Assembly: GCA_963843795.1 (NCBI GenBank)
Contig: CAWJLW010000006.1
Coordinates: forward strand, 620,001-684,000
Direction: 5' to 3'
Length of the DNA stretch: 64,000 nucleotides
From: an uncultured bacterium
GTDB taxonomy: Bacteria > Armatimonadota > Abditibacteriia > Abditibacteriales > Abditibacteriaceae
Shown: piece by piece, positions 1-64,000 of the stretch
Layout: every line of letters starts with the position of its first letter
Position numbering within the stretch: the stretch's first letter is position 1
Notes under the pieces: model-generated
Database searches by the model: none
What the model was told of the DNA's origin: nothing
What the model saw: the letters and a program-made list of their open reading frames with translations, nothing else
Program-made: the position numbers and the translations under genes

Positions 1-991
1 AGACTGGAATGATAAAAGTCAAGACCAAAATCGCAATCAATGCGATAGTACGATCCATTACGTCTTTGACCGCTAAAGCAACGGTGTTTTGCGGCGTGTT
101 GTGCAAAACCATCGTCGGCATATTGCCCATCATATGGGCTTCGACTTTGGCGTTCATCGGCGGCGCCATGTCATCGACCAAGCTGACCGTGTTGCCGCGT
201 TCCAAGCACATTTCCAAAATATCGCCCCACGCGATAGTTTTTTCGCGCAGTTCGCTAATCGAGCGCACCAGAATAACTTCATCGACCACGTCGCGGTCTA
301 AAATCGCACTCAGTTCGCGCAAAGTGCCGATGTGAGGAATTTTTTCATCATCGGTTGGCACCGTGTCATCGTAAACGTAGCCCAGTAATCGCGAGCGCGA
401 GTAAGCGGGCGTTTCAAGCACTTTGGCGAAATTGGCTGCAGCGCTGTGCGGGCCAATCACGATCATATTGCGCATCGCGCGCGCCCCACGACGTTGGGCC
501 AATGGTAACAAAAGAGTGCGTTGCAGCCATAAGAAAGTGACGCCAAGGATAATGAAACCCATCAGCAATAAGCGGCTGATATCGAGTTTGAACAAAACGA
601 TGAACACCGTAATTGCGACAGTTCCCAGCAAACCCGCATAAGCACACATCGCAAATTCTTGTCGCGCAGTGCGTTGAATTTGCGGATCGTAGCCGCGCTG
701 AGTGTTGAGGAAAAACAGCCATGCTGGAATCGCCAGATACATCAGCCAGAGGTGTTTTTGGATGTTGACCAATGGATTGCTCGAAAGCAGAATCTGATAA
801 GTGTTCGGTGAAATTTCGCCGACACGACGCACCATCGGCTTTAAATTCGAGCCGAACAATGCTGCTGTGTGCACCAAAAATTCGCCCAGCCCACCACGCA
901 AAAACCACACGCAGAAAAACGCCACCATTAAAGTGGCCACATCCAGAGCCAATGACAGCATGACATGAGCCGTCCGTTGCGCTTTCAACAT
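1..991 (-). CDS. Undecaprenyl-phosphate glycosylphosphotransferase (WcaJ/WbaP-like sugar transferase), truncated by window edge
   Basis: Not in the ORF track because it runs off the left edge. Manual translation from ATG at 991: MLKAQRTAHVMLSLALDV, several TM helices, NMIVIG, 'GTLRELSAILDRDVVDEVIL', then 'VKDVMDRTIALIAILVL', the start of the Bac_transf domain. Confidence 0.8.
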   Translation of the reverse strand, partial: MLKAQRTAHVMLSLALDVATLMVAFFCVWFLRGGLGEFLVHTAALFGSNLKPMVRRVGEISPNTYQILLSSNPLVNIQKHLWLMYLAIPAWLFFLNTQRGYDPQIQRTARQEFAMCAYAGLLGTVAITVFIVLFKLDISRLLLMGFIILGVTFLWLQRTLLLPLAQRRGARAMRNMIVIGPHSAAANFAKVLETPAYSRSRLLGYVYDDTVPTDDEKIPHIGTLRELSAILDRDVVDEVILVRSISELREKTIAWGDILEMCLERGNTVSLVDDMAPPMNAKVEAHMMGNMPTMVLHNTPQNTVALAVKDVMDRTIALIAILVLTFIIPV

Positions 992-1176
992 CCTGTTAAA
1001 TTCACCTCGTAATTAGATTTCCAATCAGTGCGCCGTCTTACATTGTAAAACATAATCGCACCCGACGCGCATTTGGCGCAATTTGCACAGCACAATTTCG
1101 CATCACTTGCATAAGTCGTAGCAAACAATTCGCCTTTTGTGCCGTGCAAGTACTTGCAACACGATTTTCATACCAA

Positions 1177-1208
1177 AAACGGCGGCCTTCAATTGAAGGC
1201 CGCCGTTT
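1177..1208 (-). terminator. Intrinsic terminator downstream of glnA
   Basis: Perfect inverted repeat AAACGGCGGCCTTCAA|TTGAAGGCCGCCGTTT with a T-run on the minus strand, about 30 nt after the glnA stop. Confidence 0.75.
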
Positions 1209-1240
1209 CTATTTTGCAGGAACTTGCACCCGAATTTAAA

Positions 1241-2698
1241 TTACACGTCAAAGTACAACGAGAATTCGTAGGGATGCGGGCGCAGACGCAGCGCGTCCAC
1301 GTCGCCACGCTTGAGGTCGATATACATTTCGATCAAGTCGTCGGTGAAAACGCCACCGGCTTTCAAGAATTCGTTGTCTTCTTCCAATGCATCCAACACG
1401 GCTTCCAAGCTTCCGGGCACGGTCGGGATGCCTTCTTTTTCTTCCGGCTCCAATTCATACAAATCCTTGTCGAACGGATCGCCTGGCTCGATTTTGTTTT
1501 TGATGCCATCCAAACCGGCCATTAACTGAGCGGCCAAAGACAAATAAATGTTGCCGGTTACGTCAGGCGTGCGGAATTCGATGCGCTTGGCTTTGGCCTT
1601 GTCGCCGGTGAGGGGAATACGCACCGCTGCCGAGCGGTTGCCCTGAGAATACAGCAGGTAAATCGGCGCTTCGTAGCCCGGAACCAGACGATGATACGAG
1701 TTGGTGCTGGCGTTGGTGAAAGCCAGAACGGCGGGAGCGTGCTTCAAAATGCCGCCGATATACCAACGCGCCAAATCGGACAGGCCTGCGTAGCCGTTGG
1801 CATCATACATTAGCGTATCGCCATTCTTCCACAAAGATTGATGACAGTGCATACCGGTGCCGTTATCACCGAAAATCGGTTTGGGCATAAAGGTCGCGGT
1901 CAGCCCATGACGCGCGGCGGTATTTTTGACGATGTACTTGTGAATCATCATCTTGTCGGCCATTTTTTCGATGGTGTCGAGAGAAATGCCGATTTCACAC
2001 TGTCCGCCAGAGCCGACTTCGTGGTGATGCACGTCAACTTCGATGCCGGCGTCCATCAGGTTGCGCACGATGTCGTTGCGCACTTCGGTCAAGGAATCGA
2101 CGGGAGGAACTGGCACGTAGCCGCCTTTGTTGCGCGGACGACGGCCCGAATTCCATTCTCCGGTATCGGGATCGTAAACCGGTGCGCCATTGTGCCAATC
2201 GCCTTCCAATGATTCCACTTTATAATGCGAGTAATGGCCGTCGAGACCGCCAGCCACTTTATGTCCGCCAAACGAGACGCCGTTGAACAGGAAAAATTCG
2301 GCTTCAGGGCCAAAATAAGCGGTATCGGCGATGCCGGTGCTTTCCAGATAAGCGACAGCTTTGGCGACAACGCCGCGCGGATCGCGCGAATAGGGTTCGC
2401 GGGTGAGCGGATCGACAATGCTGGCGAAAACCGAAAGCGTCGGAGTGTCGTAAGCCGGATCGATGAAAGCCGATTCGGCATCGGGCAGCAACAACATGTC
2501 CGATTTGTCGATAGTTTGAAAGCCGCGCACGCTCGAACCGTCGAACATTACGCCGTTGGAAAAAAAGTTTTCATTCAATTGAGCTTCGACGGGATAAGTC
2601 AGGTGCTGCATATCGCCCAACAGGCCGGTGAACTTCAAATCAATAAATTGCGCGCCGGCTTCTTCGGCCATTTGAATAACGGATTTGGCATCTGCCAT
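1241..2698 (-). CDS. glnA: Glutamine synthetase type I
   Basis: FDGSS, GPEAEFF, HHHEV, MPKPIFGDNGTGMHCHQSL, NRSAAVRIP, RIEFRTPD; adenylylation-type 'DLYEL'. Confidence 0.97.
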   Translation of the reverse strand: MADAKSVIQMAEEAGAQFIDLKFTGLLGDMQHLTYPVEAQLNENFFSNGVMFDGSSVRGFQTIDKSDMLLLPDAESAFIDPAYDTPTLSVFASIVDPLTREPYSRDPRGVVAKAVAYLESTGIADTAYFGPEAEFFLFNGVSFGGHKVAGGLDGHYSHYKVESLEGDWHNGAPVYDPDTGEWNSGRRPRNKGGYVPVPPVDSLTEVRNDIVRNLMDAGIEVDVHHHEVGSGGQCEIGISLDTIEKMADKMMIHKYIVKNTAARHGLTATFMPKPIFGDNGTGMHCHQSLWKNGDTLMYDANGYAGLSDLARWYIGGILKHAPAVLAFTNASTNSYHRLVPGYEAPIYLLYSQGNRSAAVRIPLTGDKAKAKRIEFRTPDVTGNIYLSLAAQLMAGLDGIKNKIEPGDPFDKDLYELEPEEKEGIPTVPGSLEAVLDALEEDNEFLKAGGVFTDDLIEMYIDLKRGDVDALRLRPHPYEFSLYFDV

Positions 2699-2821
2699 AA
2701 AATTAGGTCTCCTGAATTACTGGATGTAGAATGTGAAAGGTAGAATTTGGCGGGTGCAAGTACTTGCGGGGTGTTGCGCTTTCACGGCGCGATTTCCACT
2801 TTCCAAATTCCATCTTCGGTT

Positions 2822-3205
<384 letters not shown>

Positions 3206-3320
3206 TCAATTTTCCAATCCCAATACAGATTAAATCTTTCCACCGCTTTTGTCACGCGGCCCCGCTTGGTTCTTCGCAATGCGTTCGAGCGGAAAACGCG
3301 CCACATTTTAGGAACTCCAT

Positions 3321-3380
3321 GTTTCAAACTTGTTACACGCGCGTAAAAATCAAACCAGAAACGCGTTTCAAGGGCGTAAA
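3321..3380 (-). promoter_or_regulatory. Putative GlnR-type operator upstream of glnB-glnA
   Basis: Minus strand reads TTTAC-n6-GAAAC-n6-CTGGT-n6-TTTAC-n6-GTAAC-n6-GAAAC. The last pair matches the actinobacterial GlnR box gTnAc-n6-GaAAc exactly. Confidence 0.6.
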
Positions 3381-3496
3381 AGGCTTATGGAAGTCTTTAC
3401 TCAGAGCTATCCAATCGGTTTTTGAATGCTTTTTTGCTACGATTAACGTCCGCAAAAAGCTCGCATTCCGCGCGAATTCATCCGCCGCCCACGCGT

Positions 3497-3528
3497 AATG
3501 GTGGCTGCAAGTACTTGCAGCCACCATT
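3497..3528. terminator. 32-bp perfect palindrome centred on GCAAGTACTTGC, probable terminator
   Basis: AATGGTGGCTGCAAGT|ACTTGCAGCCACCATT, just downstream of the 3545-4417 stop. Confidence 0.6.
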
Positions 3529-3544
3529 TATAAACCAAGCGCGC

Positions 3545-4417
3545 TTACAAATTTAAGCTATTTTCAAAAGGTGCGAAATCTTCCAACAGTTGCGTCATAG
3601 TGTTGGTTTGCGAAACCACATCGTTGATGTCGGCCAGTACTTGTTCGGGCGGCTGCGCGCGAATCTCATCCGCGATCAAGCCGAAGGTATCTTCCAACAA
3701 GCTCAACTGATGCAGCAGATTGGTTTGGATCCGTCCGATTTTGCCGGTGAATTCGCGTCGCCTTCCCAGTACATCCAGGCGCTTTTCCAGCACGGCTCGC
3801 GTGTTGTCGTCGCGCTCTTTTTGCGCGTTGGTTTGCAGCGATTTCAATTCGCCATCGTATTGGGCTTGAATGCGCGCAATCGCCGCCTGCGTCCAATGGG
3901 TGTCGGGCAAGCCAGAATTTGCACCATTAGGTGAAGGCGCGTTGCGTTGAACGAGAATGGCCGGATTGGAAACGCCGCATTCCTGAGCCAGAACGGATTG
4001 CAAATACTGCTGAAATTGCGCATCTTTGGCGGCGAATTGCAGGAACTTCTCTAATAGGAAATCCAATTTGCGCAAAACTTCGCGAAACCATTCCGGTTGC
4101 TCCTGCGCTTGATCGTTGATGCTGGCGCGCACTTGCTCCAAATTGGCGAAGCGGCTTTGCATCGCGGGTTGAAGTGTGGGCAAAATGCGCGCCTTCAATT
4201 CTTCGCGGCGCGCTTCGATTTCCGCATCGAAACGCCGCGCCAGGCGCAATTGATACCAGCGCGAATCGGAGACGAACAAAATATAAGCGGCTTCGGCCAC
4301 CAAACCGACCAGCAGTGGTAAGGGATTGAGCAGCGCAGCCGAAACCGCGACCGCGCTCGCCAAACCGACAACGTTATATTTTTCTTTGAAGGCTTCCAAA
4401 TACCGATTTGCGGCCAT
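3545..4417 (-). CDS. Hypothetical membrane-anchored helical/coiled-coil protein
   Basis: Two N-terminal hydrophobic segments followed by a long helical region; starts 15 nt after the stop of the upstream substrate-binding gene. Confidence 0.65.
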   Translation of the reverse strand: MAANRYLEAFKEKYNVVGLASAVAVSAALLNPLPLLVGLVAEAAYILFVSDSRWYQLRLARRFDAEIEARREELKARILPTLQPAMQSRFANLEQVRASINDQAQEQPEWFREVLRKLDFLLEKFLQFAAKDAQFQQYLQSVLAQECGVSNPAILVQRNAPSPNGANSGLPDTHWTQAAIARIQAQYDGELKSLQTNAQKERDDNTRAVLEKRLDVLGRRREFTGKIGRIQTNLLHQLSLLEDTFGLIADEIRAQPPEQVLADINDVVSQTNTMTQLLEDFAPFENSLNL

Positions 4418-4432
4418 ATTCGCTTAAGTGAG

Positions 4433-5635
4433 TCAGCTCGACACTTTGGGCGCGACATACTTTTTCCATTGAAATGCCGCCGAGTTGAGCGCGTCGTAAG
4501 GCGGCAGTTCAACTGCAGAAAAGCCGGGTTGAAAGCCTTGATTGCGCAAATTCGACAGCGTATTATTCAAGGATAACGTGCCGCCCGAACGCGCGGGACG
4601 GAAATGATAAGCCAAACCTTCGCGCGTCGAGCGGTCGCTGCCTAAAAACTTCAAGAATTCGCGTGCGCCTTCTTGTTGGGTGTTGGACAGCCAATCGCCT
4701 TGCAAAACTGCACCGACGCTTTCCGAAACCGCTGTTGGATTGGGATAAATGACCGCGACTTTACGATTTTGCATTGCTTCATCAATCGCGTTGCTTTCGT
4801 AAGTGGTGATGAAATCATAACGATTCGGATCGGCGACAAACGCTTTGAACAGTGCGCTTGAACCGCCTTGCGCGGGCAAGTCGAACACCAGACCGCGCTC
4901 CAAGCCTTGTAGATAAGCGCGAAATTTCGTCGTCGAAGCGACATCGTTCGGGTCGCTGTTAGTCTGCTGCGCGTAGTCAGCCAGAATCAGGCCCAGCGTC
5001 ATCATGCCGCTGTTGGCAGTCAGCGGATCGGCGTGCGAAAATTTCAGATTGGCGCTCGCAGCGCGCAGCTTATCCCAACCGCTGCCCAGAATTGGCTTCA
5101 ATTTCGGTAATTTTTCCTTCGTGGTGAGAAATACTAAAGGCGAGCGGAAAAAGACGCGATAGGAAGTTGGATCGTCCAAATTGAGAATCGGTCTCTCGTG
5201 ATCGGCTTTCCACGCTGTAGCCAAACGCGCCGTCCAGATCGTGCTCGATGGTGACCAGATGGCTGGCTGGACATCGCCCTGTAAAATTGCGTGCATGGCG
5301 TCGCGCGTCTCCATAAATTTGGTAGTAACGCGATATTTGCCCTGGTTTTCCTGATTGAACTTTTCGATTTGGTCGAGCAGCCAGCCCCTTTTCGTCGCGC
5401 TGGTCAGAAGCAAAATTTCGTTGTCCTGTGCCGCCAGCGCGCCCGTTGCGAAGTTTCCAGATGCGTTTTCACTTTTGTTCGCTGTCGCGCTGGTGTTATT
5501 ATTGTTCGAGCTGAGTGAGGGCAATTTAAATGGTGTTGCGCTGCCATTTTGCTGTTGATAAAAGCGCCATCCGCCGATGGCGATGCCCACAATCAGCAAA
5601 AATAAAACAAATTTCCCCATCCCTGTGATGCGCAT
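4433..5635 (-). CDS. Extracellular solute-binding-domain protein (type often associated with vWA proteins)
   Basis: N-terminal TM anchor; 'PAIWSPSS', 'SPLVF', 'FSHADPLTANSG', 'TYESNAI', 'VIYPNPT', 'FRP' motifs. Confidence 0.65.
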   Translation of the reverse strand: MRITGMGKFVLFLLIVGIAIGGWRFYQQQNGSATPFKLPSLSSNNNNTSATANKSENASGNFATGALAAQDNEILLLTSATKRGWLLDQIEKFNQENQGKYRVTTKFMETRDAMHAILQGDVQPAIWSPSSTIWTARLATAWKADHERPILNLDDPTSYRVFFRSPLVFLTTKEKLPKLKPILGSGWDKLRAASANLKFSHADPLTANSGMMTLGLILADYAQQTNSDPNDVASTTKFRAYLQGLERGLVFDLPAQGGSSALFKAFVADPNRYDFITTYESNAIDEAMQNRKVAVIYPNPTAVSESVGAVLQGDWLSNTQQEGAREFLKFLGSDRSTREGLAYHFRPARSGGTLSLNNTLSNLRNQGFQPGFSAVELPPYDALNSAAFQWKKYVAPKVSS

Positions 5636-5867
5636 AAGCTGAAAACCTCACCCTGCTTGAAGCCAATTTCTTCGCAGACGAATTGTGCGTTTAGCATAAC
5701 GCAAAATTAGACGCGCTTTGTTAAAAGCGCTGAAAGCACTGGCGGGTACAAAGCCGACTGATAAAAAATCTGAGCCAAAGTTTGTTATTTCGGCTCGTGG
5801 CACCGTTATTTTCCCAAAGGCACAAAAATAGAATTATGCGTTGACGCTTTTGTTGAGGACAAAAACC

Positions 5868-5901
5868 AAAAGCCGCCTGCAAGTACTTGCAGGCGGCTTT
5901 T
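5868..5901. terminator. 34-bp palindrome with A/T tails centred on GCAAGTACTTGC, terminator of the regulator gene
   Basis: AAAAGCCGCCTGCAAGT|ACTTGCAGGCGGCTTTT, 11 nt beyond the stop at 5913. Confidence 0.75.
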
Positions 5902-5912
5902 CGATGAGGGCT

Positions 5913-6596
5913 TTAGGTTTTGTTGTCTTCAATGAGTTTATAGCCGACGTTGCGCACGGTTTGAATTAAATCATCAAACTCCGGCCCAATCTTGGCGCGT
6001 AGCCGTCGTATGTGAACGTCCACAGTGCGCGTGCCGCCGAGATACTCATCGCCCCACACATGACGCAAAAGCGCATCGCGCGAGAAAACGCGGCCTCGAT
6101 GGGTGAGCAGAAAACGCAGCAATTCGAATTCTTTATAAGTTAGTTCGATTTGTTCGCCGCGCACGCTGGCCTGATAGGACGCCAGATTCATCATCAAAAC
6201 TCCAGCTTTGATGGTATCTTTGGAATCGACTTTACTCAATCGCCACAACACGAATTTAATGCGCGTGTGCAATTCTTCAAAGGAGTCGCCCTTGACCAGA
6301 AAATCTTCCAGCCCGATGGAAAAATCTAATGAAGTTGCTTCACGCACATCCACAAGTGCGACAATGGGCATATGCTTGAGTTCGGGACGCGATTTAAGCG
6401 AACGAACCGTGGAAACGGGATCGTGAGGCGCGGCAGTGAAATCGAGAATTAACAAATCGGCGCCGCGATCTTCCAATTGTTCCAGAACCGATTCTTCGGG
6501 ATCGGCCATCCAGGGCCGATAGCCCCAGCCGACCAGTTGCAAACGCAATTCGCGCGCAAACTGACGATCCGCAGACGCTAAAGCCACATTTATCAT
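5913..6596 (-). CDS. Orphan OmpR-family response regulator, GlnR-like
   Basis: Winged helix 'LTYKEFELL..RGRVFSR..LL..VWG.EYLGGTRTVDVHIRRLRAKIGPE...IQTVRNVGY'; atypical receiver lacking the canonical acidic pair after strand 1; no adjacent kinase. Confidence 0.85.
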   Translation of the reverse strand: MINVALASADRQFARELRLQLVGWGYRPWMADPEESVLEQLEDRGADLLILDFTAAPHDPVSTVRSLKSRPELKHMPIVALVDVREATSLDFSIGLEDFLVKGDSFEELHTRIKFVLWRLSKVDSKDTIKAGVLMMNLASYQASVRGEQIELTYKEFELLRFLLTHRGRVFSRDALLRHVWGDEYLGGTRTVDVHIRRLRAKIGPEFDDLIQTVRNVGYKLIEDNKT

Positions 6597-6743
6597 GGGT
6601 GATTTTCCAGCAATTTAAATTTTAAAACCAGCGCGCCGCATTCTAACATATCGCCGTCGCAGCGGCAGAATCTCGGTAGCGAGAATCTCACCGAGCACAC
6701 AAGCGGGCCAGAGGTTGGAGAACAAACACCGCATTTTTTAACC

Positions 6744-6778
6744 AAAACGCCGCAAATCGTAAAGATTCGCGGCGTTTT
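6744..6778 (-). terminator. Intrinsic terminator after small basic ORF
   Basis: AAAACGCCGC-AAATC..GATTC-GCGGCGTTTT hairpin. Confidence 0.65.
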
Positions 6779-6791
6779 TCTCATCGCTGTT

Positions 6792-6896
6792 TTAGCTTTT
6801 TTTGGAAGCGGCAATAGCAGCTTTTTTAGCTTCTTTCAAGCGGTCTGCGCGCTTTTTACGACGGCGACGAATTTCTTTTTGACGTTCACGAGCCAT
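6792..6896 (-). CDS. Small highly basic 34-aa protein (not in ORF track)
   Basis: AGGAGG RBS, then ATG at 6896: MARERQKEIRRRRKKRADRLKEAKKAAIAASKKS*, followed by a terminator. Confidence 0.75.
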   Translation of the reverse strand: MARERQKEIRRRRKKRADRLKEAKKAAIAASKKS

Positions 6897-6918
6897 TTAT
6901 CTTTCCTCCTTGATTCAG

Positions 6919-7350
6919 TTAATTTCCGTTTTTACTTTCGCGCGGTGCTTCGGGTTGTGCGAGGATTTGCACCCATACATTGCGATGACGCGGTCCATCG
7001 AATTCGCAGAAGAACACTTGTTGCCAGCGCCCTAATTGCAGTTCGCCATATTCGATGGCCAGGGACTGCGAGTTACCGGTCATCAGCGCTTTGATGTGCG
7101 AATCGCTGTTACCTTCGCCATGACGATAATCGCCCTGATGTGGCACCAAGCGTTCCAAAGTTTGCAATATATCGCGCGCCACGTCGGGATCGTAGCCTTC
7201 CTGCACCGTAATTCCGCCCGTGGTGTGTGGGCATTGCACAGTGCAAATACCACGCTTAACTCCGCTTTCGCGGACTAAACGCTGCACTTCGGTTGTGATG
7301 TTGACCAGCGCGTTGCGCCGGTCGGTCGAAATTTTCAATGTCTGCATCAC
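6919..7350 (-). CDS. yjbQ: YjbQ/UPF0047 family protein
   Basis: HTTGGITVQE, YRHGEGNSDSHIK, LGRWQQVFFCEFDGPR. Confidence 0.9.
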   Translation of the reverse strand: MMQTLKISTDRRNALVNITTEVQRLVRESGVKRGICTVQCPHTTGGITVQEGYDPDVARDILQTLERLVPHQGDYRHGEGNSDSHIKALMTGNSQSLAIEYGELQLGRWQQVFFCEFDGPRHRNVWVQILAQPEAPRESKNGN

Positions 7351-7471
7351 GTTCTATTTTAACAGAGGAGAGAGATGAGCGGGGAGAGATGAGAAAAGAA
7401 GACATAAGGTTCGTATTTCACTTGCAAGTACTTGCCGCGCCGACTTCTCCCTCGCTCATCTTTCCCCGCTG

Positions 7472-8503
7472 TTATTGCACAAAGCCTTTGGTGACCTTCA
7501 TGAACACGTCTTCCAAATCGGCCTGACGCGGCGCGAACGTCGCGACCGGAACTCCGTTTTGCACCAGCGATTGCAGCACCAGTGGCAAATCGTCATGCGA
7601 ACCCGTCCAATCGATTTGCAAATGCGTGCCTTCCAAGCGCGTTTCTTTGATGTGCGGATGGCCCGCAAGTACTTGCAGCGCGCGTTGGCCGATTTCCGGC
7701 CCGCCGTTCCAGCGCACATCAATCACCGCGTGACCTTCCAAACGCTGCACAATATCATTGACGCGGCCCGCGACCACCAAATGCCCGCGCTCCATGATGC
7801 CGACCACGTTACAGAAATCGGCCAATTCGGGCAGAATGTGCGAACTCACGAAAATCGTTTTCCCCATCTGCTGCAATTCTTTCAGCAGCGCGCGAAATTC
7901 AATGCGCGCGCGCGGGTCAAGGCCAGAAGCGGGTTCGTCTAAAAGCAGAACTTTCGGATCGTGAACTAGAGTTTTCGCCAGACACAAACGCTGCTTCATG
8001 CCGCGCGACAGGCTTTCGACATACGCTTCGCGCTTGCCGGTTAAATCGGTCAAATCCAAAACATCGTCGATAATCGACTTGCGTTTATTGACCGGAATTT
8101 TATAGGCGGCAGCGAAAAAATCGAGATATTCCCACACTTTCACGTCGTCGTAAACGCCGAAAAAGTCGGGCATGTAACCCATCACGCGCCGCACTTCGAG
8201 CGGATTTTTCACGCAGTCGATGCCATCAATAAACGCGTGTCCCGACGACGGTTCGAGCAAAGTCGCCAGCACTTTAATCGTCGTGGTTTTGCCCGCGCCG
8301 TTTGGCCCGATGAAACCGAAAACATCGCCTTTATTGATCGTCAAATTCAAATCGCGCACCGCTGTTAAATCGCGATAAACCTTGGTCAGATTGGAAATCT
8401 GAATCATCGCTTGCGGCGCGGTTGGCGTCGCTGTGGACGGTGTCGCCATTTGTGGCTCGACGGTGGGAGTTTCGACTGTCATGGCATTCCTTGGAAATAT
8501 CAA
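7472..8503 (-). CDS. ABC-2 type transporter ATP-binding protein
   Basis: GPNGAGKTT, LSRGMKQR, LLLDEP, SSH; the true start may be ATG at 8482. Confidence 0.9.
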   Translation of the reverse strand: MIFPRNAMTVETPTVEPQMATPSTATPTAPQAMIQISNLTKVYRDLTAVRDLNLTINKGDVFGFIGPNGAGKTTTIKVLATLLEPSSGHAFIDGIDCVKNPLEVRRVMGYMPDFFGVYDDVKVWEYLDFFAAAYKIPVNKRKSIIDDVLDLTDLTGKREAYVESLSRGMKQRLCLAKTLVHDPKVLLLDEPASGLDPRARIEFRALLKELQQMGKTIFVSSHILPELADFCNVVGIMERGHLVVAGRVNDIVQRLEGHAVIDVRWNGGPEIGQRALQVLAGHPHIKETRLEGTHLQIDWTGSHDDLPLVLQSLVQNGVPVATFAPRQADLEDVFMKVTKGFVQ

Positions 8504-8518
8504 ATAACCACGGCGAAA

Positions 8519-9459
8519 TCAGAACTTATCGGCGTCGATATAGGCTTGCAAAACCGCCAATTCGCCTTCTTTGCCGCGTTTGGAATTGCCGTGCTCCATA
8601 CCGATTACGCCCTGAAAACCTTTGCTGTGAATGTGTTTGAAAATGTTGCGATAGTTCATTTCGCCGGTGCCTGGCTCGTTGCGGCCCGGATTATCGCCGA
8701 CCTGAAAATACGCCACTTCGCTCCACGCGCGGTCGATGTTCGGAATGATATTGCCCTCGGTAATCTGCTGATGATACATATCGAAGAGGAGTTTGCACGA
8801 CGGCGAACCGACCGCCTGACAAATCGCATAACCCTGCGGAATTTTGCTCAGGAACAGACCCGGCGTGATCGCGCCACGGATTGAGCGCTTCCAGCACCAT
8901 CACAACGCCCGCGGGTTCGCAAACTTCGGCGCAGCGTTTAAGAGTTTCGACGACATAGGCGGTCTGATAATCCCATTCGCGGCCCACATCGTAGCGGCCC
9001 GGAACGACGGTCATCCATTTCGCATTGACGCGCTTGGCGGTTTCAAGCGAATCCTTCACTTCTTTCACCGCTGCATCTTGTTTGGCTTTGTCGTTGGAAG
9101 CAAACGTGACGTTGCCGAAATCTGCCGTCGCCACGAAAACGCCCATCGTCATGTTCAGGCGCTGCATTTCTTTGGCGATGCGCTCTTGTTCTTCAACCGA
9201 ACGACCGCGCATTCCATTGTCTTCCAGCGCCGTGAAGCCGCGTTCGGCCATCCAATTCAATTGCGCTCACGACATCGCCGCCAGTATGCTCGCCAAACAT
9301 GCCGAAGTGCGGCGCATATTTGAATTTGAAATCGGTTTTGGGCAGATTCGCATTTGCGCCGTTAGCATTTGCGCCATTTTCCTGTGCGAGCAGCAATTTG
9401 GGCGCGGCGAGGGCGGCGCTGGCCGCCAGAGTGGTTTGTATCAATTCGCGTCGTTTCAT
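8519..9459 (-). pseudogene. Tat-exported hydroxypyruvate isomerase-like TIM barrel, split by two frameshifts (possibly sequence errors)
   Basis: MKRRELIQ Tat signal; three ORF pieces join into one protein if single extra bases at about 9267 and 8860 are removed (..VAQLNWMAERGF..; ..DHPGLFLSKIPQ..LLFDMYHQQITEG..GDNPGRNEPGTGE..GMEH). Confidence 0.75.
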
Positions 9460-9535
9460 AATCGTAAAAAATACAGTCTGCAAGTACCTGCGGCGTGCTT
9501 TTGTCAATAATCTCTGTGTTCTCTGATGGACCTTT

Positions 9536-9598
9536 GTCATTGCGAGGGAGATTTGCGACTGTGGCAATCCTGGGTTGAAGCACAGATTGCCGCAGTCG
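9536..9598. repeat. GTCATTGCGAG-type palindromic element, truncated
   Basis: GTCATTGCGAG followed by inverted repeat CGACTGTGGCAATC / GATTGCCGCAGTCG; the expected right end CTCGCAATGAC is not seen. Confidence 0.45.
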
Positions 9599-9635
9599 TT
9601 TATCCGCAAACAGAGTTCTTCTGTCCAGAAATTCC

Positions 9636-9735
9636 GTAGGGTGCGGGTCTCCGACCCGTCCTTAGCGCATAATTCGCTGGCTGTGAATTTATCAGTCAAT
9701 TATGTGACAGGACGGGTCAGAGACCCGCGCCCTAC
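9636..9735. repeat. Inverted pair of GTAG-type REP sequences (REPIN-like)
   Basis: GTAGGGTGCGGGTCTCCGACCCGTCCT (9636-9662) and reverse-complement copy GTAGGGCGCGGGTCTCTGACCCGTCCT (9709-9735). Confidence 0.8.
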
Positions 9736-9765
9736 ATTCTGCTCGAACGGAACAACTTGATTTGC

Positions 9766-11502
9766 TTACAACTTCAAATCTAAATCGGTGACTGCGCCTT
9801 TCGAGGCCGAACTCACCAAACTCGCGTATTTCGCCAGCACGCCGCGCGTGTATTTGGGAGCCGGACGCTGCCATTTTTCGCGACGCGCGCGCATCGTCGC
9901 TTCATCGACTTCGAGGTCAATCGTGCGTTTTTCGGCGTCGATTGTAATCGTGTCGCCGTCTTCAATTAAGGCAATCGCGCCGCCTTCGTAGGCTTCGGGC
10001 GTGATGTGGCCGACCACGAAACCATGACTTCCGCCGGAAAAACGCCCATCGGTAATCAGCGCGACTTCTTTGCCCAAACCTTTGCCCATCACGGCACTGG
10101 TTGGCGAAAGCATTTCGCGCATTCCCGGCCCGCCTTTTGGCCCTTCGTAGCGAATCACGATCACATCACCCGCGACGACCGAGCCATCCAAAATCGCTTT
10201 CAGCGCTTGTTCTTCGGCGTCGTAAACGCGCGCGCTGCCGCTGAAACGCAAGCCTTCTTTGCCGGAAATTTTCGCCACCGCGCCTTCGCTGGCCAAATCG
10301 CCATACAAAATCACCAGATGCGAATCGGGCTTAATCGGATTGTCCAATGGGCGAATCACGTCTTGATCGGTCGGATACGGCTGCACATCGGCCAAGTTTT
10401 CCGCGACGGTTTTTCCGGTCACGGTCATACAATCGCCATGCAACAAACCGGCATCGAGCAAGGTTTTCATCAAAGGCGCAAGTCCACCGATGCGCACCAG
10501 ATGAATCATTTCGTATTTGCCACTCGGCTTCAAATCGCCCAGAACCGGAACTTTTTTGCCGATTTCGGTGAAATCGTCAATCTTCAAATCGACACCGCAC
10601 GAATGCGCGACGGCCAATAAGTGCAGCACGGCATTGGTCGAACCGCCCAATGCAATGACTACGGTAATCGCGTTTTCAAACGCTTTGCGTGTCATGATGT
10701 CGAGCGGTCGAATATTATTTTTGATAAGTTCCAAAACCGCGCGTCCGGCATTTTCGCAGTCGCGCGTTTTATCGGGCGAAGTCGCGGCTTGCGCGGAACT
10801 ATTGGGCAAGCTCATTCCCATCGCTTCAATTGCCGAAGCCATGGTGTTCGCGGTGTACATTCCGCCGCAGCTGCCCGCGCCCGGAATCGCGTTGCGCTCG
10901 ATCTCGGCCAGCTTTTCATCGCTGATTTTATCGTTGGCGTGCTGCCCAACCGCTTCGAAAACGCTCACGATATCTAAAGAACGGTCGCAGCCCGCTTCGG
11001 TGATGCAACCGGGCAAAATGGTGCCGCCATAAACGAAAACACCGGGCCGATTCAAGCGCCCCAGCGCCATCAAACAGCCGGGCATATTCTTGTCGCAGCC
11101 ACCAATTGCCACGATGCCATCGAAACCTTCGCAGCCCATCACGGTTTCAATCGAATCGGCGATAACTTCGCGCGAAACGAGCGAATACTTCATGCCCTCG
11201 GTGCCCATCGAAATGCCGTCAGAAATGCCTGAAACACCGAAAATCAAGGCTTTGCCACCAGCGGCATCGACGCCGTTTTGCGCGGCAACGGCTAATTTGT
11301 CGATGTGCATATTGCACGGCGTGACGGTGTTCCAAGTGCTGGCGATACCGATTTGCGATTTCTGAAAATCGTCGGATTCAAAGCCCAGCGCGTGTAACAT
11401 GGCACGACTGGCGGCGCGGTCGGCGCCGTCGATTACGATACTCGAATATTGGCGATGCGCGTTGTTTTCGCTGCCCTCGCCGTGGTTTTGATTGGAATTC
11501 AT
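9766..11502 (-). CDS. ilvD: Dihydroxy-acid dehydratase
   Basis: [60 protein letters not shown]. Confidence 0.97.
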
Positions 11503-11574
11503 GCTTTTATTTTAATCTTTTTTGCGGTGCAAGTACTTGCAGGGCGGTTAATAAAGCGTCAATCTTAAATGTAT

Positions 11575-11647
11575 GCGCCTGTAGCTCAAGGGTTAGAGCA
11601 GGGGACTCATAATCCTTTGGTTGTCGGTTCGAATCCGGCCAGGCGTA
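11575..11647 (+). tRNA. tRNA with CAT anticodon, most likely tRNA-Ile2 (lysidine) rather than Met
   Basis: Acceptor GCGCCTG/CAGGCGT+A, TAGCTCA..GGTTAGAGCA D-arm, GGGGA-CTCATAA-TCCTT anticodon arm, GGTTCGAATCC T-arm; no encoded CCA. Confidence 0.9.
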
Positions 11648-11682
11648 TTTTTTCGATGAGACATAATCCGCTTCGCGAATCA

Positions 11683-11800
11683 TGCGGGCACCCACAAGGG
11701 ATGCCCCTACAATCGAATTGCGGGAACAGTTTTTCGCTACGACTGCGTTGGTTTCTTCGCCCAACGCAATCTATAGAGGCATCCCTTGTGGGTGCCCGCA
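11683..11800. repeat. Inverted REP pair flanking the RAYT gene
   Basis: GTAGGGGCATCCCTTGTGGGTGCCCGCA on the minus strand (11683-11710) and ATAGAGGCATCCCTTGTGGGTGCCCGCA on the plus strand (11773-11800). Confidence 0.85.
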
Positions 11801-11840
11801 CCAAATGCAACGCATTTGATGCGCCATTACATTTCAAATT

Positions 11841-12360
11841 ATGCCGTCCGATTCGCTTCAGCCATATCGTCGCTCGCTGCGTTGGCGCGGCTACGATTAT
11901 TCGCAGGTCGGAGTTTATTTCGTAACCATTTGCACCGAAAAACGCTTGTGCTTGTTCGGTGAAATTCAAGATACGGAAATGGCGCTCAACCAAGCCGGAG
12001 AAATGTTGGCGCGCCAATGGCTGGCTTTGCCACAGCGTTTTCCTCATATTTCTCTCGATGAATGGGTTGTGATGCCCAATCATTTTCACGGCATTATAGT
12101 CATTAACGAAAATTTGGGGTCACATCCCAAGTGCAGCGTTTTAGGCGCTGTAGTCGGCGCGTGGAAATTATTGACGACACACGATTATGTAAGGCGTGCA
12201 AAACGAAAATTGGACGCCTTTTTCGCGACGCTTGTGGCAGCGCAACTATTACGAACATGTGGTGCGCAGTGAGGACGATTGCGACGATTGCTCGGCGATT
12301 CGAGAATATATCGCTCTCAATCCATCGCGCTGGCATTTAAACAAAGAAAATCAGCTTTAA
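11841..12360 (+). mobile_element. REP-associated tyrosine transposase (RAYT, Y1 HUH), frameshifted near 12191
   Basis: RRSLRWRGYDYS..YFVTICT, MPNHFHGI (HUH); the second frame gives WQRNYYEHVVR..IREYIALNPSRW, ending at TAA 12360. Confidence 0.85.
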
Positions 12361-12444
12361 AACATTAAGTTCAACACGCGCGTGCTTGCAAGTACTTGCG
12401 GGCGCTTTCACAATGAAAGCAACTTGCTTGCAAAGGAAAGCGCC

Positions 12445-13452
12445 ATGAATTCTGCTCTGGCCGCCAACGGCCATCTTGCCAATGCACATGCTCCTCGCTT
12501 TATGGAAGAAACGACCCTCGCTGCCTCGCCGCAACTGCTCAACGAACTCGAAACTAACTTGGCGCGCGTGATTCGCGGCAAAACTCAAGATATTCGTTTG
12601 CTACTCATCGCGCTGCTTTCTGGCGGTCACGCATTATTGGAAGACGCGCCTGGAACCGGCAAAACCACCTTGGCCAAAAGTCTGGCGCGTTCAATTGAAG
12701 GTACGTTTCGTCGCGTGCAGTTCACGCCCGATTTACTGCCCGCCGATATTACCGGCAGCAGTTTTTACGATCCCCAAAATGGCGCGTGGGAATTTCGCCA
12801 GGGCCCGGTTTTTTGCAATGTGCTTTTGGCCGATGAAATCAATCGCACCAGCCCGCGCACGCAGTCGGCGCTTTTAGAAGTGATGAGCGAAAATCAAGTC
12901 ACTATCGAAGGCCGGCCTTGTCCTCTGCCACGCCCGTTTTTCGTGGTCGCCACACAAAATCCGTCCGATTTTCATGGCACTTATCCGCTGCCCGAAGCGC
13001 AAATGGATCGCTTCGCGCTGCGTTTATCGCTGGGCTATCCCGACGAAGCGCACGAATTGGAAGTGTTGCTGGCGCGCCACGATCACGATCCATTTGAAGA
13101 TTTGCAGCCGGTGTTAAATACGGTGCAAATGTTGGCTTTGCAAAACAAAGCGCGCGAAGTGCGCGTGGACGATTCAATTAGCCAATATATTGTGCGTTTG
13201 GTTGCCGCCACGCGCGGCGATGCGCGTTTGCGCTTGCCGGTTTCGACGCGTGGCGCGCTGTCGTTGTATCGTTGCGCGCAGGCCAAAGCGTTTTTGGAAA
13301 AGCGCGATTATTGTGTGCCCGACGACGCGCGCGATTTAGCTGTGCCAGTCTTGTCGCATCGCATCGCACTGGATTCCAAGGCGCGTTACGGCGGCACGCA
13401 GCCGAAAGTGTTTATCGAAGAATTGTTGGAACAAATCGCGTTGCCACGTTAA
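12445..13452 (+). CDS. MoxR family AAA+ ATPase
   Basis: GHALLEDAPGTGKT, RVQFTPDLLPADITG, LADEINRTSPRTQSALLE, ATQNP, YPLPEAQMDRF; start chosen at ATG after AAAGGA. Confidence 0.92.
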   Translation: MNSALAANGHLANAHAPRFMEETTLAASPQLLNELETNLARVIRGKTQDIRLLLIALLSGGHALLEDAPGTGKTTLAKSLARSIEGTFRRVQFTPDLLPADITGSSFYDPQNGAWEFRQGPVFCNVLLADEINRTSPRTQSALLEVMSENQVTIEGRPCPLPRPFFVVATQNPSDFHGTYPLPEAQMDRFALRLSLGYPDEAHELEVLLARHDHDPFEDLQPVLNTVQMLALQNKAREVRVDDSISQYIVRLVAATRGDARLRLPVSTRGALSLYRCAQAKAFLEKRDYCVPDDARDLAVPVLSHRIALDSKARYGGTQPKVFIEELLEQIALPR

Positions 13453-13482
13453 CATTATTAAGGTTTTAGAATCGGAAGTGTG

Positions 13483-13514
13483 AAAGCGCGCTGCAAGTAC
13501 TCGCAGCGCGCTTT
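13483..13514 (+). terminator. Terminator after moxR with a variant palindrome core
   Basis: AAAGCGCGCTGC-AAGTACTC-GCAGCGCGCTTT followed by T. Confidence 0.7.
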
Positions 13515-13632
13515 TCTGTTTTAATCGCTTGCAGTTATCAATAACGAATAGAAATCTCGGCTTGACGTGTTTTGCATCATGGCTTAGAGTTTACGAGTCG
13601 CTTTTGCAAAGAAGCGACGCATTATTTGAATC

Positions 13633-13745
13633 ACGTAATTCTTGGTGTCTGGGGAAGTTCGGTGAAAATCCGACGCTGTCCCGCAACGGTGAAAGTCGAT
13701 GGTCTCGACCACGATTTAAGCCCGATTACCAGCCCGAAGAACGTC
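13633..13745 (+). promoter_or_regulatory. Cobalamin (B12) riboswitch
   Basis: GGGAAGTTCGGTGAAAATCCGACGCTGTCCCGCAACGGTGA...AAGCCCGATTACCAGCC B12-box pattern; candidate attenuator CCACCGT..ACGGTGGTTTTT at 13839-13868. Confidence 0.88.
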
Positions 13746-13964
13746 GCAGCAAACCCTTCGCGAGAAAAGGGGTGACGACACAACGCATTTCGTTTCGCCA
13801 TGATAAATTCATGGCGATTCCATCGTTCGTGCCAACGCCCACCGTCCTCCATTGGAACGGTGGTTTTTGTTGGTCGGGCCGATTTACGATTATCCGATTT
13901 TCTTTTCTCCCGCAGTTTTGCCGCGCAATTCCACCGTCCACGCGTGATGGACACAGGAGAAAGT

Positions 13965-14732
13965 ATGTCGAATTGTTGGGGTCATGAAGAGCATAAAAAG
14001 AGCGTGCAACGCGGTTTTACGCTCATCGAACTGCTGGTCGTTGTAGCCATCATCGGAATATTGGCGGCGATGTTGTTTCCAGTTTTTGGGCGTGCCCGCG
14101 AAAGTGCGCGCAAGGCGAGTTGCATGAGTAATTTGAAGCAAATCGGCTTAGCTGCCATGCAGTATTCGCAGGATTACGATGAGCGCGTGATGCCATTGGG
14201 CTACATTTACGGTGGCAAAACCTATTATTGGTGGGGCAGCGTGAAAAGCAGCGTGCTCAACGAAAGCGAAAGTATGTTGCAGCCGTATATGAAGAACACA
14301 CAAATTCAAGCCTGCCCATCGTTCGATAACAAATTGCGCACCGCAATTGGCCTCACTGGATACGCTTACAACGACGCGTATTTACACCCAAATTGGTACA
14401 GCGGCAACGCTTCGGTTTCGCTGGCGCGCATTGGCGATTCCGCGCGTACTGTGATGCTGTCCGATAGTGCGCGCATCAGTTTTCTGGATGGGAAAACGCT
14501 TGAAGCCAATACGTTTCTCACGCCGCCTTCGCAGAATTATCCAGCGCTGCACGCGCGCCATAACGGAACCGCAAACGTGCTGTGGGCCGATGGTCACGTC
14601 AAAGCCTTCAAACCAATTTTTCGCCCGCAAGATAATTTTCCTTACGATGCCGAAATTTACCGCCGAAGCAATCTGGGCGAATTGGATGAGGACGGCGATC
14701 TGAAAACTGACGAGCTTTTTGACCTTGATTGA
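13965..14732 (+). CDS. Prepilin-type N-methylation / DUF1559 protein with H-X9-DG motif
   Basis: [40 protein letters not shown]-terminal [24 protein letters not shown]. Confidence 0.9.
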
Positions 14733-14816
14733 AATTGTCTACAAGCGCCCTGCAAGTACTTGCAGGGCGCTGTTATCTTTGTGTGATGCGTTGTGACAGC
14801 GATTAAAATCAACTTC

Positions 14817-15758
14817 ATGTTTTCGACTGAAATTGTACGCTGGCTACAACAATTCCGCTTTCTAACGCCCATCATGAAGGTGTTTAGTTTCGCTGGCAAC
14901 GAAGAATTTTTTCTTTTATTACTTCCTTTGTTTTATCTGTGTCTCGACCGGCGCGCTGCCTTGAGACTGGGCGCTCTTTTGCTGATTGGAGATGCATTCA
15001 ACACGATTCTCAAAATCGCTTTTGCGCTGCCGCGCCCTTATTGGATCGACCGCAGTATTGTGCCGCTTTCGACCGATACGAGCTTTGGTTTGCCTTCAAG
15101 CCACGCGCAAAACGCGATGTCGATCTGGGGCTGGCTTGCACTGCGTTCGCGCCACTGGATTGCGCTTACTGGCGCGCTGATTTTGATTGCGGGCATTGGC
15201 GTTTCGCGCGTGTTTCTGGGCGTGCATTTTCCACTTGATGTCATCGCCGGTTGGATTATTGGCGCGCTTGCTCTGTTAATTTTTCGCAGGTACGAAAACC
15301 ACGTTTCGGCTTTTTTGGCGCGGCAAAGTTTGCTGCGCCAAATTATCTGGGCGACGGCAGTTGCCGCACTGATATTAGAAATTTGGCTGCTAGTCAGCGC
15401 GCTGCGTCCCGTGCCAACCTTGACGAATTCTGGAGTGCTAGAAGGTTTCGATGCTAAAGCGATTGTCTCGCGCAGCGGCGCGTTGTGGGGCTTGATCGTC
15501 GGCGCGGCGCTGGCTTCGCGGCACACGCGTTTTGTCATTGATGGCACCGTCGGGCAGCGCGTTTTGCGCTTGGTGATTGCTCTGGTGGGCGTGGGGTTGA
15601 TTTGGAAAGGCGTACAGGTACTTGCGGGCGATGTGCTGTGGCTGCGCTGGATGCGTTACGCGTTGCTGACCTTGTGGGTGACGTATTTCGCACCGCGCGT
15701 TTTGATAACGATGAAACTGTTGCGCGCGGTCGATGAAAATCGGGCGGTCACGACGTGA
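14817..15758 (+). CDS. PAP2 family membrane phosphatase
   Basis: K....PRP, PSSH, SRVFLGVHFPLDV. Confidence 0.9.
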   Translation: MFSTEIVRWLQQFRFLTPIMKVFSFAGNEEFFLLLLPLFYLCLDRRAALRLGALLLIGDAFNTILKIAFALPRPYWIDRSIVPLSTDTSFGLPSSHAQNAMSIWGWLALRSRHWIALTGALILIAGIGVSRVFLGVHFPLDVIAGWIIGALALLIFRRYENHVSAFLARQSLLRQIIWATAVAALILEIWLLVSALRPVPTLTNSGVLEGFDAKAIVSRSGALWGLIVGAALASRHTRFVIDGTVGQRVLRLVIALVGVGLIWKGVQVLAGDVLWLRWMRYALLTLWVTYFAPRVLITMKLLRAVDENRAVTT

Positions 15759-15800
15759 GAAGTCGCTGCAAGTACTTGCGAGGGCATTGATAGGGCATTT

Positions 15801-17048
15801 ATGAAGCAATTGGCACGACATCGTTTTCATCTGGAAATCAGCGCATTCTGGTTCGGCGTGGCATTTTTGTGGTCGGGCCTCATCACGATTGTGGTGCAAA
15901 GTCGCGTCGCGGAAATGGCTCCCCAAAACAAAGATTTGGTGCTGGGTCTGACGCTGGCGCTGGGCGCAATTGTTTCAACTTGGGTTTGCTACGACATCGG
16001 CGCGCGCTCCGACCGCGCGCGCAATCGCTGGGTGCAACGCTTTGGACGACGACGGCCTTTCATCGTGCTCGGCACTCTCGCCGCTGTGCCTGCTCTGATT
16101 GCGCTGCCGTTTGCCAACAATATTCTTTCTTTGATCCTTGTCCTGTGCGGAATTCAATTCGCGGTTAATTTCGCGACCGCGCCCTATCAAGCGCTCATTC
16201 CCGATTTAGTGCCCAAAAGCGAGCAGGGTGGCGCTTCGGCGTGGATGGGTATGAGCAGTTTATTAGGCACCTCACTGGGTTTGCTGGCTTATGGAACCAT
16301 TTTTCCGCAAGTTGGCGGTTTGATGCGCATCACGTTTTTGGTGATTGCCATTTTGCTGGTGACGATGCTGATTACCATTTGGCGCGTGCGCGAAGAAACC
16401 GTCACAGTGGTCGCCAATGCGCCACAAGAGGAGCCGTTTGATTGGCGTCAAGCGTGGCGCGAGCAGCGCGATTTTTTCTGGTTGATTGGTTCGCGATTCA
16501 TGATCAATCTGGGCTTTTATTCAGTCACTGAATTTCTACTTTATTACGTCACTGACACGCTGCGCGCGCCCGATCCGCAAGCGACAGTCATGAAATTCTT
16601 TCTGATTTCCACCGTTGCCGGTTTAATCGGTAACTTTCCCGCTGGTTTTCTGTCCGACCGCGTGTCGAAAAAACTCGTGGTTTACGTTTCCTTGGCGATT
16701 ACTGGCGTGGCGGCGTTGGTATTTTTGCTGGCCGATTCGATTCAAACTGCGACTTATGCGGCGTGGATTTTTGGTGCCGGTTACGGCGCATTCTTGGCCG
16801 TCGATTGGGCGCTGGCAACCAACTTATTGCCCGCACGCGATGAAGCACGTTGGATGGGAATCTGGCACGGCGCTTTTACAGTTCCACAAGTTGTCGCGCC
16901 AGTTGTTGGCGGCGTGACAGCGCATCTTTTCAATCGAATGTTGGGGCAGGGCGCGGGCTATCGCGCGGTTTTATTCAGCGTCTTGATTTATCTGGCGCTG
17001 GGCGCCCTGATGATTCGGCCCATTCGCGAAAAAATTCACACCGGTTGA
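15801..17048 (+). CDS. MFS transporter (glycoside/SLC45-like)
   Basis: About 12 TM segments; SDR....GRRRPF, ALIPDLVP, GFLSDRVSKK. Confidence 0.88.
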   Translation: MKQLARHRFHLEISAFWFGVAFLWSGLITIVVQSRVAEMAPQNKDLVLGLTLALGAIVSTWVCYDIGARSDRARNRWVQRFGRRRPFIVLGTLAAVPALIALPFANNILSLILVLCGIQFAVNFATAPYQALIPDLVPKSEQGGASAWMGMSSLLGTSLGLLAYGTIFPQVGGLMRITFLVIAILLVTMLITIWRVREETVTVVANAPQEEPFDWRQAWREQRDFFWLIGSRFMINLGFYSVTEFLLYYVTDTLRAPDPQATVMKFFLISTVAGLIGNFPAGFLSDRVSKKLVVYVSLAITGVAALVFLLADSIQTATYAAWIFGAGYGAFLAVDWALATNLLPARDEARWMGIWHGAFTVPQVVAPVVGGVTAHLFNRMLGQGAGYRAVLFSVLIYLALGALMIRPIREKIHTG

Positions 17049-17182
17049 AGCCAAGCTCTGCAAGTACTTGCAGATCCTTAATCTTTTCTTACTCAAAATT
17101 TAAAGCCAATCTTACAGGTTGTTAATATAGCAAAGCTCATAATCTCTGCGTCGGATAATTTGATTTGAACAGAGGTTGATTT

Positions 17183-18109
17183 ATGAAAATGCTACAAAAA
17201 CGGGCGCAATGGAAAAAAGGTTTCACGCTCATCGAACTTTTGGTCGTGATTGCGATCATTGCGATCCTCGCGGCGATTTTGTTTCCGGTATTTGCGAGAG
17301 CGCGCGAAAATGCGCGTAAGACGAGCTGTCTGAGTAACATGAAGCAGATTGGCTTAGGACTTATTCAGTACACGCAAGACTACGACAGCACTTACCCTAT
17401 GGCATATTTTTACGTCAATGGTACGGATAGCGGTAAGGGTTATGTGCAGTGGACGGGCACGGTGCAGCCTTATGTCAAAAGCGAGCAATTGTTCGTGTGC
17501 CCGAGCCACGCCAGCGGCGGCATCGCGCCGACCAACTGCACGCGTCCGGCATGCTTGTCTTCGGGCCAAACGTTTCAAATGGCGGGCGTCGATGATGTGC
17601 AGGTCGCGCGCTCGTCTTATATCGCTAACGAACTGGTGATTCCCCGCAAAAAGACCGCAGCAATTCCAGTCAACGTCGTCAATGAAGCAGCGTTAGATGT
17701 GCCGACTCAGATTATTATGGTGGCGGAAATGGCCAACAACGCGGCCAACCTGAACGGCAGTTCGGCGCTGGGCGGCGCGGCGGTTAAATCGCACCGTCCC
17801 ACGGCGGGCGTGAGTGAAGGCGGCCCGGCGACCGGCTACGATTCCGAAGATGGAACCGGCACTTTATACGCGACGCCAGTCGATGTGGCCATTGATGCCG
17901 TGAAAAATCCGACCGGTTCCAAGCCCCACATTCAATACACGCAGCCCGACCGTCACTTGGATGGCGCCAACTACTTGTTCGCCGATGGTCACGCCAAATG
18001 GTTGAGGCTGGAACAAACGCTTAATCCCAACAATTTTCTGTGGGGCAAGCGTGCGTATTCAGCTGGCAACGCGCCCATTCTCGCGCCCGGCGGCGGCAAC
18101 GTGCAGTAA
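17183..18109 (+). CDS. Prepilin-type N-methylation / DUF1559 protein with H-X9-DG motif
   Basis: [58 protein letters not shown]. Confidence 0.92.
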
Positions 18110-18129
18110 CTTTTCTTGATTGCCTCACT

Positions 18130-18173
18130 CAAAGCAGCGCGCAAGTACTTGCAAGTACTTGCGCGCTGCTTTG
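18130..18173. terminator. 44-bp perfect palindrome containing two overlapping GCAAGTACTTGC copies
   Basis: CAAAGCAGCGCGCAAGTACTTG|CAAGTACTTGCGCGCTGCTTTG. Confidence 0.65.
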
Positions 18174-18189
18174 CATTTAAACTGTTGAT

Positions 18190-19143
18190 ATGGAAAACGA
18201 TTCGCGAGAAGATTTAACTGCGCATTTGCGCATGATGCTGTTGATTCGACGCTTTGAAGAACGCCTGGACGAACTGTTCACTTCGGGCGTCATCAAAGGC
18301 ACTTCACATTTATACGCCGGACAGGAAGCTGTTGCCGTCGGCGTGTGCGCGGCGCTGGAAAGTGGCGATTTGATGACTTCGACGCATCGCGGTCACGGTC
18401 ATTTTCTGGCTAAAGGCGGCAGCGCTAACGCACTGATGGCCGAATTGTGGGGTAAATCCGACGGTCCAAGCAAAGGGCGCGGCGGCAGCCAACACGTCGC
18501 CGATTATTCGTGCGGATTTCTGGGTTCCAACGGCATTACCGCGGGTGGTTTGCCGATTGCGACCGGCGCGGCTTTGTCACTGCAAATGCGCGAAAAACGC
18601 AACTGCGTAGTGACATTTTTTGGCGAAGGCGGCGCCAATCAGGGCACGTTTCACGAAAGCATCAACATGGCGGCGATCTGGAAATTGCCGGTCATTTTTC
18701 TATGCGAAAATAATCTTTACGCCATGAGCACTCCCTATGCGCAAACTTTCGCTGCGCCAACGATTGCCGCACGCGCGGCGGGTTATGGCATCGCGGGCGA
18801 AGTCGTGGATGGCACCGATTTTTTCGCCGTGCGCGAAGCGGTTGCACGCGCCAGTCAGCGCGCCAAAAACGGCGATGGGCCGACGCTTTTGGAAGCGCAC
18901 ACTTATCGTTATTACGGACATTCTAAAAGCGACAAGCGCGAATATCGCACGCGCGATGAAGAAGACAGTTGGCGACTGCGCGATTGCATCGCTAAATTGC
19001 GCGATGCGATGGAAATGAAGTTGGACGATTTAGCGGCTTTGGATGAAGAAGTGACGCGCGAAATTGATGAATCGGTTGAATTTGCCCGTAATTCACCCGA
19101 ACCGGAATTTGAAGAATGGGAAGATGTCGTGTTCGCTTCCTGA
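18190..19143 (+). CDS. TPP-dependent 2-oxoacid/acetoin dehydrogenase E1 alpha subunit
   Basis: HLYAGQEA, STHRGHGH, GEGGANQGTFHESINMA, TYRYYGHSKSD. Confidence 0.9.
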   Translation: MENDSREDLTAHLRMMLLIRRFEERLDELFTSGVIKGTSHLYAGQEAVAVGVCAALESGDLMTSTHRGHGHFLAKGGSANALMAELWGKSDGPSKGRGGSQHVADYSCGFLGSNGITAGGLPIATGAALSLQMREKRNCVVTFFGEGGANQGTFHESINMAAIWKLPVIFLCENNLYAMSTPYAQTFAAPTIAARAAGYGIAGEVVDGTDFFAVREAVARASQRAKNGDGPTLLEAHTYRYYGHSKSDKREYRTRDEEDSWRLRDCIAKLRDAMEMKLDDLAALDEEVTREIDESVEFARNSPEPEFEEWEDVVFAS

Positions 19144-19188
19144 AACAAAGCTGAAATTCTTCGATACAACCCCAAAAGCGACAATCCC

Positions 19189-19222
19189 AAAAGCGTTCTG
19201 CAAGTACTTGCAGAACGCTTTT
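19189..19222 (+). terminator. Terminator centred on GCAAGTACTTGC
   Basis: AAAAGCGTTCTGCAAGT|ACTTGCAGAACGCTTTT. Confidence 0.75.
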
Positions 19223-19420
19223 TAGGTTGTATTCCGAAATTATGGAGTGAGGCAAATCAGAAAATTTCATTGGTATTGTCAATTAAGTTTGATTTATAAA
19301 GAAAAAATCTAATTGTTGAATTTGAGAAATGTGTTAGCGCGCGAAGGTGATGGGGAATATAGAGAGCGCTAAATCGAGGCAAAGTTTGTTTCGTTTTGTG
19401 GAGAAGTAGAGGATGAGATT

Positions 19421-19903
19421 ATGAATTTGAGAAATGTGTGGCTGAGTGCTTTCGTCGTCCCCACCGTTTTGGCGGCGAGTGCGAGCTTTGCCTTGGCGGC
19501 TCCGGCGGTCACTTCGGAGTTGCAGGCGTTCAAGGTCGTCGAGAAAGAAGGCAAGTCGGCATTAGTGGCCGCTGATAAAGTGGCGCCGGGTGATGTGATC
19601 GAATATCGCGTTGAGTATCGCAACCAAAGCAAAAGTGCCGTCAAAGATTTGGATGCTACGCTGCCGATGCCCACAGGCTTAACGGTTTTGACCGATTCGC
19701 TGCGTCCGTTGCAGGCGCGCGCCAGCGTCGATGGGCGCACTTTCGGGCCGATGCCGCTGCGTCGTCGCGTGAAAAATGCCGATGGCACAGTTTCAATTGT
19801 GACGATTCCTGCCAGCCAGATTCGCTTTTTGCGTTGGACCGTGCCGCAGTTGGAAGCTGGAAAAAGCATTTCGTTTGCCGCGCGTGCGCGCATCAATCGC
19901 TAA
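19421..19903 (+). CDS. Small secreted single DUF11-like domain protein
   Basis: Signal peptide (ALA|AP); 'APGDVIEYRVEYRN', 'LPMPTG', 'LRWTVPQLEAGKSISFAARARIN*'. Confidence 0.85.
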   Translation: MNLRNVWLSAFVVPTVLAASASFALAAPAVTSELQAFKVVEKEGKSALVAADKVAPGDVIEYRVEYRNQSKSAVKDLDATLPMPTGLTVLTDSLRPLQARASVDGRTFGPMPLRRRVKNADGTVSIVTIPASQIRFLRWTVPQLEAGKSISFAARARINR

Positions 19904-20015
19904 CCGTCAATTTCGCAAAATGAGTCGCTGGTTTCTGAGGTCGTAATGCTGTTGCTATTTTGCAACGGTTGCTGAATCTTGCTGAATAATTGTGGGCCAT
20001 TTAGAGAGGAGATTT

Positions 20016-22757
20016 ATGTGGGATAAAACAGGCAGACGGCACGGCAACGTGTCGCTGCGTAGCGCTTCGCGCTTCGCTTTGACGCTGCAAGTACTTGCAG
20101 TGGTCTGGGCGGTTGCGATGGCGGCTCCGCAGGGTTGGATGTCGCGTGCGAGCGCTCAGGTGCCGCGCGCGGGAACTTCCATTGGCAACCAGGCTTCGGC
20201 CTCGTATACCGACGGTTCGGGCACACAGCGTACCGCGACTTCGAACCCGGTTACGACGATTGTGACTCAGGTCGCGGGCGTCGATCTCGAAGCCACACAA
20301 ACCGTGCGCGGCACCGCTGGCCAGCCAGTGTATTTTCCGCACACCGTAACCAATACTGGCAATGCGCCGGACATTTTTGGTCTCACGGCAACCGAAACTG
20401 CCGATGCAAGCAACATTCTTAATGCGGGCTTGTTGATTTTTCCCGACTCGAATCAAGACGGCCGACCCGATCCGGGCCAGCCAGCGATTACGCAATCACC
20501 GAATTTGCAGCCTGGCGAGACTTTTTCGTTCGTCGTCGCGGGCCAGATTCCCGATACCGCAACCGGCGCGCAGCCCGCGACGGTCAGCGTCACAGCGACT
20601 TCGACGGCACCCGCAGGCGCTCCGGGCACGCGCACCGATACCAACACCGATACGCTGCAATTGACGACCAATGCGGTCATCAACGTAACGAAGTCGGTGA
20701 GTTCCACGCAGGGGGCGCCGGGTAGCGGACCGTTCACCTATACCCTGAACTACACCAACAACGGTCGCATCGCCAGTGGGCCTTTGACCCTCACTGATAC
20801 CCTGCCCGCGGGCTTGACTTATGCGCCGGGCACCGGTTTCTGGAGCGTTGGCGGCACGCCGGGCACGCCCAACCTGACCGACGCACCGGGCGGAGATCCC
20901 GCTGGTATCAACTATTCGGTGACTGGCAACACGGTGACAGCGACGATTGCAAGCGTTAATCCGGGCGCCAGTTTTTATGTGTCGTTTGGTTTCAATGTGG
21001 CCGCTGGCACGTCACCAGGCGCGAAGAACAACACTGCGTCTTATACCTACGACGATGACAACAACGCGGGCACGCCAGTCATCGGCCCGGTCAACACCAA
21101 TACGGTTCCTTTCACGGTTACCGCAAGCGGTGGCGTAACGGGCACGGGCGATCCCGCTGCGGGCAACCAACCCGTGCCCCAGGGTGGACAAACCAACTTC
21201 GTTAACTCGTTTACTAATACCGGCACCGGTCCGGACACGTTCGACATCACTTATCCGGCAGTCGGTGCTGCGGGCAACAACTTTCCGATTGGCAGCGCTT
21301 TTCAATTATTTCGTGCCAGTGATGCGAGCGGCGCCAACATCGCGCCTTTGACCGATACCAACGGCAACGGCACGCCCGACACCGGCGTGCTGGCTGCGGG
21401 CGGGCAAGTCTTTATCGTGCTGCAAGTGCAACTGCCGCCCAACGCTTCGGGCACTGGCCCCTTCAACGTCAACAAAACCGCGACTTCGCCCACAACGGGC
21501 GCGACCGTGACTGTGACCGATGGCATTCCCAGCATTACACCTTCGGCGGTTGATTTGACTAACCGCGCTGGCTTAACCGTTGTCGGCGGTGGAACTGGCG
21601 TCGCGGGTGGTAACGGCCTTGGGCCGGAAGCCTCGCCGATTAACAACTACGCCCTTGCGCCGGGTGCCACGATTCGCATTCCGCTCAGCGTCACCAATGG
21701 CGGTACTTTGCCAGCCAACTATAACCTGTCGTATTCGACCACGACCGGCTTCGCTCCGCCGGTGTTGTTGCCAGCGGGCTACACGCTGAGCTTCGAGAAT
21801 CCGGCTGGCGGTGCCATCACCAACACGGGCAACGTTCCGGCTGGCGGCACGGTGAACTATGTTGCGGTGCTGACAGCTCCGGCTAACGCTGCGCCGATTA
21901 CTCAAGACATCTATTTCCGCATCGCCGAATCGAGCAACGACGGCACAGCGGGCAGCGGCGCAGTCGATGTGTTGCACGACGCTTTCACTGTCAACACGCA
22001 ACGCAGCATTTCGATTGATCCCAACAATAGCGGTCAGACTTTCCAGGGTGCTTCTGTCGTTTACTCGCACACGCTAACTAACAGTGGCAACCAAGCCGAA
22101 ACCGTGACGCTGAACGTCGCCAACAATCAGACCGGTTTTACAACCGTCAACTACATTGATGCTAATAACAGCGGCGTCATTGATGCGGGCGACACGGTGG
22201 TTCCAACAGGCGGCACGATTTCGGTTTCAGCTGGCGGCACGGTCAAAATTCTGACTCAGGTGTTCGCTCCTTCGGGCGCGGCTCCGGGCACAGTGAACGT
22301 GACCACGCTGACGGCGACCGGTGCAGGCCCTGGCGCGCCCACCAGCACAGCAACTGATACCACGACGATTGTGGCTGGCCAGTTGCGTTTGGTGAAAGAA
22401 CAGGCCGCCGATGTGAATAACGACGGCACGCCCGAAGGCGCTTATGGCACGTCCAATATCTCCGCCGCTCCGAACACGGGCGTGCGCTATCGCATCACGG
22501 TCACCAACATCGGCACGACGCAAGTCACCAATGTAGTCATCGCCGATACAACGCCGGCCTTCACCACTTACAACGCCGCGACCGGCGGCCCCAGCGCGAC
22601 TGGCCCAGCCTCCTTGCAGTTGCCCGATGGCAGCTTTCAGGCGGCCAACGTCGCACCGGCCAATAGCGGCACCGGAGCGTTGAACTTCACTCTGGCCACT
22701 CCGTTGTTGCCCGGCCAAAGCGTCATTGTGTACTTCGGTGTGCGCGTCAACGGTTAA
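20016..22757 (+). CDS. Secreted DUF11 repeat protein (candidate fibre shaft subunit)
   Basis: RBS GAGGAG; signal peptide; Thr/Gly/Asn-rich Ig-like repeats (HTVTNTGN), DxNxDG-type Ca-binding loops, one complete and one C-terminally truncated DUF11 domain. Confidence 0.88.
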   Translation: MWDKTGRRHGNVSLRSASRFALTLQVLAVVWAVAMAAPQGWMSRASAQVPRAGTSIGNQASASYTDGSGTQRTATSNPVTTIVTQVAGVDLEATQTVRGTAGQPVYFPHTVTNTGNAPDIFGLTATETADASNILNAGLLIFPDSNQDGRPDPGQPAITQSPNLQPGETFSFVVAGQIPDTATGAQPATVSVTATSTAPAGAPGTRTDTNTDTLQLTTNAVINVTKSVSSTQGAPGSGPFTYTLNYTNNGRIASGPLTLTDTLPAGLTYAPGTGFWSVGGTPGTPNLTDAPGGDPAGINYSVTGNTVTATIASVNPGASFYVSFGFNVAAGTSPGAKNNTASYTYDDDNNAGTPVIGPVNTNTVPFTVTASGGVTGTGDPAAGNQPVPQGGQTNFVNSFTNTGTGPDTFDITYPAVGAAGNNFPIGSAFQLFRASDASGANIAPLTDTNGNGTPDTGVLAAGGQVFIVLQVQLPPNASGTGPFNVNKTATSPTTGATVTVTDGIPSITPSAVDLTNRAGLTVVGGGTGVAGGNGLGPEASPINNYALAPGATIRIPLSVTNGGTLPANYNLSYSTTTGFAPPVLLPAGYTLSFENPAGGAITNTGNVPAGGTVNYVAVLTAPANAAPITQDIYFRIAESSNDGTAGSGAVDVLHDAFTVNTQRSISIDPNNSGQTFQGASVVYSHTLTNSGNQAETVTLNVANNQTGFTTVNYIDANNSGVIDAGDTVVPTGGTISVSAGGTVKILTQVFAPSGAAPGTVNVTTLTATGAGPGAPTSTATDTTTIVAGQLRLVKEQAADVNNDGTPEGAYGTSNISAAPNTGVRYRITVTNIGTTQVTNVVIADTTPAFTTYNAATGGPSATGPASLQLPDGSFQAANVAPANSGTGALNFTLATPLLPGQSVIVYFGVRVNG

Positions 22758-22997
22758 TTGCTGAGGCAAGTACTTGCCCCGCCTAAAACGTGGGGCAAGT
22801 ACTTGCAGTCCAACCCACAATTCCAGCCCCATCCAAAAGTTTCTCGTTCCTGGCGCGCATTCTCACTGCAATTATTCTTTTTCTCGCGCGTTCATCACAC
22901 AGAGAAACCGACTTGAAATTCAATAGGTTTGCGGCCCGCGCCGCGTAGCAAGTACTTGCTACACGTGCTTGCTACGTGCTCATACCGTTCGACTTCC

Positions 22998-25900
22998 ATG
23001 CGTGATTCATCATTCGCCCGTTCGCTTGTCTCGCCGCCGCGCTCGTTGAATTTGGCTGTGCGCTTTCTCATTGGCGCGTTGTGTTTGCTGTGTGCGCTGC
23101 AATCGGCGCGCGCAGCGGCACCCCTTGCGGGCACCTCGATTACCAACCGCGCCGAAGTGCGCTTTCGCGATGGCGCTTCGAATTTGCCGGTGCGTATTGA
23201 AACTAATGCTGTGACCGCCATTGTCAGTGCGATCGAAGGCATCGACCTCACCGCCGACTCGCAGCGCCGCGTCGCGCCGGGCGCGACGGTCAACTTGCCG
23301 CACCGCTTGACGAATTCCGGTAACACGCCCACAACCTATCGACTGCGTGTCACCAATAACAGTGGCGATGCTTTCGATTTGATCGATGTGCGTTTATATC
23401 GTGATATCAATGGCAACGGACGTTTCGATAGTGGCGAACCAGAGTTCACTGCGACGGATACTATCGCCCTTGATGCGGGCGAAACTGCTGATTTCGTTAT
23501 TAGTGGTCAAGTGCCGCCGACGGTTTCTCCCGACCGCAGCGCTTCCATCACTCTCAGCGCGGTTTCCACAAGCGATGGCCGCGTGACCGACAGTAATATG
23601 GATACGTTGACCGCGATTCAAGGCGTCGCGGTGACGATCTCGAAAAGTGTCACGCCCAGCAACGCTAAACAAGGCGAAAACCTCGATTACACACTTTTAG
23701 TTCAATCGCAGGGCAGCACTGCGCCCGCGTCTTATGCCGTTACCGTTAATGGTAACGCGCGCCGTTTAATTGTGGTTCGCGATACGGTTCCGGCCAATAC
23801 CAGCTTCGTGCAATGGCTCGAATCTCCCGCCGATGGTGTGCGCTTGTACCACCTCAACGGTACGCCCGAAGATTCCTATTTGTCATCGCCTCCGAGTGAG
23901 TTGAACCGTGTCGATGCGATTGCGCTGGGTTTGCCCGATTGGGGCACTGTGGGGCGTAGCGTGCAAATGCGCTTTCGCACACGCGTAAATGACAATGCCA
24001 GCGGCATCATCACTAACATTGCTCGCGTGCGTTATGGCGACCCGAACGGCAGTGGCGCGACGGTGACTGCCGACGCGATTTCCAACGCTACTGCGGTTCC
24101 TCTGGCCGAACAACCGCCAACAATCGGTTTTTTCGGTGGCCCGACTTACAATGTGCCCGCCACGCAAACTGCCATCGACACACCGCTGTTCGTGCAGGGA
24201 AACGCCGCGGCTTGCAACCAGGATCCGACGCGCGTTGAACGCAGCACGATTACCATTGCTTCGCGCGATACCGGCGATAGTGAAGTAGTGGTCGCAATTG
24301 AAACCGGTCCCAATACCGGACTTTTTCGCCTGCAGACTCCATTGCCCACACGCGATAAATCTAAATCGACCTTAGCGCCCAACGATGGCATTCTGACGAC
24401 TGCGCCGCGCGACTTGTTGACTGCGACCATCGCTTCATGCGATAACAACAGCGTTTCGGCAGCGATTGATGTCACGCCTTTTGGCGTGGTTTTCGATGCG
24501 CGCACCAATGCGCCCGTTTCCGGCGCGCGCGTAACGATTATTGATGTCACCGGCGTCACCAACGGCGGGCGGCGCGGTGAAGCCGCAATTGTCACCGGCC
24601 CGGATGGACGACCGCAACCCGCGATTGTGGTCAGCGGCAGCGATGGCACTTTTCGTTTTCCGGCCCTGCCGCCGGGCACTTATCGGGTGGCTGTCGAAGC
24701 GCCCAACGGCTACACCTTTCCTTCGCAGATTCCGCCGTCCCTGATTTCGCCCGACCGCATTATCGAACCCAACGGTTCTTATGGACGCGATTTCACTATC
24801 GCGAGCGGCGGTGGCGCGCTCGCTTTCGATGTGCCGCTCGATGGCGCGGCACCCGGCGGCTTATTTCTGGAAAAAGAAGCCTCGACACGCATTGTCGAAG
24901 TCGGCGATTTTCTGGAATATCGCATTCGCGTGCGCAACAACAGCGGCAGCGGTTTGCAGCAAGTTACGCTGAGCGACCGTTTGCCGCGCGGCTTTTCCTA
25001 TGTGCGCGGCAGTGCCAAAATCGGTGCATCCGATGGCGATGCACGCCAATACAAATCTCTGGCCGACCCCGAAGGTGGCGCTGGTCCGCTGCTGGCCTTT
25101 GCGCTGGGAGATTTGAAGGTCGACGACCAAGCCACGCTAATCTATCGCGTGCGCGTCGGCGCGGGCAGCACGCTCAATGAGCGCGCTACAAACTCGGTGC
25201 AGGCGACAGCCACTTCACCTTTTGGCTCTGTCACTTCCAATAACGCAACCGCCGAAGTGCGTATTGTTTCGGGCGTTCTCACCACACGCGGCGTGATTAT
25301 CGGCAAAGTTTTCATCGACGCCAATCGCAATCGTATTCAAGACGATGGCGAAATCGGCATCCCCGGCGTGCGCATTATTTTGGAAGACGGCACTTATGCC
25401 GTGACCGATAGCGAAGGCAAATATTCGTTGTATGGTTTGGCCGCGCGCACGCACGTCGTGAAACTTGATACGACAACGATGCCGGGCGGTTCGATTTTGG
25501 AAGCTCTCACGCAACGCCATGCGGGCAATGGTTCCAGCACTTTCGCCGAACTTAAAGCCGCAGAATTATATAAAGCCAACTTCGCTATTATCGACGCCGC
25601 GCCCGAAGTCCTGAAAGAAGTCGCCAAGCGCCGTCTGGTCGCCGAACGCGCGGGCGATGAAGCCAATGGTTTGGTCAATAATCAGCTGGCCATCGAAGGC
25701 GCGCGTGAAACCCTCAGCCCCGACCGTCGTGGTTTGGCTTCGTCAGGCACGGTGCAAACCGCGAGCAGAGGCACCACGTTAAGCAGTGCACCCGGCGGCA
25801 CTTTAGCCGCACCCGCTCCTTCGGGCACCAGCGATTTAGATAACACTTCGCTGTTCAACGGCATCAACACGCCGGGCGCTTCGGCGGTCACTTCGTCCAA

Positions 25901-28900
25901 TGGCGTTGCTGAAACCGGCCAGCGTCGCAACGCCGGTCGCCCCGTCGCGCCCAATGGCGGCGGCCCCATTGTGGCGACACAAGTCACCGAAAACGCGCCG
26001 CAGGTACTTGCACAAGCTCCCGCGCCTACCACTGAAACGCAAACTGCGACTTCCGGTGATTTGAACGCGCAGGACACGCCGCAAGTACCTGCACCCGCTG
26101 CGACAGCGCCGATTGCTGCGACAGAAAACAATACGGGTACTTCCGCGATTGAAAATGTGCCGCAAGTACTTGCCGCCCCCAACGGTGGCGGCATCGAACT
26201 TTCGACTGGCACGCTGGACGGCGATAACGGCGCGGTCATCACTAACGGCGGCGAACTGGTGCGCCGCCAGAGTCAGGAACAAATTCCCGAAGGCGCGAAC
26301 GAGCAGCCGATTCGCGAACCGATTGGCGCCAATAATTCCAATTTGCCGGTCGCGCCCGTTCGCATCGCGCCCAAAGTCAATTTCGACGAGTTGATGCCAA
26401 CGCTGACGCCCGAAGCCGGTTTTCTCGATTTGCGCGATGGCGACACACTGGCAAATTCTCAAGTCACTTTACGCATCAAAGGCTCGAATGCAGGCGCTTT
26501 GGGCCTCAGTGTAAACGGCAAAGTGGTGAACAAAGAGCGCATCGGCACGCGCAGCGTGCTGGAAAGCAAAGGCGTGGCAGCGTTTGAATACGTCGGCGTG
26601 CAATTGAATCCTGGCCCGAACGAGCTTTTGGTCGAACAATTCGATAACTTCGGCAACGTGCGCAGCAGCCAAAAAATCACCGTAATTGCTCCCGGCAAAC
26701 TGGGCGCGCTGCGCGTTTCTCTGCCCAAACAAGCCTACGCCGATGGCCGCAGTTTGACGCAGGTCGAAGTGCAAGTCGTTGATGATCGTGGCACACCCGT
26801 TTCTTCGCGCACCGCATTGACGTTGGAGACTTCATTGGGCGCGTGGCAAGTCATCGACAACAATCCGGTCGAAGCTGGTGTGCAGGTTTTCGTCGAAGGT
26901 GGGCGCGCTACATTCCCGCTTTTGGCGCCGCTCGAACCGGGCGATTCCACAGTGCGCGTCACTTCGGGCGCGCTGGGCGCAACGGCGCATCTGGCGTTCG
27001 TGCCGGAACTACGACCTTTGTTGGGCGCGGGCTTGATTGAAGGGCGCGTGGGTAGTTTCAAAGTCAAAGATGCCAAAGTCGCGGGTGGCAACGCTTTCGA
27101 TGAACAATTGCGCTCTTTTTCGGGTGGCGATAGCGGCGATGCGCAAGGCCGCGCGGCGATGTATTTCAAAGGCCGCATTCAGGGCAAGAACTTATTGACT
27201 TTGCGTTACGATACGCAGAGTGATACCGAAAACGAACGTTTGTTCCGTGACATTCAGCCGGACGAATTTTATCCAGTTTATGGCGATTCTTCGCTCAAAG
27301 GCTTCGACGCGCAATCCACTTCGCGCCTTTATGTGCGTGTTGACCGCGACCGTTCTTATGTGTTGTATGGCGATTACTCGACATCTTCGCAAACCTTAGC
27401 GCGCTCGCTGGGCGAATACCAGCGTTCTCTGACGGGCGGCAAAACGCACATCGAAAACGAGAAGTTTTCGTTCAACGCTTTTGCGGCACATGACAACACG
27501 CGCCAAATCGTGGAAGAAATTCCCGCGCAAGGTTTGTCTGGCCCGTATCGGTTGTCGAACTTTGGTCTGGTGCGGCAAAGCGAGCGCGTGGAAATTATCG
27601 TGCGCGACCGCAATCAACCTTCGGTGATTTTGCAAATCACGCCGCAGACGCGCTTCAGCGACTACACGCTGGACGGCCTGACCGATGGCATTTTGTTCCG
27701 CGCGCCGATTCCATCGCGTGATGCCAATTTGAATCCGATTTTCATCCGCGTCACTTACGAAGTCGAGCAGGGTGGCCCGCGCTTTTTCGTCGGCGGTCTG
27801 GACGGACAGGTGAAATTGGGCAAAAACTTTTCTCTCGGCGCGTCGGTTAGTACCGACCGCAATCAGGAAGACCCGTTCGATTTGCGCGCGCTGAACGCAA
27901 TTTATCGCATCAGTCCTAATACTTTGATCATTGCCGAAGCGGCTTCGACCGACCGCAAATCGGTTGGCAGCGGCAATGCGCAGCGTTTTGAACTTCTGCA
28001 CGAAGGCTCGCGCTTGCAGGCGCGCTTGTTCGCCGGTCGCGCCAGCGAAAACTTTTCCAATCCATCTTCGGTATTGACCCAAGGACGCGAAGAGTTGGCG
28101 GCGACTGCGGCTTATCGTTTGAGCGCGACATCGCAACTGCGCGCTGAAGCCTTGCGCACCAAAGACACCCAGCGCGGCGGCACGCGACAAGGCGTGCAAT
28201 TGTCCTATGAGCGCGCTTTGAGCGACGCGCTGCGCTTGGAACTGGGCATTCGCAACACTAAAGAAGATTTTTCCCAGAACACGCCCAATGCCGATGTTAC
28301 GCCAGTGAATTTCACTTCGCTGCGCGCGCGCTTGACCGGACAAGTGCCCAGTGTGCGCGATTTGAGCGTATTCACCGAATACGAGCGCGCACTCAGCGGC
28401 GATGGCCAGGCGCTTTCGGTCGGCGGGCAATATCAGTTGGGCAATCGCACGCGCTTGTATGCGGTTCACGAATTGATTTCCAGCTTGGAAGGACGCTACG
28501 CGCTCAACGATTTTCAAACCCATAACTCGACTTTGTTCGGTATTGATACCGATTACATGAAGAACGGGCGTTTGTTCTCGGAATACCGCATTCGCGATGC
28601 GATTGATGGCCGTCAGGCCGAAGCCGCATTGGGTTTGCGCAACTTGTGGAATTTGGGGCGCGGCGTGCGTTTGGGCACTTCGTTCGAGCGCGTGACCGAC
28701 TTTTCAAATCGCGCGCGGCCTCAACAGTGGCTTGTTGCCAAATAATGGCGGCACGGCGGTTTCGCTTTCGCTGGAATATGTGCCCAACGACCTGTTCAAG
28801 GCGACCGGACGTTTGGAAGGGCGCAGCGGGCAAGACCAGAATTCGTATCTCGGTTCGTTTGGCGCGGCTTACAAAGTCGGCAGCGGCTTCACGGTTTTGG

Positions 28901-29766
28901 CGCGCGATATTTTCTCGATTGTCAACACCAAAACCACCGGTTTGGTTGACCAAACCACGCTGGGCACTTATCGCAACCAGCACCGCTTTCAGATCGGCGG
29001 CGCGTATCGTCCCGTCCGCAACGACCGTTGGAATGCTTTAGCCAAATACGAATTTCGCACTGGCGAAGACCCCGACACCACGTTTAGCGGAGCTTTGCGC
29101 CGTCGCGTGCATATCGTTTCCACCGATTTCAATTATCAGCCCAGTGCTGCGACGACGTTACGTTTGCACTACGCGTGGCGCAAGTCATTTCTTGATGGCG
29201 ATTCGCTCAATTCCGGCTCCTCCGCTCATCTATTAAGCGGACGCATTCAGCGCGAATTGGGTCGCCGTTTTGAACTCGATTTGCATGGCGGGCGCTTGTT
29301 CGACCGCAGCGGCGGGCAATGGGGCGCGGGCGTTGAGTTGGCTTATTTAATGGGCCGCGATATGCAGTTGGGCTTGGGTTACAACATTCTGGGTTTCCGC
29401 GATGATGAACTAACGATAGACGAGTATTCGCGGCGCGGCGCTTATCTACGCTTGCGCTACAAGTTTGATGAAGATTTGTTGCTGCGCGGAATGCGCTCGG
29501 AAGATCGTCTGGCAAATTCTCCCAAAGGTCATGGCATCGATGCCAACGCGTTGAATAACACGCCGCTGATTGGTAGCGAAGGTTCGCCATTGAATGGTCG
29601 TCCTTATAACGATGGTGCGCGCGTTCCGGTTGCTACCAGCGATTTGCCTTTGGGTTTGCCAACCGGCAATTCGCCTGCTGCCTTGGATGCGTTGCCGGGC
29701 AGCGATGATATTGTGCAGGACGAAGCGACGGCTGAAACCGAGGTTCAAACCCAGGACGTGAAATAA
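22998..29766 (+). CDS. Very large DUF11/SdrD-like protein with C-terminal outer-membrane beta-barrel; split by a frameshift near 28710-28718
   Basis: ORFs 22929-28745 and 28732-29766 overlap. DUF11 domains, 'IIGKVFIDANRNRIQDDGEIGIPGVRI..TDSEGKYS', 'YPVYGDSS', then alternating amphipathic strands ending 'LGYNILGFRDDEL..GAYLRLRYKFDE'. Confidence 0.8.
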
Positions 29767-29848
29767 AGGGTGCAAGTACTTGCTAAGACTGTGCAAGTAC
29801 TTGCAGGCGCAAAATCAATCTTTCAATAGCCATACTCGCCGGAACATT

Positions 29849-32800
29849 ATGACTGAGACAATTTCTTCCATTCTTTCGCGCCGCGCCTTTGCATTGTGGT
29901 TTTTATTATGCTGCGTTTTGGCCAGTGCGCTGGCTAGTGCGCGTCCGGCACACGCGCAATTTCCTGATGATGGGAAATTTTATCAGGTGCGCCAAGTCGC
30001 CATAACGGGCGGCAATGCATCGCAATTGTATGTTCTCAATCGCAATACAACCACATACAGCGCTACGGCTGTGGGCGCGACAACGACTGCGGGCACCGTG
30101 TTGAACGCATTGGCATTCAACAACAGCGACCGTGGTATTTATGCGATAGAACTGGGCACCAACAATCTTTACCGTTATAGCTTGCTGGGACCGACTTTAG
30201 TTGGCTCCATTCCCAATTTGCCCAGCCAGACTTACAACTCGGGCGCTATTGATAACGGTGGTGGTCGACGCAATTATTATGTTGCCGTTTTGACCACCAG
30301 CACAATTTACCGCATCAACAACATCGATTTGGCTACGGCTGGTGTAGGTGGCGCGGTGACGGGCACTACGGTCGATACGATTCCGCTTTCGTTGCAAATT
30401 AATACCGGCGACTTCGCTGTCAGTCCAGTGGATAGCAAACTTTACGCGATTAGTGCGCAATCAAACCCACCGGTTCTCAGCATCATCGACGTCAACAGTG
30501 CGGCGGCTACCAAGCCGGTCACACAGCTCAATATTTCCGGCGTTCCCACAACGGCTTCGACGATCGGTTCGGTGTTCTTCGACATCGCTGGTAATTTGTA
30601 TGCTTACTCGAACAACGGCTTTTACTACAACATTAACCTCACAACCGGTGCGGCCACGCAACTGTCGACCGCTCCTACAACTTCGCAAAGTGACGGCGCC
30701 AGCAACGCTTATTTTCGTATTCCTTTCACGCTGACTAAAAGCGTCTCCAGCATCGTGCGTCCCAATCCGACGACTTACGACATCTCGTTTTCGGTTTTCT
30801 TGCGTAACGATGCCGCTACCAGTGCGGCTACCAACGTGCAGATTACAGAAAATCTCGACCGCGCCTTTACTTCTGGCAATCCGACTTTGAGCATTCTCAA
30901 CGCGCCTACCAACACTGCGGGTACAGCGCTGCCCACTAATGCGGCTTTTACCGGACGGCAGGCTGGCGACACGCGCTTATTAGTCGGCAACGGAACTTTA
31001 GGAGCCGGACAAAGCACCACGGTTTCTTTCACCGTGCGCGCGGTCTATCCGAACCTAGCATCGGTGCCACAGCAACAAAGCAACACGGTTTACGCTTCCT
31101 CCACTTCAACGGTGAATCCGCAGGGCTATAACGCTGGTTTTACTTTTCCCAATGACACGCCCATTCCGCCACCCGACTTGATCGGATTCGAAATTTCACC
31201 GCCCGCGCCCATTAATTTCCGCTCGATTAATGGTCGGGTTTTTGAAGACGTGAACTACGGTGGCGGCGCGGGCCGTGCGTTTGCGGCCGCAACCGGTGCC
31301 GCAGGCGTTCCCGCGGGCACGCGCGTCGAACTTTACACAGTGAGTGGCACGACCGCGACTTTTGCCGCCGCAACCACAACCGCTGCCGATGGAACTTATG
31401 CTTTCAATAACCGCGACGCCGGTGATTATTTGGTGCGTATTCCCAACGCAGGCGTGGTTTCCACGCGGCCCGTCACGACCGCAACCGGAACGCCCCTCGC
31501 TGTGCAAACATTTCGGGTTAATAACGGCGTGGCCGATGGTGCTCAAGTCGGCGGCAATGCTCCGACTCAGACCGACGCTACCAATGGCGGCGCGGGCACG
31601 ACCATTAACACCACAACCGGCGCGATTAGTGGCGGCGGCGTCAGTGGAACGGTTGCACAAACCATTGGGCGCCTCACGCTGGGCAACGCCGATGCGGGTA
31701 ACCTCGATTTCGGTTTCAATTTCGATACCATTGTCAACACCAACAATTTGGGTCAAGGCTCGCTGCGCCAGTTCATTGTCAACTCGAACCGTCTGGCTAA
31801 CGCGGGTCTAGCTCAGGTCGGGCAAACTGCGGGCGTCGAAAGCACGATTTTTATGGTGCCCGCCGCTCAACTGACGAGTGGAGTGGCGCGCATTACAGTG
31901 ACAACCACCAATTTGCCAGCAATTACCGACACCTTTACTTCGATTAACGGTGCCACGCAAACCGCTGGCATTGGCAATACCAACACGGCAATTCTGGGAA
32001 CCGGCGGCACCGTTGGCATTGATGCCCTGACGTTGAGCACGGTGCAAGGGCCGGAAGTCGAAATCGTCGATGGCGATGGGCGCTCAATTGGTTTGACTGT
32101 GGCAGCCAACGATGCCACAGTGCGTGGTCTGGCGATTTATGGTTTTGGCAACACGGCCAATGACGACGCCAACGCCAACATTTTAATCGGCGATTTCTTG
32201 CGCGCGCTGGTCGAGAATTCGATTGTCGGCAGTCCGGCGCCAACTTTCAGCGATCCGGGTGCAGCCGCACGTTCGGGCGGCGATAACATTCGTTCGGTCG
32301 GTGGCGATAACGGTACCATTCGCAACAACCTGATTGGTTTCAGTGCGGGCAAAGGTGTGGGTCTGGAAAACGGTTCTACAGGTTGGTCGGTTACCAACAA
32401 CGAAGTGCGTGGCAACGCTATAGGCAATCCGAGCTTAGACGGAATTGACATCGAAAACGCTGGTTCGGGCAATGCGACCGTGAGTGGCAACCTGTTCATC
32501 AATAATGGCGGGGTTGGCATCGATGGTTATCAGGGCGGCGGCGGCAATAGCATCGTCAACAACACGGTCAACGGCAACGGACGCGGTCTGGGCACCGTCC
32601 CTGAAACCGCCGGTGTGCGCTTATACAGCAGCAACAACACGGTTGATCGCAACATCATCTTCGATAATGGCGGCGCGGGCATTATGGTGACCGACGGTGG
32701 TCAAAACAATCTCATCACGCGCAACTCGATTTATGCTAATGGTTCGCGCACCAGCCCCGAACAAATCGGCATCGACCTGCTTGAAACCGGTCAGGATGTC

Positions 32801-34723
32801 ACCACCGGCACACCGGTGGCCGGACGCGGCTATGTCACGCCCAACGATCTGGGTGATGCCGATGCGGGCGCCAATGGTCTGCTCAATTTTCCCGTTATCG
32901 AAAGCGCGATACTCGACACTGCGAATGGCGTGGTCGTCATCAAAGGCTGGGCGAGACCTGGCGCGACGGTCGAGTTCTTCGTGGCCGCGCCCGATGCGTC
33001 TGGCTTTGGCGAAGGCCAAACTTTTCTGCAAACCCGCGTTGAAGGCTCCGCGCAAGACGCCGACGCCACCACAAGTACTTATGTCGGCAGTGGTCTGACA
33101 CCGCCGCAGCCCAATGTCGGGACGGATAACACCAACCGCTTTGAATTCCGCGTTCCGATTGGTACTTTGAGTTTAGGCTCGATTCTCACTTCGACCGCGA
33201 CTTTGGCCAACAACACTTCGGAGTTTTCCAATAATGCCACCGTCGCCAATCCCACCGCTCCCGGCGCGCGCATTTCGGGCACGGTTTATCTCGATGCCAA
33301 CGCCAATGCCAACCGTGACTCTGGCGAGCAGGGCACGGGCGAAACCGGCTTGTTCGTCAAAGCCGTGCCGCTGGATACAGCGGGCAACCCAACCGGCCCC
33401 GCCGTCGCTGCGGTCGCTGTTGATCCTGCGACTGGCAGTTATGTTTTCACCAGTTTGAACGCAGGTCGTTATCGTCTGGTTTTAGACGACAACAGCACGC
33501 TCACCGATGTGACCCCACTTAATCCCAGCACGCGCGGTTACATCGGCACCGAAGCCGCGCTGGGCACGCGCGAGGCAACAATCACCGCCGCGCCCAATCA
33601 AGCGCCCGAAAACGGCGCGCAGAACTTTGGCCTGTTCCGCGGCTCGCGCGTGACCGGCACAGTTTTCAACGACAACGGCTTAGGTGGCGGCATCAGCAGC
33701 GATGGTGTCAGGCAGGCTGGCGAAAAAGGCATCGCAGGCGTAACGATCAATGCGCAGAACGCTGCCAACGCAGTTGTCGCCACGACGCAAACCGACGCCG
33801 ATGGCAACTACGTTTTGTTCGTGCCCGCTGGCCCGATTCGCATCGCCGAAATCAACGCGCCCACTTTTCTTTCCACCGGCGCGACTATCGGCAACAGCAG
33901 CGGTACTTACACGCGCAGTAGCGATAGCATCGTCTTCACTGCAACTGCGGGCACATCCTACGCGGCCTTGAATTTCGGCGATATTCAAAACGCGACTTTC
34001 ACCAATGACAACGTGCAAGTACTTGCACCGGGCGCTTCGACCTTTTTTCCGCACGTTTTCACCGCTTACTCGCCCGGCACCGTGGCTTTCGCCACGAACG
34101 GCACATCGGCCCCAACGGGCTTGAATTTCACGCGCGTCATTTTGCGCGATACCAACGGCAACGGCGTTCTCGATGGCACCGAAAGCAACGGCGCGCCCGT
34201 CACTTCAATCACGATTACTCAAGCCGATATCGACGCGGGCGGCGGCAGCGCACAGATTTCCTTGCTGATTCAAGAATTCGCGCCCGCTAATGCCGCTCCC
34301 GGCGCGCAAGACACCGTCGGAATTCGCGCGACTTACGACCCGACCGAAAACGGCGGCATTGCACCTCTTACCAATGTCGTCATTACGCGCCAGGACATCG
34401 CCAAAGTGCAGCAAAACGGTGATTTGCAATTGTTCAAAACCGTCGATCTCGCGACCGCGCGCCCCGGCGATAACGTCGTCTACACGATTCGCTTCCGTAA
34501 CACCGGCACCAACCCGCTCACCCAATTAGTCGTCGCCGACAAAGTGCCCGCGTTCACCACTTATCAAAGCCAAAGCGTCGGTCCGCTGCCCGCTGGTCTC
34601 ACCGCACCGACTTTCACCGCACCCGCCACGCCTCAAAGCGGCGTCTTCCAATGGACATTCGGCGGCGCTCTCAATCCTGGCGCAGAAGGCACCGTTTCGT
34701 TCACCGTCCGCGTCAATAATTGA
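29849..34723 (+). CDS. Large secreted adhesin-like protein: propeller-like N-terminus, SdrD-like domains, right-handed beta-helix, terminal DUF11
   Basis: Signal peptide (AHA|QF); 'INGRVFEDVNYGGGAG', 'VNTNNLGQGSLRQFI', parallel beta-helix Asn repeats, C-terminal 'FKTVD..PGDNVVYTIRFRN..ADKVP..SFTVRVNN*'. Confidence 0.88.
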   Translation: MTETISSILSRRAFALWFLLCCVLASALASARPAHAQFPDDGKFYQVRQVAITGGNASQLYVLNRNTTTYSATAVGATTTAGTVLNALAFNNSDRGIYAIELGTNNLYRYSLLGPTLVGSIPNLPSQTYNSGAIDNGGGRRNYYVAVLTTSTIYRINNIDLATAGVGGAVTGTTVDTIPLSLQINTGDFAVSPVDSKLYAISAQSNPPVLSIIDVNSAAATKPVTQLNISGVPTTASTIGSVFFDIAGNLYAYSNNGFYYNINLTTGAATQLSTAPTTSQSDGASNAYFRIPFTLTKSVSSIVRPNPTTYDISFSVFLRNDAATSAATNVQITENLDRAFTSGNPTLSILNAPTNTAGTALPTNAAFTGRQAGDTRLLVGNGTLGAGQSTTVSFTVRAVYPNLASVPQQQSNTVYASSTSTVNPQGYNAGFTFPNDTPIPPPDLIGFEISPPAPINFRSINGRVFEDVNYGGGAGRAFAAATGAAGVPAGTRVELYTVSGTTATFAAATTTAADGTYAFNNRDAGDYLVRIPNAGVVSTRPVTTATGTPLAVQTFRVNNGVADGAQVGGNAPTQTDATNGGAGTTINTTTGAISGGGVSGTVAQTIGRLTLGNADAGNLDFGFNFDTIVNTNNLGQGSLRQFIVNSNRLANAGLAQVGQTAGVESTIFMVPAAQLTSGVARITVTTTNLPAITDTFTSINGATQTAGIGNTNTAILGTGGTVGIDALTLSTVQGPEVEIVDGDGRSIGLTVAANDATVRGLAIYGFGNTANDDANANILIGDFLRALVENSIVGSPAPTFSDPGAAARSGGDNIRSVGGDNGTIRNNLIGFSAGKGVGLENGSTGWSVTNNEVRGNAIGNPSLDGIDIENAGSGNATVSGNLFINNGGVGIDGYQGGGGNSIVNNTVNGNGRGLGTVPETAGVRLYSSNNTVDRNIIFDNGGAGIMVTDGGQNNLITRNSIYANGSRTSPEQIGIDLLETGQDVTTGTPVAGRGYVTPNDLGDADAGANGLLNFPVIESAILDTANGVVVIKGWARPGATVEFFVAAPDASGFGEGQTFLQTRVEGSAQDADATTSTYVGSGLTPPQPNVGTDNTNRFEFRVPIGTLSLGSILTSTATLANNTSEFSNNATVANPTAPGARISGTVYLDANANANRDSGEQGTGETGLFVKAVPLDTAGNPTGPAVAAVAVDPATGSYVFTSLNAGRYRLVLDDNSTLTDVTPLNPSTRGYIGTEAALGTREATITAAPNQAPENGAQNFGLFRGSRVTGTVFNDNGLGGGISSDGVRQAGEKGIAGVTINAQNAANAVVATTQTDADGNYVLFVPAGPIRIAEINAPTFLSTGATIGNSSGTYTRSSDSIVFTATAGTSYAALNFGDIQNATFTNDNVQVLAPGASTFFPHVFTAYSPGTVAFATNGTSAPTGLNFTRVILRDTNGNGVLDGTESNGAPVTSITITQADIDAGGGSAQISLLIQEFAPANAAPGAQDTVGIRATYDPTENGGIAPLTNVVITRQDIAKVQQNGDLQLFKTVDLATARPGDNVVYTIRFRNTGTNPLTQLVVADKVPAFTTYQSQSVGPLPAGLTAPTFTAPATPQSGVFQWTFGGALNPGAEGTVSFTVRVNN

Positions 34724-34737
34724 TTCGACCAAACATG

Positions 34738-34769
34738 AAAGCGCTCTGCAAGTACTTGCAGAGCGCTTT
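34738..34769. terminator. Bidirectional terminator centred on GCAAGTACTTGC
   Basis: AAAGCGCTCTGCAAGT|ACTTGCAGAGCGCTTT between convergent genes. Confidence 0.78.
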
Positions 34770-34839
34770 TTGTGTTCAACGTCGAAAGTTTATTTAGATT
34801 GACTCAAAAATGAGAATTGACTTGTTTGAAATCTTCCCT

Positions 34840-35703
34840 TTAAAGAGTCTTGTACCATTCAGCATCAACGCTGACGTCTTCGACGACTTGCGTTGTAATT
34901 CCAAGACCTAATTCTTTTAATTTTTCAGCAAGCTGATCGCCATCCACCAGATCAATAGGTGGAGCGCCGTCGCGGATTGCCTCTTTTACAGCATCCCGCG
35001 TAAATGTGCCAGTTGTGACAAACAATCCTTTATCTGCACGACCAACCATTGCGCCACGAAAATCGCGTATATCGCTTGCTCTCACAGAACCTTGATATTT
35101 TTTGCACTGAAAAATTACATGGAAGCTTAGTAGACCATTGATACGAGCGATGCCTTTGCCATCAATGCCGCCGTCACCACTTCTACCCGTAACCTCGACT
35201 TGAACAAAACCTGATTCGCGCAACAGCCTTTTTACAAGCCGTTCAAATGCAGAAGGATCAATTTCTTGAGTCAAAATATGATGAAGTTGCTCTCTCCAAG
35301 TGCGCGATTCTTCAGGTAGTTCTTCGTCATTAGCACTATTACTTTTTTCTGATGTGCGATTGGGACGCGCTTTCTTATTCATTTCGCGTACGGCGCGAAC
35401 CACTTCGCGGTAATCGACTTTTTCTATATGGCGTTTGTCTGGAACGATTGCCCACACACCGCGACTGGAGTTTTCTAAAACACCATATTTCTTTAGATAG
35501 GTGCGTGCCCATGCAAGCCGATACTCAACTTCGGTCTGATTACTGTTATCTGGGTTATGAGAAATGCTCAAGACTTCTTCGGAGAATTTCAAATTTTCCG
35601 TGACTTTTTCGTAAATTTCTTCGATTGAGCCAGAGCCACCAAGCTGCTTTAGCGCTTGAAACAGAGGATTTATAAGAAGATCATATTGCGGAACTTGATT
35701 CAT
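34840..35703 (-). CDS. mrr: Mrr-type (type IV, modification-dependent) restriction endonuclease
   Basis: Mrr N-terminal 'YRLAWARTYLKK.G.LENSSRGVW'; catalytic 'FERLV..TGRSGDGGIDG..QCKKY..IRDFRG..GLFVTTGTFT..IDLVDG'; visibly more AT-rich than its neighbours. Confidence 0.9.
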   Translation of the reverse strand: MNQVPQYDLLINPLFQALKQLGGSGSIEEIYEKVTENLKFSEEVLSISHNPDNSNQTEVEYRLAWARTYLKKYGVLENSSRGVWAIVPDKRHIEKVDYREVVRAVREMNKKARPNRTSEKSNSANDEELPEESRTWREQLHHILTQEIDPSAFERLVKRLLRESGFVQVEVTGRSGDGGIDGKGIARINGLLSFHVIFQCKKYQGSVRASDIRDFRGAMVGRADKGLFVTTGTFTRDAVKEAIRDGAPPIDLVDGDQLAEKLKELGLGITTQVVEDVSVDAEWYKTL

Positions 35704-35874
35704 TTGATGTATTTTGCCCCATATCAACCGAGCAGTCGAGTAAGAGTTGAATTGGGTAGGCGGTGAAAGAATCGTGTGTCATTGGGGTGTTTATCTATTC
35801 TGCAAGTACTTGCAGAAGTGTTCTGACACCTGAGTGCGTTGTGAGGGGCGTGCGAAAAACTTAAACTGGCGCTC

Positions 35875-36567
35875 ATGCGGTGGTTGGAGTTTTTGGGGAT
35901 TGGTGGGCGGCGCAAGACGCCTTTTAATAATGTCGATGCGAGCGGGAATTTGACCGCTGGCCGTGTCACTGATCATTTGCTGCTGGGTGGCGAGCTTGGT
36001 CCGCACGACTGGCCCGCGCTGCGCGACGCTGGCGTCACGGCGATTGTGAATTTGCAGGAAGAACAGCAGGATTCTTTCGCGCACGACGAAAAAATCGACG
36101 CCTATTTGTGGTTGCCCGCGCCCGATGGACGCGCCATGACGCTCAAGCAATTGGCGCAAGGCGTGACGTTTCTGCGCGCGGCTATCGGCAGCGGTCAGCG
36201 CGTTTTCGTGCATTGCAAAGCCGGTCAAGGGCGCGCGCCGCTTTTGTGCGCGTGCTACCTCATCGCCGAAGGTTACAGCGCTTTGGATGCTTCGCGTATC
36301 GTGGCGCAATCGCGGCCCGCGACGCAGCTCACGGCGGAGCAAAGCGCCCGTTTGCGCGAATTCGCCGATCATTTCGGTGCCAAAACCGATGAAACCGAAG
36401 CTCCTCTGAAACCAACTTCCACACAGGCCACGCGCCGCGCGATTAATGCGCGCAAAGCGGCTGGCGAAATCGAAAATGGCGTGGGCGAAAGCGCGTCGGC
36501 ATTGCAATCGCCCGTCGCCAAGCTCAGCGCCGCCACGCGAACGCCTTCATCCAAACGCCGACGTTAG
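35875..36567 (+). CDS. Dual-specificity protein phosphatase
   Basis: VFVHCKAGQGRA (HCX5R) P-loop. Confidence 0.88.
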   Translation: MRWLEFLGIGGRRKTPFNNVDASGNLTAGRVTDHLLLGGELGPHDWPALRDAGVTAIVNLQEEQQDSFAHDEKIDAYLWLPAPDGRAMTLKQLAQGVTFLRAAIGSGQRVFVHCKAGQGRAPLLCACYLIAEGYSALDASRIVAQSRPATQLTAEQSARLREFADHFGAKTDETEAPLKPTSTQATRRAINARKAAGEIENGVGESASALQSPVAKLSAATRTPSSKRRR

Positions 36568-36618
36568 GATGAAAGCGTTCGGTTTTGGCGCGCCAAATCA
36601 CCAATTTTTAAAATTTTT

Positions 36619-38576
36619 ATGAATTCTTCTCACACTCCGCGTCCCGTGATGCTTTTGATTCTCGATGGCTGGGGCCTGGCCGATGCCGGGCCGGGCAACG
36701 CCGTCACGACCGGCAATACGCCCAATTTCGACCGCTTATGGAACGAACGTCCGCACACCAAGCTTTCGGCTTCGGGCGGCGATGTCGGCTTGCAAAATGG
36801 CGTGATGGGCAACTCGGAAGTCGGCCATCTTAACATCGGCGCCGGTCGCATCGTGTGGCAAGATTCGCTGCTTATCGACCAAACCATCAACGATGGCTCG
36901 TTCTTTGAAAACGAAAATTTGCTCAAAGCCATCGAACACGCCAAAGCGCACAATGCGCGTTTGCACCTGATGGGCTTGATGTCCAATGGCAGCGTGCATT
37001 CGAGCGAAACTCATTATCTGGCCTTGATTCGTTTGGCCGCGATGCACGGTTTGCGCGGCGACCAGTTGTGTTTCCACGCTTTTACTGATGGCCGCGATAC
37101 CGCGCCGCATGGCGGCAAAGATTTCATGGCGCGCGTGCTGCGCGAAATGGCGCTGTTCGGCTGCGGCGCGGTCGCGAGCGTGGTCGGGCGTTACTGGGCG
37201 ATGGACCGCGATAAGCGCTGGTCGCGCGTGCGTCAGGCGTATGAATGTTTGACAGAGGGCAAGGGCCACGTCGCGCCCGACGCGATTACCGCGATTACCG
37301 ATGCCTACGAACGCGGCGAAACCGACGAATTTATCGGCGCGACCGTCGTTTGCGATCCTGAAGGCAAGCCGCGCCCGCGCATCGCAGATAACGACGCGGT
37401 GATTTTCTTCAACTATCGTTCGGATCGTGGCCGCGAACTTTCGCAGTTGTTTCTGGACGACGATTTCGATCAGGATTTGCCCGACGTTGCGACTTTGGAC
37501 GACGAAGAACGCGAACGCGCGCGCTTCCAACGCGAAGTGCGTCCCAAAACGTTTTTCGTGACGATGACGCGCTACGATGCCGAAATGACGTGTCCAATTG
37601 CTTTCGAGCCGCGCGTGCAGCGCGACGGTTTGGGCGAAACGCTGGCCAAGCATCACAAAACGCAATTCGCATGGCCGAAACCGAAAAATATCCGCACGTC
37701 ACGTATTTCTTTTCCGGCGGCATCGAAACGCCGTGGGAAGGTGAAGAGCGCATTATGGCCGCGTCGCCGCAAGTCGCGACCTACGATTTGCAGCCCGAAA
37801 TGAGCGCGGGCGAACTGATGGACAAAGCGGTCGAAAGCATCAAATCCGAGAAATTCGATTTCATTGTTTTGAACTTCGCCAATCCCGATATGGTCGGCCA
37901 CACCGGCGTGATGGAAGCAGCGGTTAAAGCCGTCGAAACCGTCGATGTCGGCTTGGGGCGCATTGCCAATGCGCTGGATGAAGTCGGCGGCGCCGCGGTT
38001 GTCATCGCCGATCACGGCAACTGCGAACAAATGATCGACCCGAAAACCGGCGGCCCGCACACCGCGCACACTACGAATCTCGTTCCGTGCATTTTGCTCG
38101 GCAAAGGCTTGGAAAACGAAACTATGCGTGATGGCGGACGCCTGGCCGATGTCGCGCCCACGTTGTTGAACTTGCTGAATCTGCCGCAACCCGACGCGAT
38201 GACCGGAATTAGCTTGCTCGGTGCCGCGCCCGATCAAGTCGATAGTTTCGAAGCCAGCGAAAACGACGACATGGCGCACATCACCGGCGAACTGATGACG
38301 AAGTTGCAAGCGCTGCAAAAGTTATATGTGCTGCTCGGAACGCACGCTGCGGGCGAGGGTACTGCAAGCGAACACGGTGCGCAGTGGAAAACCAACGCTG
38401 AACAATTGAAAAATCAATCCGAGAATCTCAGCGCGCGCGCTGCCCAGAACTTATCAATCGCCAACGATTCGAGCGCCGATGACAGCGCGCTTTCGCTGCC
38501 CGAACTTGTCGGCGCAACCCGGCAGTTGGAAAGCGAACTGCAAGAATTCGCGAGCACTACACGAAGCTTTGAGTGA
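36619..38576 (+). CDS. gpmI: 2,3-bisphosphoglycerate-independent phosphoglycerate mutase, frameshift near 37667, with C-terminal extension
   Basis: [28 protein letters not shown]; second frame [42 protein letters not shown]. Confidence 0.9.
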
Positions 38577-38737
38577 AGAACTGTCAACCTCCCAAGCGCG
38601 CGTCGAAACTTTGCCCTCGTAGCGTTTGTAAATCACGGCGAAACTGCAGCACCGGCTTTTGCAAGTTTTTCTGTGCTGAAAGCCGCGAAGTATTCTAAAA
38701 AATATTCTCCGAAAAACTGAGACAGGAAATTGAATTT

Positions 38738-40036
38738 ATGGCTACTTTTGTGCCCTTTGCTGGTTTGCGTTTCGATCCCGAAAAAGTCGATTTATCGACG
38801 GCGTTGTGTCCGCCTTACGATGTGATTAAAGGCGCGGCGCGCGACGAACTGATTGCGCGCGATGCCAACAATATCGTGCAAGTCGAACTCGCCGCGCCCT
38901 ACGGTCAGGACGCGACCGAAGCGCAATACAAAGCCAGCGCCAACTTGCTGCAACAGTGGCAGGACGAGGGCGTTTTGGTGCGCGATTCTCCGGCGTTTTA
39001 TTTATACGAACAGGAATTTACCGTTCCCGGCACCGACATCAAAAAGCAGCGACGCGGCGTTTTGGGCGCGCTTTTACTGACTGAATTTGGCGAAGGCGTG
39101 CAGCCGCACGAGCACACGCTCAGCGGCCCCAAAGCCGACCGTTTGAACCTGCTGCGCGCCACGCGCACCAACACCAGCCCGATTTTCGGTTTGTATTCCG
39201 ATACGCAAGGCTGGATTGAAGGTTTGCTCAACGATGTCGCGTTCGATGCGCCGGTCTGTGAAACCACCGATCACGAAGGCATCACGCATCGCTTGTGGAA
39301 AATTCAGGACGACGAAACCGTTAACGCTATCAACGCTTCGATTTCGGATGAAGATATTCTAATCGCCGATGGTCATCATCGTTACGAAACCGCTTTGAAT
39401 TATCGCAACGAACAGCGCGAAAAAACCTTGGCCAGTGGACAGGAGTGGACAGGCGGCGAAGGCGAAAATTACGTCTTGATGATGTGCGTTTCAACTTCTG
39501 ATGATGGCCTTGTCGTGCTACCCACACATCGCATCGCCAAAGCGGACACCACAACTTTAGTGGACGATTTGAAGCAGTATTTCGAAGTGACGCCAATTTC
39601 GGACGATGTGGATGCGCTAATGACGCAAGTCGATGATAAAGAATTTATTTCGCGTCCGGGCCGCTTCGGTTTGTGCTTGGGTGGCAAGCATTATCTGCTG
39701 CAATTAAAAGAGGGCGACGCGCATCAAAGCGCGATGGACGCCAGCAAAAGCGCGGCATATCGCGATTTGGATGTGTCGATTTTGCACACTTTGATTTTGG
39801 ATCAAATGCTGGGAATTGATGAAGAAAAGTTGGCTGCTGGTGGTCACATCGCGTACACGATTGATGCCAAAGAAGCGGGCGAAAAAACGCGCGACAGTGG
39901 CGCGGCGTTTTTGATGCGCCCGACGCTGGTCGAGCAGGTTCAGTCGGTTGCGAATGCGGGCGATAAAATGCCCCAGAAATCAACTTATTTTTATCCCAAG
40001 CTCATTACGGGTCTGGTGCTGCGCCCTCTGCATTGA
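38738..40036 (+). CDS. DUF1015 family protein
   Basis: PPYDVI, PHEHT..PKADRL, IADGHHRYETA, MPQKSTYFYPKL. Confidence 0.9.
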   Translation: MATFVPFAGLRFDPEKVDLSTALCPPYDVIKGAARDELIARDANNIVQVELAAPYGQDATEAQYKASANLLQQWQDEGVLVRDSPAFYLYEQEFTVPGTDIKKQRRGVLGALLLTEFGEGVQPHEHTLSGPKADRLNLLRATRTNTSPIFGLYSDTQGWIEGLLNDVAFDAPVCETTDHEGITHRLWKIQDDETVNAINASISDEDILIADGHHRYETALNYRNEQREKTLASGQEWTGGEGENYVLMMCVSTSDDGLVVLPTHRIAKADTTTLVDDLKQYFEVTPISDDVDALMTQVDDKEFISRPGRFGLCLGGKHYLLQLKEGDAHQSAMDASKSAAYRDLDVSILHTLILDQMLGIDEEKLAAGGHIAYTIDAKEAGEKTRDSGAAFLMRPTLVEQVQSVANAGDKMPQKSTYFYPKLITGLVLRPLH

Positions 40037-40069
40037 GAAATTTGACGTTGTGGAATTTAAGAAACGGGG

Positions 40070-40101
40070 AAAACCTTCTGCAAGTACTTGCAGAAGGTTT
40101 T
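40070..40101 (+). terminator. Terminator centred on GCAAGTACTTGC
   Basis: AAAACCTTCTGCAAGT|ACTTGCAGAAGGTTTT. Confidence 0.7.
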
Positions 40102-40120
40102 TCTGGCTTTGGAATTAGAA

Positions 40121-40528
40121 ATGTCAAAACAATGGTTGCGTATCGGCGTGGGAATTATTTGGTGCGATGGGCGCATTTTGATCGCCCGACGTTTGGACTC
40201 GGCCAGCCATGCGGCGGGCAAATGCGAATTTCCCGGCGGCAAATGCGAGCCAAACGAAAGTTTCGCCGAATGCGCGGTGCGTGAAATTTTGGAAGAAACT
40301 GACCTGCAAGTACTTGCAGGCGCGCCGTATGACATTATCGAATGGCACTACGATGAACGCAGCGTACAAATAGGCGCTTTCGATTGTGAAATTGTTGCGG
40401 GAACGGCGCGCGCCTTGGAAAGCGCGGCGATTATCTGGCAAGCACCACACGAATTAGAAACGACAAATTTCCCCGCTGCCAACGAAAATCTAATCGCGCA
40501 GATCCGAGAACGTCATAAAATTGATTGA
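40121..40528 (+). CDS. MutT-like NUDIX hydrolase
   Basis: EFPGGKCEPNESFAECAVREILEET Nudix box; FPAAN. Confidence 0.88.
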   Translation: MSKQWLRIGVGIIWCDGRILIARRLDSASHAAGKCEFPGGKCEPNESFAECAVREILEETDLQVLAGAPYDIIEWHYDERSVQIGAFDCEIVAGTARALESAAIIWQAPHELETTNFPAANENLIAQIRERHKID

Positions 40529-40652
40529 GATCTGATCGGAATATGTCAGAAACATAGCTCAGGTGAGGTATAAAACACGAGGCTCGTTGATTAGTGGCAT
40601 GAATATAGGCCGCTGAGCGAGGCAAAAATCAACTCTGAGTAAGGAAAACCGA

Positions 40653-43600
40653 ATGTATTGCAGTTGGGAAATCCGCAGGACGTTTAAAAAACATTGTGGC
40701 GTTATTGCAGGTGTCGCGCTATGGAGTTTGGCAGGCGCACACGCGTCGTATGCGCAAAATGTGGGCGATTTAGGTGGTTCGCCGTTTCGCATCAGTAATT
40801 TAACGACCAACAATTCGCGCTTCATCGAACACAATGACGTCACAAGCGATGATCGTGGTGGCCTCGCTTTGACGCCCAATGGCATTATTTACAGTGGCGA
40901 TAGCCAATCGGCAGTTTTTCCACGCGATTTATCGACGGCGACTGGTTTGGGCCTGATTTATGACGGCTTGGTTTCGGATTTGAAAACTGAAACCGCTTAC
41001 GAATTTGCTACCGGAACCGCAATGCCCGGCCAACAAGGCTATGACTCAGCCAATGTAGATACCTTGTTGGAAATTGGTGCCAATGGAGCACTAACGGGAG
41101 ACAGCATCACGTTGTCTCAACCAATTGATACTACTGGCAGTTCTCGGGTTGGTATTTTTTCCGGCTTTGGCCGCATTGTAGTGGCGACATCGCAGGGTGT
41201 ATTCCATATTGAGATGCCGACCGGGCAGGTCACGGTTTTGCCCGCGATTACGTTGTCAGATACTGTTTCGACTTCGGAAAGTTTCAACTTTGCCAGATCG
41301 GGTATATTTTGGGGTACAGCGGAGTATTACTCAGGCGAATTGTATCTTGACTATCTGATTTATGGCCCGAATTATCCTGTGCGGACAGTTTTACGTCAGC
41401 GCGTTTCTGATGGAGCAAGCGAAACGCTGGCCACGATTGGCGCAGCCGGTGAGGACAGCGGCCTAAGCGATGCAGCTTCGTTTATTGTTTCGCCGAGCAC
41501 GAGACGTTGGTTCGTTCATTACGAAGGCAACGGCATCTTTGATAATGGCAATACCAATGAAGTTCTGGCTGTCGCCGACGCTGTCTTTTCACAAATTGTA
41601 ACTAACCTGAACGACAGCGGCGAAGGCAGCCTGCGACAGGCGATTCTCGACGCCAATTCGGGCGGCGGTTCTCAAATTCTTTTTGATCTTGCCAATACCG
41701 CTCCTCACGTTATTGCTTTACAATCGCCCCTGCCTGCTTTGAACGAATCAGTTGCCATAGATGGCACCGGACAAGATATCGTTCTTGATGGTTCGGCTCT
41801 GGGAGCCAATGGTACTGGCTTGGTGCTCAACGGTCGCAATAACATCAGAGGTCTGACGCTGCGTAATTTCGCCAGCAAGGGCGTTGTCGTGCTGGCTGGC
41901 GCAAGCAATAAGATCGACCGCGTTCAGTTCCAGAATAATGGTTTGGGCATCGATTTGAACAACGATGGCCCCACGCCTAACGACGTGCTGGACGAGGATG
42001 AAGGCCCCAACGGTTTACAAAACTCTCCCACTCTGACAACCGCTTTCACCTCCGGCAGCAACACGTTGGTACGGGGCACCTTGCAGGGTGTTCCGTTCAC
42101 CTCCTATCGCATCCAGTTGTTCTCGACAGTGCCCGCCAACTCGGTGAAATCTGGAAATGGCGCGACGTATGTGCAGGAAGTCGTTGTTACCACCAACAAT
42201 CGTGGTGTGGCGAGTTTCAGCGCGTCTTTGCCGCAGCAAGCAGCCGGCGCTAGCATCACGGCAATAACCACCGATAGCAGCGGCAACAGTTCGGAAATTT
42301 CCAACGCAGTCGTGGTCGATGTGGGCCTTATCAGCGTCGCCACCACAACGCTGAGCGTCAATGAAAATGCTGGCAGCGCGACGGTGCAAGTCACACGTAC
42401 CGATGGTACTGGTGGCCCGACTTCGGTGGATTATGCCACCAGCGGCATTTCGGCGGCGCAACCCGCCGATTACATGGGCGTGAGCGGAACGCTCAATTTC
42501 GCGCCTGGCGAAGCAACCAAAACCATCACAGTTCCCATCATTGCCGATAATATCGACGAAACGGACGAAACTTTTGCTCTCACCTTGAGCAACCCGATCA
42601 ATGGCAGCGCCATTGGCGATGCTACAACAACTGTCACGATTGTGGACGCCAGCCCAACACCAACCTTAAACGTGCAAAACGTGAGCGTGAATGAAGGCAC
42701 CACAACGCAAAATGCGGCTGAAGTGGCCTTTGTGCTTTCCAATCCTTCCTCCCGTCCGGTCACGTTCAATTTCTCGACCACTTCGGGTACGGCGCGCGCC
42801 AACAGCGATTACACGCCGCGTTCAGGTTCGCTAACTTTTGCGCCCGGACAAACTCAACTCACCCAAAGCATTCCGATCATCAACGACAACGTGCCGGAAA
42901 ACACGGAAACCTTCGCAGTTGCCCCCAGCAATGTGGTCAATGCGGCGCCGGGCAGCGTGGGAACGGTTACGATTCTGGACGATGACGGCACGACAACTCT
43001 CGCCATCACTTCGCCGCAAGATGGCAGCACCGCTACCGAACTGCAACCGATTCGTGGCACGACCTTAAATGCTGGCCCGAACGCGACGGTTACCGTCACC
43101 ATTCGGCGCGCCGATGGTTTGTATTTCGATGGCACGAATTACACTGCCGAGCCGGTGCAACTGGCGACTTCGCGCTCAGATCAAAACTGGTTCCTGTTGC
43201 CCGGATTAGCACCGACTGGCGGAGAATTATTCGACGGACGTTATCAAATCGAAGCCAAACTGGCCGATGATGGCGTGACGGCTTCGACGGTGGCCACAGT
43301 CACCATTAATCGTGCTGCCCCGCAAGTTAGCATCAATACGCCGCAAGATGGTGCCGTTCTCACTGCGCTCGAACAGTTCGGCCCGATTCGCGGTAGCGCT
43401 CCTAATGCTGGCCCCGGAGCAGAAATCACCGTCAGCATTCAGCGTTTCGATGGTTTGTATTTTGATGGCGCGAAGTTCATCGCCACTCCCACGCAATTGG
43501 CGACTTCGCGCGCTGGCGACAACTGGTATTTGCTACCCGGACTTGCGCCTGACGCACGCGAAACAACCGATGGCCGCTATCGCATTGTCGCGACGGCAAC

Positions 43601-44291
43601 TGAATTCGGAAAAAGTACAAGGGCCACTGCGACCGTCACGCTCGACCGCGTAGCACCGCAAATTCGCATCACGACACCCGTCGATGGTAGCGAAGTTGGC
43701 ACGCTGTCCAAAATCGCCGGTCTGGCCGCCGACCGTGGCAGCAAAGTGAGCCAAGTCGCCTTGTTGTTGCAACGTCTCAGCGATAAAAAGTTCTGGAATG
43801 GTCGCGAATTCCAAACCGAACAGTTCCTGATTCCCACCCGTTTCGATGGCCGCAACTGGGTGAGAGACACGAATTTGCCGACTCCTGAGGATTTGCAGAA
43901 CGGTCAGTATCGCATTCGTGCCACCGCCTTCGATAGCGCGCTTAACCGCACTTTTGTCGAAAGCACCGTGACTTTCAATGCCAACGCTGGCAAACCGCCG
44001 GTTTCCGATCAGCTGTCGAGCGTAACCGCAGCCAACGGCGATGTGACTTTGAACTTCAAGACTGCTTTGAACTTAGATAGCGCACAAATCGCTGCTAACT
44101 ACCGCATCACGATCAACGGCGAAGCCGTGACTCCGACCGGCGCGCAAGTACTTGCCGGTGGTACCAGCGTGAAACTGACACTGCCCGCAGACGCATTAAC
44201 AAGTGGCGATGTGTTCCAGGCCAGCTACCGAGTGCGCGCTGCCGATGGCCGCACTCTGCAAGGCGCATCCGCACTGCAACGCGCCCAATAG
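40653..44291 (+). CDS. Secreted multidomain surface protein with Calx-beta and repeated Ig-like domains
   Basis: Signal peptide; 'VTNLNDSGEGSLRQAI'; two Calx-beta units (SVNENAG..GTLNFAPGE..E.F); three 'ITxPxDG..DG.Y.I' repeats. Confidence 0.85.
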   Translation: MYCSWEIRRTFKKHCGVIAGVALWSLAGAHASYAQNVGDLGGSPFRISNLTTNNSRFIEHNDVTSDDRGGLALTPNGIIYSGDSQSAVFPRDLSTATGLGLIYDGLVSDLKTETAYEFATGTAMPGQQGYDSANVDTLLEIGANGALTGDSITLSQPIDTTGSSRVGIFSGFGRIVVATSQGVFHIEMPTGQVTVLPAITLSDTVSTSESFNFARSGIFWGTAEYYSGELYLDYLIYGPNYPVRTVLRQRVSDGASETLATIGAAGEDSGLSDAASFIVSPSTRRWFVHYEGNGIFDNGNTNEVLAVADAVFSQIVTNLNDSGEGSLRQAILDANSGGGSQILFDLANTAPHVIALQSPLPALNESVAIDGTGQDIVLDGSALGANGTGLVLNGRNNIRGLTLRNFASKGVVVLAGASNKIDRVQFQNNGLGIDLNNDGPTPNDVLDEDEGPNGLQNSPTLTTAFTSGSNTLVRGTLQGVPFTSYRIQLFSTVPANSVKSGNGATYVQEVVVTTNNRGVASFSASLPQQAAGASITAITTDSSGNSSEISNAVVVDVGLISVATTTLSVNENAGSATVQVTRTDGTGGPTSVDYATSGISAAQPADYMGVSGTLNFAPGEATKTITVPIIADNIDETDETFALTLSNPINGSAIGDATTTVTIVDASPTPTLNVQNVSVNEGTTTQNAAEVAFVLSNPSSRPVTFNFSTTSGTARANSDYTPRSGSLTFAPGQTQLTQSIPIINDNVPENTETFAVAPSNVVNAAPGSVGTVTILDDDGTTTLAITSPQDGSTATELQPIRGTTLNAGPNATVTVTIRRADGLYFDGTNYTAEPVQLATSRSDQNWFLLPGLAPTGGELFDGRYQIEAKLADDGVTASTVATVTINRAAPQVSINTPQDGAVLTALEQFGPIRGSAPNAGPGAEITVSIQRFDGLYFDGAKFIATPTQLATSRAGDNWYLLPGLAPDARETTDGRYRIVATATEFGKSTRATATVTLDRVAPQIRITTPVDGSEVGTLSKIAGLAADRGSKVSQVALLLQRLSDKKFWNGREFQTEQFLIPTRFDGRNWVRDTNLPTPEDLQNGQYRIRATAFDSALNRTFVESTVTFNANAGKPPVSDQLSSVTAANGDVTLNFKTALNLDSAQIAANYRITINGEAVTPTGAQVLAGGTSVKLTLPADALTSGDVFQASYRVRAADGRTLQGASALQRAQ

Positions 44292-44327
44292 TTTCGCCAG
44301 TTCAAGAGCACAAAATCTGTTTAATCC

Positions 44328-44377
44328 CAAACGCCACGCGCCGCCTGCAACTAGTTGCAGGCGGCGCGTGGCGTTTG
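44328..44377 (+). terminator. 50-bp perfect palindrome with variant core GCAACTAGTTGC
   Basis: CAAACGCCACGCGCCGCCTGCAACT|AGTTGCAGGCGGCGCGTGGCGTTTG. Confidence 0.7.
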
Positions 44378-44475
44378 TTCTATTTTTATGGTTTTTACAT
44401 TGTGGCTTGTAAACTTTCTGTGTTGCCGAATTAAGCTATTATTTGTGCCGCAAGTACTTGCCACGAGGAATTGAA

Positions 44476-44829
44476 ATGTCTATGATCATGCTGCTCGGAA
44501 TTATGGTATTGTTCGCCTTGGTGCCCGCCGCCTTGATTACCATTGCTTTATCGGCGCGCATCGCTGGCCTCAAACGCGAAATCGAAGAACTCAAACGCAA
44601 CGCAAATATCACACCTGTTGAACTGCCAGCCTATTCGGCAACCGCTTTTCCATCGGTCATGGCACCACCCATTCCGCATTGGAACACCTTAGAGCACGAT
44701 GCGCAATTGCTGGATTTAATCCGGCGCGGTGAGAAAATTCAAGCCATCAAACTTTATCGTGAACGCACTGGAATCGGTCTTAAAGAAGCCAAAGAAGCCG
44801 TCGAAGATTTGGCCCATCGCCAACTTTAA
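44476..44829 (+). CDS. Membrane-anchored protein with L7/L12 C-terminal-like domain
   Basis: N-terminal TM; 'KIQAIKLYRERTGIGLKEAKEAVE'. Confidence 0.75.
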   Translation: MSMIMLLGIMVLFALVPAALITIALSARIAGLKREIEELKRNANITPVELPAYSATAFPSVMAPPIPHWNTLEHDAQLLDLIRRGEKIQAIKLYRERTGIGLKEAKEAVEDLAHRQL

Positions 44830-44842
44830 AATTTTGGCAAAG

Positions 44843-45625
44843 TCACGCCTGTAACAATTGCGCGATTTTTTCTCGCATCGGCGCGACGGCTTCGGGACTC
44901 ATGCCCAGAATATGCGGGTCGGTGAAAAAAGCGTTGCGAGCATGGTAATTAATTTCCAGATGCGTACGCGAACCGATTTCGCCCAGCTTTATGCCCAGCG
45001 CCGAATCGCGGCCCACAATGCCGTCGTGCTCGTGTTCGCCGCGCCCATCGCGATAGGTAAGCGCCATGAAATGATACTTGTCGCGCATCGCGCGGTCGCG
45101 TGGATGTCCATTCAGATTCTTGAGCGTTCGGCTATATTGAGTGAGCGTGGTTGCACCGGGATCGAGCATTAAGGGCACGCGCAGCGCAGACCAGCCCATC
45201 GCACCGTGATGGGGCGAACACAGCGCGACAAGATTACGGCATTCGAAACCGTAAGCGACCATCTGGCGCGCGATGATACCGCCCATTGAATAACCGATCA
45301 GTGTCACATCCCCGTCGCGCACGCCCGCTTTGCGCAAGGCTTTAATGATGCGACGCGCCGAGCGTTGAAAACTTTTCCAGTGCGTATCATAAGTGACGCG
45401 CCAGAAAGTGCAATGATCGTTGGTTTCGCTATGGAGCGCACGTTCCCATGCGCGCATCTGGCGCTCGGTCGAGTGCCAACCGTGCATCAAAACGACGTGG
45501 TGTGGCCCGCTGCCGCTGTTGAACAGCTCGACATGACGCGGGCGCGCTACCTGCCACAAAAAGCGCGCTTCGTTGAGCAAGTTGAAGCGCGGTGCATCTT
45601 CGGGCGGCACAATCGATTCGGCCAT
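44843..45625 (-). CDS. Alpha/beta hydrolase (lipase/esterase-like)
   Basis: LMHGW, GYSMGG nucleophile elbow, SPHHG, DGIV. Confidence 0.85.
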   Translation of the reverse strand: MAESIVPPEDAPRFNLLNEARFLWQVARPRHVELFNSGSGPHHVVLMHGWHSTERQMRAWERALHSETNDHCTFWRVTYDTHWKSFQRSARRIIKALRKAGVRDGDVTLIGYSMGGIIARQMVAYGFECRNLVALCSPHHGAMGWSALRVPLMLDPGATTLTQYSRTLKNLNGHPRDRAMRDKYHFMALTYRDGRGEHEHDGIVGRDSALGIKLGEIGSRTHLEINYHARNAFFTDPHILGMSPEAVAPMREKIAQLLQA

Positions 45626-45633
45626 AATTTCTT

Positions 45634-46368
45634 TTAAAATAAGCTCGGCTGCGCGGACGCGACTTTGGCCACCGGTTCGTCTGCGCTCATCGGCAAAATG
45701 CAGTCGGGTGCGTCGTAAGCGGGGGCGTTGATTTTGGTATCAATCGCATAAGCTTCCATCTCGTCCGCGCTCAACGGCTGCAAAAGCGGCAGCAGTTCAT
45801 CGAATTCTTGTAGGTTTGGGTCGAGCCATTTGACCTCATCTTCGGGCCGTAAAATCACCGCCATACGATGATGCAACGTCGCTAAAAGCGAGTTGGGCGG
45901 GCCGGTGATAATCGTACAACTTTTCAAAACCGGCGCGTCTGGTTCCTCTTTGGGACGCCATTCTTCCCACAAACCCGCAAACGCGAACAAACGTTGGTCT
46001 TCAAAACGAATGTGCATTGGCTGCTTGCGATTGCTGGTTGCGCGCTCGTCTTTCCATTCGTAAAACCCATCGGCGGGAATCAGGCAGCGCCGTTGCTTGA
46101 TCGCGTATTTGAACGAAGCTTTTTCGTCCAAAGTTTCCACACGCGCGTTAATCATTTTGTTGCCAATACTGGCATCTTTCGCCCAAAATGGCACTAACCC
46201 CCAGCGGAAATCACTGAGTTTGCGGCCCTGCGCATCGAGCGTTATCGCTGCAATCGGCTGTGAGGGCGCGATATTGTAGCGTGGTTCGGTTTCAAACAGC
46301 ACGCGCTGCACATCGAAGCGCTGCGCAATTTGTTCGGTGGAATGATGAAGAGTAAATCGTCCGCACAT
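45634..46368 (-). CDS. SOS response-associated peptidase (SRAP/YedK)
   Basis: MCGRF N-terminus, YNIAPSQ, WGLVP, INARVET, RCLIPADGFYEW, HHRMAVIL. Confidence 0.92.
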   Translation of the reverse strand: MCGRFTLHHSTEQIAQRFDVQRVLFETEPRYNIAPSQPIAAITLDAQGRKLSDFRWGLVPFWAKDASIGNKMINARVETLDEKASFKYAIKQRRCLIPADGFYEWKDERATSNRKQPMHIRFEDQRLFAFAGLWEEWRPKEEPDAPVLKSCTIITGPPNSLLATLHHRMAVILRPEDEVKWLDPNLQEFDELLPLLQPLSADEMEAYAIDTKINAPAYDAPDCILPMSADEPVAKVASAQPSLF

Positions 46369-46450
46369 AATCAAGAAGAGCAAGCAAAATTTCGGCCTGC
46401 ATCAATGCTACAGGTCCTTGCAGCATAGTTTACGATGAATTCGGGCGACA

Positions 46451-46484
46451 AAAATGGCTCTGCAAGTACTTGCAGAGCCATTTT
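46451..46484 (-). terminator. leuS terminator centred on GCAAGTACTTGC
   Basis: AAAATGGCTCTGCAAGT|ACTTGCAGAGCCATTTT. Confidence 0.75.
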
Positions 46485-46504
46485 GAAATTCGCTCAGTGC
46501 GAAT

Positions 46505-49027
46505 TTAAATCACGATATTCACCAAACGTCCCGGCACGACAATCACGCGCTTGGGCGTCGCGCCATCCAACTGCGCGATAATTTCCGGTGCTTGTAAAGC
46601 CGTGCTTTCCAATTCGTCTTTGGAAGCTTCGGCGGAAACTTGCAATTTTGCGCGCAGCTTGCCGTTGATCTGAACTGGCACTGTGATTTCCTCTTCGCGC
46701 GCGCGCGCTTCATCGAACTGCGGCCACGCGCTTTCAAACGAAGTTTGTGTTAAGCCCAATCGCGCCATCAATTCGTCGCTTGCGTGTGGCGCAAATGGCG
46801 ACAAACACAGTAACAAATTTTCCACCGCTGCACTGTAAACAACCGAAGCAATTTCGCTATCATCGTCTTTATTCGCTTCGTGCCACGCATACAGCGCGTT
46901 GATAAATTCCATCAGTGCGGCCAATGCTGTGTTGAAGCTGAAACGCTCGATGTCATTTCCCACGCGCTTAATCGTTTGCTGCGTTTTGCGATCCAGATTA
47001 CGATGCGCACTCGGGGCATCCGCAAGTACTTGCGGGTTCAATTTCTCGCGCCAATTCGTATCAAATGCGCGTAGCTGCGCAAAACGCCAAACCCTTTCCA
47101 GAAAGCGATACGGCCCAGAAAAAACTTTGTCGCTTTCCTTGTCCCATTCGGCATCGAGTTCGGGCGGGCCGAGATATAAAGTTGCGATACGTGTGGCATC
47201 GGCGCCGAAACGCTGCACTGCATCGTCCAAGCCAACGACGTTGCCTTTGCTTTTGCTCATCTTCACGGCCTTGCCTTCTTCGGGCGCGAACATCGTCACC
47301 ATGCCTTGGGTGAACAAGCGCGGAAACGGTTCGTTGACTGGGCACAAACCCATATCGAACAGCACTTTGGTGAAAAAGCGCGCGTAAATCAGGTGCATCG
47401 TCGCGTGCTCGACGCCGCCGACATACTGATCGACCGCCATCCAACGCTCGACTGCCGATTCTTCAAACGGGCCATCGCTGAAATTGGGCGAACAATAGCG
47501 GAGGAAATACCAGCTCGAATCGACAAAAGTGTCCATCGTATCGGTTTCGCGCCGCGCCGCGTTGCCTTGGCTATCGGTCGCATTGAGAAACGATTGGCTG
47601 CTGAGAAGTGGATTACCCTGACCAGTAAATTCCACATCGGTCGGCAGCAAAACCGGCAGTTCGCTTTCCGGCACGGCTTCGACTTCGCCATTTTCTTTAT
47701 AAACCATCGGAATCGGACAGCCCCAGTAACGCTGACGGCTCAAGCACCAATCGCGCAGCCGAAAGTTCACGGTAGGGCTACCAATGCCGCGCTCTTCCAT
47801 CCACTTCGTGATGGCGATTTTCGCCTCTGCTGAACTCAAACCATTGAATTCGCCGCTTTCTTTCAGCACGCCATAGTCGGTAAAAGCGCTGTCGCAGGTA
47901 CTTGCCGCGTCATTTGCAGGCGCAATTACGAAACGAATTGGCAAATTGTATTGCTGTGCGAACTCGAAATCGCGTTCATCGTGCGCCGGCACTGCCATGA
48001 CCGCGCCGCTGCCGTAATCGCTGAGAACATAATTGCCAATCCAAATTGGAATCGCTTCGCCGTTCAATGGATTGACGCAGAACGCGCCCAAATCCAAACC
48101 TTCTTTGGGCAGTTCGCCACGCTGATTATTGTCGCGCTGCTCGTCCTGCAAACGCGCAGTGCGATCTCGAAACTCTTTCACTTCAGCGGTTTTGTTGTGT
48201 TCGCGGGCCAGTTCATCGACCAAAGGATGATCGGGAGCCAGCACCATATAAGTCACGCCGAAAACCGTATCGACGCGTGTGGTGAAAACTTCGATTTCCT
48301 CGCCGCGATTTTGCACCCCAAAGCGAAACGTCGTGCCTTCGCTGCGACCAATCCATTCTCTCTGCATTTTAATCACGCGTTCGGGCCAATCGGTTAAAGT
48401 GTCCAAATCGTCCAAAAGCCGCTGTGCATAATCGGTAATTTTGAAAAACCATTGTGTGAGCGCTTTCTGCTCGACCAAGTGTCCGCATCGGTCGCATTTG
48501 CCATCTTTCACTTGCTCATTGGCCAGAACGGTTTGGTCGTTCGGGCACCAGTTGACCAAGGCTCTGCGGCGTTCGGCCAAGCCGCGCTCGTAGAATTTGA
48601 GAAACAGCCATTGCGTCCAGCGATAATAATCGGGTTTACAGGTCGTAACTTCGCGGCGCCAATCGAACGAAATGCCGAGTTTGGCGAACTGTTCGTGCAT
48701 GCGAGCGATGCAGGTGTCCGTCCAAATTTCGGGATGCGTGTGGTTCTTAATCGCCGCGTTTTCGGCGGGTAATCCGAACGAATCCCAGCCCATCGGATGT
48801 AGAACATCGAAGCCGTTCATCACACGATAACGCGCGACGACATCGCCGATGGCGTAGTTGCGGATGTGGCCGACGTGCAAATCGCCAGACGGGTAGGGAA
48901 ACATATCCAAATAGTAAAATTTGGGTTTGTTGGGGTCGGTGTCGGTTTGAAATAATTGGCCCTGCGCCCAGTTTTGCTGCCATTTCGGTTCGATGGCATT
49001 TGGGTCGTAACGTTCAATTTCGCTCAT
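46505..49027 (-). CDS. leuS: Leucine--tRNA ligase
   Basis: [50 protein letters not shown]; start placed at MSEIERY. Confidence 0.97.
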
Positions 49028-49182
49028 AAAAACTCCAGAATTTCCGGCTAAAACGCGCTGCAAGTACTTGCAGCGCCTGATAAATGATTTTTGAGATGTT
49101 GCCAAACCGATAATTTTAACAATTCGTTGCACTGCAAGTACTTGCAGCACGATGGAAATTGTAAAATATCGGTTCGACAAAT

Positions 49183-50814
49183 ATGAAATCTCTGCCAGCG
49201 GCCAAAATCGAACGATCTTCCGTCGTCGCCGTAATTTTGAGCACGCTATGGCTATTGGGCTGGTTGGGTGTGTGGCGCTGGTATTCGTTGCAACAATGGC
49301 TCGACACGCCGTTCTACGCTTTGGATAAAGTGTCCGGACATTTTCAATCACCACAAATTCGCGCCACCGGTTTGCTTTTCCTGACACTTTCGCTGCTTCA
49401 CATGGGCGTTTGCATTTGGCTGGCGAAAGCGCAAAATCTCGTTTTGAACCGCACGCTAAAAATTGGTTTTGGTGTCGCGATAATCGGCGTTGCACTGGTG
49501 AATATCTTTTTGTATCCAATTGGTGCGGTCGATGTGTTTTATTACTTGTGCCAGCTAAAACTCCAATTTTTCTACGCGCAGAATCCTTATCTCACGGCGT
49601 TTGCGCCGTTGCACGAAAGCGACCCGTTCGCCAAATTTTCGCCATTTTTGGGCGCGATTGTAGTTTATGGGCCAGCGTGGTTTTTAGTTTCTTGGCCCGC
49701 GAGTCTGCTTTCAGGCTTCTCTTCGGTTCTTCAAGCGCTCATTGTTTATAAGATTTGGAGCGCGCTCTTCGTTCTGGCTTCGACGCTTGCCATCTACTTC
49801 TGCTGTCACGCGCGCGAGCAGCGCTGGCTGAGCGTGGCGTTGTTCGTTTTGAATCCGTTAGTTTGGTATGAAGCCGTTGGCAACGCGCACAACGACATCA
49901 TGATGACCGCGTTTTTGCTGGCCGCGATTTGGGCCGCGCGCGGGTTGAGCTTTCCTGCAGCGAAAAATGTCACCGAAAACTTTGCGGTCAACAAACAATC
50001 GGAACAATTGAGTTTCGACTTTGCGCTGCCACCTCGCGCGCCAGAAACCCCAATTACTGGGTCCAAGCGCACCCGACCGTTTTGGATTTTGACGCTGCCA
50101 TTTTTAATCGTTGCCATTCTCATCAAGCCGACATGCGCGCCTTTGCTGTGGGTTTTTGCCATTTGGCTTTGGCGCGCGGGCTGGAGATGGCGCCGTTTTC
50201 TGCTTTCTGGTGCGTTGGCTGTCATCGTGGCATGGCTCGCGTTTTGGCCGTTCTGGAGCGGCGGCGCAATGTTAGCGGGCTGGCAAAATGGCATCGCATC
50301 TTCAGTCAATTTTTCGACCGGCTCACTGGTTTCGGTTGCGCGCGAATGGATGCAGGCGCGCGGTAGTGAAGACACTACGCTGATGCTGATTCGACCGGTT
50401 TTACTCCAATGGCTCGTCTTTATCACGCTGGTTTCGCCGTGGGTAGTTCGCCATTTCGAACACAATTTGGCGGTTGTTTTGGCCACTTTTTACCTGCTGG
50501 CAGGTTCGCTATTTTCGTGGTATTTGTTGCCGATAATCGCCGTGCTTTCACTGCGCCCGAATCGCGTTTCATGCGCTTATATTTTCCTGGCTTCAACGCT
50601 GGCGTTTCAATTCAATGTGCTCAGCGTGTGGGCGTGGTTCGATTCGCCGTTTGCCGCTCAGCCGCTGCAAATTCACCTCGGTGAAAGCGTGATTTTGGCG
50701 TTACCTTTAGTTTTGCTGACAGTTGCGTCGCTACGCTTTTGGCGGCCTCGAAAGTTGCGCGGATGGCGGCGCTTGCAATTGCGCGCTGATGATGAAATAA
50801 AGGGCAATCGTTAA
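49183..50814 (+). CDS. Polytopic GT-C type glycosyltransferase (MptA/B-like)
   Basis: Many TM helices; DVFYY, NPY, VYGP, 'LNPL....VGNAHND', 'LIKP'. Confidence 0.65.
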
Positions 50815-51696
50815 AACCAGCACCAAAAGTCCGGCCCACAGCAAAGCAAAGCGTTCGTCGCGCGTGAATTGAAAAAATTTCCAGTTCGGAATCGCCACGC
50901 CCAAACCAATAAACAGCAAACCGGGCAAAAACGGCACAATTCCCGAAACAATCAACAAAAGTGCAATGGTAATGAGCGGTGTGACCCAATTCAGCGCGCC
51001 GCGCGCGTTCATCTGATGCGAGTGCAAAATGGTGAAAAATAAGCCGAGAAAAAGAAAATCGCCCGCACCAATTGAAGCGATTTCGACGCTGTAGTTCGAG
51101 CCGGTCGCCGTTCCGATTTTCGGCATCGCGGCCATCGCTTTTTCGGCCACGCCTTTGGTTTTTTCGCTTTGCAACATCTGGCTCACGATGCCACCAAACA
51201 TCACGCCCCAAATGTCAATGAGCGCTGTCGCTGCACAAATCGGCCCGACCATGTTCGGATAACGAACCAAGTGCGAGAGCAGCGCGCCGCCGCTCATCGC
51301 GGCCAGCATCAAACACAGCGGTCGAATTGTGAAATTCAACAAGCCCAAAGTTTGTAACGCTTGCGGCGTTGGCTGTCCAGCACTCCGAATGGCGTTGCCC
51401 AGATAAGGTCGCAGCACCCATTCCGAAAGCGCCCACAGTGCGCCAGTTATCAAAAGCCACAAAAGCGCTTTTCGGACTGAAGGCCGCAAAATTCCCAACG
51501 CATTGACCAAACGCATCACGAAAAACACGTAAATCGCGGTCAATAAAACGCCGCTGATTTGCGCGGTAATTAAATTCGGTACCGGAATGAATGGCGTGGC
51601 GATGCTGAGAACGAACAAGGCCAGCAGCCACAAAATTGGTTTGTCGTAAACGGCAGATTTGGGTTGGGTGATTGGTGCTAAAAGCGTTTCGTTCAT
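50731..51696 (-). CDS. Polytopic membrane protein with GxGD motif (presenilin/SPP-like aspartyl protease candidate)
   Basis: TM 'ALIDIWGV', TM 'IGAGDFLF', late 'LPGLLFI'. Confidence 0.6.
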   Translation of the reverse strand: MNETLLAPITQPKSAVYDKPILWLLALFVLSIATPFIPVPNLITAQISGVLLTAIYVFFVMRLVNALGILRPSVRKALLWLLITGALWALSEWVLRPYLGNAIRSAGQPTPQALQTLGLLNFTIRPLCLMLAAMSGGALLSHLVRYPNMVGPICAATALIDIWGVMFGGIVSQMLQSEKTKGVAEKAMAAMPKIGTATGSNYSVEIASIGAGDFLFLGLFFTILHSHQMNARGALNWVTPLITIALLLIVSGIVPFLPGLLFIGLGVAIPNWKFFQFTRDERFALLWAGLLVLVLTIALYFIISAQLQAPPSAQLSRPPKA

Positions 51697-51819
51697 AAAA
51701 GTGACGTTGCAAGTACTTGCAAGAAGCATTGTGCGGATAAATCTCTTTTTCATCATAGCAAGTACTTGCGGGGTAAGTTGGCTACACTGTCGCAGAGAAT
51801 AACCGAAAAGGAAACCAAT

Positions 51820-52521
51820 ATGTCATTATTTGAAGACGCGATGGCTATCGCCGTGCAGCTGCCGACGCCCGAACGCGAGCGTTTGGCGCGTGCGCTGGGT
51901 TTGAACGTTCACACGCGTGGCCCGGGCAAAACTTTGCCACTCAATCAGTTCGTCAATCGTCCCGATATCACTGATCCGCAAGCGTGGCGACGCGCGGAAA
52001 CCGGACACGCGGTTCTGGATACTTCGGGCGCGGTAGAAATTGAAAATGGCCCTAATGCCATTGCCGGAATGTGGAGCCATTTTGAAGATGTGGTGCACGA
52101 CGCCGGGCACAGCGAAGTGCCCAATATCAGCACGCTGCCCAAAGGCAGTCCGGTTTTAGTTCACACTTCTGTCGCCACCGATTTGGCGGTAGGGCGCAAG
52201 GAAGCGCGCGAGTTTTGGCATCAGGCAACTGTCGAGCCGCGTTTGGCGACGGCTTCTTATCTAGCGCTTTTGGGTGCGACCGAAAACGATGAGCAGATTC
52301 AGCGCGTGCGCGCGTTTGTGCAGCCCTATGCGGTTCTCAGCTTGGGGCCGATGGCGAGCAGTCGCGCGGCAGAATTGATGCTGCAACACGCGCACAGCGG
52401 CCTCAGCGCGCTGGATGCGCTGGTTGCAGCGACTGCGATGGCACACGAAATTCCGCTCGTGGTGCGCGCACCAGGCGCGTTTGCCGAAATTTCGGAATTG
52501 AAAGTCATCAAGTATTTTTGA
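51820..52521 (+). CDS. PIN-domain protein with antitoxin-like N-terminal extension
   Basis: C-terminal 'VLVHTSV..D', 'LSALDALVAATAMAHEIPLV'; N-terminal 'LPTPERERLARAL'. Confidence 0.65.
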   Translation: MSLFEDAMAIAVQLPTPERERLARALGLNVHTRGPGKTLPLNQFVNRPDITDPQAWRRAETGHAVLDTSGAVEIENGPNAIAGMWSHFEDVVHDAGHSEVPNISTLPKGSPVLVHTSVATDLAVGRKEAREFWHQATVEPRLATASYLALLGATENDEQIQRVRAFVQPYAVLSLGPMASSRAAELMLQHAHSGLSALDALVAATAMAHEIPLVVRAPGAFAEISELKVIKYF

Positions 52522-52543
52522 AGTGCGGAAAAAGGGAGATTTT

Positions 52544-54154
52544 ATGAAAATGAGTTCGGGTTGGCTCATCTTCAGTGCAATCTTAGGCGGCATCGTTTCA
52601 CACAGCGCTTCTGCTGCACCCATGAAAAACATCCCGTTTCCCACTGAATTGCGCAATGGTCTGGTGTTGCATCTCGATGCGAACAACGCGAAATCTTTGC
52701 GGCGCGACGATAAAAACCGTCTGGTGAAATGGAAAGATTTATCGCCCGCCAAGCACGATGCGATTCTGACATCACAAAACGCGCCGCAAGTACTTGCGGG
52801 AGCCTTAAATGGACGCGCTGTCCTGCATTTTAGCGGCGGCGAATATTTCAAAGTCGATAAGCTGGCCGATACGTCGGGCGGTTTATCGGTTTTCGCGGTT
52901 TTTCGTCGATTGCCGCAACAATCATCAACGCGGCGTTGGCAGCGCGTGATTTCGGGTTGGGATGGGAAAACCGTCAACGACAACGCCGCCCCCAGCTTCC
53001 TGCTCGATACTCTGGGCACCGGCGAAGCGCTGGCTCCCACGATTCTTAGCGGTTTACTGCCCGATAAAACCTATCGTGGCGCTATTGAAATCGGGCGCAA
53101 CGCAGCCAAAAAGGGCGAGTTTCTGGAAGGCGATTTGGCCGAATTGCTGGTGTACGATAGGTCGTTTCTTACTTACGATCCTATTCAAGCCATTAACCAG
53201 TATTTCATTGCCAAATGGGGCATTGTGGTGGACACGGAAACCGATTGGACACGCACCGGTCCGTTGCCGACTTTGCCCAAACGCCTTAATAATGATTTTC
53301 CGCTGTCCGACCAACTTAACAAAGGTGGCTGGAGCAAATTTGCGCCGCTGAGCGATGAATGGAACGCGGCGAAGTTGGACGAAAGCAAATGGTGGAATCA
53401 CAATCCCACCTGGTATGGCCGCGCGCCCAGTCGTTATATGGCGCGAAATGTGACGGTTAAAGACGGAAAACTGGGCATTGCGATGTCGAGTGACGAAAGT
53501 TTGCCAGTCGAAAAGTTGTATCCGGAGGGCGATGAGTATCGTAAATATGCAGCGGCTTCAATCGTTGGCAAGACGCCGGTTCTGTATGGTTATTTTGAAA
53601 TTCGGGCGCGCGCGATGAATTCGGCGGCTTCGAGTGCCTTCTGGCTTTCAGGAGGTTCGGTCGATAAAAACAGTAAGACTCATAAAATTGAAATCGATGT
53701 TTTTGAAATCGGCGGCAAAGCGCCCGGCTTCGAAGAAAAATACAATATGAACGCGCACGTTTTTCAGCATCCCTTAACCGGCGACCAGCATTTCAGTAAA
53801 GGCGGCTCGTGGGTCGCGCCTTATCGCTTGGCAGATGAGTATCATGTTTATGGTTTGGAATGGACACCTGATTTCATCCGCTATTTTGTCGATGGTGTTC
53901 CGGTGCGCTCGCAGAAAAATACGCACTGGCACGCTCCGATGAACCTGATTTTCGATACCGAAACTATGGGAAATTGGCTGGGAATGCCCGACGACAAAGA
54001 TTTGCCTTCGGTTTTTGAAACCGATTATCTGCGCGCCTGGAAAAACCCGGCGACAACCGGCGATTGGAAAGCGCAATTTACTCTGCCCAACGATCCGGCT
54101 CAGCCAACCACCATCACCGAATACGTGCGTTCTTTGGAGAAAACGGCGCGATAA
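52544..54154 (+). CDS. Secreted GH16 glycoside hydrolase with N-terminal LamG-like domain
   Basis: Signal peptide; 'LVLHLDA..WKDLS', 'GDLAELLVYDR'; YGYFEIR, AFW, EIDVFE, HVYGLEW. Confidence 0.88.
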   Translation: MKMSSGWLIFSAILGGIVSHSASAAPMKNIPFPTELRNGLVLHLDANNAKSLRRDDKNRLVKWKDLSPAKHDAILTSQNAPQVLAGALNGRAVLHFSGGEYFKVDKLADTSGGLSVFAVFRRLPQQSSTRRWQRVISGWDGKTVNDNAAPSFLLDTLGTGEALAPTILSGLLPDKTYRGAIEIGRNAAKKGEFLEGDLAELLVYDRSFLTYDPIQAINQYFIAKWGIVVDTETDWTRTGPLPTLPKRLNNDFPLSDQLNKGGWSKFAPLSDEWNAAKLDESKWWNHNPTWYGRAPSRYMARNVTVKDGKLGIAMSSDESLPVEKLYPEGDEYRKYAAASIVGKTPVLYGYFEIRARAMNSAASSAFWLSGGSVDKNSKTHKIEIDVFEIGGKAPGFEEKYNMNAHVFQHPLTGDQHFSKGGSWVAPYRLADEYHVYGLEWTPDFIRYFVDGVPVRSQKNTHWHAPMNLIFDTETMGNWLGMPDDKDLPSVFETDYLRAWKNPATTGDWKAQFTLPNDPAQPTTITEYVRSLEKTAR

Positions 54155-54241
54155 CAAAGCTACTTGGCACGGATTCGCGACGCGAATTGGATTGTTCCCA
54201 ATCTCATAAATGCGCGCAGATTGCGTGAAAAGCGAACGATT

Positions 54242-55273
54242 ATGAAACAATGGCAATTGAAAGCTGGGAATGCTGATAGCGAACCTCATTTGCAGATCGC
54301 TGAAGTGGACAGGCCCGAAGTGGGTGCGGGACAAGTGCTGGTGCGGATGCGCGCGGCTTCGCTCAATTACCGCGATTTAATAATCAAGCGCGGGCAACCG
54401 CCAGTCGAAGACGGATGCGTGCCGCTATCGGATGGTGCGGGCGAAATCGTTGCCGTCGGCCCCACTTCTGAAGGAAATAGCGAAAACTGGCAAGTCGGTG
54501 AGCGCGTGGCGAGCACATTTTTTCGCGATTGGCGCAACGGACGCTTCGATAACCGTTATCATCAAGCCGCGCTGGGCGGCAGTTGCGACGGCGTGTTGAG
54601 CGAATATCAATTGTTTCCTTCGCACGGATTGGTGCGCGTGCCCGAACATTTTTCGTTCGCCGAAGCCGCGACTTTGCCATGTGCCGGCGTGACAGCATGG
54701 TGCGCATTGCAGCGCGGCCATTTTCAGGGTGGCGACAGCGTGTTGTTGCTGGGCACCGGCGGCGTTTCGATTTGGGGTTTGCAAATTGTGAAAGCGCTGG
54801 GCGGTCGCGCGATTATCACCAGTTCCAGCGATGAAAAGTTGGCGAGGGCGCGCGAACTGGGTGCGCACGAAACCATCAATTATCGCTCGATGCCAGACTG
54901 GGACAAAGAAGTGTGGCGTTTGACCCACAAGCGCGGTGTTGATCACATTTTGGAAGTTGGCGGGCCCGACACGTTGGGCAAAAGTTTGGGCTGCGTGGCT
55001 GCCAGCGGCCACATCGCGCAAATTGGCGTGCTGAGCGGCTTCGGACCACCCACGAATTCGCTGTTTCCACTGGTCTCAAAAAACGCGACAATGAGCGGCA
55101 TTTATGTTGGCAGCCGCGAAAGTTTCCAGCAATTGGTGCGCTTTATCGAAAACGTTATATTGCGACCTATTATCGACAAAAGTTTCGCCTTCGCGGACGC
55201 CCCCGAAGCCTACAAGTACTTGGAGAGCGCCGCGCATTTGGGCAAAGTGGTCATCGAAATGGAGGACGCTTGA
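54242..55273 (+). CDS. Zinc-type alcohol dehydrogenase-like (MDR) oxidoreductase
   Basis: SLNYRD, PLSDGAG, TLPCAGVTAW, GTGGVS, GKVVI. Confidence 0.9.
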   Translation: MKQWQLKAGNADSEPHLQIAEVDRPEVGAGQVLVRMRAASLNYRDLIIKRGQPPVEDGCVPLSDGAGEIVAVGPTSEGNSENWQVGERVASTFFRDWRNGRFDNRYHQAALGGSCDGVLSEYQLFPSHGLVRVPEHFSFAEAATLPCAGVTAWCALQRGHFQGGDSVLLLGTGGVSIWGLQIVKALGGRAIITSSSDEKLARARELGAHETINYRSMPDWDKEVWRLTHKRGVDHILEVGGPDTLGKSLGCVAASGHIAQIGVLSGFGPPTNSLFPLVSKNATMSGIYVGSRESFQQLVRFIENVILRPIIDKSFAFADAPEAYKYLESAAHLGKVVIEMEDA

Positions 55274-55330
55274 TTTTGACGGGAATCCGGAACCTATGCT
55301 GCGCCCGTTTGGCGCGTTCGGGACAATAAA

Positions 55331-55382
55331 AAACCTCTTTTACAAGCGAAAAATGTTACTTTTTCGCTTGTAAAAGAGGTTT
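55331..55382. terminator. Bidirectional terminator between convergent genes
   Basis: 23-bp arms AAACCTCTTTTACAAGCGAAAAA / TTTTTCGCTTGTAAAAGAGGTTT with a 6-nt loop. Confidence 0.75.
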
Positions 55383-55421
55383 CACAGCTATGCAAAGCCA
55401 GAGTGCTGGGCCTGCACAAAT

Positions 55422-55739
55422 TTACGCGGATTTGTTATCCGAATTTGCGTCCGATGCGGCCTTAAATTCGTCTAATTTATCTTCGGCCTTTTCGGCAGTT
55501 TCTTCAGCCTTCACGACGACATTAGCAACGACATCGGCAGCGACTTCGTCGACCTTGTGTGTTAAATCATCGGCTTTAGCGGCCAATTGGTCGGCTTTGG
55601 CGTGAACGGCTTCGCTGGTCTGCGGCAATTTGCCGCGCAACAAATCGCGCAACGATGAGCGGCGATCCGAACCATGTTGCGGATCAAACAAATACATCAA
55701 ACCGGCACCCAGACCGGCACAAAATAGTGCTCTTTTCAT
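55422..55739 (-). CDS. YtxH-like small protein
   Basis: 'GLGAGLMYLFDPQHGSDRR' followed by an Ala/Lys/Asp-rich helix. Confidence 0.7.
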   Translation of the reverse strand: MKRALFCAGLGAGLMYLFDPQHGSDRRSSLRDLLRGKLPQTSEAVHAKADQLAAKADDLTHKVDEVAADVVANVVVKAEETAEKAEDKLDEFKAASDANSDNKSA

Positions 55740-55786
55740 TTTAATTCCCCCTGAATTCCACAAGGTCTTATCGCACAAATGATGCC

Positions 55787-55820
55787 AAAAATGCCCTGCA
55801 AGTACTTGCAGGGCATTTTT
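55787..55820 (-). terminator. Proteasome operon terminator centred on GCAAGTACTTGC
   Basis: AAAAATGCCCTGCAAGT|ACTTGCAGGGCATTTTT abutting the pafA stop. Confidence 0.75.
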
Positions 55821-57304
55821 TATAAACCTTTCGTGAAGTTTACCGCTTCTTCATCGTAAGTCAGGAACGGATTGCGCAACTCCAAATGTCTGTCTTTATC
55901 GACGCGAACCCAATCCCAATCAATTAGATAACGATTCCATTTGAGCTCAATCAGGTCTTTGACCACTCGCCCACGCGCCTTCGCGCGCGTGTTTTGCGGC
56001 GGGACGCGTGTCGCTTCTTCAATACGCTCATCGGTCACAATGCGCTGCATGGCGTCCATTTCTTGCAATGCATAAAATAATCCTTCGCGCGGGTTGATGT
56101 TGTGATACTCTAAATCCAGGGAATGCAGAACATCATCGTCCCATTTGACTTTTTCACTGTCGATGTATTCCTGCAACATTTGCTTTTTCGCCACCCAATC
56201 CAAACGGTCGGCGAGCTGCATCGGATCGCTTTCCAACGCATCCAACACAGTTTCCCATTCCTTCAGAGCGCGGTCGGTCTGCTCGTCTTTGCCTGTGAGA
56301 TGCTCCTTTGCACAATCGAGATACATACGCTGCAAATCGACTGCGCCGATAGTTTTGCCATCGCTGCGCTTGACATTCCACTGCAAACTTTCATCTCGTG
56401 ACACGCTTTTCAAGGCTGAAAGCGCATCTTCCAACTTGACTTCGTTAGGCAACACTTTCAAATCCATCAAGTCCAAAACCATGCACGTCGTGGCAATTTT
56501 TAGCCACAACGCATATTCGCTCATATTCGGCTCGCCAAACAAAACGTGCAACCGATGCAAATCGGAATAATCGTAATACGAATCGCGCTTGGGATTGATA
56601 ATCGCGCGATTGAAGCGCACGCGTGACGAAACTGTGTTGACGATGTGGTCGGCACGCTGTGAAAGTTGGAATTTGGCTTTGGGGTCGATTTCGACGCCGT
56701 AAAAATCGGCGACCCACATCGTGTCCACGTCGTGTTCGCCAATCGACATGATGTTGCGACGGAAATCGTTGCGATTCAATTTATGCCCGCCAACGCGACC
56801 GACGCCGGCGAAAATTTGTCGCGTCACCAAAAACGGCATCAATAACGCCAGTGTTCCGCGAAACGCGGATGCGGAAATATCGACCAGATAATTTTCGTGA
56901 CAGCCAAAAGTATGACCGCCGAAATGGTCGATGCTGTTAGCGTAAAACGCTACATCATCGCTCAATTCCAAATCATCGACCAAGTTCTGCAAAATTACGC
57001 GACCGGCGCGGTCGTAAGCGACAACATCGTCCCAATCGACACATTCTGGTGTCGCATATTCTTCATGACTGCCAACGGCGTCGACATAAAGGCGCGCACC
57101 GTTAATCAGAAAACCACCCGAACGAGCGGGTTCAAACGCGTAGTCGCGTGCGTGTAAATCCATTAAACCTATCCGGCGACGCAGAAAGGCGTGGTCTTTA
57201 ATCGCTTCTACGATGCGCTCGGCGCTATTGCCGTTGCGCCCGAAGCGGTCGGTGCGCACCATGCAACCAAATTCCGTCTCCAACCCAACAATGCGCTGTT
57301 CCAT
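55820..57304 (-). CDS. pafA: PafA-family (Pup/UBact) protein ligase
   Basis: RIVGLETEFG, NGARLYVDAVGSHEEYATPEC, GCHENY, SQRADH, RLHV, LDWVAK, DLEYH, PPQNTRA. Confidence 0.85.
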   Translation of the reverse strand: MEQRIVGLETEFGCMVRTDRFGRNGNSAERIVEAIKDHAFLRRRIGLMDLHARDYAFEPARSGGFLINGARLYVDAVGSHEEYATPECVDWDDVVAYDRAGRVILQNLVDDLELSDDVAFYANSIDHFGGHTFGCHENYLVDISASAFRGTLALLMPFLVTRQIFAGVGRVGGHKLNRNDFRRNIMSIGEHDVDTMWVADFYGVEIDPKAKFQLSQRADHIVNTVSSRVRFNRAIINPKRDSYYDYSDLHRLHVLFGEPNMSEYALWLKIATTCMVLDLMDLKVLPNEVKLEDALSALKSVSRDESLQWNVKRSDGKTIGAVDLQRMYLDCAKEHLTGKDEQTDRALKEWETVLDALESDPMQLADRLDWVAKKQMLQEYIDSEKVKWDDDVLHSLDLEYHNINPREGLFYALQEMDAMQRIVTDERIEEATRVPPQNTRAKARGRVVKDLIELKWNRYLIDWDWVRVDKDRHLELRNPFLTYDEEAVNFTKGL

Positions 57305-57430
57305 TTTTTGCTCTCTTTGAGATGTAATGCGAAGAACGAAAAGATTTCAGAAGAATGTAAAAGCATAAATATCTTCTGCAAGTACTTGCAGAAGATATTA
57401 TTCGCAATCTTTGCGCTCTTCGCGGTGAAT

Positions 57431-58153
57431 TTAATTGTTCAGTTCATCTTCGCGCAACAAACGGAATTTGCTTTCGCGTGCCGTATTACGCTCTAAAATC
57501 GCGGCTTCGATGTGGCCATCTTTCAAGGCTTCCGCGAGAACGTCTTCTTGGTGGTTATCAGTATCATCTTCGCGCCGTTCGCGCTTACCTTCGCGCCATA
57601 CATTGGCGGCAATTTTTAGCGCCGTTGCCAAATCGGGAGTGCCTTCGAGCTTTTCGAGTTCGCTTAGCATGGCGTCTTCACTGCCTTCGCTACCGCCGGC
57701 GACAGCGAAACGGTTGTGTGTGGTGAATTCACCGTCATAATTCAAGACGAAAAATGAATCTTTTTCCGGCTTGGTACCCATTTCCGCGAAGACGGCGCGC
57801 AACACATTGGGGCTGCTCATCGGATCGCCGAAAATGCGTTTGAGCGGCGGGGAAATCGAAAAACCGACTAAACGTTGAATTGAGACGTCGTCGGGCGAAC
57901 GTGCGAAACCTTCTTGATGTGCGAAATCGATGGAAGCCAGGCGCACAGCTTCGACATCGGCCTGATTGCCGATGGCGCCATACATAATCTGGTCGTAGAT
58001 TTCGTAAATTTTGCGCTGTGTACGCTTGACCGTCCACAGCAAAATGCCGTTGTTATAAGAAATACCGATCACCGGCGAACCGCTTTTCAAGCGTTCTTCA
58101 ACATATTCGGCACGGTGCGCGATGGATTGATTGAAATCAAATGGAGAATACAT
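57431..58153 (-). CDS. prcA: 20S proteasome alpha subunit
   Basis: 'RAEYVEERLKSGSPVI', 'KIYEIYD', 'IEAAILER..FRLL'; operon context. Confidence 0.88.
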   Translation of the reverse strand: MYSPFDFNQSIAHRAEYVEERLKSGSPVIGISYNNGILLWTVKRTQRKIYEIYDQIMYGAIGNQADVEAVRLASIDFAHQEGFARSPDDVSIQRLVGFSISPPLKRIFGDPMSSPNVLRAVFAEMGTKPEKDSFFVLNYDGEFTTHNRFAVAGGSEGSEDAMLSELEKLEGTPDLATALKIAANVWREGKRERREDDTDNHQEDVLAEALKDGHIEAAILERNTARESKFRLLREDELNN

Positions 58154-58270
58154 AATCGAGGGTTAGGATGTAGGAGGAATATGGAATTTGCTCTGCAAGT
58201 ACTTGCGGAAGCGATGGCCGTTGTGCCACCGCTCCCACCTGCTACATTCCAACTTCCACCTTGTTCAAAA

Positions 58271-59098
58271 TCAAATTTCTGCGTCGGCTTCAATTTTTCG
58301 CGCGCGCACCGGTGGCATCGCGTCCAAAACGCCTTCTTTGATGTCGGCAAGTACTTGCGCCATCTGTTCTTCGTCTATCGACAAAATGCCCTCGCGCGTA
58401 ATCGCTTTGGCAGCGGGCAAAATTTTGGAGTAGCCACCCGTCGCAGCGTCTAAATCTGCCGCGATATCCAGCAAAATCAACGATTCGCGCAAGGCTTCAC
58501 TTAAATCCATTTCGGAAAATGGTTTTTTAGTGCGCACGATGTAATCGAAGCTACCTCGAATCGCGCTTGAGCCGCTGCCTGCTGCACCAAACTCCGAGCT
58601 TTCGAAGCGCGCGCCCATGCCATCGTAGAAGAAAATTCGGCCTTCATCGGCTTCCATGTCATAAGCGGAAAGCACCGGAATAAAAGCGCCGATACCTTGC
58701 AGCGCCATCGGCAGGTTATTGGAAATGGCGCGCGTCATTTCGGCTAATTTACCTTCCAAACTCATCGGCTGCAATTGCGAGCGCGAATAGTATTTAAAAG
58801 CGTGGCGCAAATAGCGCGCAATTTCAATGGCTTTGGCGAAACTGCCGGAAATTGCTACCAGAGTGTGGTCGTCGAGCGGCAGAATTTTCTCGGCGCGATC
58901 ATACATCACGCCCATGCCAGCAGTAGCGCGGCGGTCGGCCACGTTTAAAACGCCATCACTGTATTTGACAGCAATGACCGTCGTGCCATGCGTGTCGATG
59001 GAGTTGGAGACGCCTCCGGAATTGAGAGAAATGTTTTCGGGCGTTGGAGGCAAAGATACCACACGCGAAAAATCGCCGTTGGGATTGAATTCGAGCAT
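58271..59098 (-). CDS. prcB: 20S proteasome beta subunit with propeptide
   Basis: HG|TTVIA autoprocessing site, ADRRAT, GSGS, DAATGG. Confidence 0.92.
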   Translation of the reverse strand: MLEFNPNGDFSRVVSLPPTPENISLNSGGVSNSIDTHGTTVIAVKYSDGVLNVADRRATAGMGVMYDRAEKILPLDDHTLVAISGSFAKAIEIARYLRHAFKYYSRSQLQPMSLEGKLAEMTRAISNNLPMALQGIGAFIPVLSAYDMEADEGRIFFYDGMGARFESSEFGAAGSGSSAIRGSFDYIVRTKKPFSEMDLSEALRESLILLDIAADLDAATGGYSKILPAAKAITREGILSIDEEQMAQVLADIKEGVLDAMPPVRARKIEADAEI

Positions 59099-59221
59099 AA
59101 TTTTGGGAGAAAAGATGGAATTTGGGAAGTGGAATATAAAAGTTAAAAGACAGTTTTTGCTCGACTGCAATTATTTGCAGCACGCATCTTCTGCGTTCTA
59201 CTCACACATTCCACTTCCTGA

Positions 59222-59413
59222 TTATTGTCCCGAACGCTGGCGGTAACGCTTGGCTTGGTCGGGATCGACACGCTTCATGCGGTCGAGCAGTTGGCGGGTA
59301 TTAGGTTTATTGACTTTGGGCGCATTGGGGCCGCTATCATCGCCGCCGGGCTTTTGCATCGGGTCGGAGGGCAAGGGACGGCGCAGCGTCTCATCAGCTT
59401 GAAACATTTTCAT
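59222..59413 (-). CDS. ubact: UBact ubiquitin-like modifier
   Basis: RBS AAGGAG; 63 aa ending LLDRMKRVDPDQAKRYRQRSGQ (R-S/T-G-E/Q terminus), located between dop and prcB. Confidence 0.88.
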   Translation of the reverse strand: MKMFQADETLRRPLPSDPMQKPGGDDSGPNAPKVNKPNTRQLLDRMKRVDPDQAKRYRQRSGQ

Positions 59414-59508
59414 GAAAAACTCCTTCTCAGGCGTTCGGGTGAACGCAATTACAATGGCAAGTACTTGCGGGCCTCTTTCTCGTTCCAATTCACTGGGAAA
59501 AAGCCAGT

Positions 59509-60996
59509 TTATTCGGCAGTGGGCAGTAATTGCAGCACTTCGCGGACGCTTGAAACTTCGCTCACGCTCCGATGTAGTTGCGCGCAATCGGCGCTATCTT
59601 CGGGCAAATAAACCGCCAATTGTTCGCCTTTGTCTTCCAACAAAACCACGCCCCACGAAATTGCTTTGATTTGCGGGGCAAACTTTTCCACCAGCAAACC
59701 GCGCAAACACGCGCGCGTATTTGGAGCTTCGCAGCGCGCTGCTTCGATTTCATTGTTGCTGACTAAAGTTTGCATCGAACCATTTTGCACCAATCCGTAA
59801 TACAAACCGTTTTCCGAGTCGACGTTGTGATACTCCAAGTCCAACGCTTGCAAAAATTCGCGGTCGCGTGCCCAATCCAATTCTTCTTCATCGACAAACG
59901 CATCCAGCAAATTCTTCTTCGCCGACCAATCCAAACGGTCGCCGGTTTCCAAGGGCGCACTTTCCAAATCGTTGAGAATAGTTTCCCACTCGTCCAACAC
60001 CCAATCGCTGCCCGCTAGATTCAGTTCACGCGCAGCGCGCAAGTAAGCGCGCTGCACATCAATCGCGGAAAGCTGGCCGCCGTCGGTTTCGACCAGCCAT
60101 TTCAAGCTCTGGTCGCGCGAAATTTGTTTGATGGCTTTCACTGGATCGCGCAACAAAACTGGCGTTTGCCAACCACTTTCAATTAGCGCCGCGACCAAAT
60201 GTGTTGCGCCAATACGCAAGGCAGTCGCGTATTCGCTCATGTTGGCATCACCCGCGATGACGTGCAGCCGCCGAAAACGACGCGCATCGCCGTGAGGCTC
60301 ATCGCGCGTATTGACCAAAGGGCGATTGTGCAGCGTATCAACGCTTTGCAGTACTTGAAAAAAATCGGCGCGCTGTGACAATTGATAAGGCGTTTTCTCA
60401 CTTCCGCGCTCTTCGCCGCCGACTTTGCCTGCGCCTGCGTAAATAATCCGCGTCGCCAGAAAAGGCGCCAAATTTTTGACTACGCTTTCCCACGCGACGC
60501 CGCGATGCAACAAATAACTTTCGTGCGTGCCATACGACGCGCCGTGAAAATCGGTGTTGTTTTTATAAATATCGCAGCTTTTGTTGTGAAGCTCAGAATA
60601 AGCGCGCGCGCAGTCAAGCACGATGCGCTCGCCCGCTTTATCGTGAGCGACGAGAGAACGCAAATCAGCGCATTCAGGTGTGGCGTATTCAGGATGTCCG
60701 TGATCGTTATACAGACGCGCTCCGTTAATCAAAACGCGGTCGCAACGATCTTCGGATGGCGTCGCCGCGCGTTCGCCGGGACGGTCGAATTGAGCATCAG
60801 TCGGGTCTTGAGCCAGTTTATCGACATGGAAGCCGCGTTGATCGTTGCGCGAATCTTCGCTTTTATAATTCCAAGGGCCGCCGAAACGACCGGCGTATTG
60901 CTTGACGACTTCGCGCGAAGCCGATACGAGTTGGGTGGCGTCGGCGCCTTCGACGGCGATGCCATATTCGGTTTCAATGCCAAAAAGGGTGTTCAC
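59509..60996 (-). CDS. dop: Dop-family deamidase/depupylase
   Basis: GIETEYG, NGARLYNDHGHPEYATPEC, KNNTD..GASYGTHESY, SQRADFF, NTRDEPH, RRLHVI.GDAN. Confidence 0.88.
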   Translation of the reverse strand: MNTLFGIETEYGIAVEGADATQLVSASREVVKQYAGRFGGPWNYKSEDSRNDQRGFHVDKLAQDPTDAQFDRPGERAATPSEDRCDRVLINGARLYNDHGHPEYATPECADLRSLVAHDKAGERIVLDCARAYSELHNKSCDIYKNNTDFHGASYGTHESYLLHRGVAWESVVKNLAPFLATRIIYAGAGKVGGEERGSEKTPYQLSQRADFFQVLQSVDTLHNRPLVNTRDEPHGDARRFRRLHVIAGDANMSEYATALRIGATHLVAALIESGWQTPVLLRDPVKAIKQISRDQSLKWLVETDGGQLSAIDVQRAYLRAARELNLAGSDWVLDEWETILNDLESAPLETGDRLDWSAKKNLLDAFVDEEELDWARDREFLQALDLEYHNVDSENGLYYGLVQNGSMQTLVSNNEIEAARCEAPNTRACLRGLLVEKFAPQIKAISWGVVLLEDKGEQLAVYLPEDSADCAQLHRSVSEVSSVREVLQLLPTAE

Positions 60997-61051
60997 AAGA
61001 CTCAGTGTAGCAACGCGCGCGCCACATCATACGATTCTGCAATTGAGACGA

Positions 61052-61087
61052 AAAAAACGCTTTGCAAGTACTTGCAAAGCGTTTTTT
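61052..61087 (-). terminator. Sigma-factor gene terminator centred on GCAAGTACTTGC
   Basis: AAAAAACGCTTTGCAAGT|ACTTGCAAAGCGTTTTTT. Confidence 0.78.
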
Positions 61088-61107
61088 ATTGGTAAAAAGA
61101 TGATTTT

Positions 61108-62169
61108 TTAAGCCAGACAAACCGTGTGGCCCGAATGCGAAAAGCTGGGATGTTGCAGCACAGTTTCCTGCAAATTGGCGCAGCCTTTCAGTCGACGCAT
61201 GGCGGTTTTCTCGATCTGGCGAATACGCTCGCGCGTCAATTGCATTACATCGCCCACCTCGTCCAGCGTGCGCGCGCAATTGGTGCCATCCAATCCGTAG
61301 CGTAGCGAAAGGACTTGCGCTTCGCGGTCGGTAAGCATATCCATCGCGCGTTGCAGTTCATATTGCAGCGCGCTGCGCGAAGCCATATCCTGCGGCGATT
61401 GGGCGCGATAATCTTCGATGAATTCGGCCAAGACCGAATCGTCTTCTTCACCCATTGAGGCATCGAGAGAAATCGGCTCGCCGCCGCGCTCCATCACTTG
61501 CACGACTTTGTTCGGCGTCCATTGCAAATTGAGAGCAAGCTCTTCGAGCAACGGCTGACGCTGCAAGACCTGAGTCAAGACAACGCGCGCCCGTTCAAGC
61601 TGCGCCACGGCTTCGACCATATGAACCGGTAAGCGCACGTTGCGACCATTTTCGGCAATCGAACGCATCACGGCCTGTCGAATCCAATAGGAAGCATAAG
61701 TCGAGAATTTAAACCCTTTGCGATAATCGAATTTCTTAACCGCGCGAATCAAACCGATGCTGCCTTCTTGAATCAGATCCGACATTTGCAGCGTGGTGCC
61801 CGCGAAGCGGCGGCATTTGCGCGCAATGTTGGCTACTAAACGCAAATTGCATTCGGTCATGCGGGTAAAAGCTTCCTGATCGCCCGCTTCGATGCGGCGC
61901 GCCAGTTCAATTTCTTGCGCACCCGAAAGCAAAGGAAAACTTTGCACGGTCCGCCACCACAATTTGATGGCGGCGTCATCAGATAAATCAACGGTAGCCG
62001 CCAACGAAGCGCCACGCGCGGCACTTTCAATGTTGGTAGATGCTGCCTGATGTGTCGTTGTATCGTGAAATTTGGCGTAATTAGACGAGGTGTTCGGGGA
62101 AGATGTCTGCTGCGTGGAAACAGCGTAGTCGCGTGGCGAAGAAAAGGCGGTTTCAATGGTTTCGGTCAT
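61108..62169 (-). CDS. Sigma-70 family RNA polymerase sigma factor (RpoD/RpoS-like, no region 1.1)
   Basis: NLRLV, DLIQEGSIGLIRAVKKFDYRKGFKFSTYASYWIRQA, RLPVH, TLDEVG..LTRERIRQIE. Confidence 0.92.
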   Translation of the reverse strand: MTETIETAFSSPRDYAVSTQQTSSPNTSSNYAKFHDTTTHQAASTNIESAARGASLAATVDLSDDAAIKLWWRTVQSFPLLSGAQEIELARRIEAGDQEAFTRMTECNLRLVANIARKCRRFAGTTLQMSDLIQEGSIGLIRAVKKFDYRKGFKFSTYASYWIRQAVMRSIAENGRNVRLPVHMVEAVAQLERARVVLTQVLQRQPLLEELALNLQWTPNKVVQVMERGGEPISLDASMGEEDDSVLAEFIEDYRAQSPQDMASRSALQYELQRAMDMLTDREAQVLSLRYGLDGTNCARTLDEVGDVMQLTRERIRQIEKTAMRRLKGCANLQETVLQHPSFSHSGHTVCLA

Positions 62170-62477
62170 AACGCTCCGCTCCTTTGCGAGGGCGCTACAG
62201 CGTTGATCACTTTCAACGTTCAGCGTTGCGCTCGCATTAATAGTTCGTGCGAAACCCGACCTGTTTCGTAACTGATTGTAAATGAACTTTTTGTAAATTG
62301 ACTTTTGGCTGTGCAGAAAAAATGCAGCAGTTCGTGCCCAACAAACCGTTTGGAAGCATTAATTTTCTCCACTTAAAACTTTAACAAGCGCTTGGCAAAG
62401 TGCCTATCAGGAAACTCCTGACTTTTTTCTCAGGCATTTCACCAGAATTTTATTAAAAAATAAACTATTTAGTAATT

Positions 62478-62912
62478 TTATTCAGTAATTTCAGAGGGCG
62501 CCTCGACCCACCATTCGCCGTCGGGCGCGACTTCTTTTTTCCAGATCGGCACACGCTTTTTCAGTGTGTCGATAATCCAGCGGCACGCCTCGAAAGTTTC
62601 GCCACGATGCGCGCCCGCGACCGCAATCATCACGCTCGCTTCACCAATTTTTAGGTGCCCCAGACGGTGACTAATCGCGCAGCGTATCGGCCACTGTTCC
62701 TGAGCCTGCGCGGCGATTTTTTCCAATTCGCGCCGTGCCATCGTCTCGTAACACGAATATTCGAGATAAGAAGTCGCGCTGCTTTCGCCGGTTTCGCGCA
62801 CACCGTAGTCGCGCACCGTGCCGGTGAAGGTTGCGATAGCGCCCGCGCCCGCGTGGGCAACGGCGTTGATTAAAGCGTCCAAACTCAATTTTTCCGTCGT
62901 TAATTCGATCAT
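62478..62912 (-). CDS. moaE: Molybdopterin synthase catalytic subunit
   Basis: GAIATFTGTVRD, LEYSCY, HRLGHL, HR..F, IDTLKKRVPIWKKE. Confidence 0.92.
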   Translation of the reverse strand: MIELTTEKLSLDALINAVAHAGAGAIATFTGTVRDYGVRETGESSATSYLEYSCYETMARRELEKIAAQAQEQWPIRCAISHRLGHLKIGEASVMIAVAGAHRGETFEACRWIIDTLKKRVPIWKKEVAPDGEWWVEAPSEITE

Positions 62913-63071
62913 GCTTTTAATGGCATCACAAAGAAAATGAGCGCTGCAAGTACTTGCGACTGCTTTCGACATTCGCTGAGCCAAAAATTCGCCAGTTTTC
63001 ATCGAATCGAATCATGCATGTGTGCGAAAAAAGCCCTGCAAGTACTTGCGCGGCTTTGTTGTAATTGAATC

Positions 63072-64000
63072 ATGGCTTTTTCCGATTCTTCTTATGCGTC
63101 CGGCACCGTTTCCAGCTTGCTCGATTCCCCACACGTTTCGCCCGCCACGCGCGCGGTTTTACAGGAACGCTTGGCGCCACCCACTGCACCACAATTTTTT
63201 GATGAGGGCGAATTTCGCACGCTGGAAGCGATTTGCGCGCGTCTCTTGCCACAGCCCGACCGCGAAACGCCAATTCCCATCGCTAGCGGAATTGACGAAC
63301 GCTTGCAGCAGAATCGCAGCGATGGTTGGCGCTACGATGTCATGCCGCCCGACCGTGAAAGTTACCGCGATGGTTTGCGTGCTTTGAACGAAATAGCGCG
63401 CAGTGAAAGCGGCGCAACGTTCGTCGCTTTGACGATTGAACAGCAAGACGATTTGCTAGAGCGCGTTCAAAACGGTATCGAATGGAGCGGGCCAAACGCG
63501 CGCTTGTGGTTTGAAGAATTGCTCCATGAGGCGACTGAAAATTACGTTGCGCATCCATTGGCCCATGAAGAAATGGGCTACGCGGGTTTCGCTGATCGTC
63601 CCGGCTGGACGAAAATCGAACTCAACGAGCGCGAAGACCGCGAGCCACCCGAAAATCAGCCCGATTGGGAAGTTCCCGCCGGCTCGCTTTCCAATGGTGA
63701 AGTCGAAGAAATTCAGCACGCCGGAAGCGTTTTTGAATTGCTGGCGGGCGTCGAAATGAAAACTTATGGCACTGACGAAGAAGTTGATGTCATTGTCATT
63801 GGAACCGGCGCGGGCGGCGCTCCGGTACTGGCGCGTTTGGCGGCTGCGGGTCTGAGCGTGGTTGCTTTGGAAGCCGGTCGCTGGTTCCAGCCGCAGCGCG
63901 ATTTTGCGACTGATGAAAAATCGCAGCATCCTTTGTTTTGGAACGACGAGCGTTTGAGCGCGGGCACGCACCCGACGGCATTTGGCAACAACAACAGCGG
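63072..64000 (+). CDS. Fusion of a gluconate-2-dehydrogenase subunit 3-like domain and a GMC oxidoreductase, truncated by window edge
   Basis: Not in the ORF track. Open frame from ATG 63072: 'DGWRYDVMPPD', 'YVAHPLAHEEMGYAGFAD', then in frame 'VDVIVIGTGAGG..VVALEAG'. Confidence 0.8.
   Translation, partial: MAFSDSSYASGTVSSLLDSPHVSPATRAVLQERLAPPTAPQFFDEGEFRTLEAICARLLPQPDRETPIPIASGIDERLQQNRSDGWRYDVMPPDRESYRDGLRALNEIARSESGATFVALTIEQQDDLLERVQNGIEWSGPNARLWFEELLHEATENYVAHPLAHEEMGYAGFADRPGWTKIELNEREDREPPENQPDWEVPAGSLSNGEVEEIQHAGSVFELLAGVEMKTYGTDEEVDVIVIGTGAGGAPVLARLAAAGLSVVALEAGRWFQPQRDFATDEKSQHPLFWNDERLSAGTHPTAFGNNNS

Follow-up and report, generated by a model that had tools for sequence, protein, structure and literature searches.

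What might four adjoining genes that carry DUF11-type domains build together? The genes, here called A, B, C and D, are all read from the + strand and span positions 19421..34723 (by ORF translation) of the window, the 64,000-nucleotide stretch of DNA that was analysed; the ORFs flanking them are unrelated. PF01345 (DUF11) scored above the cut-off in B, C and D and below it in A (18.4 bits). The host, a two-membrane bacterium, has an Omp85/BamA match above the cut-off. Codon-bias percentiles among 2,628 long ORFs, used as a proxy for abundance, were 80th for B, 75th for C, 67th for A and 53rd for D. No sortase gene was present among the ORFs, and the termini of A, B and D are β-strands devoid of an LPxTG sorting signal. 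Pfam and NCBIfam searches of the operon proteins returned neither a TasA-family match nor a SipW peptidase gene and, at E 0.01 with five ORFs, neither a PapD-family chaperone nor a FimD/PapC-family usher.

Table 1. Positions of the genes and of the domain halves discussed in the text.
Feature	Position	Strand	Remarks
A	19421..19903	+	160 aa, secreted lone acceptor; Leu for catalytic Asp, probably without Lys; candidate donor guard/cap
B	20016..22757	+	913-aa shaft; besides signal peptide, donor hairpin and C-terminal acceptor it has one intact CLIPPER and five Ig-like domains
B donor hairpin (last two CLIPPER strands)	20166..20273	+	Asn at 20187
B intact internal CLIPPER/DUF11 domain	20667..21125	+	Lys 20691, Asp 20796, Asn 21030
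B C-terminal acceptor	22371..22757	+	Lys 22395, Asp 22545; stops before last two strands
C	22929..29766	+	one gene, about 2,270 codons, likely ATG near 23001; two ORFs by frameshift near 28712
C donor hairpin	23124..23225	+	Asn at 23145
C outer-membrane barrel, approximate limits	27020..29480	+	about 38 long strands (homologue model)
Extra base	28712..28712	+	absent from two independent contigs; assembly error probable
D	29849..34723	+	1,624-aa tip/adhesin candidate; variable N-terminal domains, β-helix, SdrD_B repeats, without donor
D C-terminal acceptor	34415..34723	+	Lys 34436, Asp 34538

At this locus, one self-crosslinking CLIPPER/DUF11 domain is cut into a socket and a plug (hereafter acceptor and donor) carried by different proteins. 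The division was mapped with an HMM made from the internal domain of B alone (150 positions, 149 homologues, the query left out), against which single sequences were scored. The C-termini of B and D matched positions 13-113 (E 5e-14) and 2-113 (E 3e-13), respectively, and A matched positions 16-59 (E 3e-6). The complementary end of the domain was matched by the N-termini of B (positions 119-150, E 3e-8) and C (positions 116-148, E 5e-6). These matches are not attributable to chance; the N-terminus of D, serving as a control, gave 1.9 bits (E 0.012).

The same partition was seen in homologues of the four proteins. An N-terminal donor was present in 19/21 B and 19/23 C sequences and in none of the 30 A or 19 D sequences; a C-terminal acceptor was found in 23/30 A, 21/21 B and 19/19 D sequences and in 0/23 C sequences. 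Thus, the pattern put forward in the preliminary description of this DNA, with C as donor only, B as donor plus acceptor, D as acceptor only and A as a lone acceptor, extends to the homologues, and the sequence motifs that it quoted are correct, as are its coordinates, with the donor Asn codons of B and C and the acceptor Lys codons of B and D translating as claimed (Table 1). Conservation was also found in the two features singled out there for checking. The complete A-B-C-D order occurs in 14 of 18 chosen loci, an OmpA-family gene being additionally present in some related operons, and 113 of 120 B sequences stop two residues past the last strand, the other seven doing so within one to six residues. 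A search for related loci with a single-sequence query yielded one weak locus among 90 stretches. In the natural tandem fusions P0121 (four junctions) and P0122 (one junction), each a long adhesin-like polypeptide in which 2-5 units form a single chain, the acceptor is directly continuous with the donor, and the junctions match the internal-domain HMM through positions 149-150.

A ribosome-binding site precedes the ATG of B at 20016. In the structural model of B (pLDDT 91.2), donor residues 1-40 are predicted to be ordered (pLDDT 91-93) and to lie outside any neighbouring domain. The possibility that the donor is part of the adjoining domain was ruled out, this domain being already seven-stranded. 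The C-terminal domain was modelled without the last two strands of the internal domain; hence neither a C-terminal domain complete on its own nor a donor folded into its neighbour, the two objections anticipated by the preliminary description, was seen. At the level of sequence and model, completion of the subunit falls to its partner's N-terminal extension, with two strands rather than one. The intact copy of B superposes on the solved isopeptide domains 9IFR (Z 13.7, rmsd 2.2, 122 aligned), BcpA (3KPT, Z 14.7), EbpB and SpaD. Comparison of the B sequence with solved structures gave 0 matches at E 1, and Foldseek with the whole model retrieved generic multi-Ig chains only. Like the intact domain of B, the CLIPPER/DUF11 domain 9IFR has a CnaA-type fold and a Lys/Asp/Asn triad, the bond joining Lys715 to Asn806 with Asp748, according to the accessible part of its report (PMC12617251).

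All three residues of the triad reside within one chain in the internal copies only, as the terminal copies lose their Asn strands to other N-termini. Among 248 full-length B sequences, spanning 33-57% identity, 242 retain the donor Asn (Asn58 in the B protein of this locus), the acceptor Lys (Lys794) and the acceptor Asp (Asp844) together, which answers a further objection, that these residues might not be conserved. The internal triad was equally strict (K 242, D 246, N 243 of 248). Three of 19 D homologues have neither Lys nor Asp, so that covalent locking would not be universal. Mutual information between donor and acceptor in the 248 sequences gave no signal, and neither did the positive control, the hairpin of the intact domain against its core. 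Judging by the sequences, subunits probably join head to tail and, once joined, are probably locked covalently. Overall, these findings support the earlier interpretation of the locus as an operon of complementary split domains.

The catalytic Asp is absent from 30 of 30 A sequences, its place being taken by Leu (27), Ile (2) or Ala (1), a feature that had previously been missed. Alignment of A with the B acceptor by hhalign gave a probability of 97% and left the first strand of A unaligned. Predicted contacts (Lys38 outside the interface, Ala36 inside) and the hydrophobic pattern suggest that A probably lacks the acceptor Lys as well; a Lys two places further on is present in 25/30 A sequences. 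A predicted complex of A with the B donor scored 0.85, a value that may owe its passing to likeness to solved CnaA domains, against 0.08 for the best of three controls; the mark for such scores was reached by 116/157 solved pairs and 2/215 mismatched pairs. Runs agreed in at least 98% of contacts, with a partner pLDDT of at least 82. In the model, the donor strands pair with the first and third strands of A, and the donor Asn is placed beside the Asp-equivalent site. An ESM Atlas search with A returned unnamed or DUF11 clusters only. We propose that A is probably a non-covalent donor guard. The idea of A as a chaperone or cap is retained in this form and sharpened, in that A would not cross-link and would guard the donor rather than fill the acceptor groove.

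Protein C has a donor at its N-terminus, an Ig-like passenger that includes two intact DUF11 domains as well as SdrD_B and invasin-like domains, and a giant C-terminal β-barrel. The barrel model, derived from a homologue 48-52% identical to C (31 sequences; pLDDT 73.5, moderate confidence), predicts about 38 strands and a small inserted plug-like β-domain. Its best solved match was AlgE (Z 15.3, rmsd 7.8, 251 aligned). Others were the Deinococcus SlpA anchor (Z 14.6, rmsd 11.9) and, as generic likenesses with 8-9% identity, the ushers FimD (Z 13.9, rmsd 12.4) and PapC (Z 13.3, rmsd 5.9); TM values by Foldseek were 0.16-0.23. The absence of a close match among solved structures (SprA, SlpA, LptD and ushers considered) does not make the fold new. 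The barrel is likely to be the export and assembly pore.

The reading frame of C is interrupted in this contig, which had also escaped the preliminary description. The barrel ORF, 22929-28745, runs into a frameshift and is carried on by 28732-29766. In a single study, two soil runs yielded two contigs that have one base fewer at 28712; C is a single ORF in 16 of 17 related loci, and none is broken at the 28712 site. The one-ORF homologues and the contigs without the extra base ruled out 28732-29766 as a separate gene. From these sequences, the extra base is probably an assembly error; were it real in the strain, the system would be broken here.

We postulate, with a probability of about 0.72, that the operon builds a covalent surface fibre by donor-hairpin complementation of the split CLIPPER (DUF11, CnaA-type) domain. 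The reading is grounded in the split point, the complementarity of the halves, the fusions, residue conservation, gene order and the missing Asp of A, as seen in sequences and models. Once exported by Sec, B and C would each begin with the two-strand donor as a free N-terminus, and each donor would complete the C-terminal acceptor of another subunit. Such completion would fix the order as barrel C, a presumptive polymer of n copies of B, and tip D, whose variable N-terminal domains would be outermost. In the completed domain, an intermolecular isopeptide bond would form between the donor Asn and the acceptor Lys with the assistance of the acceptor Asp, making the chain covalent without a sortase. 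Presumably, A acts as a chaperone, a catalytically dead acceptor whose reversible hold on the donor prevents subunits from joining in the periplasm. The fibre would leave through the barrel of C, and the donor of C itself would terminate growth and tether the fibre.

It is very improbable, in our estimate, that the chain instead has its place in the periplasm, suspended from C, or makes up rings or a surface lattice, with the barrel as an anchor or porin. The highly variable adhesin-like domains of D, in proteins of 647-2,277 aa, are typical of an outward-exposed tip, and the barrel, with its plug-like insert, is far bigger than an anchor requires; yet outer-membrane barrels often have N-terminal domains in the periplasm, some operons add the OmpA-family gene, and the SlpA anchor is among the barrel matches. 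Least probable is donor exchange without a covalent lock, in which the fibre would hold together as chaperone-usher pili do and Lys, Asp and Asn would have a structural role only. Conservation of the triad in B across the whole range of identities, together with loss of the Asp in A, which is not expected to cross-link, argues against this reading, even if it would accommodate the tips lacking Lys and Asp. In the accessible parts of the respective papers, moreover, the bond is absent from some DUF11 domains (PMC12617251), and BsaA N35A oligomers withstand unheated SDS (10.1101/2024.11.04.621531).

The same joints could also make a fixed short stalk, that is, a modular adhesin C-B-D of 1:1:1 composition (or with few copies of B), divided into exportable pieces. 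We regard this as unlikely, since B has both halves, the fusions show a B-type donor completing a B-type acceptor, no feature of the sequence restricts B to a single copy, and a conserved dead acceptor is easier to explain where uncontrolled polymerisation is a risk. In favour of a short stalk are the nature of the fusions as single adhesin-like chains, the seven domains already contained in B, and the occurrence of CLIPPER domains mostly in adhesin stalks (PMC12617251, accessible part).

Relatives of B formed 481 clusters (50% identity) at E up to 1e-30, those named coming from Armatimonadota, Verrucomicrobiota, Pseudomonadota and Deinococcota. Relatives of the operon occur in Thermus, Acinetobacter and Rhodobacterales, the Thermus thermophilus HB8 copy, TTH_RS10905-10925, lying on pTT27, and relatives of the barrel on cyanobacterial plasmids. 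With some reserve, we favour the view that the covalent fibre represents a class of diderm pilus that is widespread but has so far escaped description. It would be secreted through a barrel of its own with about 38 strands and consist of seven-domain subunits, linked through two-strand donation and autocatalytic isopeptides between molecules into a single covalent chain that runs unbroken from the barrel to an exchangeable tip, with a dead socket as chaperone of the plug. Such a pilus would resemble a natural SpyTag/SpyCatcher-like polymer. If true, it would add a covalent, sortase-free assembly route for two-membrane bacteria, where few are known, and give many "DUF11 domain-containing" genes a testable role. 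It would also suggest that multi-domain chains may cross the outer membrane already folded, through a pore of very large size, and would provide a natural split isopeptide pair usable for protein ligation.

No description of this operon or pilus was found in the literature searched, which left subscription journals largely uncovered and supplements (PMC12617251 tables, bioRxiv) outside; guessed, possibly wrong, locus tags for the Thermus operon gave no literature match. CLIPPER/DUF11 domains occur in Gram-negative surface proteins, and their bond is intrachain, whereas the terminal copies here are split between chains (PMC12617251, accessible part); "donor" and "operon" have 0 occurrences in the main text of that paper. 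Going by what is accessible of their reports, two candidates were rejected as the same system: TLP-1 fibrils, with a single-strand donor from subunit n+4 and no DUF (PMC11494351), and the Litorilinea grappling hook, a single 6,596-aa chain with 49 DUF11 domains (10.1101/2025.08.19.671072), in whose accessible text "donor" and "isopeptide" have 0 occurrences.

The following likenesses likewise draw on accessible portions of the papers. Clostridium perfringens BsaA undergoes donor-strand exchange and then forms an autocatalytic intermolecular Asn-Lys bond, sortase-free, its triad N35-K74-E56 being a precedent for the chemistry; Asn lies on the donor and Lys and the acid on the acceptor (10.1101/2024.11.04.621531), an arrangement conserved here in 242/248 B sequences. 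BsaA differs in its TasA-family single-domain subunit, SipW peptidase, monoderm host, Glu catalyst and lack of an outer-membrane barrel, and its triad is mostly confined to Clostridia (same source). The Sulfolobus thread Saci_0406 combines donor-strand complementation and an intermolecular isopeptide with an adjoining donor-only cap gene, but is archaeal, bonds Asn57 to the N-terminal amine of subunit n+2, and has another fold and no barrel (PMC9715654). BsaA and the archaeal threads use the kind of lock proposed here on other folds. The operon of the Enterococcus Elr/WxL pilus likewise encodes a shaft, a terminator, a chaperone and a variable tip, with donor exchange as the means of joining, but this pilus has a WxL fold, a membrane chaperone and a sortase anchor and is restricted to Bacillota (10.64898/2026.10.17.759780). 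Sortase-dependent pili rely on LPxTG and sortase in a monoderm host, whereas the operon has neither, in a host with Omp85. Chaperone-usher pili (Fim, Pap) are characterised by head-to-tail fold completion, an acceptor-only tip adhesin, a small periplasmic helper and a large barrel with an inserted domain, and the operon, as judged from sequence and models, would share these features. Their chaperones fill the acceptor groove, and the usher barrel has 24 strands. In contrast, the operon would use a two-strand hairpin donor, a seven-domain shaft, a predicted covalent lock and a barrel of about 38 strands, with helper A an acceptor that would bind the donor and the terminator donor fused to the barrel itself.

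DUF11 profiles matched the products of all four operon genes, namely A (lone acceptor), B (shaft candidate), C (barrel protein) and D (tip candidate), the match in A falling below cut-off. Profile searches additionally placed SdrD_B and carboxypeptidase-regulatory Ig domains in C and D, and a beta-helix in D. Both pieces of C match the C-terminal 1,000 aa of one homologue (52% and 48%); of 17 related loci, 16 have C as one uninterrupted ORF (1,949-2,159 aa), and the base at 28712 is absent from two contigs (two runs of one study, depth 2-3). We read C as one gene interrupted here by an assembly error; a strain-level mutation could also account for the frameshift. The host genome (92% complete) carries an Omp85/BamA gene above cut-off, from which we conclude that the host has an outer membrane. 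Armatimonadetes are among the named close homologues.

Genes of the operon and their products
Gene	Coordinates	Orientation	Product
A	19421-19903	co-oriented with B, C, D	160 aa, signal peptide
B	20016-22757	co-oriented with A, C, D	913 aa, signal peptide
C	from 22929	co-oriented with A, B, D	signal peptide; appears as two ORFs
D	29849-34723	co-oriented with A, B, C	1,624 aa, signal peptide

The preliminary description had proposed that a DUF11 domain is split in complementary fashion across B, C and D, into a donor (the last two strands, with Asn) and an acceptor (the remainder, with Lys and Asp). An HMM of 150 positions, built from the intact domain that lies inside 149 homologues of B, matched both halves: the C-terminal ends of B and D match it as far as position 113, and the mature N-terminal starts of B and C match from 119 and 116, respectively, to 148-150; the start of D gave no match to this HMM. 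The intact B domain, last two strands included, superposes on CnaA-type isopeptide domains (Z 14.7 for BcpA, 13.8 for EbpB, 13.7 for the solved CLIPPER domain 9IFR, 13.2 for SpaD). Mature B was modelled with AlphaFold2 (87 sequences, pLDDT 91.2, pTM 0.61); in the model the final domain is without counterparts of the last two strands, and residues 1-40 form an ordered hairpin (pLDDT 91-93) preceding a complete seven-strand domain. As had been claimed, the C-terminal domain of B is thus predicted to be incomplete without a partner, and the donor hairpin not to belong to its neighbour. The most direct evidence that the two halves make one domain is provided by the metagenomic proteins P0121 and P0122, tandem fusions of B-like units in which the acceptor continues straight into the donor at four sites and one site, respectively. 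These junctions match the HMM to 149-150, three of those in P0121 starting at 14-15 and one at 76. Both fusions end in a dockerin-like repeat, suggesting a barrel-independent anchoring of the same stalk.

Among the best 120 B matches, own protein included, the donor Asn is found in 119 and the acceptor Lys and Asp in all; the C-terminus lies two residues past the last strand in 113. All three residues are kept in 242 of 248 full-length B sequences (the query and 247 homologues of 780-1,010 aa, to the exclusion of shorter, longer and fused matches). In 18 loci from kindred genomes, selected for strong B or C matches, the A-B-C-D order is complete in 14; of the others, one is B-C-D at the border of the retrieved stretch, one is A-B-C at a contig end, and two are A-B and C-D, lying apart in one genome. 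An N-terminal donor was detected in 0/30 A, 19/21 B, 19/23 C and 0/19 D proteins, and a C-terminal acceptor in 23/30, 21/21, 0/23 and 19/19. The missing donors are accounted for by an ORF that was called short, a fragment, two barrel halves where C is split, and two C donors that are divergent yet recognisable by eye; the missing acceptors are seven A proteins below threshold. The conservation expected of the triad and, within these chosen loci, of gene order was therefore found, and the counts agree with the roles assigned earlier: C donor only, B both, D acceptor only, A lone acceptor.

Three of five further loci have the order B-A-C1-C2-D, with separate passenger and barrel genes for C. In a sample of the phylum, B matched in 39 of 201 genomes at E 0.001, roughly half of these being full length, and the barrel in 35 of 401. 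Outside the phylum the cluster is plasmid-borne in Thermus thermophilus HB8 (C likewise divided into two genes), Pacificitalea manganoxidans (A, B and C present, no D seen) and Acinetobacter haemolyticus (B fragmented, an additional OmpA gene). The donor-bearing passenger half of the Thermus C (TTH_RS11750, L052:14713-17406) has a short end segment with Lys and Asp-Pro spacing like a reduced acceptor, which gave no match to the acceptor profile.

The barrel was modelled from the last 1,000 aa of an intact C homologue (31 rows, pLDDT 73.5). Counting from the strand list, an invasin/intimin-like Ig domain is followed by 7 long strands, then by a small beta-domain inserted at about 295-384 of the segment, and by 31 more strands. 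Structural matches are generic barrels at identity of at most 11% and large rmsd (AlgE, SlpA, FimD, PapC). With its position after the first strands, the inserted domain is reminiscent of an usher plug, which we take as likeness only. D homologues range in length from 647 to 2,277 aa, and their N-terminal domains are unrelated. Lys and Asp are retained in 16 of 19 and absent from three related 647-aa tips; the genomes G096, G161 and G197 each hold two complete operons (L034-L039), one with such a tip and one with a tip of more than 2,200 aa bearing both residues. B and D also contain several Dx[DN]xDG loops (DSNQDG, DTNGNG, DANNSG, DVNNDG), many Asp and Gly being nearly invariant; they suggest candidate calcium sites in shaft and tip.

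Protein A aligns with the B acceptor at 97% probability (hhalign), and its catalytic Asp site is Leu, Ile or Ala in 30/30 sequences. The predicted complex of A with the B donor scores 0.85 (best control 0.08), a value possibly helped by likeness to solved CnaA domains; of solved pairs 116 of 157 reach the mark, against 2 of 215 mismatched ones, figures that are only rough for the alignments used here. Runs share at least 98% of contacts, with partner pLDDT of at least 82. In this complex, residues 3-11 and 47-57 of A pair with the donor strands, and the donor Asn adjoins the Asp-equivalent site; the listed contacts point to Ala36 at the Lys site. Since A aligns with the acceptor, has the Asp site replaced and is predicted to bind the donor, it could hold a donor without locking it, consistent with a guard against early joining. 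Alternatively, A might be a cap taking the place of D.

The halves, as read from sequence, would dictate the subunit order C-(B)n-D. The simplest route to such a covalent fibre, to which we give a probability of about 70%, is growth at the base: D would come first, each incoming B would fill the open acceptor with its donor, a Lys-Asn bond would form after insertion, and the C donor would close the last acceptor, tethering the chain. The tips without triad residues count against this mechanism. A short fixed stalk built from the same parts seems unlikely, a periplasmic scaffold improbable, and purely non-covalent exchange more improbable still.

Copies of the 12-bp palindrome GCAAGTACTTGC number 2,567 in the 4.3-Mb source genome vs 0.25 expected from base composition, and 43 are in the window (e.g. 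19200, 20088, 22794, 22948, 26162, 29793, 34015, 34748). It leans intergenic, because 1,087 of 2,563 non-overlapping copies lie within long ORFs, which take up 83% of the genome. Thirty relatives have 0-3 copies, and the sole same-genus genome (63% complete) none. The palindrome is a lineage-specific expansion that resembles highly iterated palindromes or uptake sequences. Perfect or near-perfect hairpins around it, followed by T runs, give both operon flanks (19181-19230 and 34738-34770) a terminator-like appearance. Immediately 3' of the operon, where G+C falls from about 0.57 to 0.50, lies a gene (34840-35727) whose product, by its motifs, is presumably restriction-endonuclease-like, of Mrr type.

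Searches of the open literature found no paper on the operon, and the CLIPPER survey (PMC12617251) treats the domain as intramolecular only. Profile searches of the operon proteins and flanking ORFs revealed no PapD, usher, TasA, SipW or sortase features, so the operon belongs to none of the chaperone-usher, BsaA or archaeal thread systems. Its proposed assembly shares the logic of the chaperone-usher pilus, and its predicted chemistry is like that of BsaA (10.1101/2024.11.04.621531) or the archaeal thread (PMC9715654).
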